This document shows positions 1 through 36,463 of a stretch of 36,463 nucleotides of DNA, piece by piece. The notes beneath the pieces are model-generated. The model saw nothing but the letters and a program-made list of their open reading frames with translations, was not told the origin of the DNA and made no database searches. Each line of letters opens with the position of its first letter. Position 1 is the first letter of the stretch. Origin of the DNA: a virus (Duplodnaviria; Caudoviricetes); the IMG/VR virus record IMGVR_UViG_3300037046_000017, positions 1-36,463 of that record, one strand, 5' to 3'. Made by a program: the position numbers and the translations under genes.

Positions 1-30
1 GGTGCGCAAGAAGGAGAGCCGCACCGAGAA
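1..30 (+). repeat. Terminal direct repeat copy 1 (circularisation overlap)
   Basis: GGTGCGCAAGAAGGAGAGCCGCACCGAGAA identical to 36434-36463. Confidence 0.97.
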
Positions 31-586
31 GAAGCGCGACGGCTCGACCTACGAGCGCCCGCACTACGACGTGATCTGCGAGAGCAAGGCCTTTCGCAAC
101 GGCGTGCTGTCGGTGCTGCCGCAGTCGGTGATCCGCGAGTTCAAGGAGCGCTGCCTGAAGGCGGGCAGCACGTCGCAGGAGGCGACCATCCAGCAGCGGC
201 GCGCCGCCGCCGGAGCCCACGCGGCCAAGAACGGCATCACGCTGGACCGCGGCGCGCTCGAAGGCTTGACCTACGATGAACTGACCGGTCTGGCCGCGGC
301 CGCCGGGCAGGGCCTGGACCAGTTCAAGCGGTCTGCCATGGCGCTGGGCCTGATTCCTGGCGTTGACCCGGGCACGGGCGAGGCGCCACCGCCCCCGGCC
401 CCTCCCGCTACCCCGCGCCAGCCCAGCCCGCCGCCTGCCGCGACGCCGGCGCCCGCGACCGCAGATGACGCCGGCTTCGGTGATGTCGATGCCGATCCGG
501 CCGCCAGCGCCACCGGTGCGACCCAGGCGCAGGCGCCGGCCGCTCCCGCTGGCCGTCGCGCCCGCAACTCGATCAACGCCGAGTGA
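2..586 (+). CDS. C-terminal part of putative single-strand annealing/recombination protein (continues from 35994; 341 aa joined)
   Basis: In frame across the junction; ESKAFRNGVLSVLP motif; Pro/Ala-rich disordered tail; lies between a PD-(D/E)XK nuclease and an SMC-like ATPase. Confidence 0.65.
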   Translation: MRKKESRTEKKRDGSTYERPHYDVICESKAFRNGVLSVLPQSVIREFKERCLKAGSTSQEATIQQRRAAAGAHAAKNGITLDRGALEGLTYDELTGLAAAAGQGLDQFKRSAMALGLIPGVDPGTGEAPPPPAPPATPRQPSPPPAATPAPATADDAGFGDVDADPAASATGATQAQAPAAPAGRRARNSINAE

Positions 587-593
587 GGTACGC

Positions 594-2399
594 ATGAAGA
601 TCGAACGCATCTACGCCTCGCACTTCCTGGGCCTCGCCGCAGTCGACGTGGGCACCCGGCAGCACGTGCAGCTGTTCGCCGGGGCTAACGGGGCAGGAAA
701 GTCCTCGCTGCGCGACGCGGTGGCCCTGGCGCTCACGGCAGACCTGGGCCGCGTGAGCCTGAAGAAGGAGGCGCCGGCCCTGATCCGCGACGGCGCCGAC
801 CTGGCGGTGGTCGAGCTGAAGACCGTCGACGGCGACGAGTACCGCGTCAGCATCAACCGCAGCGGCAAGATCACCGACAGCTGCAGCGGTCGCCAGACTG
901 ACCCGGTGCTGGCCTACGTGCTGGACGCTCAGCGGGTGGCCGGCCTCACGCCGGGCGAGCGCCGCGCGTTCCTGTTCGAGCTGATGGGCCTGAAGACCGA
1001 GCCGGCAGCTGTCAAGGAACGCTTGACAGCTCGAGGCTGCGACGCGGCGCGGGTCGAGCGCATCGCGCCGCTGCTGCGCTCGGGCTTCGACGCCGCGGCC
1101 AAGGAAGCCAAGGCCAAGGCCACCGAGGCCAAGGGCGCCTGGCGCGCGGCCACCGGCGAAACCTACGGCAGCGAGAAAGGCAAGACCTGGCGCGCTGCGG
1201 TCCCGGCCTATGACGCCGCCGCGGCCAAGCGCGTGGATACCGAGCTGCAGCACCTGGACGTAGCCGCCGAGCAGTGGCAGCGCCAGGTGGGCGCGCTGCA
1301 AGCCGAAGAGACACGACGCGCCGCCCTGCGGGCCAAGCTGCCTGCGCTGACTGAACACGCTGCGCGCGTGGGCCGCATCGAGACGAAGCTGGGCACCGAT
1401 GAGGCCACGCTGGCCGACGTGGCGCAGCAGCTGCAAGGGCTGCAGCAGCAAGCCGGTACCGCCCCGCGCAAGGGGCTGGTGCACGACATGGCCCGCACCT
1501 TCACCGACCTGCTGGCGGTGCTGCCGACACCCGCCGACAGCCAGGCGCACGCCAAGCAGTGGGACGCAGCCCTGGACGTGCTGGACACCTACGCGGCCGA
1601 GCACGGCCCGGTCTATGCCGAGGCGGGCAGCAACGCCGAAGCCGCCGCCAAGCTGCCCGATCTGCAGCGAGCGCACGCCACCGCCACCAGCGCGGTGGCC
1701 AACGACAAGCGCGACCTGGCCGCAGCGCAGCAGGCCCAGGCCGAGGCCGCCGCCATCGAGGCCGAGCTCGCCGAGACTTTCGACGCCGCCGGCCTGGCCG
1801 AAGCGCGCACCAAGGTCGACGAGTTCAAGGCGCAGCGCGTGACGCTGGTGGCCAAGCTCGAGGCCTTCCGATCCGTGAAGGCCGCCATCGACGCTGCCGA
1901 CACGAAGACGAAGCAGGCCGCCCAGCACCACGCCGACGTGGTGGCCTGGGACGCCCTGGCCGACGCACTGGGCCCGGACGGTATTCCCGGCGAGATGCTG
2001 GCCGAGGCACTTGGGCCGATGAACGAGCGCATGGCATCCAGCGCCGTCGACACCGACTGGCCCACCGTGGTCATCGACGCCGACATGGCCATCACCGCCG
2101 GCGGCCGGCCCTACCGGCTGCTGAGCGAGTCCGAGCGCTGGCGCGTTGACGCGGTGCTGGCCGAAGCCGTGGCGCAGCTGTCCGGCGCCCGGCTGCTGGT
2201 GCTGGACCGCTTCGACGTGCTGGACCTGACCGGCCGCTCGCAGCTGCTGGGCTGGCTGGACGTTCTGGCCGAGACCGGCGAGATCGACACAGCCCTGATC
2301 TTCGGCACGCTCAAGGCGCTGCCGGCGAACCTCCCTGAAACCATCGGCGCGCACTGGATCGAGAACGGTGTCGTCGGCCAACTGAAAGCCGCAGCATGA
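594..2399 (+). CDS. Rad50/SbcC-like coiled-coil ATPase
   Basis: ATG at 594 after GAGG; Walker A GANGAGKSS, long coiled coil, signature-like LSESE, Walker B-like LLVLDRFD. Confidence 0.85.
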   Translation: MKIERIYASHFLGLAAVDVGTRQHVQLFAGANGAGKSSLRDAVALALTADLGRVSLKKEAPALIRDGADLAVVELKTVDGDEYRVSINRSGKITDSCSGRQTDPVLAYVLDAQRVAGLTPGERRAFLFELMGLKTEPAAVKERLTARGCDAARVERIAPLLRSGFDAAAKEAKAKATEAKGAWRAATGETYGSEKGKTWRAAVPAYDAAAAKRVDTELQHLDVAAEQWQRQVGALQAEETRRAALRAKLPALTEHAARVGRIETKLGTDEATLADVAQQLQGLQQQAGTAPRKGLVHDMARTFTDLLAVLPTPADSQAHAKQWDAALDVLDTYAAEHGPVYAEAGSNAEAAAKLPDLQRAHATATSAVANDKRDLAAAQQAQAEAAAIEAELAETFDAAGLAEARTKVDEFKAQRVTLVAKLEAFRSVKAAIDAADTKTKQAAQHHADVVAWDALADALGPDGIPGEMLAEALGPMNERMASSAVDTDWPTVVIDADMAITAGGRPYRLLSESERWRVDAVLAEAVAQLSGARLLVLDRFDVLDLTGRSQLLGWLDVLAETGEIDTALIFGTLKALPANLPETIGAHWIENGVVGQLKAAA

Positions 2400-3028
2400 A
2401 CATCGCCCTTGCCTACGATACGGAGACGACCGGCCTGCCGCTCTTCAAGGAGCCCAGCGAGCACCCCGACCAGCCGCACATCGTGCAGCTCGGCGCGATG
2501 CTGGTGGACCTGGACACCTGGAAGACCATCGCCAGCCTGGACGTGATCGTGAAGCCCGACGGCTGGACGATCCCCGACGACGTGGCGGCCATCCACGGCA
2601 TCACCACCGAGCATGCGCTGGCAGTCGGCGTGAGCGAGTCGATGGCGCTGGGCATGCTGCTGGAGCTGTGGGACGGCGCCACACCGCGCCTGCGCATCGC
2701 GCACAACGAACAGTTCGACGCCCGCATCGTGCGCATCGCGCTGATGCGCCACGAGGACGACCCGCTCGCCGACCGCTGGAAGGAAGGCCGGGCCGAGTGC
2801 ACGCAGGCGCTGTCCACGCCCATCCTGAAGCTGCCGCCCACAGAGAAGATGGTCCGCGCGGGCTTCACGAAGCACAAGAGCGCGAACCTGCGCGAGGCCT
2901 ACCAGTTCTTCACCGGCAAGCCGCTGCAGAACGCCCACAGCGCCATGGCCGACGTGCGCGGCTGTCTCGCTGTGTACCGCGCCATCAAGTCCGGCCAGCG
3001 CACTGCGGCGGAAGCCGTGCCCGCCTGA
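2396..3028 (+). CDS. DEDDh 3'-5' exonuclease (DnaQ-like)
   Basis: YDTETTG (ExoI), AHNEQFD (ExoII), HSAMADV (ExoIII); ATGA coupling. Confidence 0.92.
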   Translation: MNIALAYDTETTGLPLFKEPSEHPDQPHIVQLGAMLVDLDTWKTIASLDVIVKPDGWTIPDDVAAIHGITTEHALAVGVSESMALGMLLELWDGATPRLRIAHNEQFDARIVRIALMRHEDDPLADRWKEGRAECTQALSTPILKLPPTEKMVRAGFTKHKSANLREAYQFFTGKPLQNAHSAMADVRGCLAVYRAIKSGQRTAAEAVPA

Positions 3029-3038
3029 ACCCATTTCC

Positions 3039-3124
3039 GGGCGCGCCAGCCCGGGCGTCAGCTTCTCCTCCCTGAGCACAACGACTGCCCTGGCTGCACT
3101 GCGAAAGCGGTCGCCTTCTTTCTT
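3039..3124 (+). ncRNA. Candidate structured RNA (three-way junction, anti-SD loop, GNRA hairpin)
   Basis: Manual pairing: 3039-43/3112-16; 3047-59/3083-96; loop TCTCCTCCCTG 3064-74; ACTGC-GAAA-GCGGT 3098-3111; U-rich tail. Confidence 0.5.
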
Positions 3125-3146
3125 CCTCACCACCACCGGAGACCCC

Positions 3147-4004
3147 ATGTTCCAACTGATGACCACCACCGAATGCGAGCTGACGCAGTTCACCGGACGC
3201 ACGCAGAAGAGCGGCCGCGACGATGTTCCAGCCGTGAGCCTGCGCCTGAAGATCAAGAGCGCGAAGAACACGCTTCTCGACATGCTGAGTCCGACGATCC
3301 GCGAGGTGATCTACGCGCCCGTGGAAGGCCAGGAGCAACTGCCAGGCGTGGAGATCGTCACGCCGGTGCTGCGCTGCCCCGACATGAAGACCTGGAAGAG
3401 CGAGGTCGTGCACGAGGGCTGGAAGCTCTTCATCTCGCGCGGCATCGAAGAAGACGGCGGCCTGCAGATGGGCTCGTGCAAGGTGGACGAGTTCACCTTC
3501 GACCTTTACCAAGGTGGGCACGTCGACTGCGAGTTCCGCATCAGCACCGCCGATCTGGACGAAGAAGGCGCGGGCATGCTCTGGGGGCGCCAGAAGCGCA
3601 AGGTGTTCGTGCAGCTGCACGCGCCCGAAATGCCTGCGGCTGGCGCTACAGAGGCCACCGGCGCAGCCATCGACGGCACCGTGGGCCACCCGGGCGCCGC
3701 TGGCCAGGGCTCGCTGCTGGGAGATGGCGACGATGACGACGGCCCGGGAGACGACGGCCTGGGCGGCTTCGACGATGACCTGGAGCGCAGCGATGACGGT
3801 GCCGCAGAGCAGCCCACCGACCCGCAGCGCGGCGAGAACTGGCCCTTCCCGACTGGTGGCGCCAAGACCGACGAGCAGCTGGCCGCCGAGCGCGAGCAGG
3901 CCGAGCTCGAGGCCGGCATGCAGCAGGCCATCGACAAGGCCGGAGTGGCGCCCAAGGGTGCGCGGCGTCAGCGCAAGGTGGCAGCGGTGGGAGCGGTGGA
4001 GTGA
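3147..4004 (+). CDS. Hypothetical phage protein with acidic disordered C-terminus
   Basis: GGAG RBS, codon usage like neighbours, globular N-terminal ~160 aa. Confidence 0.85.
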   Translation: MFQLMTTTECELTQFTGRTQKSGRDDVPAVSLRLKIKSAKNTLLDMLSPTIREVIYAPVEGQEQLPGVEIVTPVLRCPDMKTWKSEVVHEGWKLFISRGIEEDGGLQMGSCKVDEFTFDLYQGGHVDCEFRISTADLDEEGAGMLWGRQKRKVFVQLHAPEMPAAGATEATGAAIDGTVGHPGAAGQGSLLGDGDDDDGPGDDGLGGFDDDLERSDDGAAEQPTDPQRGENWPFPTGGAKTDEQLAAEREQAELEAGMQQAIDKAGVAPKGARRQRKVAAVGAVE

Positions 4005-4243
4005 GCTCTGTCCGCTCCAGAAACACGCCGACGCCTCGTGACCTGCAGGTGCTGGCCGTGGTGCGGCGCCACTACCGCAGGCACGGGCACGCCCCGACCC
4101 GCGCCGAGATCGCGGCCGAGCTGGGTTTCAGCCGGCCGACGGCCGAAGGCCACTTGCAGGCGCTGCAGCAGTGCAAGCTGGTGGTGCTGCGTACCGAGTG
4201 GCGCGGGATCTTCCTGACTGCGAAAGCTGCGGCCGGAGGCTGA
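4001..4243 (+). CDS. Stand-alone LexA-type winged-helix DNA-binding domain protein
   Basis: TPRDLQVL...APTRAEIAAELGFSRPTAEGHLQAL...RGIFL resembles the LexA N-terminal domain; no peptidase domain; GTGA coupling. Confidence 0.85.
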   Translation: MSSVRSRNTPTPRDLQVLAVVRRHYRRHGHAPTRAEIAAELGFSRPTAEGHLQALQQCKLVVLRTEWRGIFLTAKAAAGG

Positions 4244-4244
4244 G

Positions 4245-4676
4245 TTGCCCATCAAGCCCGAGAACCGCGCGCGCTATCCGAAGGACTGGCCGGCGATCAG
4301 CCTGGCGGCCCGCGAGCGCGCCGGTTGGAAGTGCCAGCACCCGGGCTGCAACGCGCGGCAGTACGCCTTCGGCGTTTGGGATGGACCTGGCGGGTTCTTC
4401 TTCGAGTTCGGCCGCGAGCCCACCTACGGCGAGGCGCGCCAGCGCGCAGCGGAAGAGAGCTTCGCGCGTCACGGAGACGGCCCGGCGCCGGCCGACGAGA
4501 AGATTATCGTCATCGTGCTGACCGTGGCCCACATGGACCACCAGCCGGAGAACTGCGCTCCGGAGAACCTGGCCGCCATGTGCCAACGCCACCACCTGGC
4601 CTATGACGCGCGCCACCACACGCAGACGGCCTACGCCACCCGCAAGGCCGCGTGCGGCACGCTGGAGCTGTTCTGA
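4245..4676 (+). CDS. HNH-like zinc-binding endonuclease family protein
   Basis: MPIKPENRARYPKDW start, CxxxxC, LTVAHMDHQPENCAPENLAAMCQRHH; TTG start. Confidence 0.75.
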   Translation: MPIKPENRARYPKDWPAISLAARERAGWKCQHPGCNARQYAFGVWDGPGGFFFEFGREPTYGEARQRAAEESFARHGDGPAPADEKIIVIVLTVAHMDHQPENCAPENLAAMCQRHHLAYDARHHTQTAYATRKAACGTLELF

Positions 4677-4912
4677 TGGCCCGCGACTTTGCATCGGACC
4701 CGACCTGGACCGAGCGCTACAACCTCGGCAAGATGCTCAACCAGCACTTGGATGCTCAGTGCACGCTGCAAGATCTCGGCGACGAACTCGGCGTCAGCAA
4801 GCAGAACGCCTACACCGAGTCGGTTCTGGCTCTGGGGAGCCTGGGTTGGGCGCTGTGCAAGCGGCTCGGGCTGTCGCCAAGCGATGCGATGCGGATGCTG
4901 CGGGGCCAATGA
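4676..4912 (+). CDS. Small HTH DNA-binding protein
   Basis: TGATG coupling; TLQDLGDELGVSKQNA helix-turn-helix pattern. Confidence 0.65.
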   Translation: MARDFASDPTWTERYNLGKMLNQHLDAQCTLQDLGDELGVSKQNAYTESVLALGSLGWALCKRLGLSPSDAMRMLRGQ

Positions 4913-5142
4913 TGCTCCCGCCCTATCTCACCGACGCCGAGCTGGCGGAGATCTGCAGGCCCCGAACCCAGGGGGCCGCGCAGATCCGCTACTTGCGCGC
5001 GCTGGGTCTGAAGGTCGAGCGCCGCGCGGACGGTACGCCCCTGGTCTGGCGGCACGACGTCGAGCGCCGCCAAGCCCCGCCAGCGACAGGCACTACAGTG
5101 GGCGCCTCCAACGAGCCGGCCTGGAGCCGCACCGCCGCATGA
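4909..5142 (+). CDS. Excisionase-like protein (DUF4224-like)
   Basis: YLTDAELAEICRPRTQGAAQIRYLRALGLKVERRADGTPLV; immediately upstream of and coupled to int. Confidence 0.8.
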   Translation: MMLPPYLTDAELAEICRPRTQGAAQIRYLRALGLKVERRADGTPLVWRHDVERRQAPPATGTTVGASNEPAWSRTAA

Positions 5143-6191
5143 GCCGTCAACGTGACCGCGCCAGCGCAGAAGGGCTGCTGCCCTTGATGGAGTCGCGGCC
5201 GTGGAAGGACGGCAAGACGGTCAGCTACCGCTACCACCCACTCGGCGGCAAGCCCACGCCCTGGACCACCGACAAGGCCGCGGTGATCGAGCAGGTGCTG
5301 CAGCTCACGCGCCGCGCGCCCGACAGTGGCACCGTCGCCGAGATGTGGCGCCTCTACAAGAAGACCTCCGACTGGCAGGCTCTGGCCGCCGGCACGCAGA
5401 CCGACTACGAGCTGTGCTGGACGCAGCTGGAGCCCCGGTTCGGCAAGATGCAGCCGCGCGCCATCACGGCGCTGCACTGCCGCCGCTACCTGCGTCACGA
5501 GCGCGCCGATGCACCGGTGCGCGCAAACCGCGAGATGGCGGTCCTGTCGAACCTGCTCAACGTCGCCATCGACACCGGCGACGCCGACATCAACGTCTGC
5601 CGGCACGTGCGGCGCAACAAGGAGCGGCCGCGCAGCCTGGCGCCGGCGGTGGTGACGCTGCAGCGCTTCATCGGCTGGGCCTGGGCCCGCGGTGGCCAGG
5701 CGGCCGTGCTCGCCGGCATGGCCGAGTTCGCGGCCTGCAGCGGCAACCGGCGCATCGAGTTCCGGCAGCTGCACTGGCCGCAGATCGGCGACACCGAGAT
5801 CCGCATGGTCCGCGCGAAACAGCGCGCCGGTGACGACCCCATCGTCGAGGTGATCGAACTCTCGCCGGCGCTGGCCGCGCTGCTGGCCAGGATGCGATCG
5901 ATCACGGGGCATGACAAGACGGGGCCGGTCTTCAGGGCCGCGCGCGGCGGCGCGTTCAAGGAGCGCGGGTTCAAGTCGGCGTGGACGCGGCTGCGGAACG
6001 AGGCGATGGACTGCAGCGCCGGGCCACCCGTGCTCACGCCGGAGACGCGCTTCACTTTCCACGACGTGCGCGCCTTCTTCGTGACCGAGCACAAGCGCCA
6101 GCGCGGCAATCTGCCCGACCTGCACAAGGATCCGGCCACCACGGCGCGGGTCTACGATCGGTCGAAACAGGTGAATCGGAGGGCGCTGTGA
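5139..6191 (+). CDS. int: Tyrosine integrase
   Basis: Catalytic R (GNRRIE), HxxR (FTFHDVRA), H (LHKD), Y (RVYDR); adjacent to att core. Confidence 0.95.
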   Translation: MSRQRDRASAEGLLPLMESRPWKDGKTVSYRYHPLGGKPTPWTTDKAAVIEQVLQLTRRAPDSGTVAEMWRLYKKTSDWQALAAGTQTDYELCWTQLEPRFGKMQPRAITALHCRRYLRHERADAPVRANREMAVLSNLLNVAIDTGDADINVCRHVRRNKERPRSLAPAVVTLQRFIGWAWARGGQAAVLAGMAEFAACSGNRRIEFRQLHWPQIGDTEIRMVRAKQRAGDDPIVEVIELSPALAALLARMRSITGHDKTGPVFRAARGGAFKERGFKSAWTRLRNEAMDCSAGPPVLTPETRFTFHDVRAFFVTEHKRQRGNLPDLHKDPATTARVYDRSKQVNRRAL

Positions 6192-6234
6192 TTTCCTACG
6201 GCCCCGGGAGCGCATTTCCTACGGCCACAAATAG

Positions 6235-6278
6235 AAAACGCCGACAGCAGCTAAGTGCTTGTCGGCGTTACTGTTTTT
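6235..6278. terminator. Bidirectional intrinsic terminator-like hairpin between int and the tRNA fragment
   Basis: AACGCCGACA 6237-46 pairs with TGTCGGCGTT 6260-69; A/T runs on both sides. Confidence 0.75.
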
Positions 6279-6327
6279 TGGGGTGGCTGATGGGACTCGA
6301 ACCCACGACGACCAGAATCACAATCTG
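6279..6327 (-). tRNA. attP core: 3' half of tRNA-His(GUG), from anticodon arm to CCA (not a full tRNA gene)
   Basis: Reverse complement CAGATTGTGATTCTGGTCGTCGTGGGTTCGAGTCCCATCAGCCACCCCA has the GTG anticodon, T-loop GTTCGA and CCA end; no D-arm upstream. Confidence 0.92.
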
Positions 6328-6430
6328 AGCCGTCATCAAGCATCCATGCGGGTTATCGGCCTGCCGTGGGAAATTCAGGCGGAAACTGCAGCGAGGATCG
6401 GTGCGGGTCCTGGGGCTCCATTTCCCGCCG

Positions 6431-6802
6431 TCAGGCGCCGCGCAGCGCGGCCAAGGCTTTCGCAACGGCAGTCCACCCGCCCAGGCTGTAGATGCCGAAT
6501 CCGACCAGGGCGAAGAGCGCCAGCTTCCTCAGCACGACGGCTACCGACCCGAGCAGCCAGCCGCCGGCTTCGCGTGCGGCGTGCGCTTGCATGGCGTCGG
6601 TGGCGCGCGTCCAGAAGAGCGGGTTCGAGACCGCGCGCATCAGGCCGAGTTCGACGGCCTCGGCCACCTGCTCCGGCTTGATCGCGAGCGCGCGGGCCTC
6701 GGTCACGTCGTCTTGTATCTCGCCAACGGCCTTCCAGAGGGCCTTCTCCGCTCGCGTCTCAAGCGAGTCCCGGCCGGGTGTGATGGGGGGTGGCGTAGTC
6801 AT
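6431..6802 (-). CDS. Membrane protein, last gene of late arm (holin/lysis candidate)
   Basis: 123 aa from MTTPPP; C-terminal hydrophobic segment LALFALVGFGIYSLGGW. Confidence 0.6.
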   Translation of the reverse strand: MTTPPPITPGRDSLETRAEKALWKAVGEIQDDVTEARALAIKPEQVAEAVELGLMRAVSNPLFWTRATDAMQAHAAREAGGWLLGSVAVVLRKLALFALVGFGIYSLGGWTAVAKALAALRGA

Positions 6803-6843
6803 GTGGAGGTGCAGTTCATGGAGGTTTGCGGTAGCCTGCGGGC

Positions 6844-6936
6844 ATGGACATCTGGGCCTATCTCGATCCGACCAAGATGGGGGTGCTGTGCGGCGGCCTG
6901 TTACTGGCCCTGTGGTCCTGGTGGCGCGAAAAGTAG
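6844..6936 (+). CDS. Putative leaderless 30-aa transmembrane peptide MDIWAYLDPTKMGVLCGGLLLALWSWWREK
   Basis: Read manually (below ORF-track cutoff); TAGCCT -10-like hexamer at 6832-37, 6 nt before ATG; single TM-like stretch with Trp/charged end. Confidence 0.5.
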   Translation: MDIWAYLDPTKMGVLCGGLLLALWSWWREK

Positions 6937-9069
6937 CGGCGAGGTGAGCAGCCCAGGCATGGGCAGCCCTGGCGCAGGCGCCGACGGCGCCAGCAGCCCA
7001 CGGCCCACGTTGCCCATCTGGCGCATCTGCAGGCCGCTGACGGTGCGCAGAAGCGGCGTAGCGGCCCAGTCGACAACAGGCAGGCCTGCCCCCCTCGTCA
7101 GCACATCCGACAGCCGGCCCAGCACCGTGGCGGCCGTGTTGCTGTTGTTGACCGCGCTGCCCATCGGCTGAGCCTGGATATGGCGGCCGACGTTGATGGC
7201 CGCCTTGATCTGCTGGATTTCCTCGGGGCCGAAGAAAAGCTCCATGCGCTGCGGTGTAAGCGACTCGAAGGCGTCCTGCATGCCCTTGGAGCTGAAGTTC
7301 GTGTGCGACACATCGGCCGACCCGCGCTTCATGATGTAGTCGAGCATCTGCTTGCGCACCGCCTGCAGCATGGCATCGTTCGTGCCGATCTCCTGGCGCA
7401 TCGACTGCAGGCCCTGCAGCGGCCCGTTGACCACATGCTTGCGCACGAAGCCGATGGGGTCGGCGCCGCTCAGGGCGTCCTCGATCCAGGGGGCCGATTC
7501 CTGCCACATGCGCCGCTGGCGCGCAGCGCCGCGCGCGGCATCGAAGGCGGCCAGCGCAGCCTTCGGCAGCGCATCCTGGCCCTGCAGGAACTTGGCGCCG
7601 GCCTCGGTCACAGCCTGCTGGCCGCCCATGTCGCGCTTGATCGGCTCGATGCCGACGTTCTCCAGCGCGTCGCGCACCGCCTTGATGGCGGCGCGGCCGT
7701 TGCCGTCGGCGCTGCGCGAGGCCGCCGCAAGCGTGGTCTTCAGCGAGTCGATGGTGTCGACGTTGAAGGGCACCTGGTGCACCTTGCCGCCGACCTTCAC
7801 CTCTCCGGCGGCGATCTGATTGAGCAGCGTGCCCACGTTCTCGGGGAGGAAGGCCGTCTTGTTGCTCTTGGCCAGGTTGCCGAAGGCCTCTTCGACGAAC
7901 GCGCCGCGCGCCAGCGGGATGTCGCGCCCGGCGGCGTCGCGCGCCGCCTTGTACAGGGCGTTCTCGGCGCCTTGCAGGGCCGCGTCCTTGCCCAGCGCCA
8001 TCGACAGCAGGCCCTGTCCGGTCTGCACGCTGTCCTGCGGCGACTTGGCCACGCCGCCCAGCGAGGCCAGCACCGACTTGGCGTTGGTGTTGGTGGTGTC
8101 GGCCAGGTCGGCGGCGCCGAAGAGACCGGTCTGGTTGGCCTGCTGCTTGGCCAGGTTGCGCTGCAGCGTGAGCGTGCGCGGGTTCTGCGTCACGTCGCCC
8201 AGCAGCGGCACCGAGCCCGGCACCTGGCGGAAGTCGGCCAGCCGGCCCAGCGCCTGGGTGTCGAGCGGCTTGCCGCCGACCACGAACTGGCCGGCGTCCT
8301 TGCGCAGCTGTTCCTTGGCCTGGTTGGAGAGCGCGGCCCAGTCGATTCCCGCCTTGCCGAGTTCGCGCTCTAGCGTCACGTCGATGTTCACGGCCGGCGC
8401 GCGCAGGCTGCGCAGCGCATCGAACACGCCGCGGCCGGCCTGGGCCAGCTTCTGCGCGCCGACTGCGCCGCCCATAGTTCCGGCCAGCGCGGCGCCGAAC
8501 TGGCCCCAAGGAGAAGCGCCACCTTGCTTGGCCGACTCGCCAGAGACGCCGCCTGCACCAGCACCAGCAAGTTGCACGGCCGGCTGCGCGGAGAACTGCT
8601 CGCCCATCATCTGCAGCAGCCCGGGAGCACGCTTGGCCAGCTGCTGCGCCACGCCGACGCTGCCGCCGGCGCTGGCCATCATCTTGGCGCCCGACTGTGC
8701 GGCGCGCTCGTCTGCGGACTGTGGCGCGGGCAGGCCCAGCAGATTGGCGATGGTCCTGCCGCCGTCTTCCATGGACGGCAGCGGTTGCGTGCCGGTGGCC
8801 CAGCTGAGTCCCTTGCGGACCGGGTTCCACGCGATGTCAGCGACGGCTGGCAGGCCCTCAAGGCCGGCGCGCGCCGTGAGGCCGGCCGCGCGGCCCACGC
8901 CGTTGACGTAGTTGGCGATGCTGCTGCCCTCGGCGGGCGCGGCCGACTGCGCAAGCCACTCCGAAGGCACCGCCATCCCGTTGCGCTGCAGCTTGGCGAC
9001 AAGGTCGGCCTTCGTTGTGCCTTCGGGCACGTTCTGGATGACGGTGCCGTCGGGCAGGCGCACGTCCAT
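6901..9069 (-). CDS. Large DNA ejection/internal virion protein
   Basis: 722 aa, Ala-rich helical; N-terminal DVRLPDGTVIQNVPEG motif; position at end of the podovirus structural cluster. Confidence 0.7.
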   Translation of the reverse strand: MDVRLPDGTVIQNVPEGTTKADLVAKLQRNGMAVPSEWLAQSAAPAEGSSIANYVNGVGRAAGLTARAGLEGLPAVADIAWNPVRKGLSWATGTQPLPSMEDGGRTIANLLGLPAPQSADERAAQSGAKMMASAGGSVGVAQQLAKRAPGLLQMMGEQFSAQPAVQLAGAGAGGVSGESAKQGGASPWGQFGAALAGTMGGAVGAQKLAQAGRGVFDALRSLRAPAVNIDVTLERELGKAGIDWAALSNQAKEQLRKDAGQFVVGGKPLDTQALGRLADFRQVPGSVPLLGDVTQNPRTLTLQRNLAKQQANQTGLFGAADLADTTNTNAKSVLASLGGVAKSPQDSVQTGQGLLSMALGKDAALQGAENALYKAARDAAGRDIPLARGAFVEEAFGNLAKSNKTAFLPENVGTLLNQIAAGEVKVGGKVHQVPFNVDTIDSLKTTLAAASRSADGNGRAAIKAVRDALENVGIEPIKRDMGGQQAVTEAGAKFLQGQDALPKAALAAFDAARGAARQRRMWQESAPWIEDALSGADPIGFVRKHVVNGPLQGLQSMRQEIGTNDAMLQAVRKQMLDYIMKRGSADVSHTNFSSKGMQDAFESLTPQRMELFFGPEEIQQIKAAINVGRHIQAQPMGSAVNNSNTAATVLGRLSDVLTRGAGLPVVDWAATPLLRTVSGLQMRQMGNVGRGLLAPSAPAPGLPMPGLLTSPLLFAPPGPQGQ

Positions 9070-10331
9070 TACTTCAGGCTCCCGAAGTCAACGATGCCAG
9101 AGCGCCCAGCCGGCGCCGGTGCCCATGGCGACAGCGGCGGGCCACCAGAGCCCGGGCGATTGCTGGCGTACTTGTCGCCGAGCCGCCGCAGTTCGGCCGC
9201 TGCCGCGGCCTTGATGGCGTATGGCACCGTGTCGTCTCCGATCTGCGCTGCCATCTGCCGGTACATGGCCACGTCCTTGTCGGACTGCGGGCCTTCCATG
9301 CGCGGCTGGGCCATCATCAGCCGCCCCTCCAGCACGCGCAGGCGCCCCGCCGCGATGGACCCGTCAGTCGCCGCGCCGAAGACCTGGCCCAGCATGTCCA
9401 GAGCCTTGCCGCCGTAGCTGCCCGTCGAGTCCTTCAGCAGCGGTTCGGCCTGGTCGAGGATGGCATTGACGCGCTCGGCGGAGACGTTGTCCTTCGTGGG
9501 CCCGCCAACGGGGATGCCATTGACCTGCGCCTGCGGCCCGACGATCTGCGTGGGCATCGCGCGCTTGCTGCCATCGGGCATGTCGATGTACTGCACGCGG
9601 GTGCCGGCGAGATCGCGCTCGCGCTTGTCGGTGATGCCGGCCACGCCGAACTGCGTCCGGGAGCTGAGCTGCGCGTCCGGGCTCGCCCCCATCTGGAAGG
9701 TGGCGCCGCTGGGCGTGGCGTTCTTGTCGATGGCCAGGACGCGGTTGCCCAGGTTCTGCATGACCATGTCGGGCTTCGTGCCGTAGGGCGCCACCTTCGT
9801 CGTGCCGTCCTCGAAGACGAACACGTTCAGCGCCTTGCCGGTGGCCGGGTCGGTCATCACCTGCACGTCCTTGATCTTGGGCTGTTCCTTCTTCATCGAC
9901 AGCTGCATCTGCATCGCCGCCGGCGGATCGATGGCGGCCAGGCCGTTGGCGTAGCCGGCCCAGTCGAAGCCGGCCGGCGTCTGCCCGGTGGCCGACGCAT
10001 TGGCCGCGGCGATGGTGGGGCCGCCGTGCTGCTGCATCGCCATCTGCTGCGGGCTGCGCGCGCTGCGCTGGGCCAGCTCCTGCAGCTGCTGCTGACGCAG
10101 CTGCGCCTGTTGCGCCTGGCTGAGCTGCATCTCCTGCATCTTGCGCTGCAGGTTTTGCTGTTCCCGCTGTGACTTCTGCTGCGCCGCCTGCTGGTAGCCC
10201 AGCAGCCCCTGCTGTCCGCCCTGCGCCAGCGACTGCGCGAAGTTCCCGCGCGAGCCGAGCAGGCCCAGCCCGAGCTGTAGCAGCCCCTGCGTATGCGGGT
10301 CGTCGAATTCCGTGCCGAGAGAGAGACCCAT
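9069..10331 (-). CDS. DNA ejection/internal virion protein
   Basis: Start MGLSLG; N-terminal hydrophobic GLLQLGLGLLG then Gln-rich coiled coil. Confidence 0.7.
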   Translation of the reverse strand: MGLSLGTEFDDPHTQGLLQLGLGLLGSRGNFAQSLAQGGQQGLLGYQQAAQQKSQREQQNLQRKMQEMQLSQAQQAQLRQQQLQELAQRSARSPQQMAMQQHGGPTIAAANASATGQTPAGFDWAGYANGLAAIDPPAAMQMQLSMKKEQPKIKDVQVMTDPATGKALNVFVFEDGTTKVAPYGTKPDMVMQNLGNRVLAIDKNATPSGATFQMGASPDAQLSSRTQFGVAGITDKRERDLAGTRVQYIDMPDGSKRAMPTQIVGPQAQVNGIPVGGPTKDNVSAERVNAILDQAEPLLKDSTGSYGGKALDMLGQVFGAATDGSIAAGRLRVLEGRLMMAQPRMEGPQSDKDVAMYRQMAAQIGDDTVPYAIKAAAAAELRRLGDKYASNRPGSGGPPLSPWAPAPAGRSGIVDFGSLK

Positions 10332-10332
10332 G

Positions 10333-11946
10333 TCAGCCCCTGTTGAAGTAGCGGCCCGCGCCGTTGTTGGCGCGCGCCTGGATGGCGCCCGGGATGTCCA
10401 GCGCAGGCTGCTGCCATGGTTGCGCCTGGGGCTGGATGCCCATCTGCAGGCCGGTAGTCCACTGCACCGGCTCGCCGGTGAAGGTCTGCGCGCCGCCACC
10501 GCCACCCGAGCCGCTCTCGGCCCCCATGTAGCCCAGCAGGCCGCCGGCGCCGCTGAAAATCATGCGGGCAAGCTGCGGGTTCTGCCTGATCCACGACGCG
10601 GCAGGCCCGAACATCTCGCCCAGCGCGTCGACGCCGCTGGCAGCGCCGGCCGCGGCGTTGGCCAGGCCCGGGCTGCCCGTGGCGTTGACCACGGCGTCAT
10701 AGGCTCCGGTCTGGGTGCCGCTCATGCCCTCGCCGTAGTTGTCGCTCGGCCTGTAGGGTGTTGCACTGGGCGTCGTCGTTGGGAGCGCCGCAGGAAGTGC
10801 CGCCACTTCTGGCAAGGAAAGCGGCGCGGCCGGTGTTATCCCTGCCGCAGCGTTCGTAGGCAGGGACGCCACCTGTGCCGGGACTTCAGGAATCGAGCCG
10901 AGCGACGCCAGGCCACTGCCGGCCAGCGAAGCGACCTCGGGTAGCGTCGGTGCTACGGCCTGCGTGATGCCCGCCTGGGCCATCGATGGCAGGCTGGCCA
11001 CCTGCTGCACCGCCGCCGGCTCGATCGTGCCCAGTGTGCCAAGTCCGGATCCGGCGCCACTTGCTGCACCAGCGCCAGCCGCCGCGCCGGACGACGCGCC
11101 AGGGAGGAAGGATGCGCCCACCGCGGGGAGGCTGCTGCCGATGCCAGCGCCGATGCCGGACGCGGCCAGCGCAGCCTCTGCGCTGCCGATGCCTAGCCCG
11201 GCACCTGTGCCGACCAGGCCGCCCGTCGCGCCCATGCTGCCGAACTGCGCCCCGGTCAGGGCGTATGGGGAGGATGCCGCGGCGCCGCTGCCTGCCGAAA
11301 CGCCGCCCATGCTCAGCCCGCTGCCGCCGGCGACACTGCCGCCCGTAGCTGCACCGGTGGCGCCAGCCCCGCCGATGGCGCCCGTCGCGACGCCTGCTCC
11401 GACGCCGGCTCCAGCCAGGAGGGCGGCCGTCCAGAAGTTCGGGTCGGCGTTGCTGTAGTCCTGCGCGCTACCGATCAGCCCGCCGTTGGCGTCCTCGGCC
11501 CACACGCGACCACCTCCGCCGTGCGCGGCGCTGCGCAGGCTGTAGCCGTTCTGCTGGAGGTACTGCTGCAACAGTTCTGGGTTGATGCCTGCGGCGCTGG
11601 TGTCGTCGCCGCCGGGTGAGGCCCGGTAGAAGGCCTCCATGCCGGGCACGCCAGCGAACACCTGGGAAAAGATCGAGTCGCGATAGGAGTTCTGCGTGCT
11701 CGTGTCGTCTCCACCCTGCCCCGTCTGGAAGAAGAACGGGCTGGCCATGGGGTCGACGTTGCCGCCATCCCACCAGCCGGACGGAATCATCCCCGAGGAC
11801 GATGGCTGTGCAGGCGCCTGCATGGGAGCTGCGGCGGGAGCCGGGGCCTGGACGCCACCCCCCATGCTCAACCCGCCCGCGGGCGCCGAGTAGGGCGCGG
11901 CTTCGCCGCCGTACTGCTCTTCAAGCCAATCGAGGATGCTCCTCAT
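10333..11946 (-). CDS. Gly/Ala-rich ejection-type virion protein with hydrophobic segments
   Basis: 537 aa low complexity, TM-like ALLAGAGVGAGVATGAIG, internal VASLP repeats. Confidence 0.65.
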   Translation of the reverse strand: MRSILDWLEEQYGGEAAPYSAPAGGLSMGGGVQAPAPAAAPMQAPAQPSSSGMIPSGWWDGGNVDPMASPFFFQTGQGGDDTSTQNSYRDSIFSQVFAGVPGMEAFYRASPGGDDTSAAGINPELLQQYLQQNGYSLRSAAHGGGGRVWAEDANGGLIGSAQDYSNADPNFWTAALLAGAGVGAGVATGAIGGAGATGAATGGSVAGGSGLSMGGVSAGSGAAASSPYALTGAQFGSMGATGGLVGTGAGLGIGSAEAALAASGIGAGIGSSLPAVGASFLPGASSGAAAGAGAASGAGSGLGTLGTIEPAAVQQVASLPSMAQAGITQAVAPTLPEVASLAGSGLASLGSIPEVPAQVASLPTNAAAGITPAAPLSLPEVAALPAALPTTTPSATPYRPSDNYGEGMSGTQTGAYDAVVNATGSPGLANAAAGAASGVDALGEMFGPAASWIRQNPQLARMIFSGAGGLLGYMGAESGSGGGGGAQTFTGEPVQWTTGLQMGIQPQAQPWQQPALDIPGAIQARANNGAGRYFNRG

Positions 11947-11950
11947 CGGA

Positions 11951-13549
11951 TCAACCCCCGCCGCCCAGCAGCTGCATCAGCTGCGCGAAAGTGAGCGCGC
12001 CACCCAGGCCGGCGGCCAGCGGGTTCTGCCCGGGCTGCTGCTGCGTCGTCGTGCTGCCCGGGTTGAACGCGCCCAGCGCGCGCCCCATCACGTCGAGCTG
12101 CTGCTGCGGGTAGGCGCGCGACTCCTGGAATCGACGGTATTCGTCGTTCATCTGGGCCTGGTTCTGGCCCTGGTACGCGCCGCCGGCGTTGATGAGCTGG
12201 TTGATGTCGTTGTAGTCCGACTGCGCGAACTGCGGCGCCAGGCCAAGCGACTGCAGCATGCGGTTCTGGTTGCCCTGGTACATCGAGTCGTTGCGCTGCG
12301 CCCAGTCCTGGCCCTGCCCGGCGTTGAACTGCTGGGCCTGCATCTGCCGGATCAGGTTGTTGTCCATCGTTCCGGAGTTGAACTGCTGGGCCTGCATGCT
12401 GCGGCCAGCTGCAGACTCGCCAAGGCCGGCATTGAACTGCTGCTCCTGCAGGCCGCGATTCGCCGCCGCCTCGCCCAGGCCGGCGTTGAACTGACCGGCC
12501 TGCATCTGGCGGCCAAGGTTCGACTCCAGAAGTCCGGCGTTGAACTGCTGGGCCTGCATCCCGCGGTTTGCTGAGGCTTCGCCGAGCCCGGCATTGAACT
12601 GCCCGGCCTGGAACTGCCGGTTCAGGTTCTCGCTGTTGACGCCGGAGTTGAACCGTTGCGCATCCATCGAGCGGCCGGCGGCAGACTCGCTCAGCCCGGC
12701 ATTGAACTGCGCCAGGCCCAGCGATCGGCCAATGTTGTTCTCTTCGATCCCGGTGTTGAACTGCTGCGCCTGCATGCTTCGATTCAGGGCGTTCTCCGCC
12801 AGCTGCTGCTGCTGCGAATAGTCCTGGAACCGCATGCGGCTACCGATGTCGCCGAGGTTCTTCTGCAGGTCGCTGACGCCCTGCTCAGCCATCGACTTAA
12901 CGTTGGCGTTGCCGAAGCTGCCAGACCGTGACATGGCCGTGTCGAAGCCCGGCATCTGCACGTTGTTCCAGTTGCGGATCACGTCCTGCTGCGAGTTGTC
13001 GATCTGGCTTTGCAGATACGGGTTGTCCATGCTCGCGTACTGGTTCTGGCCAGGCTGGACTTGCATCGAGTTGCGGGTGTCGACGCTGATCGGGCTGGTG
13101 GCGCTGGACTGCACCATCATGTCGTTCCACCCGGACGAGACAGGGGCGCCGCCCTGCCCAGGCTGCACCATCGTATCGTTCCACCCGGAGTCGATGAACT
13201 GCCCGCCGGGGCCAGCCCGCACCGGCTGCCCGCCTTGGCCGGCCTGCACCATCATGTCGTTCTGGCCTGCCTGGACCTGGCCGTAGGGGTTCTGCGTGGC
13301 GCCCTGCTGCTGGGAGCCCCACATGTTCTGCAGCTGCTGCTGCGCGCCGCCCATAAGCGGCGAGCCGTCGGCCGCGCGCTGCGCCAGCGCCTGGTAGCCC
13401 TGCTGCTGCCACGGCGTGAAGCCGGCGACCGTCTGGCCCTGGTAGGCCTGATACGGCATGTTGGCGACGTTCTGCGCCTGCTGCATGTAGCCCTGCGCGT
13501 AGGGCTGCACCCATGCGGGCATGCTGGTCGAAGAGGTGTAGTCAGCCAT
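11951..13549 (-). CDS. Pilot/ejection-type protein with paired repeat arrays
   Basis: Start MADYTSSTSMPAWVQPY; Gln-rich; C-terminal LAAGLGGALTFAQL; first gene after nozzle-associated genes. Confidence 0.75.
   Translation of the reverse strand: MADYTSSTSMPAWVQPYAQGYMQQAQNVANMPYQAYQGQTVAGFTPWQQQGYQALAQRAADGSPLMGGAQQQLQNMWGSQQQGATQNPYGQVQAGQNDMMVQAGQGGQPVRAGPGGQFIDSGWNDTMVQPGQGGAPVSSGWNDMMVQSSATSPISVDTRNSMQVQPGQNQYASMDNPYLQSQIDNSQQDVIRNWNNVQMPGFDTAMSRSGSFGNANVKSMAEQGVSDLQKNLGDIGSRMRFQDYSQQQQLAENALNRSMQAQQFNTGIEENNIGRSLGLAQFNAGLSESAAGRSMDAQRFNSGVNSENLNRQFQAGQFNAGLGEASANRGMQAQQFNAGLLESNLGRQMQAGQFNAGLGEAAANRGLQEQQFNAGLGESAAGRSMQAQQFNSGTMDNNLIRQMQAQQFNAGQGQDWAQRNDSMYQGNQNRMLQSLGLAPQFAQSDYNDINQLINAGGAYQGQNQAQMNDEYRRFQESRAYPQQQLDVMGRALGAFNPGSTTTQQQPGQNPLAAGLGGALTFAQLMQLLGGGG
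12317..12802 (-). repeat. Nine tandem 54-bp (18-aa) repeats, consensus LxExxxxRxMQAQQFNAG
   Basis: Nine exact-period units counted in the translation. Confidence 0.9.
13037..13279 (-). repeat. Nine tandem 27-bp (9-aa) degenerate repeats, xVQxGx(N/G)xx
   Basis: QVQAGQNDM MVQAGQGGQ PVRAGPGGQ FIDSGWNDT MVQPGQGGA PVSSGWNDM MVQSSATSP ISVDTRNSM QVQPGQNQY. Confidence 0.75.
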
Positions 13550-13551
13550 GT

Positions 13552-13872
13552 TCAGTTCCCCGTCAGAAAACGCATCTGCACCCAGGTGCCTGGCGTGCCG
13601 GAGGCGACGCACTTCCAGCCCTGGATCACGTACTTGTTCGGCGATGTTCCGAGTTCGGTCGGCGCCGTGTTGAAGATTTCGTCGCCCTGCTGCCACCTTC
13701 CGGTGGTCGGCGCCGCGGTGCGCCCGTTGTCCCGCCCGGAGGCCAGTCCGTCGCCGAGCTGGTTGGCCTTGACGGCGATCGCGCGAAGCAGCCTGCTCAG
13801 AGCCACCTGCAAGTCCCGGTCATAGGCGCTCTCTGGCTTGGAGCCCAGCGCGATCTGTTCAGGCACTTTCAT
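13552..13872 (-). CDS. Small tail-associated protein (needle/fibre-knob-like)
   Basis: N-terminal helix plus PTTGRWQQGD...GWKCVASGTPGTW beta motif seen in tail appendage proteins. Confidence 0.6.
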   Translation of the reverse strand: MKVPEQIALGSKPESAYDRDLQVALSRLLRAIAVKANQLGDGLASGRDNGRTAAPTTGRWQQGDEIFNTAPTELGTSPNKYVIQGWKCVASGTPGTWVQMRFLTGN

Positions 13873-15308
13873 CGCGAGCCCGCCGCCTTAAATTCCACGC
13901 CGATCGAGTCGAACTTCGAATCCCGAGGCGGCGACACGGTGACCTTGTGCCACCGCCCAGTCGTTCGCAGGTGATAGCCGCCGTTTCTCAGGGGCGCTTG
14001 CGGCGTGGTGTTGGCGGCGATGTTCGTTCCCGCGTAAGGGTAGGTCCTGGCATAGGCGTAGCTGGCGTCCGCAGCGGCGCTGTTCTGGATGATGCCGAGA
14101 CGAACCTCGGTGAGCGCAGTCGCTCTCTGGGCGTCACCGATCAGCGCTGTCGAGAACTCGCGGTCCTGGATCAGGCTCCTCGGAATATGCAGGGTGTTCG
14201 GCGATGCGGAGTTGGGCAAGGACATCACGATGCCGGTGTACGCGCTCAGTCCGTCATACCTGACGTCGGAGAACACCTTGAATGGCCGCTCTGCGCCGGT
14301 GAACTTGACCTTTCCCCAAGTCCCGCTGCTGGGGTGATACACCATCGCGATCATGTCGGTGAGGCCGCTGAATCCGACGGAGGTGTCGATGAAGAACCAA
14401 ATCCGCTCTTCGGCCCGGTCGCTGACGGCGCAGTGCCTTGACGATGAACTGACCTGAAGCCCGTCACCGTCGAAGCAAACGGAGTAGTTCTTCTTGACCC
14501 ATGCCCAGATGTCGAGTCCGATCAGGTCAACCCGCGCGCCGTCGAACCTGTAGAACCCGTCAGGGCCCATGAAGTAGTGCGCCTGGTTGTACTCGCACAC
14601 CGCCTCGGGCTGTAGCGCACCTTGATTGCCGGGTACGCGATCCCACTGCCACACGGCGGCGCCGCCGACGTAGCTTCCCAGCCAGAGCGCCTTTCGCTTG
14701 TACGCGACGGCCTGCCTGCCGAGAGCAAGCCCTGCGGTCAGAGGTCCGCCAACGTCCCGCAGCTGGCCGCGGTTGGCCTGAGTGCTGACGCTGGGAGCCC
14801 ACGTGGTGTAGTCGAAGATGCCGCAGCACCACCACGCATCTGGCTGGTCTCCATAGGTGCCGTCATTGGTGTTCAGCGCCATCACGAAGTCGCCCACGGC
14901 GAACACTATCCGAGCCTTCGGCGAGGCGGCAATGTCGGCGAAGGTCGCGCCCGTGAACGCCTGGATAGGGTCGATCCGGTTCGACGCGAGGATCACGTCG
15001 CCGTACTGCGCAAAGGACCATGGCCCAGTAGCGCCGTAATTGGCCACGCGACCCACGTCGGTCCACGTGGAGTAGTCGGTCTTGTAGAGGCGAAGCCCTG
15101 CGGAGGCGAAGATTCGCTTCTGCTCGGCGTCGGTCGGGTAGGCGACCCCATAGCCGACCGCGCTCGGCGCAGATGTGCTGCTCGACAGCGGATGAGGAGC
15201 GTTCTGAAAGCCTCCGACGCATGGGATGACGCCATCGCAGTCGATCATCGCCCCAGGCGTCCCGGCTGGGGCCAGCGGCATGAATCCTCGAAGCGGCATC
15301 ATCTCCAC
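13869..15308 (-). CDS. Tail nozzle/head-stabilisation protein (P22 gp10 or tubular-B analogue)
   Basis: 479 aa beta-rich (WSFAQYGD...), follows the adaptor gene. Confidence 0.75.
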   Translation of the reverse strand: MEMMPLRGFMPLAPAGTPGAMIDCDGVIPCVGGFQNAPHPLSSSTSAPSAVGYGVAYPTDAEQKRIFASAGLRLYKTDYSTWTDVGRVANYGATGPWSFAQYGDVILASNRIDPIQAFTGATFADIAASPKARIVFAVGDFVMALNTNDGTYGDQPDAWWCCGIFDYTTWAPSVSTQANRGQLRDVGGPLTAGLALGRQAVAYKRKALWLGSYVGGAAVWQWDRVPGNQGALQPEAVCEYNQAHYFMGPDGFYRFDGARVDLIGLDIWAWVKKNYSVCFDGDGLQVSSSSRHCAVSDRAEERIWFFIDTSVGFSGLTDMIAMVYHPSSGTWGKVKFTGAERPFKVFSDVRYDGLSAYTGIVMSLPNSASPNTLHIPRSLIQDREFSTALIGDAQRATALTEVRLGIIQNSAAADASYAYARTYPYAGTNIAANTTPQAPLRNGGYHLRTTGRWHKVTVSPPRDSKFDSIGVEFKAAGSR

Positions 15309-15310
15309 GA

Positions 15311-15949
15311 TCAGACCCTCACCATCGAGTCACTGCGGATCACCAGCGGCGTGTCTCCGCGCCGGGCCTCTTCGTCGGACTGGCGCGCGGCCTTCATGGC
15401 GCTGGAAAACATCGGCTCATACAGCGCGATGAACTCGGCGTCCCGCATCCACACGCCGACCTCCCGCAGCAGGCCGTACACGTACAGCGTCGGGAAGCGC
15501 AACATCAGAGCGTTCTCATCCGAGTTGGTCGATGGCGTCACGAGTCGCTTGTAGTACAGCAGCGTGAGATTGCCGTCGAAGCTCGGTCCGATGTACACCG
15601 AGTTCCCGCGTACCGTGTACCAGGTTGGAGTCCCCGCGTTGCTCTCCAGCGGCGCCAGCGGAGCAGACGGCACGTAGTCCAGAGGGATGGCGCGGCCACC
15701 CTGCAGGAACGTCAGCCGCTCGATGCTCACCAGGTCGGCCGGAAGCGCGGCCGATGAGCCTGCCACCGTGAAGGCCAGCGGCGCTGGCGCAGCGAGCATC
15801 GACTGCACGCGCAGGCCCGGCTCTCTGTCGTCCGTGCCGTAATAGATGCGCTGCTCGACGAGTGGCAGCCAGCTCAGGATCAGCGCGTCGGTGATGTCGC
15901 CGCGGTTGGCGAACTCCTTGACGGCGTCCTTGATGGCGAGGTAGTTCAT
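15311..15949 (-). CDS. Head-tail adaptor (tubular-A-like)
   Basis: MNYLAIKDAVKEFANRGD...LPADL...GTPTWYTV...PTLYVYGLL pattern; position downstream of capsid. Confidence 0.8.
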   Translation of the reverse strand: MNYLAIKDAVKEFANRGDITDALILSWLPLVEQRIYYGTDDREPGLRVQSMLAAPAPLAFTVAGSSAALPADLVSIERLTFLQGGRAIPLDYVPSAPLAPLESNAGTPTWYTVRGNSVYIGPSFDGNLTLLYYKRLVTPSTNSDENALMLRFPTLYVYGLLREVGVWMRDAEFIALYEPMFSSAMKAARQSDEEARRGDTPLVIRSDSMVRV

Positions 15950-15964
15950 GCGCCTGTGCCGAGG

Positions 15965-16279
15965 TCAGCTGTTTTCCAGCGGCGTGACGTTGACCTTCAC
16001 GCTCACGCCGTCGTCGATGGCTGCCCAGTTCGTCGAGCCGGCCACGGCCAGGATTACGGGCGCGCCGGCCTGCACCATCATGTCGGTGTTCACCGCCGTC
16101 TGCGCGCCGACGCCCATGCGCACGTAGCAGGTGCCGGTGGCCGAGAAGCGCACGAAGCGCGGCTTGGTGCCGGCGCTGGTGTTGGGCAGCGTGTTGCCGG
16201 TGCTGGTGCTGATCGTTGTCGTCGCCGTCTGGCCGGTGGCCTGGACGTTGAACTCGTCGAAGTTTCGCGTGTACATCAC
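15965..16279 (-). CDS. Small beta-rich virion protein (possible head decoration)
   Basis: GGAGG RBS, 104 aa Thr/Val-rich. Confidence 0.65.
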   Translation of the reverse strand: MMYTRNFDEFNVQATGQTATTTISTSTGNTLPNTSAGTKPRFVRFSATGTCYVRMGVGAQTAVNTDMMVQAGAPVILAVAGSTNWAAIDDGVSVKVNVTPLENS

Positions 16280-16596
16280 ATCCTCCCCGGAGCAATCCGG
16301 AAGTCGGCCAAGGCCGGGTCATTGACCATCCGCTTCACATGCTCAGGGTTGTGCATGAACTCGCGGAAGGTGATCTGGTTGACGTTGCAGTAGTGCTCGA
16401 TGAGCACCGGCGGCAGGCTGGCCATGAGGCGGAAGTCCTTCGTGCCGTGGTAGCCCTCATTGCGCCTGGCGATGCAGTTGTCTCGGATGTCGCCGACGTA
16501 CTGCTCGCGCACGACCACCGCACCATCGTCGCCGTGCTGCACCAGGCGGGTGTGCACGTTGCCGTCCTGCGGCGCGAACTGGGTGTCCATTTCCAT
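16276..16596 (-). CDS. Hypothetical protein following the capsid gene
   Basis: GGAG RBS before ATG 16596; MASLPPVLIEHY...NDPALADFRI. Confidence 0.75.
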   Translation of the reverse strand: MEMDTQFAPQDGNVHTRLVQHGDDGAVVVREQYVGDIRDNCIARRNEGYHGTKDFRLMASLPPVLIEHYCNVNQITFREFMHNPEHVKRMVNDPALADFRIAPGRM

Positions 16597-16603
16597 CGTC
16601 TCC

Positions 16604-16645
16604 AAACGGAACAAGGCCCCGATGACTTGCGCCAGCGGGGCCTTG
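16604..16645 (-). terminator. Post-capsid hairpin/attenuating terminator
   Basis: CAAGGCCCCG...CGGGGCCTTG stem with GCAA tetraloop, imperfect U-tract TTCCGTTT. Confidence 0.6.
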
Positions 16646-16676
16646 CTGTGAGTGCCGGCGCTTGGCCGGCGGTCGA

Positions 16677-17603
16677 TCAGTACGCCTGGATGTCCCGGCA
16701 GGCTGCCAGACCGCGCTCTTCACGGACCTCGAGCGCGTACTCGCTCTCGATCATGAAGTTGCGCGCCGAGCCGATGCGCGCCAGTTCCTGGGTCTGCATG
16801 TCGCGCAGCACCGCGATGGCCACCAGCGAGTCGTCCACCAGGTAGGCCTCGCGCGTGCGCTGCATCACCCGGTTGGGCACGATCTTGAAGTCGCCGAAGT
16901 CGCTGACGTAGATGTCATACGCCGCCTGCAGCTTCTTGTCCTCGCCCTTGATGAACTTCGTGCCGTTGCCGGTCCAGTTGGTGCTGATCGACTGCTTCAT
17001 GGCGGGGGCCACCATGAGCATGTCGACATCGCCGCCGTTCGCGAACGCGCCCAGCACGGCCGTGCGCAGCACCGCCTCGGTGAAGTTGCGCAGCGTGCCG
17101 TCCGTTGGGCCCGTGTTCGGGAATGCCGGAGGGGCACCGGCGTTGTTGCCCGGGTTGGTCACGCAGAAGCCGCGCAAGCCCTTGGTCTGCCGCGTCGCGC
17201 CCGTCGTGTACGTCGGGTTCTCGATGCAGGCCAGCTCCATGTCCTTGCGCAGTTCCTTGCCCTGCTTCACCTTCTGGTAGGTGATATCGGACTTGCGGCC
17301 GGCCGTCTTCACGCGCTCCTGGGTGTCGGAGATGCTGAAGGTCTTGCGGCTGATCTGCGTCTGGTTGGACAGGCGCACCGTCGGCGTGACGGCCGTGTAG
17401 GCGGCGTCAGCGCCTTCGGCCACGGCGTTGTTCGCGGGCGTGGCCAGCGTGTCGCGCTGCCACTCGTGGGTCACGGCCTCGGCCGCGACCTTTTCTATGC
17501 TGCTCAGCAGCGGGGTATCGGTCGGCGCGGTGTTCCAGATCATGTCGATCAGGTCTTCGCGGTTACCGATGGCGGCGGTGGTGAGAAATGCGTTGGCGGG
17601 CAT
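16677..17603 (-). CDS. Major capsid protein (SU10/DUF5309-like)
   Basis: IGNREDLIDMIWNTAPTDTP, HEWQRDTL, NQTQISRK, YVSDFG motifs; strong AAGGAGG RBS. Confidence 0.92.
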   Translation of the reverse strand: MPANAFLTTAAIGNREDLIDMIWNTAPTDTPLLSSIEKVAAEAVTHEWQRDTLATPANNAVAEGADAAYTAVTPTVRLSNQTQISRKTFSISDTQERVKTAGRKSDITYQKVKQGKELRKDMELACIENPTYTTGATRQTKGLRGFCVTNPGNNAGAPPAFPNTGPTDGTLRNFTEAVLRTAVLGAFANGGDVDMLMVAPAMKQSISTNWTGNGTKFIKGEDKKLQAAYDIYVSDFGDFKIVPNRVMQRTREAYLVDDSLVAIAVLRDMQTQELARIGSARNFMIESEYALEVREERGLAACRDIQAY

Positions 17604-17615
17604 GACGCCCTCCTT

Positions 17616-18935
17616 TCAAGTGTCGGTTGCTCTGAGGTAGCGGCGCACGTCCTGCAGGCTGCGCTTGCTGCGCATGAAGTCCTGCTTGGCGCGCGCCGCC
17701 TTCTGGCCCTTGCCTTGGTCGGCCGCGGCGGAATCGCTGCTCCTGACCTTGGGGGGCACGTTGGCAAGTCGCTGTTTCGTCGAGGCGCCGGCCTTCCCGT
17801 AGGCGGCCAGGCGCGCTTCGGCCTCGATCAGCCTGCCCAGCAGGTGCAGCATGCGGTGGTCGCCCACCGTGGCCACGTCCTGGGGGCTGAAGCCGCTCTT
17901 CGCGGCCACGGCCGAGGCCTCGGCCATGAAGCGCTGGCGGTTCTCGGGCCTGGCTAGGGCCGGCATGAAGCGCACCATGTGCTGAGCCTCCTGGGCCAGC
18001 ATCTGGTCGCGCTGCTGGGCCTGGGCCTGAGCCTGGGCCTGGCGCAGCTGCTGCGTGTGACCACCCAGGCCCTGCAGCTGAGCGACGCGCTGTTCGTACA
18101 GCGCCTTCTGGATGGTGTACTGCTGGATGTCGGTCTGCGCCAGCTCCAGCGGAGGCGGGCGGCCGATCATCTGCTGTGCCATCTGCACGATGACATCCTG
18201 CGCGTGCAGGGCCTGCTGCACCATGCTGTCGGCCTGCTGGGCGCGCTGCATGAGCACCTGGCGGGCCTGGGCCACCTCCTGGGTCTTCCGGGTGTGATCC
18301 GCCTTCAGGTCGGTCGACATCTTGGCCAGCGCCTCGCGCACGGCTTTCGGCGTCCCCTTGGGGATCGAAAGTTCGCGCCCATCGATCTGGATGGTCGAGG
18401 TGCTGTCGTCGTCGTCCGGCCCGTCGTCGGTCGTCACATCGCCGTCGTCGTCCTCGGAGTCATCGTCGGAGGCGCGGCGGGACTTCTTCTTCCCGCCGTC
18501 CTCGGTGTCTTCGTCGTCGTCATCGCTCTCGTCGGCATCTTCCGCCTTGGCGGTCTTCTTGGCCTTGGACTTGGCGTCGGGGGCGTTGCCCTCATCGAGG
18601 TCTTCATCCTCGTCGTCTGGGTCGTCCTCGCCCTCGGCTTCCTGGCGCAGCTGTTCCACGTCGGCGGCCGTCTTCTGGCGCTTTGCGGCAACGGCATCCT
18701 CGCGCTCTGCCTTCTCGGCCTTGCGCTGGGCGCGGCGCTCAGCGGCGCGGCGCTCGATCTCGGCAACGGCCTCGGCGACGGTGGCCACCTGCTCTTTGCG
18801 CTCGCCCAGTGGCGCGGCCGGGGCCGGGCTCGGGGCGGGCGGCGTCGGTGCGCCGCCGTCGTCCAGGTCGAAGGCCCAGCCGGTGGGCCAGTCCATCGCA
18901 GGAACGGCCTGCGTGGCGTCGCGGCGGGCCGTCAC
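17616..18935 (-). CDS. Scaffolding protein
   Basis: Acidic disordered N-half, ADHTRKTQEVA motif, coiled coil, directly upstream of capsid; GTG start assumed from GTGA overlap. Confidence 0.8.
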   Translation of the reverse strand: MTARRDATQAVPAMDWPTGWAFDLDDGGAPTPPAPSPAPAAPLGERKEQVATVAEAVAEIERRAAERRAQRKAEKAEREDAVAAKRQKTAADVEQLRQEAEGEDDPDDEDEDLDEGNAPDAKSKAKKTAKAEDADESDDDDEDTEDGGKKKSRRASDDDSEDDDGDVTTDDGPDDDDSTSTIQIDGRELSIPKGTPKAVREALAKMSTDLKADHTRKTQEVAQARQVLMQRAQQADSMVQQALHAQDVIVQMAQQMIGRPPPLELAQTDIQQYTIQKALYEQRVAQLQGLGGHTQQLRQAQAQAQAQQRDQMLAQEAQHMVRFMPALARPENRQRFMAEASAVAAKSGFSPQDVATVGDHRMLHLLGRLIEAEARLAAYGKAGASTKQRLANVPPKVRSSDSAAADQGKGQKAARAKQDFMRSKRSLQDVRRYLRATDT

Positions 18936-19330
18936 GCTGCCACCTCGTCGACCAGGTGCACGGTGCCATCGGTCGTCACCACGGCGTTCCGGTCTGCGCC
19001 AGCGACGACATGCGTCGTGGCGTCGCCGTGGGCCCACGATGCCGGGCACACGTCGTCTGTGCAGTGCAGCTGCGTCACCAATTGGCCGGCTTCGGAGAGC
19101 ACTTGCGCCAGCGCGGCGACGCGCGGCCAGCCGGGAACCTGCGCGGCGCTCACTGGCGCCCCACCGACTTCACCCGCTCCAGCCACGTGCGCTGCTGCTG
19201 CATCTGCACCCTCTGAAGCTGGCCGGTTTCCATCGTCCGCAGCAGGTGCCGGCGGAAGACCTGGGCGGCTTCCAGCATCAGCCGCATTTTTTCTCGGCCT
19301 TCCACGTCGCGCAGGGGTGATGTTTTCCAT
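18932..19330 (-). CDS. Hypothetical protein; long form has N-terminal AT-hook-like RRGRPRK (alternative GTG start at 19153)
   Basis: Fills the 18935-19150 gap with a coupled stop; ATG 19330 is preceded by GGAG. Confidence 0.55.
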   Translation of the reverse strand: MENITPARRGRPRKNAADAGSRPGLPPAPAADDGNRPASEGADAAAAHVAGAGEVGGAPVSAAQVPGWPRVAALAQVLSEAGQLVTQLHCTDDVCPASWAHGDATTHVVAGADRNAVVTTDGTVHLVDEVAA

Positions 19331-19458
19331 GATTCGGTGATCTCCGTTTCCCACGCCGCGAGCGCCTCGGCGATGAGTGGATTTTCGAGCGCGGCCGCGG
19401 CGTGCGATCCGCGCTCGAGCTCGACGTGAGCCGGCGTCGGCTCGATGGGGTTGCTCAT
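19150..19458 (-). CDS. Small helical head-assembly-region protein
   Basis: ERGSHAAAALENPLI...WKTSPLRDVEGRE...ETGQL pattern, of a type usually found just after portal genes. Confidence 0.8.
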   Translation of the reverse strand: MSNPIEPTPAHVELERGSHAAAALENPLIAEALAAWETEITESWKTSPLRDVEGREKMRLMLEAAQVFRRHLLRTMETGQLQRVQMQQQRTWLERVKSVGRQ

Positions 19459-21791
19459 AGGGAACCGATCCCGCTGTCTGCGTATGTCAGTTGGGGGCCC
19501 GCCGTGCCGTGCAGGGTGCCGATGCTGTCGAAGGTGTTCCCGTCGAGCTTGTAGCGGTGCTGCATGCCGGCCGGCACGATGCCGTTGCGGATGTAGTCGA
19601 TCACCATCTGCGTGGTGAGCGTGAAGCCCTTGCCGAACATGAAGTCGCCGAGGTCACACTGCGCGTTGGACCCTGAGCCGTCGCTGTTCGAGAAGAGGAA
19701 AAGCGCGCGGTCGGTGGCGCCGGTAGCAGCCAGAGCCGTGTAGCCGATGCGCCCCACCACCAGGCCGTCGACCCAGATCGTGGCGTGCTGCTTGTTGTCG
19801 GCCCCCAGCGCGGCGTTGAGCGTTCCGTCCCAGCACACCGCGATGTGGTGCGCATCGTTGACGTACATCTTCGTCGGGTCGGCTTCGAGGTTGCTCGGGT
19901 AGGTGAACGACGAGAGGTCGTGCGAGACATAGGCCGCGTTCAGCAGCTGGTAGAACTTGAAGCCCTCATTGCCCTGCAGCGTGGCCAGCCAGCCATTCAC
20001 GCCGTTGTCGCAGGCGAAGATGCGCGCGCCGGTGCTGAACGGCGCCGTCTTGCGGAACCAGAACATCCAGGCCATCTTCGAAGTGCTGGGCGTGGCCAGC
20101 GAGATGTCAGGATGGTTCGGGATCGACACGTGGGAGCCCACGACGCCCGTGCCGCGCCCCCACACCTTGGGCACCAGGAAGGCGCCAGGCTCAGGGTACG
20201 GGGCCGGCGGGGCAACGAAGCCGGCCGACAGCGACGCATTGACGTTGCGGATGATCGACATCACCGCGAGACGCTGGGTCTTCAGGTCGCTGGGTCCGGT
20301 GCCGCCGACGGCTGCCGTGACGTACCAGCTCCAGTCCGCCACGAGCTCGACGCCGGCGCTGAAGCACTTGTTGAACGAGTCCCGCGAGAGAAGTCCGACC
20401 TCGCGCCCGCTGTAGGCCGTCGCGTCGTCGTCTGCGCCGCACTCCTCGACCATCAGCACCTTGCCGGCCTGGTATGCAGCGTTGCGCAGGACGGGAATCA
20501 GCACGTCGGCGCCACCGATGTCGGCACCGATGAAGCAGTGAGCGAAGCCTGACCGGTCGGTGTCGGGGTAGAGGTGGAAAGCGACGATGTCGCAGGCGCC
20601 GGCAGAGTACAACCACTTGCGGACGAACTCCTGCAGCTGGCCGCCTTCGAAGCGGCCATTGGTGCCATGCGGCGCCACGACAGAGCGGTCGTTGTCCCAC
20701 TGGCGGATGGCCGCCACGATCTCGGTGCAGATGTCGGCCAGGAACTTGAGGTGGTCTACGGCGGTGTCCGTGGAGACCGTGGCGAACTGCGCCAGGCTGG
20801 CGATGTCGAACCACTCGTTTCCGACGTTGTACGCCGCCAGCGCCGGGTGCTTGTACAGGCTCTTGGCCAGGAATCCGGCCAGGTTGGTCATGTACGCGCG
20901 ACTGGCGGACCCCGGTGTCTGGTACTGCGCCACCGTCGCCGAAAGCACCGCGGGCACCGTGGCGTAACCCCAGAACATGCACAGCTCGACGCCCACGCCG
21001 TAGGCCCAGCAGGTATCCAGGAAAATGCGCAGGCTGGTCAGCAGGTTGGCGTTTGGCGCGGCACCGTTCGTGCCGATGGTGCTGGTCCACGTGGCCGCGT
21101 TGTTCGGGTGGCCGAGCGACACGCGGATGATCTTCACTCCATAGCTGGAGATGGTCGGCAAGTCCGTGTAGAACCAGGCGCGCTGCACCGTTCCGCCGGA
21201 TGTGTACGTCGTGAATGCCGTGGTGTTCACGGGCACGCCGGCCATCGTCTTCACCGTGAAGGTGGTGCCTGTCGGAGCGGTGTTGACGAGGTAGTAGCCG
21301 GCCAGCTGCGTCATGCCACCGATGCCGGCGATGTACACCGGATCGTTCACCGCCAGGCCGTGAGCCGCGCTCGTCGTGACGACACCAGGGTTGGCCTTGG
21401 TCACCGCCGTGACGCTGAAGGCCAGCAGGAAGTCGAAGAACAGGTCGACGGCGTTGATGAACACGCCGCGGTAGTCGCGGCCACCCACCAGCAGCCTGCC
21501 GTCCAGCGTCGTGATTTTGCGGCTGGCCAGCGCAGGCTGAGACGCGCGCGCAACACCCTGGGTCACGAGCGCCGGGTCCGTGGAAAACTCGTAGTAGAGG
21601 CCGCCGCGCACTGCGGTCAGCCGCACAGATCCGGCCTTCACGTCGAGCGCCACGCCACCGCCGGCGCCCTCCCAGAGCAGCGCTCCCGAGAAAGTGATGA
21701 GCGTGGCGTGCCCGCCTGCGTTCTGCACCACCAGCGTGGAATCAACCTGACTAATGAGGTCGACGAACTGTCCTTGCGTGAGGCTTGGCAT
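19455..21791 (-). CDS. Virion-associated glycoside hydrolase (GH5/clan GH-A-like) with inserted tail-type domain and C-terminal LamG/ConA-like domain
   Basis: GVKIIRV, YNVGNEW (acid/base), VAFHLYP, VLMVEECG (nucleophile), ADWSW; C-terminal HHIAVCWDG...IWVDG LamG pattern. Confidence 0.8.
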   Translation of the reverse strand: MPSLTQGQFVDLISQVDSTLVVQNAGGHATLITFSGALLWEGAGGGVALDVKAGSVRLTAVRGGLYYEFSTDPALVTQGVARASQPALASRKITTLDGRLLVGGRDYRGVFINAVDLFFDFLLAFSVTAVTKANPGVVTTSAAHGLAVNDPVYIAGIGGMTQLAGYYLVNTAPTGTTFTVKTMAGVPVNTTAFTTYTSGGTVQRAWFYTDLPTISSYGVKIIRVSLGHPNNAATWTSTIGTNGAAPNANLLTSLRIFLDTCWAYGVGVELCMFWGYATVPAVLSATVAQYQTPGSASRAYMTNLAGFLAKSLYKHPALAAYNVGNEWFDIASLAQFATVSTDTAVDHLKFLADICTEIVAAIRQWDNDRSVVAPHGTNGRFEGGQLQEFVRKWLYSAGACDIVAFHLYPDTDRSGFAHCFIGADIGGADVLIPVLRNAAYQAGKVLMVEECGADDDATAYSGREVGLLSRDSFNKCFSAGVELVADWSWYVTAAVGGTGPSDLKTQRLAVMSIIRNVNASLSAGFVAPPAPYPEPGAFLVPKVWGRGTGVVGSHVSIPNHPDISLATPSTSKMAWMFWFRKTAPFSTGARIFACDNGVNGWLATLQGNEGFKFYQLLNAAYVSHDLSSFTYPSNLEADPTKMYVNDAHHIAVCWDGTLNAALGADNKQHATIWVDGLVVGRIGYTALAATGATDRALFLFSNSDGSGSNAQCDLGDFMFGKGFTLTTQMVIDYIRNGIVPAGMQHRYKLDGNTFDSIGTLHGTAGPQLTYADSGIGSL

Positions 21792-24199
21792 CAGACGAGC
21801 CCTCCCTGCTGCTGCGAGAAGGCTCCCGCCACGCGGTTGATCTGCGCGATCACCTCATCGAGCTGCCGCGGGTCTGCGCCGGCCACCGCGGGCCCGGTCT
21901 GGTCGAGCATGGTGCCGTTGACGACGTTCGGGCCGATGGTGCCGCTGCGCGCGGAGATGACGCCCGCGGCCAGGCTCAGCAGTTCGCGCTGCATCTCGGC
22001 GCGCTGCTTGTCCTGCGCCATCGCGCGATCGTGCTGGCGCTGGCGATCTGCCTCGGACGCCGCGGCCTGGGCCTTCTGCTGCTCGTTGCCCGTCTGTGCC
22101 TGGAATTTCTGCTGGTCGGCCTTGATCTTCTCCTGCTCGATCAGGAGCGGCAGCGGTGGCTGCGGTGGCTGCGGCGGCATGGCGTCGGGGAAGTACTTCT
22201 CCGGCTCGCCCAGACCCAGCGCGTCGACGAAGCCGCGGCCGGACTCGATGACGGCCTGCGGGCTGATGATCCCCTGCTGCAGCAGCGGCTGTTGCATTCC
22301 GTTGATGGTCTGCAGCGCGACGGCCTTTTTGTCCTTGCTGCCCGTGCCCAGGCCGACATCGACCTCGACCTCGTAGCCCTCGGCCCACTCGCGCGGGTCG
22401 ACCTCGACCCACTGGCCCAGCAGCTCGACGACCTCGGGCATGTTCTGGTAGCGGCCCATGCACTTGAGCATCTTGCGGAACATGCGCTCGACGCTGGCGG
22501 CGGCCACGCGAGCGATCAGCTCGACGCGCTGGTCGGCCTTCTCGGTGATGATGTTCACACCGGTGGCTGTCGGGTTCAGCGCGTCCGGGCTCATGCCCTG
22601 GCTGTAGCGCGTGTGGCCGGTGCGGCGCTCTCGCCACTGCTCGCCCCATTCGACCATCTTCCAGGCGCCGGGGTCCAGCGGTGACTGCACGATGGGCGCC
22701 ATCGCGTTGAGGTTCTTCACGCGCACCACGCCGCCCGGCCGGCTGTTGGTCAGGTCGTCGAGGTTGACCTGCCCGTCGATCACCTGCGTGCGCTGGTTGA
22801 CGGCGAGGTAGACGTTGTCCATCAGGCCGCGCAGCAACGAGGTGTTCAGCCGCTGCGGCTCGATGGCGAAGTCGGCCGGGCACTGTCCGAAGAAGACATG
22901 CGGCTCAGGGTTCGGGCACAGCTCCACGTACGGGTGGTCGTCGGCCTTCTCGTCGGACATCACCTTGTCGCCGACCATGATGACGTGGCGCCACTCGGCC
23001 ACGCCGTCCATGTCCTGATCGAGCTTGATGTACACGTCGGCGCGCTCGTACAACGAAAACTCGCCCGTGTCGTCGCCGAACTGGTCGCCGCCCTGCATCT
23101 GCTGGCGCTCGGACTCCTCCATCGAGGACCACGGCAGACCGTCGCCCACGTTGGTCAGGTCGAAGCCCTCTTCCTCGAGCTCGTACTTGAAGGCCGGGCG
23201 CACCTCGGCGATGAAGGGCGGCGGCTTGCCGTATTTGGCGCGGCGGTGCACGCGCATGTACTCCGGCGCGATGGTCTCGACGACGCAGCGGCCAACGCTG
23301 TTCGTGCGCTGGATGGTGATGTCGTAGACCATGACTTCGATGGTCTGCTCGGGGGCCATCCCGGGCCCGGCCGGCGCGGGTCCCTGCAGTCCAGGCACCG
23401 GCATCGCTCCCGCAGAGGAAGGCGGACCAGGCGGCCCGGCCGGCGGCGCCTGCGGTGGCATCTGCTGGCCACCCTGCGGCGGCCCTGGCGGCGCACCGGG
23501 CGGCATGCCGGGGGGGGGCTGGCCAGGCGCAGGTGCTGACGGCATGGCGCCTGGCGGTTGAGCCGGCGACTCCATCTCCACGCGGACGGTCCGGGGGCTG
23601 GCCGCGAGGATCTTGACCCCGGGCTCGCTGGCCAAGGCCTCCACCTGGCTGGGAAGCAGCCCTTCGTAGGTCTCCTCGGTGTCCTCGACCGTCGAATCCC
23701 AGTAGACCTTCACGAAGCCCACGCGCTGGATCAGCGCCACCTTCAGCCACTCGTACAGCAGCATGAAGCCGCCGTTGCGCTTCCAGAAGTGATGTCGCAG
23801 GTACTCCGCTGCCAGCTTGGCCGCCGGCGCGTACTTCGGGCGCCGCGGTGTGCAGCTCAGCGCGTCCTTGCTCTGCGCGAACACGCGCACCAGCGCCGGC
23901 AGCATCCACTCGACGGTATCCGGCACGTCGGTGGCCACGATCTGGCTTCGGTCTGGCGTGACCGGCGGCGCCAGCTCGCCCGTCGCCTGAGCCCGGTAGA
24001 ACTGCAGGTTGCGCAGCCGGATCGCAGCGATGTCCGATTCCGGCCCGCCAAGGCTCTGGCCGATCTCTCGGTTGATGCGCGTGGCCAACTCTTCATTGGT
24101 GTAGCGCTTCGGCGGCTGCTCAGGGTCCTGCGTCAGCAACGGCCCCGCCGGCTCCATCTGCATCTGTGCCTGGTGCAGCTTGCGTGAGTAAGCGTCCAT
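21791..24199 (-). CDS. Portal protein (P22/SU10-like)
   Basis: RSQIVATDVPDTVEWMLP, GFVKVYW, SRPGGVVRVK, VDVGLG motifs; long C-terminal helical region. Confidence 0.92.
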   Translation of the reverse strand: MDAYSRKLHQAQMQMEPAGPLLTQDPEQPPKRYTNEELATRINREIGQSLGGPESDIAAIRLRNLQFYRAQATGELAPPVTPDRSQIVATDVPDTVEWMLPALVRVFAQSKDALSCTPRRPKYAPAAKLAAEYLRHHFWKRNGGFMLLYEWLKVALIQRVGFVKVYWDSTVEDTEETYEGLLPSQVEALASEPGVKILAASPRTVRVEMESPAQPPGAMPSAPAPGQPPPGMPPGAPPGPPQGGQQMPPQAPPAGPPGPPSSAGAMPVPGLQGPAPAGPGMAPEQTIEVMVYDITIQRTNSVGRCVVETIAPEYMRVHRRAKYGKPPPFIAEVRPAFKYELEEEGFDLTNVGDGLPWSSMEESERQQMQGGDQFGDDTGEFSLYERADVYIKLDQDMDGVAEWRHVIMVGDKVMSDEKADDHPYVELCPNPEPHVFFGQCPADFAIEPQRLNTSLLRGLMDNVYLAVNQRTQVIDGQVNLDDLTNSRPGGVVRVKNLNAMAPIVQSPLDPGAWKMVEWGEQWRERRTGHTRYSQGMSPDALNPTATGVNIITEKADQRVELIARVAAASVERMFRKMLKCMGRYQNMPEVVELLGQWVEVDPREWAEGYEVEVDVGLGTGSKDKKAVALQTINGMQQPLLQQGIISPQAVIESGRGFVDALGLGEPEKYFPDAMPPQPPQPPLPLLIEQEKIKADQQKFQAQTGNEQQKAQAAASEADRQRQHDRAMAQDKQRAEMQRELLSLAAGVISARSGTIGPNVVNGTMLDQTGPAVAGADPRQLDEVIAQINRVAGAFSQQQGGLV

Positions 24200-24311
24200 C
24201 GTGTCCTGTTGGTGCGAGTGCCCGCCGCTGTTCGGCGCCGGGAGCCGACGGCGCCGGGCTTGTCCAGCGTCACTCGCTGCGGCCCATCAGCCGGTGGGAT
24301 TCGCTTGCCGG

Positions 24312-24348
24312 AACGAAAACGGCCCCCGGGGTTAGCGGGGGCCGTTCG
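24312..24348 (-). terminator. Intrinsic terminator in late leader (tR'-like)
   Basis: AACGGCCCCCG/CGGGGGCCGTT stem followed on - strand by TTCGTT. Confidence 0.8.
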
Positions 24349-24415
24349 TCTGCCTTGAGGCGACTCGGCCTGCCGATCGGCATGCCAGTCACTGTGTCCT
24401 ACACAGGCGGGGCGA

Positions 24416-24445
24416 ATAGTGCCACAAAAGTAGGCACCAGTTCAA
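24416..24445 (-). promoter_or_regulatory. Putative late promoter (pR'-like)
   Basis: TTGAAC-18-CACTAT with TG extension; GTGCC...GGCAC inverted repeat in spacer; downstream of Q-like gene, upstream of terminator. Confidence 0.5.
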
Positions 24446-24449
24446 GGTG

Positions 24450-24674
24450 TCACCGCGGCGGCCCGATCCAGCAGTGCTTTTGCTCCGCCTCGGCCAGCTC
24501 GGCATTGCGCGCGGCCAGCAGCGCCTCGAACCCTTCCGGCCCGCGCAGCGTCGACAGGTCGACGTGCGTCAGCGGCATGCGGCCGCACGGCGCTTGGGGC
24601 GGTGCCGGCGGCTCTGTAGGAGTCGAAGCGCAAGCGCACAGCGCCAGCGCAGCGATGGAGATCGGCGACTTCAT
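24450..24674 (-). CDS. Small Pro-rich lipoprotein
   Basis: MKSPISIAALALCA-C lipobox-like signal; ATGA coupling to the Q-like gene. Confidence 0.7.
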   Translation of the reverse strand: MKSPISIAALALCACASTPTEPPAPPQAPCGRMPLTHVDLSTLRGPEGFEALLAARNAELAEAEQKHCWIGPPR

Positions 24675-25072
24675 GATGCAGCCCTTCGAATGGCCTGGTA
24701 CAGGTTCCACCACATGCGCAGGCCACGCAGATGGCGATCGACGGAAAGGCTCGGAGGTATCTGGTGCAGCCGCAGCTGAGCGCCGATCGAGAAGCGGCGC
24801 GGTACGTAGAGCACCGACAGCACCACGCGCTCGGGCTCGGGTACGCGCGCCAGGGCACGCTGCGCGGCCAGGCGCTGCTCTTGCGACAGCGCGGCGCACC
24901 CAGCCTCTCGGCGGGCCTGCAGCACTTCGCCGGCGCCCGGCCTGTAGTCGCCCTCGGCGCTGCCGCAGGTGCGCGCGCCACGCCCGAATCCGGCCGCCCA
25001 GCGCCCGTACAGCGTCAACGTGTGGTCGGCCTCGAAGAGGTCAGGCGGGATCTGTGCAGCGAAGTCGCGCAT
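24671..25072 (-). CDS. Late antiterminator Q-like protein
   Basis: LTLYGRWA...GSAEGDYR...AQRALARVPEPERVVLSVLYV followed by HTH-like end; sits upstream of a promoter-terminator leader. Confidence 0.65.
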   Translation of the reverse strand: MRDFAAQIPPDLFEADHTLTLYGRWAAGFGRGARTCGSAEGDYRPGAGEVLQARREAGCAALSQEQRLAAQRALARVPEPERVVLSVLYVPRRFSIGAQLRLHQIPPSLSVDRHLRGLRMWWNLYQAIRRAAS

Positions 25073-26388
25073 CAGGCCAGCCTGCCCATCGACGGATACT
25101 TGATCGGCGCGCCCCAGCTGCTGGTGGGCTCCTCGTAGACGACCGCCCCGAGACCGAAGGCGTCCGCACCGTGGCTTGACCAGTCATGCTCCGGGCCCAG
25201 GCCGATGTCCCGCACCGGGTCGCGCTTCTCGTGATACCAGCCCAGAGCATCGAGCCCGGGGCCGGTGGTGGCCTCGTTGAACCACATCCGAGGAAACAGG
25301 CGACGGGCTTCCTCGATGCGCTTCATCGCCGCCCCTGCGCCCTGATTCGGAACCACCTCGACCGTGAAGCCAGCGCCACGCAGCGCGCTGGCGTAGCTCA
25401 CGTCATGCACCCGGTCGTTCGTATCGCCGTCGTGCGGCAGCCAGATGCTGAGCGTCTTCTCGGTGTAGCCGCGAGAGCGCATCCAGGCCACGTGAGCGCC
25501 CATCGGCTGGCCCTGGGCCTCGTAGTAGTCGAGCACCCTGATCTCGCGGCCGACGAACTGCTCGACCCACACTGAGAATGCATCGGCCTTCGCGCCGGTT
25601 CCGCCGATGTCGACGAAGCCGCGCAGCTGCATCAGCGGGTCGGCGGCCACACGGCCGATGCGCCCCTCCTGGCGCGCCTTCAGCAGCGCGGCCGAGTAGT
25701 AGGCGCCCTCGACCACCGTGGCGAACTCGCCTTCCCAGATGTGCCCGTAGGTCTCAGGCCTCTCTGCCATGTCGCGCTGGCGCTGGCGCTCGAGCTTGGC
25801 CGGGAAGCGCGGGTTGTCGCGCCAGTTCAGCGTCACGCACCGAACGCGCGGGTCTGACGAGTTCGCGAAGCGGCTCTCGACCGCAGCCTTCTTGCGCTTG
25901 GGGTTCCAGGTGACCCACAGCTCTGCGCTCCAGTCCTCGCCCTCCTCGCGCAGCGTCGGGATCAGCACCGACCATGCGGTGTCGCTCACCGGCTCGGCCT
26001 CGTCGACCCAACACAGCAGGATGCGCGACTTTGACTTGACGCTGTCGATGTTGCGGTCAAGGCCCGAAAAGACGTAGCTCACGCGGCCATCGCGCGTGCG
26101 GACGTACTTCTCGCCGACATCGAACGCGCTGGCCAGCCACGCCTCGCTGCTGATCGCGGCCTTGACCTCCTCCAGACTGGAATCGGCCAGGCTGTTCATG
26201 TACTGCCGGCCGCACAGGATGACGCCCTCGCGTCCGGCCTGGGCGTGGATCAGCGCCATCACCGCCGACATCTTGGCGAAGCTGCGCGTCTTGCCTGAGC
26301 CTCGGCCACCCTTGGCAGCGCGCACGTCGGCAGGGCCGCTGAAGAGCGGTATCAGCTTGGGCGGCAGCATCACCTGAACGGTGTTCAT
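25072..26388 (-). CDS. terL: Terminase large subunit (PBSX/Terminase_3-like)
   Basis: KGGRGSGKT Walker A, WVDEAE Walker B, TWNP, nuclease VDIG...HGADAF. Confidence 0.95.
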   Translation of the reverse strand: MNTVQVMLPPKLIPLFSGPADVRAAKGGRGSGKTRSFAKMSAVMALIHAQAGREGVILCGRQYMNSLADSSLEEVKAAISSEAWLASAFDVGEKYVRTRDGRVSYVFSGLDRNIDSVKSKSRILLCWVDEAEPVSDTAWSVLIPTLREEGEDWSAELWVTWNPKRKKAAVESRFANSSDPRVRCVTLNWRDNPRFPAKLERQRQRDMAERPETYGHIWEGEFATVVEGAYYSAALLKARQEGRIGRVAADPLMQLRGFVDIGGTGAKADAFSVWVEQFVGREIRVLDYYEAQGQPMGAHVAWMRSRGYTEKTLSIWLPHDGDTNDRVHDVSYASALRGAGFTVEVVPNQGAGAAMKRIEEARRLFPRMWFNEATTGPGLDALGWYHEKRDPVRDIGLGPEHDWSSHGADAFGLGAVVYEEPTSSWGAPIKYPSMGRLA

Positions 26389-26690
26389 CGCGGCAGGGCC
26401 TCGTCCTTCGGGCCCGGTCCGGCCAGCGGAACGAGCTCGATGCGAGCGATCTGCACCGGACCGCCGCCCTCGCCAGTCACCTGCATCGGCAGCACGCGAC
26501 CGAGCAGCGCCAGGAACGCCGGCGCGGTCTTCTGGTTGCGCGCGCACACCGCGAGGTACTCGACGCCGCCGGCCTTGTCGAGCGCGGCGAGGATCATCTC
26601 CTTCAGCTCGCGCGTTACCTTGTTCGGCACACCCTTGCGGCTGCCGCCTGGCGGCTGCTTCCTGACACTCGACGGCACTTTGCCGTTCAC
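26385..26690 (-). CDS. terS: Terminase small subunit
   Basis: GGSRKGVPNKVTRELKEMIL...GGVEYL...FLALLGRVLPMQVTGEGGGPV; directly upstream of terL. Confidence 0.8.
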   Translation of the reverse strand: MNGKVPSSVRKQPPGGSRKGVPNKVTRELKEMILAALDKAGGVEYLAVCARNQKTAPAFLALLGRVLPMQVTGEGGGPVQIARIELVPLAGPGPKDEALPR

Positions 26691-27133
26691 GCCACCAGCT
26701 CCAGCTGAGGGTGCGCCGCCGGCGCAATGGGCTTGATCGTCACCACGACGCGGGCCTCGCCATCGGGCTCCATGCGGTCCAGCACGATGCGCCGGTGCTG
26801 CTTGTCGTCGACCCAGGCGATGCCGTTGAGCGCGTCGCTGAGCACCTTCTCGGCGTTGCCCAAGTCGATGCACCGCACGTCGTCATCCCACGTCAGCGGA
26901 TCCTTGCGAGCCCGCTTGAGCCAGTCCTGAGGCCGCTGCGGATACAGCTGGACGTGCAGCTCGATGCGGCCGTCGATGGGCTTGGCCAGGCCGGCAGCCG
27001 CGGCGATCTTGGCGACCTCGCGCTTGAACTCCTTCGCCTCGGCCGACGGGTAGGTTTGGGCCCGGTTGCACACGACGGCGGTGCGCCAGTACCGGTTCGC
27101 GCTGGGCGGATAGGGCAGCGTCAGGGTGGTCAT
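26687..27133 (-). CDS. rusA: RusA-family Holliday junction resolvase
   Basis: LPYPPSANRYWR and DLGNAEKVLSDALNGIAWVDDKQ motifs. Confidence 0.9.
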   Translation of the reverse strand: MTTLTLPYPPSANRYWRTAVVCNRAQTYPSAEAKEFKREVAKIAAAAGLAKPIDGRIELHVQLYPQRPQDWLKRARKDPLTWDDDVRCIDLGNAEKVLSDALNGIAWVDDKQHRRIVLDRMEPDGEARVVVTIKPIAPAAHPQLELVA

Positions 27134-27669
27134 GACTTGTCCCCAGCCACCCATCCGCCAAAGCGAGGATCGGCCGCCAGCCGAGCCTTGTGTTCCTGTT
27201 GGATCTGCTCAGGCGTGTCCGTGGGATGGGGACGGGTCCGGAACGGAGTGGAGGCCTGTCCCTGTCCCACTGCGGTGTCCCTGTCCCGTCCAAGTGCGTC
27301 CCTTGGGACACTTGGGACAAAAAACGTTCCGTTTTCGGGCGCGCGCGAGAGTGTCCCAACTTCACATGTCCCGCCGTCATCTGTTTTTGTCCCATTAGTC
27401 GCGGTATCTGTCCCGCAGGATGAGGCGCCATGAAGCTCAATTTTTGAGCAGAAGTCGCACATAAAAGCGGCCGCCAAACGGTGACCTTCTGGGTTGCTGC
27501 GCCGCAGGTGCATGGTGTTCCAGTTGGCTGAAAAGCGGCCGAACTTCGTCGACCACGACAGCCGCAAGGAGCGCCCCTTGCTGACGACGTGCACGACCCA
27601 GGACGGCATGCCGCCGTCTTCTGGATACGCCGGCCAGGGCTCAACCTCGATATGCACTCTCGTGTTCAT
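27130..27669 (-). CDS. Hypothetical protein spanning the iteron cluster
   Basis: Coupled at both ends (ATGA); C-half is low complexity dictated by GGGACA repeats. Confidence 0.5.
   Translation of the reverse strand: MNTRVHIEVEPWPAYPEDGGMPSWVVHVVSKGRSLRLSWSTKFGRFSANWNTMHLRRSNPEGHRLAAAFMCDFCSKIELHGASSCGTDTATNGTKTDDGGTCEVGTLSRAPENGTFFVPSVPRDALGRDRDTAVGQGQASTPFRTRPHPTDTPEQIQQEHKARLAADPRFGGWVAGDKS
27138..27414. repeat. Putative replication origin: clustered TGTCCC/GGGACA iterons
   Basis: TGTCCC at 27138, 27257, 27263, 27276, 27282, 27352, 27367, 27388, 27409; GGGACA at 27305, 27314; downstream of helicase. Confidence 0.7.
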
Positions 27670-29213
27670 GTCTTCGCCTTCAAGGTCAAAACGTGGCCTT
27701 CATGGACTTCCATGAAGCCGCTCTTCACGGCCCAGGAGCGGGCCCGGTAGTACGCCTTGCGCCTGGCCTCGTCGTTCTCTAGGCCGCAGTCTTCGTAGAA
27801 CGCCTTCTTGAGCCCGCGCTCCTCCATCCCGTTCTGCATCAGGCTCAGCAGCAGCTGGTTCTTTCCGCCGCGGCCGGCCTTGACCTCTGCGGCGTTGGCT
27901 TCCTCGATCTCCTCGGCGCTGCTCAGGTGGCGCGCGGCGAGGTGCGACATGGGCTTGCCGTACTTGTCGACGCCCAGGTCGACCTTGCTAAGCACGAAGG
28001 TCGCGTCGTCGAAGCGGTCGCCGTCCTTCATGTGCTGGCAGCTCAGGGTGGCCAGCATTTCCTTCTCGTCGCGCCAGCAGCCGAAGAGGAAATCGGTGTT
28101 GGCCTGGATGGCGCTGCTGCCGCGGGGGCGCTCGGTGGCCGTGTGGCCGCTGTGGTGCACCACAACGACCGTGCACTTCCACAGGTCCCTGAAGCGCGCG
28201 CCGATCTCGCGCAGATAGCTCGCCATGTCGGTGGCGCTGTTCTCCTCGCCGCCGGCCGTGTAGGTCTGGCTGAGCGTGTCGACGACCACCAGCTTGGGCG
28301 TGATCGCCACCGTGGACTGCACGGCGTCGACGACGCGCCAGGCCTCGGTGCCCAGGTCGATGCTGGCCGGGATGCCGACCAGCTGCTTGCTCGGCGCCAG
28401 CCGGCGCGCGCGGTGCCAGGCGTTGACGCGGTGGCCGAAGCTCTTGCCGCCCTCGGCGGCGATCCAAAGCACGGGGCCCTGCTCGGTGCGCCTTCCCAGC
28501 CACGGCAGGCCGTGCACGATGTGCAGCGCGGCATCGAGCGCCAGGAAACTCTTGAACGTGCCGCTTGCGCCGTAGAGCATGCCGAGCGACTGCTCCGGGA
28601 AGATGCCGTCGCACAGCCAGGTCATCGACGATGCCTCCTCGATGAGCTGCGGCCCGGTGAGCACCGGCAGCCGGCGCGCGCCGCCGACGCGGCGCTGCTC
28701 CTGGATCTGGGACAACTTCGTCCGCGCGGCGTCCAGCAGCGAGCTGACAGGCCTGCCCTTGAGGTTGAACGCCGCGGCGGCCATCTCGTCGGCCGCTGCG
28801 ATGACAGCTCGCGCTGTGGCGCGCTCTGCCACGATCTCGGCGTAGCGGCGGATGTTGGTGGCGCTGGGTACGCAGCTGGCCAGCTCGTTGAGGTAGACCA
28901 GGCCGCCGACCTCTTGGGCCTTGCCGAGCGCCTGCAGCTGCTCGAAGACGGTGATGACATCCACCGCCTGGCCCGCGGTGGCCAGTTCGTCGATGACCCC
29001 GAAAATCGTTCGGTGCTCGTGACGGTAGAAGTCGGCCTGCGTCACGACATCGGCGATGCGGCCGAGCGCCGAGGGGTCGAGCAGCAGGCCGCCGAGGGTG
29101 GAGTGCTCGGCCTCCACGGAGTGCGGCGGCGTGCGCAGCCGACTCTCGTCTTCCGGCGGCGGAGGTTCGTGCCCGAAGTCGGCCGGGTTGATGGGTATCA
29201 CGCGAGCGTTCAC
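27666..29213 (-). CDS. Replicative helicase: DnaB N-terminal domain fused to RepA/AAA_25-type RecA-fold ATPase
   Basis: PPHSVEAEHSTLGGLL...DFYRHEHRTIF...VPSATNIRRYAEIV (DnaB NTD); GASGTFKS, VVVDTL, VVHHSG, RGSSA. Confidence 0.88.
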   Translation of the reverse strand: MNARVIPINPADFGHEPPPPEDESRLRTPPHSVEAEHSTLGGLLLDPSALGRIADVVTQADFYRHEHRTIFGVIDELATAGQAVDVITVFEQLQALGKAQEVGGLVYLNELASCVPSATNIRRYAEIVAERATARAVIAAADEMAAAAFNLKGRPVSSLLDAARTKLSQIQEQRRVGGARRLPVLTGPQLIEEASSMTWLCDGIFPEQSLGMLYGASGTFKSFLALDAALHIVHGLPWLGRRTEQGPVLWIAAEGGKSFGHRVNAWHRARRLAPSKQLVGIPASIDLGTEAWRVVDAVQSTVAITPKLVVVDTLSQTYTAGGEENSATDMASYLREIGARFRDLWKCTVVVVHHSGHTATERPRGSSAIQANTDFLFGCWRDEKEMLATLSCQHMKDGDRFDDATFVLSKVDLGVDKYGKPMSHLAARHLSSAEEIEEANAAEVKAGRGGKNQLLLSLMQNGMEERGLKKAFYEDCGLENDEARRKAYYRARSWAVKSGFMEVHEGHVLTLKAKT

Positions 29214-29719
29214 GAGTCCGATCTGTCCAGATACCGCCCCGGCCCCATCGACGCGAACCCGCCGACGACGCGCGTGCTCGGGTCGACCTGATAGCGGGCA
29301 TCGAACGCCGGCATGCCTGGCACCACCGTGCGCTTGACGCCAGCGGGCGTGATGGCCTGCGGCGCCGACTTCGACGGCAGGCTGGCCCAGTGCGCGCCCT
29401 TCTTGCGGTTGCTCGGGTCGACCAGCGTGGCGAAGTTCATCGGCTTCAGCTTGGCCGGCTTGGGCCGCGGCGAGAGGTCTGCAGACTGCTCCCACTTCCT
29501 CGCCTCGGCCGGGTCGGTGAAGAACTGCACCGCCGGCATGCCGCGGCCGTGCGCCGCGGGCCGCTGAGCGCGGATCACCTCGCCTGCGGCCACCATCTCG
29601 TCGAGCATGGTGCGGCCCGCGTCGCGGCGCGGCACGCTGAACGAGCCGATGATTCCGTAGCGCGAGTCACCACCCGGGCGGCCGGCGCGGTAGAGGATCT
29701 GCTCCCGAACGGTTCTCAT
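29210..29719 (-). CDS. Hypothetical protein (possible winged helix)
   Basis: Coupled to both neighbours; GGGAGG RBS. Confidence 0.7.
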   Translation of the reverse strand: MRTVREQILYRAGRPGGDSRYGIIGSFSVPRRDAGRTMLDEMVAAGEVIRAQRPAAHGRGMPAVQFFTDPAEARKWEQSADLSPRPKPAKLKPMNFATLVDPSNRKKGAHWASLPSKSAPQAITPAGVKRTVVPGMPAFDARYQVDPSTRVVGGFASMGPGRYLDRSDS

Positions 29720-30630
29720 GCGGCCTCCCGCAGTGCTTGGATGACGTCACAGGCATGCGGTGGCGCGACGGCGTTGCCGAGCAGGCGCCACGCCAGCGCT
29801 TCGTTCGCCGGCAGCTGGTAGCCCGCCGGGAATCCCATGAGCGCCCTGCCCTCGGCGGCGCTGACCATGCGCATGCGGTCGCCGTCGACCACGGCCCAGC
29901 GGGCGCGCGTCGTCAGGGTGCCGATGGGACGGTCGATGCTGCGGCCGGTCTCGCCGCTGCCGCTGCCGTAGTAGGGCGCGACGAAACGCGGGCCGAAGGC
30001 GCGTCGACCGGCTTCCACGCGCGCCAGCGTGCGGACGCTGCGGCCGGGCTTGGCCACCGGCGACCACCGGCCGGCACTGAAGTCGATGACGCTGGCCGCC
30101 GGCACGTGCACGCGCCGCGGCAGATCAAGCTGGATCGGATGCTTGGACCGCGTGGCCACGATGAACAGCCGGCGACGATGCTGGGCCACACCGTGGTCTG
30201 CTGCGTCCAGCACCATCGGTGCCAGCGCGTAGCCCAAGGCATGCAGCGAGGCGCACCACGCCGGGTACAGCACCCAGCGCGCCAGCTCCGGCACGTTCTC
30301 GACCACCACGGCAGCGGGCCGGTGCACCTCGGCGCAGGTGACGACCGCCCAGGCTGTGGCGCGCTGCGCGTCGTGGTGCGGCTTGTCGACGCCGCGCGCC
30401 GGACTGTGGCCCTGGCATGCAGGCGAGGCCAGCAGCAGGTCATGAGCGGGCGCGTCGCGGAAGTCGGCCTGCTGCAAGTCCTGGCAGGCATGCAGCGTGC
30501 CGGGGTGGTTGACGCTGTGCCATTGCACGGCCGCAGGCCAGTGGTTCGCGGCCCAGAGCACGCGGGCCCCGGCCATGGTGGCGCCGGTGCTGAATCCGCC
30601 GGCACCGGCGAAGAGGTCGATGACGTTCAT
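29716..30630 (-). CDS. DNA (cytosine-5) methyltransferase, orphan
   Basis: DLFAGAGG (I), SPACQGHS (IV), ENV (VI), QHRRR (VIII), LGNAV (X). Confidence 0.95.
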   Translation of the reverse strand: MNVIDLFAGAGGFSTGATMAGARVLWAANHWPAAVQWHSVNHPGTLHACQDLQQADFRDAPAHDLLLASPACQGHSPARGVDKPHHDAQRATAWAVVTCAEVHRPAAVVVENVPELARWVLYPAWCASLHALGYALAPMVLDAADHGVAQHRRRLFIVATRSKHPIQLDLPRRVHVPAASVIDFSAGRWSPVAKPGRSVRTLARVEAGRRAFGPRFVAPYYGSGSGETGRSIDRPIGTLTTRARWAVVDGDRMRMVSAAEGRALMGFPAGYQLPANEALAWRLLGNAVAPPHACDVIQALREAA

Positions 30631-30995
30631 GCCCCCGCCGCCTTCAACGAAGCCACCAGCTGCGCCAGCTCGGGCAGCAGGCCCTCGACGCGCGAGAGCA
30701 CCCGGGCCTGGCGGTGCGTGTCGTCGTCCATGAACTTGGCCGCCAGGTACTCGACCACGGCTGCAGCGTCACCGGTGCTGGAAAGCCACGCCTCGAGGTC
30801 GTCCAGGTTGAAGCGCTGCGTGTCACCCTCGGACGGGTTCAGCTTGCGGCTGAGCGTGCTGGGGGCCATGTCCATGTCGGCGGCCTGCGTCTTGAGCTGC
30901 TTGCTCACCACGACCGAGCGGTGCGCGATGTACTGCCGCAGCGTGGGGAAGCGCTCGGGCAGCGCGGGCTGAAAGTTGAGGGTCAACTGCGACAT
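30627..30995 (-). CDS. CII-like phage transcriptional regulator
   Basis: AADMDMAPSTLSRKLNP HTH; position downstream of cro. Confidence 0.7.
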   Translation of the reverse strand: MSQLTLNFQPALPERFPTLRQYIAHRSVVVSKQLKTQAADMDMAPSTLSRKLNPSEGDTQRFNLDDLEAWLSSTGDAAAVVEYLAAKFMDDDTHRQARVLSRVEGLLPELAQLVASLKAAGA

Positions 30996-31076
30996 GGTCA
31001 GTACCCCGCAACCTGCGTTGCCATCTCGTACCGTCTCGAAAAACCGGAAGCGCTGGACAGTGCAGTCATGGCCTTC

Positions 31077-31301
31077 CTACCTTCCGCGCCACTCGACGCC
31101 GTTGTGCACCGCAGGCATGCGGTCGACGCAGTCCCACACACCACCCGGGCCCAGGCTGGCCGCGGGCCTCAGCTGCGGCTGCGTGTTGCGCACCCCGTGG
31201 CGGCCGCACGCGATGCACAGGCCCAGAGTGCGGCCGGAGATCAACACGAAGCCCGGGCAGCCCTGGACTTCTCCAGCGTCAACGGTGATGGCGTCGTTCA
31301 T
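31077..31301 (-). CDS. Small Cys-rich hypothetical protein
   Basis: CPG...CIAC...WDC; closely packed in the cro operon. Confidence 0.6.
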   Translation of the reverse strand: MNDAITVDAGEVQGCPGFVLISGRTLGLCIACGRHGVRNTQPQLRPAASLGPGGVWDCVDRMPAVHNGVEWRGR

Positions 31302-31304
31302 CGG

Positions 31305-31517
31305 TCAGTCCACCGTGGCGCGCAAGGCGGGCCCGGGCCGCGCGGCGGCGCGCATGAGAGGGCTCTCCACATCCGCCGGGTTGACCACGACACCGATGGG
31401 CTGGCGCTGCGCGCGCAGCTCGCGGCACTCCAGCCCGTTGGCCAGCTTGCCGTCGACGACTTGGCCGCCGCGGCAAAGACCGGGGAAGCACGGGCAATGC
31501 TGGGCGCATCCGTCCAT
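31305..31517 (-). CDS. Small Cys-rich hypothetical protein
   Basis: CAQHCPCFPGLC...C; closely packed. Confidence 0.55.
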   Translation of the reverse strand: MDGCAQHCPCFPGLCRGGQVVDGKLANGLECRELRAQRQPIGVVVNPADVESPLMRAAARPGPALRATVD

Positions 31518-31575
31518 GGGTCAGACCTGCGCGGTGGTGGTGGCCTGCGGTCGCGCGAGCTGCAGAATCCGGCCC

Positions 31576-31866
31576 ATGACCAAGAGCCCCCGCTTCGCGC
31601 CGGCCAGCGCCGTGACACTGGCGCGAACCGATGCGCTGCTGCGCCTGCTGTCCATCGTCGTGACCTTCATTCTTTGGTACTCGCTTGCGCTGGCGGCACT
31701 GGCGTTGTGGGCCCAGCATCCGCACGAACTCGAAAGATGGTTCCAGGCCGCAACCGCAGCAGGTCTTGCACCTCTTGCGGCAGTGGTCGTGACGTGGCGC
31801 GGCGTGGAATGGGCGCTGGCGCGCTGGGTTGCGCACTACGTGCAAACGCACATCGAAAGCGACTGA
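31576..31866 (+). CDS. Two-TM membrane protein antisense to the cro operon
   Basis: LLSIVVTFILWYSLALAALALW and AAGLAPLAAVVVTW; CAGAAT 7 nt before ATG. Confidence 0.55.
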   Translation: MTKSPRFAPASAVTLARTDALLRLLSIVVTFILWYSLALAALALWAQHPHELERWFQAATAAGLAPLAAVVVTWRGVEWALARWVAHYVQTHIESD

Positions 31867-31877
31867 GCCAGCTCATC

Positions 31878-32096
31878 TCAGGCTCCCTGCGCTGCGGTGG
31901 CTGGCTCCGGGATGGGCGGCAAGTCGCCCGAGTCGTACAGCGCGCGAATCGCTTCGCCGGTGCTGTGCTTCGGGTCAACGGTCACGCCTCGCCGAAGGTC
32001 GCTGACGGCAGATTGCGCTATGCCCAGGCGCTCAGCGAGTAGCGCTTGGGTCCAGCCGCGTTGCCGCAGTGTTTCAAGGATGGCAGGCCAGTTCAT
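31878..32096 (-). CDS. cro: Cro-like repressor
   Basis: WTQALLAERLGIAQSAVSDL XRE HTH; divergent from the cI-like gene. Confidence 0.85.
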   Translation of the reverse strand: MNWPAILETLRQRGWTQALLAERLGIAQSAVSDLRRGVTVDPKHSTGEAIRALYDSGDLPPIPEPATAAQGA

Positions 32097-32103
32097 GGCG
32101 GCC

Positions 32104-32147
32104 ATCATATCGCCCCGGCGATATTGGTCAAGCATCGCCCGGGCGAT
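32104..32147 (-). promoter_or_regulatory. PR-like promoter with two operators
   Basis: TTGACC(32131-26)-16-TATGAT(32109-04); palindromes ATATCGCC-CC-GGCGATAT 32107-24 and ATCGCC-CG-GGCGAT 32134-47. Confidence 0.85.
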
Positions 32148-32180
32148 TTTGCGGAGGCCCGTCGCTGGGAGAGTGCGTGG

Positions 32181-32549
32181 ATGCACGCATCTGACCCCTG
32201 CAGCCCGGGAAGCCGCTTCCAGACCGCACGAAAGCGCGCAAAGCTCACACAGATCGAGGTGGCCAAGGCCGCCGGTGTCGCTCAGTCCACGGTTTCAGAC
32301 TTCGAAAGCGGAAAGACCGACGACATCATGGCGGCCAATTTGGTGCGCATGTGCCTGGCGGTCAGCGTGCCTGTGGAGTACGTCATGCTGGGCTCGCGGG
32401 CCGCGCGCGATGACGAGGAGGCCGAGCTTATTTCTCTGCTGCGCGGCGCCGCCGATGACCAAGTGCGCAGCGCGTTGAAGTCCGTGCGAGGAATCGTCGC
32501 GCCAGACATCGCGGCGCCAAGGAAACGACTTGCCAACGGCGGACGATGA
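32181..32549 (+). CDS. CI-like XRE repressor lacking an S24 peptidase domain
   Basis: RFQTARKRAKLTQIEVAKAAGVAQSTVSDFESG HTH; 122 aa with a short helical C-terminus. Confidence 0.85.
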   Translation: MHASDPCSPGSRFQTARKRAKLTQIEVAKAAGVAQSTVSDFESGKTDDIMAANLVRMCLAVSVPVEYVMLGSRAARDDEEAELISLLRGAADDQVRSALKSVRGIVAPDIAAPRKRLANGGR

Positions 32550-32689
32550 GCAACGTGTACACCATGCCGCACCGCAGGCGAGCGCCCAATCCCGCGCCTC
32601 AGGGGAGCCTGTCAGCTCTTACACCACGCGAACCAGGGGAATCACTCTCCAAGGTGATCGACATCCGCCGAGCCTGGGGGCTGTTCTGA
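32546..32689 (+). CDS. 47-aa hypothetical peptide (MSNVYTMP...KVIDIRRAWGLF)
   Basis: ATGA overlap with repressor stop and TGATG overlap with next gene. Confidence 0.5.
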   Translation: MSNVYTMPHRRRAPNPAPQGSLSALTPREPGESLSKVIDIRRAWGLF

Positions 32690-32964
32690 TGAGCTGGATC
32701 GTCGTTGCTGTTCAGATCATCGGTGGCGTGGTGCTATTCGCACTCGCTGTAGCGGCGGCCGACATGGGCACGCGCATCGTTTGCGCCGTGTTCTTCGCGA
32801 TGTGGTGCATCGACGTGCGGCTGCAGTCCTTGACCCATGAGGCCGTCGCGCTGCGGCTTACTCTGGAGCGCGAGCTGCAAGAGGTGCGCGCATCTGCCGC
32901 CAGGGATTCGAAGAGTCTGGCGGCGCTTGCCAGTCGTTCGCCGCCTGCCACTGATCTTGAATAG
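32689..32964 (+). CDS. Two-TM membrane protein with C-terminal coiled coil (immunity-operon accessory gene)
   Basis: WIVVAVQIIGGVVLFALAVAA and IVCAVFFAMWCI. Confidence 0.7.
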   Translation: MSWIVVAVQIIGGVVLFALAVAAADMGTRIVCAVFFAMWCIDVRLQSLTHEAVALRLTLERELQEVRASAARDSKSLAALASRSPPATDLE

Positions 32965-33002
32965 GCGGATCGCATGCCGCCTGCCACCGGGGACGATGGG
33001 TC

Positions 33003-33227
33003 ATGAAAACACCGGAATTCTTCTGCACCGGCCTGGCCGGCATCGCTGCCGACGGTCCCAACGTGCAACTGTCCTTTGCCAGCTTCACGCCCAACCTGGC
33101 GAACAACGATCGCACGTATGAAGTGAACGTCCGCATAGTCATGTCCTCTGATTCCTTGACCCAGATGGTGGAGTTCCTGCAGCGATCGAAGGCCGGCCAG
33201 CTGCCCGATGCAGCGCCACCCAACTGA
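33003..33227 (+). CDS. 74-aa hypothetical protein (beta-beta-beta-alpha-like)
   Basis: NVQLSFASF...VNVRIVMSSDSLTQMVEFL; ends just before a terminator. Confidence 0.7.
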   Translation: MKTPEFFCTGLAGIAADGPNVQLSFASFTPNLANNDRTYEVNVRIVMSSDSLTQMVEFLQRSKAGQLPDAAPPN

Positions 33228-33246
33228 CGATGCCGCATCCCTGACG

Positions 33247-33270
33247 AAGCCGCCCCCAAGGCGGCTTTTT
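33247..33270 (+). terminator. Intrinsic terminator closing the repressor operon
   Basis: AAGCCGCC-CCAA-GGCGGCTT-TTT. Confidence 0.85.
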
Positions 33271-33311
33271 CACGTCTGGGATGAGCGCCGCTGAAAAATT
33301 CTCGCAGAAAT

Positions 33312-33353
33312 ATCGCCCGAGCGATTGACATATAATATCGCCTAGGCGATAGT
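33312..33353 (+). promoter_or_regulatory. PL-like promoter with two operators
   Basis: TTGACA(33325-30)-17-GATAGT(33348-53); ATCGCC-CG-AGCGAT 33312-25 and TATCGCC-TA-GGCGATA 33336-51. Confidence 0.88.
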
Positions 33354-33409
33354 TGACCCCGCCGCACCACTCCAAGCCCCGCCGGGGCAGTGGCGCGAAG
33401 GGGATGCAG

Positions 33410-34366
33410 ATGGCAGCGAAGAAGAAGGCCGCAGCCGAGGCCACGGGGCAGGTTGCCCAAGCCGCACAGCCGGCGTCGGTCATCGTGGCCTACAAGGGCT
33501 TCAACACCGACTGGACGTGCCGCGGCTTCCAGTACGAGATCGGCAAGAGCTACGAGCACGACGGCGAAGTCCACGCGTGCAACAGCGGCTTCCACGCCTG
33601 CGAGCATCCGCTGCACGTGCTGAGGTACTACCGGCCGGCGTTCTCGAAGTTCGCGATCGTCGAGCAATCCGGCGAGGTCAGCCGCCACGCTGACGACAGC
33701 AAGGTCGCCAGCTCGCGCATCGCGGTCAAGGCCGAGATCGACATCGCAGGCCTGGTGAAGGCGGCGATCAAGTACACGATGGACCGCTGCACGCTTGCCG
33801 ATGGCGCGAGTAGCGATCAGGACAATGCGTCGGTCGCGACGGGGGGCAAGAACAAGTCGGCCACGGCGAGCGGCTACTCCGGCGCGGCCACGGCGAGCGG
33901 CGACTCCGGCGCGGCCACGGCGAGCGGCTCCTACGGCGCGGCCACGGCGAGCGGCGACTCCGGCGCGGCCACGGCGAGCGGCTACTCCGGCGCGGCCACG
34001 GCGAGCGGCGACTCCGGCGCGGCCACGGCGAGCGGCGAATCCGGCGCGGCCACGGCGAGCGGCTCCTACGGCGCGGCCACGGCGAGCGGCTCCTACGGCG
34101 CGGCCACGGCGAGCGGCTCCTACGGCGCGGCCACGGCGAGCGGCGACTCCGGCGCGGCCACGGCGAGCGGCTACTCCGGCGCGGCCACGGCGAGCGGCAG
34201 AAACGGCAAAGCCAGGGGCGCCATCGGCTGCGCGATCTTCCTGACCCGTCGCGACCTTAATCGTGCCATCACGCACGTCTATGCCGGCATCGTTGGCCAG
34301 GGCGGCATCAAGCCGGACACGTTCTACACGCTGGACGGCAGCGGCGCGCCGGTGGAGGTGGGGTGA
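33410..34366 (+). CDS. DUF7666-like phage protein with 9-aa Gly/Ser/Ala repeats
   Basis: AYKGF...CRGFQYEIG...CNSGFHACEHPL N-domain; IKPDTFYTL C-terminal motif. Confidence 0.85.
   Translation: MAAKKKAAAEATGQVAQAAQPASVIVAYKGFNTDWTCRGFQYEIGKSYEHDGEVHACNSGFHACEHPLHVLRYYRPAFSKFAIVEQSGEVSRHADDSKVASSRIAVKAEIDIAGLVKAAIKYTMDRCTLADGASSDQDNASVATGGKNKSATASGYSGAATASGDSGAATASGSYGAATASGDSGAATASGYSGAATASGDSGAATASGESGAATASGSYGAATASGSYGAATASGSYGAATASGDSGAATASGYSGAATASGRNGKARGAIGCAIFLTRRDLNRAITHVYAGIVGQGGIKPDTFYTLDGSGAPVEVG
33860..34198 (+). repeat. 12.5 tandem 27-bp repeats GCCACGGCGAGCGGC-N6-GGCGCG
   Basis: Invariant 21 nt; variable hexamer TACTCC/GACTCC/TCCTAC/GAATCC. Confidence 0.95.
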
Positions 34367-34728
34367 TGGGCGACCTTCTGCACGCCCTGCGCGACCGCCA
34401 GCCGCTACCCCGCGGCCCGTACCCGACAGCGACGTGGCCCGAAGGCCTGACGCATCTGCAGCCTGCCGCCCAGGTCGCGTCGAATGGCCAGAAGCCCGAG
34501 CGCATCGCCGCCGTGCAGGCCATGGGTGCCGAGTGGCTCATCGCATTCGAGATCGATGGCCCGCATGAAGCCCAGCACTACCAGGTCGGCACGCTGCGTT
34601 CACTGCCGGCCCGCGCGCTGGTGGACAAGGTGAAGCTGGGCGGGAAGTGGTTCGACGCCGCAGAGGCGGTGCCGAACTACGTGGACGCCATCCAGGAAGC
34701 GCTGGACGCGATGGAGTGGAACGCATGA
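34366..34728 (+). CDS. Hypothetical protein
   Basis: GGAGG RBS, TGATG coupling. Confidence 0.7.
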   Translation: MGDLLHALRDRQPLPRGPYPTATWPEGLTHLQPAAQVASNGQKPERIAAVQAMGAEWLIAFEIDGPHEAQHYQVGTLRSLPARALVDKVKLGGKWFDAAEAVPNYVDAIQEALDAMEWNA

Positions 34729-34895
34729 GCCCGGCCGAGTCCGACGATCTGGCCCAGGCAATCAACGCCCGTAACGCCCGCATTCAGGCCGGCGTCGACG
34801 CGCTGCTGATGAGCGCCGCCCGCTGGGCCGTGTCGATCATCGGTGGCGCCACGCTGGGCCTGTACGCCATCAACGTGGTGTGGGGTGGCGCATGA
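34725..34895 (+). CDS. Small single-TM protein
   Basis: ATGA coupling; WAVSIIGGATLGLYAINVVW. Confidence 0.65.
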   Translation: MSPAESDDLAQAINARNARIQAGVDALLMSAARWAVSIIGGATLGLYAINVVWGGA

Positions 34896-35137
34896 CGCCC
34901 TACATGCCCATGGACGCCGACGGCGACCCGCTGGCGCGCTGCCTGGCCGACTGCTGCTGCGACACCGCGTCGATGCCGCTGGACAAGCCGGCGCGCGCAC
35001 TGGACGTCGAGGCGTTGCTGGCCAGCGGCGCCATGGAAGGCCCGTTCTTCCGCCCGCACCCGATCACCCTGACCTGGCGCGTGCGCATCGTGCGCGCGCT
35101 GCGTCGACTCCTCAACCTGCCCCGGAGCATTCTGTGA
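34892..35137 (+). CDS. Hypothetical protein
   Basis: Coupled at both ends. Confidence 0.6.
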   Translation: MTPYMPMDADGDPLARCLADCCCDTASMPLDKPARALDVEALLASGAMEGPFFRPHPITLTWRVRIVRALRRLLNLPRSIL

Positions 35138-35961
35138 ACGCACTCGATCGCATTGCAGTGGCCGCGCCGCTGGTCTTCATCCGCGCCAGCTCGCTGGGCG
35201 AGATCTTCGACTGCCCTGCCCGCTGGGCCGCCAAGAACCTCGAAGGCCTGCGCATGCCGCGCAGCGTCGCGGCGCAGCTGGGCACGGCGGTGCACGCCGG
35301 AACGGCTGTCTTCGACACATCACGCCTGCCCGGCGGCAGCCCGGTGAGCGCCGACGACGCCGCCGGCGCGCTGGTCGACGCCATCCACAAGCCCGAGGAA
35401 GAAGTCGACTGGGAAGACAGCGCGCCCAACGACGTCGAGCGCATCGCGCTGGCGCTTCACACCAAGTACTGCGCCGACGTGGCGCCGACGCAGATCTACC
35501 GCGGCGTCGAGGTCGCGTGCGAGAAGCTCGAGCTGCCCGACCTTGGCATCGCACTGACCGGCACGACCGACCGCGTGCGCGAGACGCCGGCCGGCCTGGG
35601 CATCACCGACCTGAAGACCGGCAAGACCGCGGTCAACACCGAAGGTCGGGCCAACACGCAGGGCCACGGCCCCCAGCTCGGCGTGTACGAGCTGCTGGCC
35701 GAACACGCCATGGGCCTGCACATCACCGCGCCGGCGCAGATCGTCGGCATGAACACCGGCAAGACCGCGGCCGCGCAGCGCGTGGGCACCGGCGAAGTGC
35801 AGGACGCGCGCGCCGCGCTGGTGGGCACCGAAGAAGAGCCGGGCCTGCTGCAGCATGCCTCGCGGCTGATCCACAGCGGGGCCTTTTTCGGCAACCCGAA
35901 GAGCTACCTCTGCGGCCCCAAGTACTGCCCGGCGCACCCGACGTGCCGCTTCAAGGGCTAA
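35134..35961 (+). CDS. PD-(D/E)XK (RecB/Cas4-like) exonuclease with four-Cys cluster
   Basis: RASSL...DCPARW, GTAVH, GTTD...ITDLKTG, QLGVY, C-terminal CGPKYCPAHPTC. Confidence 0.88.
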   Translation: MNALDRIAVAAPLVFIRASSLGEIFDCPARWAAKNLEGLRMPRSVAAQLGTAVHAGTAVFDTSRLPGGSPVSADDAAGALVDAIHKPEEEVDWEDSAPNDVERIALALHTKYCADVAPTQIYRGVEVACEKLELPDLGIALTGTTDRVRETPAGLGITDLKTGKTAVNTEGRANTQGHGPQLGVYELLAEHAMGLHITAPAQIVGMNTGKTAAAQRVGTGEVQDARAALVGTEEEPGLLQHASRLIHSGAFFGNPKSYLCGPKYCPAHPTCRFKG

Positions 35962-35993
35962 CCGATCACCACCACCGACAAGGACAACGCCAC

Positions 35994-36463
35994 ATGGCTA
36001 CCGCATCCATCGCCCAACTCCGCACCCAGCAGAACGCCGACGCGGCCGCGCTGCTCAACCCGCTGCTGAACCAGCCGCACTACAGCAAGTTCGACCCCGA
36101 CGCCTGGCACGTCATGCAGGAGCGCGACAACGCGCTGATCCGTGACGAGCTGCTGCACGGCGCTGCGAGCAACGCCTTCGTCTACAGCTTCGACATCAAG
36201 GGCAGCAAGGTCACCGGCATCTCGGTGGTCGGCGCGCGCGAGCTGGCCAGCCAGTACAAGGGCATCAAGTCGCGCATCGTGGCCACCATCGAGAAGCGCG
36301 GCTCGCTGTTCATCTTCCGCACCTTCACGCCGCTGTCGATCGAGACGCGCGTGCTTCACGAGCTCGCCGACGAAGACGACTTCTACGAGTGCGTCATGGA
36401 GGTCAGCGACATCAAGACCGCCAACAGCATCGAGGTGCGCAAGAAGGAGAGCCGCACCGAGAA
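35994..36463 (+). CDS. N-terminal part of putative annealing protein (joins 2..586)
   Basis: AAGGA RBS, ATG 35994, open to contig end: MATASIAQLRTQ...FVYSFDIKGSKVTGISVVGARELA...; absent from the ORF track because it has no stop. Confidence 0.8.
   Translation, partial: MATASIAQLRTQQNADAAALLNPLLNQPHYSKFDPDAWHVMQERDNALIRDELLHGAASNAFVYSFDIKGSKVTGISVVGARELASQYKGIKSRIVATIEKRGSLFIFRTFTPLSIETRVLHELADEDDFYECVMEVSDIKTANSIEVRKKESRTE
36434..36463 (+). repeat. Terminal direct repeat copy 2
   Basis: Identical to 1-30. Confidence 0.97.

What the first reader, a model, noticed from the sequence alone, without database searches (positions are those of the whole stretch)
12317..13279. Mirror-coded paired repeat arrays in an ejection-type protein: a possible self-pairing molecular ruler
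Seen: nine 9-aa units (13279-13037) and nine 18-aa units (12802-12317) flank a 78-aa core. Position 7 of the 9-mers reads N,G,G,N,G,N,T,N,N. Position 6 of the 18-mers read backwards is L,A,A,L,A,L,A,I,L. Every N matches L/I and every non-N matches A (9/9; 1 of 126 possible orderings, positions chosen post hoc). Independently, the only two Trp-containing 9-mers (units 4 and 6) mirror the only two 18-mers with Gly in QAGQFN, a size compensation. Known: 18 helical residues span ~27 A and 9 extended residues ~30 A. Inference: the chain folds back as an antiparallel strand-on-helix zipper about 24 nm long, and two distant arrays must expand or contract in register, which could tune ejection-channel length to the host envelope.
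Basis: partly seen in the sequence, partly recalled or inferred. Interest (0 to 1): 0.85.

Follow-up and report, generated by a model that had tools for sequence, protein, structure and literature searches.

The report
Length-adjustable hairpin in phage ejection protein
A short-tailed phage protein carries two different repeat arrays that grow and shrink together, in reverse order, across its relatives, so it likely folds back into a zipper-like stalk that would lengthen the phage's DNA-delivery channel in fixed steps.

Summary
The protein belongs to phrog_4287, the family of SU10 ejection proteins gp21 and gp22.

Homologues settle the coupling:
- Arm lengths co-vary (rho 0.98 in 179 of 252 proteins; 35 of 35 changed sister pairs agree).
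- Unit counts are equal in 89 of 91 proteins of this repeat type.
- Residue covariation runs antiparallel on both sides of the arrays.
- A second 7:11-residue module is coupled the same way.

An in-register strand-on-helix hairpin is well supported, but AlphaFold did not model the zipper. By analogy with P22 gp7* it likely forms the channel between nozzle and outer membrane, about 15 to 42 nm end to end across the family. Tuning to the host surface is untested. Trp/Gly compensation holds only in the nearest kin. Nine literature searches found no description; other notes of this scan report similar cases.

The parts
11951..13549 (-). Ejection protein gene, 532 aa (P0001), phrog_4287 / SU10 gp21-gp22 family
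13280..13549 (-). Conserved N-terminal arm (residues 1-90); covaries antiparallel with residues 431-492
13037..13279 (-). Array of nine 9-aa Gly/Pro/Gln/Asn-rich units (residues 91-171), inferred extended strand
12803..13036 (-). Length-invariant core (residues 172-249): two antiparallel helices joined by the SRSGSFGN turn (12908-12931), inferred nozzle-docking tip
   Evidence: core anchor distance 73 aa in 172 of 179
12317..12802 (-). Array of nine 18-aa units (residues 250-411), predicted helix, five turns per unit
11954..12316 (-). Conserved C-terminal helix ending in a hydrophobic Gly-rich tail (about residues 510-530, 11960-12022), inferred outer-membrane anchor
13869..15308 (-). Nozzle gene (phrog_3287, the family that SU10 gp17 also hits); inferred docking partner; constant length
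13552..13872 (-). 106-aa ORF between nozzle and the ejection gene, weak tail-fibre hits; length does not track the arrays
6901..11946 (-). Three following genes (537, about 420 and 722 aa), inferred further ejection proteins by position

Best explanation
This is a phage ejection protein of the SU10 gp21/gp22 family whose two repeat arrays change length together and in mirror order, and it likely folds back as a strand-on-helix hairpin that would form the extracellular part of the DNA channel between the tail nozzle and the outer membrane. Shown: family, coupling of the two arm lengths, mirror order, antiparallel residue covariation inside the core and outside the arrays, and C-arm lengths that step by 7, 11 or 18 residues (whole helical turns). 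Inferred from geometry: each 18-residue helical unit (27 A) is covered by one 9-10-residue extended unit (about 3 A per residue); in other lineages an 11-residue unit is covered by a 7-residue unit. Inferred from P22 gp7*: after ejection several copies oligomerise, the invariant turn docks in the nozzle, the Gln/Asn-rich helices line the tube, the extended arm braces them, and the Gly-rich C-terminal tail enters the outer membrane. Adding one matched pair lengthens the channel by about 2.7 nm without changing either end. An unmatched unit would loop out or leave bare helix and is presumably selected against. Estimated end-to-end helix: about 15 nm with no repeats, about 42 nm here. Odds by step: in-register hairpin 0.9; extracellular channel 0.6; length selected to match the stand-off from a given host surface 0.4.
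For: Family: phrog_4287 for P0001 (E 7e-5) and 17 of 17 shorter homologues; SU10 gp21 and gp22 are phrog_4287 and align to the family profile over 260-270 columns (94.3% and 97.9%); SU10 gp20-24 are in virions and absent after genome release (PMC9509320, passages). Coupling: rho 0.977 in 179 of 252 proteins; 0.966 in 224 of 252 with looser anchors; 0.987 in 91 distinct loci, partly overlapping that set; independent contrasts r 0.97 on 169 tips, 35 of 35 changed sister pairs concordant among 56; no other segment length rises with it. Counts equal in 89 of 91 18-mer-type proteins, 41 of 43 of those with two or more units; 16 of 17 hand-picked 7:11-type proteins. Mirror: N7/C6 rule on other proteins OR 55, p 3e-10, against parallel OR 1.5, p 0.40; mutual information Z 13.8 in register, about 4.4 one unit off; anti-diagonal column map N1-C17/18, N2-C12, N5-C9/10, N7-C6, N9-C5/C2. 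Covariation on 239 sequences: 49 of the top 60 pairs join N-block to C-block (33) or the two core helices (16), both antiparallel (rho -0.90, -0.88), with 76-431 and 182-241 bracketing the arrays. The model's core is a helical hairpin and residues 6-8 and 501-503 are both strands. P22 gp7* folds back on itself, docks its fingertip in the hub and puts its C-terminal helices in the outer membrane (10.64898/2026.09.03.749273, sections 5-7); that tail aligns with this family's tail (43 columns).
Against: AlphaFold2 gave no confident zipper: pTM 0.34, pLDDT under 50 over most of the 9-mer array and part of the 18-mer array; a one-unit homologue folded worse (pLDDT 55). Three of 224 proteins break the coupling (P0139 N surplus, P0147 C surplus, P0255). 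Per-protein mirror beats parallel in only 11 of 18, and P0003 scores better parallel by that measure; parallel mutual information also exceeds all shuffles; with terminal units and the two nearest kin removed, mirror and parallel tables are identical. Unit pairs are not phylogenetically independent. Mirror order in the 7:11 type is weak (combined p 0.008, 1 of 9 proteins under 0.05). The core shows no sequence homology to P22 gp7 (probability 0.2%), so placement and orientation are borrowed by analogy. 38 of 179 homologues lack the hydrophobic tail. Covariation cannot tell contacts within a chain from contacts between chains. No neighbour gene length tracks the arrays convincingly, and named hosts are few and all carry short forms.
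Confidence: 0.6

Rival explanations
1. Same hairpin, but length is not tuned: arrays drift by slippage and recombination, folding alone enforces the match, and any length above a minimum works.
For: No neighbour or host feature tracks length; sister lineages differ by up to 165 residues in the C arm; five Pseudomonas prophage loci already span C-arm lengths of 30 and 48.
Against: Most homologues sit at zero to two units, which suggests a cost of length, yet long forms arose repeatedly and with different modules. This is suggestive only.
Confidence: 0.2
2. The variable stalk lies below the outer membrane and sets the span across the periplasm, or the hairpin is inverted with its turn pointing into the cell.
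For: 42 nm is far longer than P22's roughly 6 nm hub-to-surface gap and near its 36-50 nm whole channel; phiX174 H is a Gln/Asn-lined heptad/hendecad tube that spans the wall (PMC7354561, passages); 38 of 179 lack the tail.
Against: The hydrophobic tail lies at the end opposite the invariant turn and resembles the outer-membrane segment of gp7; a constant-length gene of about 400 aa follows, as gp20 does in P22; hosts seen are mostly Proteobacteria, whose periplasm is not expected to vary threefold (recalled).
Confidence: 0.12
3. The protein is a trimeric needle or fibre: a central three-helix coiled coil with the extended arms in its grooves, acting as probe or plug rather than as a tube.
For: 10 of 224 homologues end in a Peptidase_S74-type motif, a domain known from trimeric fibres (recalled); the 18-mer has two apolar stripes.
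Against: SU10 homologues leave the particle on genome release; invariant Arg8 and Asn16 and many Gln fit a barrel at least as well; Gly-rich hydrophobic tail in 141 of 179.
Confidence: 0.07
4. The mirror match is chance, a DNA hairpin or an assembly artefact.
For: The single 9/9 column match is not significant after allowing for column choice (43%).
Confidence: 0.01

Closest known systems
Kuravirus SU10 ejection proteins gp21 and gp22 (phrog_4287)
   Same: Profile homology over most of the repeat-free form; same portal, capsid, adaptor and nozzle families; same gene region.
   Different: No structure or role of gp21/gp22 appears in the passages read; SU10 has two paralogues, while no second core-bearing gene was found in the 91 loci; the SU10 proteins align to the short form without long arrays.
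Salmonella phage P22 gp7* (PF25688), extracellular and outer-membrane channel
   Same: First ejection gene by position; chain folds back on itself; turn docks in the tail hub; Gly-rich hydrophobic C-terminus in the outer membrane; some homologues here have an N-terminal leader ending in a Gly run, as gp7 does.
   Different: gp7* is 229 aa and both arms are helices; here one arm must be extended over the arrays (half as many residues) and length varies in steps; no core homology and no PF25688 hit.
Chemoreceptor signalling-domain length classes (12 to 32 paired heptads)
   Same: Hairpin whose two arms gain and lose units in pairs about an invariant tip (PMC6628036, passage).
   Different: There both arms are helical heptads of one kind; here two unrelated repeat types pair 9:18 or 7:11 and carry mirrored sequence variants.
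phiX174 DNA pilot protein H tube
   Same: Gln/Asn-rich helical tube of 7- and 11-residue units for genome passage (PMC7354561, passages); P0001 is 27% Gln+Asn and its C arm steps by 7 and 11.
   Different: H is a single parallel helix per subunit with no fold-back partner arm; unrelated virus group.
Tape-measure proteins and type III secretion needle rulers (recalled)
   Same: Repeat number maps to a physical length.
   Different: Those gauge the polymerisation of another subunit; this protein likely is the length-bearing structure and needs two matched arrays.

Membership tests
phrog_4287 / SU10 gp21-gp22 ejection proteins | Profile match across the conserved blocks | tested here: met
   (17 of 17)
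phrog_4287 / SU10 gp21-gp22 ejection proteins | Encoded after the nozzle gene in an SU10-type structural module | tested here: met
   nozzle hit upstream in 88 of the 90 other loci listed
phrog_4287 / SU10 gp21-gp22 ejection proteins | Present in virions, lost on genome release | not testable with these tools
   shown for SU10 only (PMC9509320)
P22 gp7 (PF25688) | Sequence or profile homology of the core | tested here: not met
   no Pfam hit; core and short-form profiles against an 8-sequence gp7 alignment 0.2% and 0.1%; only a 0.89 language-model lead
P22 gp7 (PF25688) | Chain folds back with the turn at one end and both termini at the other | tested here: met
   covariation; model core
P22 gp7 (PF25688) | Hydrophobic Gly-rich C-terminal membrane segment | tested here: met
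   low-complexity match, present in 141 of 179 homologues
P22 gp7 (PF25688) | Both arms helical | tested here: not met
   N arm has about half the residues of the C arm, median 2.9 A per residue implied; no helix predicted at 79-176
P22 gp7 (PF25688) | Dodecamer docked on the tail hub | not testable with these tools
   no oligomer model could be obtained
Tape-measure / assembly ruler | Sets the length of a polymer built from another subunit | tested here: inconclusive
   no tail-tube gene was identified among the 29 ORFs scanned; neighbour lengths do not track
Peptidase_S74-chaperoned trimeric fibres | C-terminal S74 domain | tested here: not met
   absent from P0001; motif in 10 of 224 homologues

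The most novel reading that the evidence does not exclude
A widespread podovirus family sets the reach of its DNA-ejection channel with a modular two-part code: each helical unit (7, 11 or 18 residues) carries a sequence-matched extended partner unit on the other side of an invariant nozzle-docking turn. Lineages have rebuilt this telescoping stalk from different modules to span 15 to over 40 nm of host surface, so repeat count would read out stand-off distance and could be reprogrammed in 2.7 nm steps.
Probability: 0.4. Interest if true: 0.85.

Novelty: new variant of a known kind. Interest (0 to 1): 0.7.

Why it matters
How short-tailed phages bridge the gap between tail and outer membrane, and how that distance is fitted to different hosts, is open. 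This family gives a natural length series, from zero to nine 18-residue units or fourteen 11-residue units, with both ends held constant. That makes the question directly testable by matched and unmatched unit deletions. It also poses an evolutionary puzzle: two unrelated arrays 78 residues apart change in step, with only 3 of 224 mismatched forms. And it offers a design rule for extendable strand-braced helical tubes.

Tried and rejected
No hit for P0001 among annotated phage genomes, solved-structure sequences or Pfam. Foldseek found nothing. VIA-align gave only generic helical hairpins over residues 168-252 (best Z 9.3), which names no family. The structure tool returns no coordinates, so array contacts could not be read from either model. 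Complex prediction of the two arrays was not available, so binding between them is untested by modelling. P22 gp20 and SU10 gp20 do not align to the family. Search for much longer forms (553-2000 aa) gave 6 proteins: one long 7:11 form already in hand, several with long unrelated extensions and one S74-bearing form; this is weak evidence of absence. Contigs of four runs showed no unit-number variant of this gene; the single joint listed comes from an unrelated contig with 22-base sides; contigs drop rare variants. DNA inverted repeat rejected. Literature searches found no description of paired co-expanding arrays in an ejection protein. The library lacks most subscription papers, and I did not read the P22 preprint's supplement, which may compare gp7 homologue lengths.

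Full report
Setting. The window is a complete 36,463-base virus record with direct terminal repeats. It encodes an integrase, terminase, SU10-type portal, capsid and adaptor, and a nozzle of phrog_3287, the family that SU10 gp17 also hits. The gene stands in groundwater metagenome runs (4 runs with half or more of the sampled words, one possibly the source). The finding lies in a 532-aa ORF at 13549-11951, two genes after the nozzle and first of four large genes.

Observation. Coordinates, unit counts, the 78-residue gap and both letter patterns are exact. Whole-unit similarity is the better test, and it favours mirror order (DNA r 0.73, p 0.0002; protein r 0.53, p 0.004) with nothing in parallel order. 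Contigs from four runs agree with the sequence, and the arrays are not a DNA inverted repeat.

Family. P0001 hits phrog_4287 'DNA ejection protein' weakly. All 17 shorter homologues tested hit it, 16 of them more strongly. SU10 gp21 and gp22 belong to it and align to a profile of 41 short homologues at 94.3% and 97.9%. SU10 gp20-24 are present in virions and absent after genome release (PMC9509320, passages read). P22 gp7 matches only by its Gly-rich tail, not by its core.

Coupled lengths. I pooled 258 proteins: the window's own, the best 120 of 235 hits and the best 150 of 1553. Of 252 longer than 200 aa, 179 passed five anchor thresholds. Their N-arm and C-arm lengths correlate at rho 0.977, while the core keeps one length in 172. 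Looser anchors admit 224 (rho 0.966), with three outliers: P0139 has four surplus 7-mers in the N arm, P0147 a surplus C arm, and P0255 is the third. From 159 loci, 91 distinct genes gave rho 0.987; a few are the same proteins as above. On a tree of 169 built from non-repeat blocks, contrasts correlate at 0.97. All 35 sister pairs that changed, of 56, changed both arms the same way; the other 21 differ by at most 2 residues in the N arm. All 14 distinct C-arm lengths up to 60 fit 1+7a+11b, which only half of those integers do, so the C arm grows by whole helical turns. In 91 proteins of the 18-mer type, an N-arm parse that did not know the C count gave equal counts in 89. Of these, 48 have one unit, so 41 of 43 multi-unit cases agree; the two misses are a parse failure and another repeat type. 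A second module, 7 residues against 11, is coupled in 16 of 17 proteins picked by eye, up to 14 units.

Mirror order. Mutual information between paired units peaks in exact mirror register (Z 13.8; about 4.4 one unit off). The column map runs anti-diagonally at roughly two helix residues per strand residue. Against this: only 11 of 18 proteins individually score better mirrored; parallel pairing also beats shuffles, likely because many arrays alternate; the difference vanishes when terminal units and the two nearest kin are both dropped; and pairs share ancestry. Mirror order in the 7:11 type is weak (combined p 0.008). Trp-to-Gly compensation is confined to the two nearest kin.

Fold. Mean-field covariation on the non-repeat blocks (239 sequences, effective 155) is independent of the repeats. 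It puts 49 of the top 60 pairs on two anti-diagonals: 182-241 to 206-214 in the core, and 76-431 to 14-488 outside the arrays. The arrays are thus bracketed by antiparallel contacts on both sides, leaving about 104 residues against 189. That is possible only if the N side is extended; the implied rise is a median 2.9 A per residue in 84 long homologues. AlphaFold2 agrees on the helical core, a non-helical N array and terminal strands, but has low confidence over the arrays and gives no zipper.

Mechanism. P22 gp7* is ejected first, folds back on itself, docks a fingertip in the tail hub, forms a dodecameric extracellular channel and sets its C-terminal helices in the outer membrane (10.64898/2026.09.03.749273; abstract, sections 5-7 and first part of the discussion read). 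This protein has the same layout: invariant turn at one end, termini and hydrophobic tail at the other. I therefore infer that the variable stalk lies between nozzle and outer membrane. At 1.5 A per residue the 18-mer array is 24 nm, and the whole helix 42 nm against 15 nm for repeat-free forms. What the length matches is unknown. Nozzle, the 106-aa neighbour and downstream genes do not track it. The 12 named-genome loci are mostly Proteobacteria; the 8 that could be measured have C arms of 19-55 against 181 here. How both arrays change together is also inferred: either slippage in one arm, tolerated briefly as a loop and then matched (P0139 may be such a state), or double crossover between relatives that swaps nested layers.

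Comparison and novelty. The family and the hairpin channel are known. Paired indels about a hairpin tip are known from chemoreceptors (PMC6628036, passage), and amide-lined 7/11 tubes from phiX174 H (PMC7354561, passages). A review of ejection proteins has no passage on such repeats under the terms searched (PMC8954989). Nine searches found no account of two unlike, mirror-coded, co-expanding arrays in an ejection protein. Four earlier AI notes of this scan describe similar phage cases in other genomes. They are not independent evidence, and they mean this is not the scan's first sighting.

Verdict. Real feature; hairpin in register about 0.9; extracellular channel about 0.6; host-tuned length about 0.4. 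New variant of a known kind, interest 0.7.

Noticed in passing
window 19455-21791 (-): 778-aa gene directly after the portal: FCCH-like / phrog_584 stretch at residues 125-217, then by eye a glycoside-hydrolase-like region and a lectin-like C-terminus (recalled motifs, no database hit). No homologue in the other 90 loci, many of which do not reach that far. Possibly a virion depolymerase; could bear on the need for a long stalk.
   Followed up: partly
homologues P0040, P0062, P0101 and others: The family splits into forms with a C-terminal hydrophobic tail and no leader (139 of 179) and forms with an N-terminal leader ending in a Gly run and no tail (26 of 179); both termini lie at the same end of the hairpin.
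   Followed up: partly
P0107, P0210, P0259, P0260, P0262: Homologues with a long N-terminal extension, Gly/Ala-rich in part, that by eye recalls the window's next gene (10333-11946); phmmer found no match between them.
   Followed up: partly
P0139, P0147, P0255: Unbalanced arms (four surplus 7-mers; surplus 22-residue C units), possible evolutionary intermediates or defective genes.
   Followed up: partly
window 33858-34198: 27-base tandem array, 12.6 copies, 94% matches, inside a 472-aa ORF with no family hit.
   Followed up: no
window 10333-11946 (-): 537-aa Gly/Ala-rich gene with several imperfect PEV-type repeats; no family hit; 400-540 aa in related loci.
   Followed up: partly
P0082, P0102, P0105, P0110, P0141, P0144, P0156, P0158, P0201, P0247: C-terminal Peptidase_S74-type motif in 10 of 224 homologues.
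   Followed up: partly
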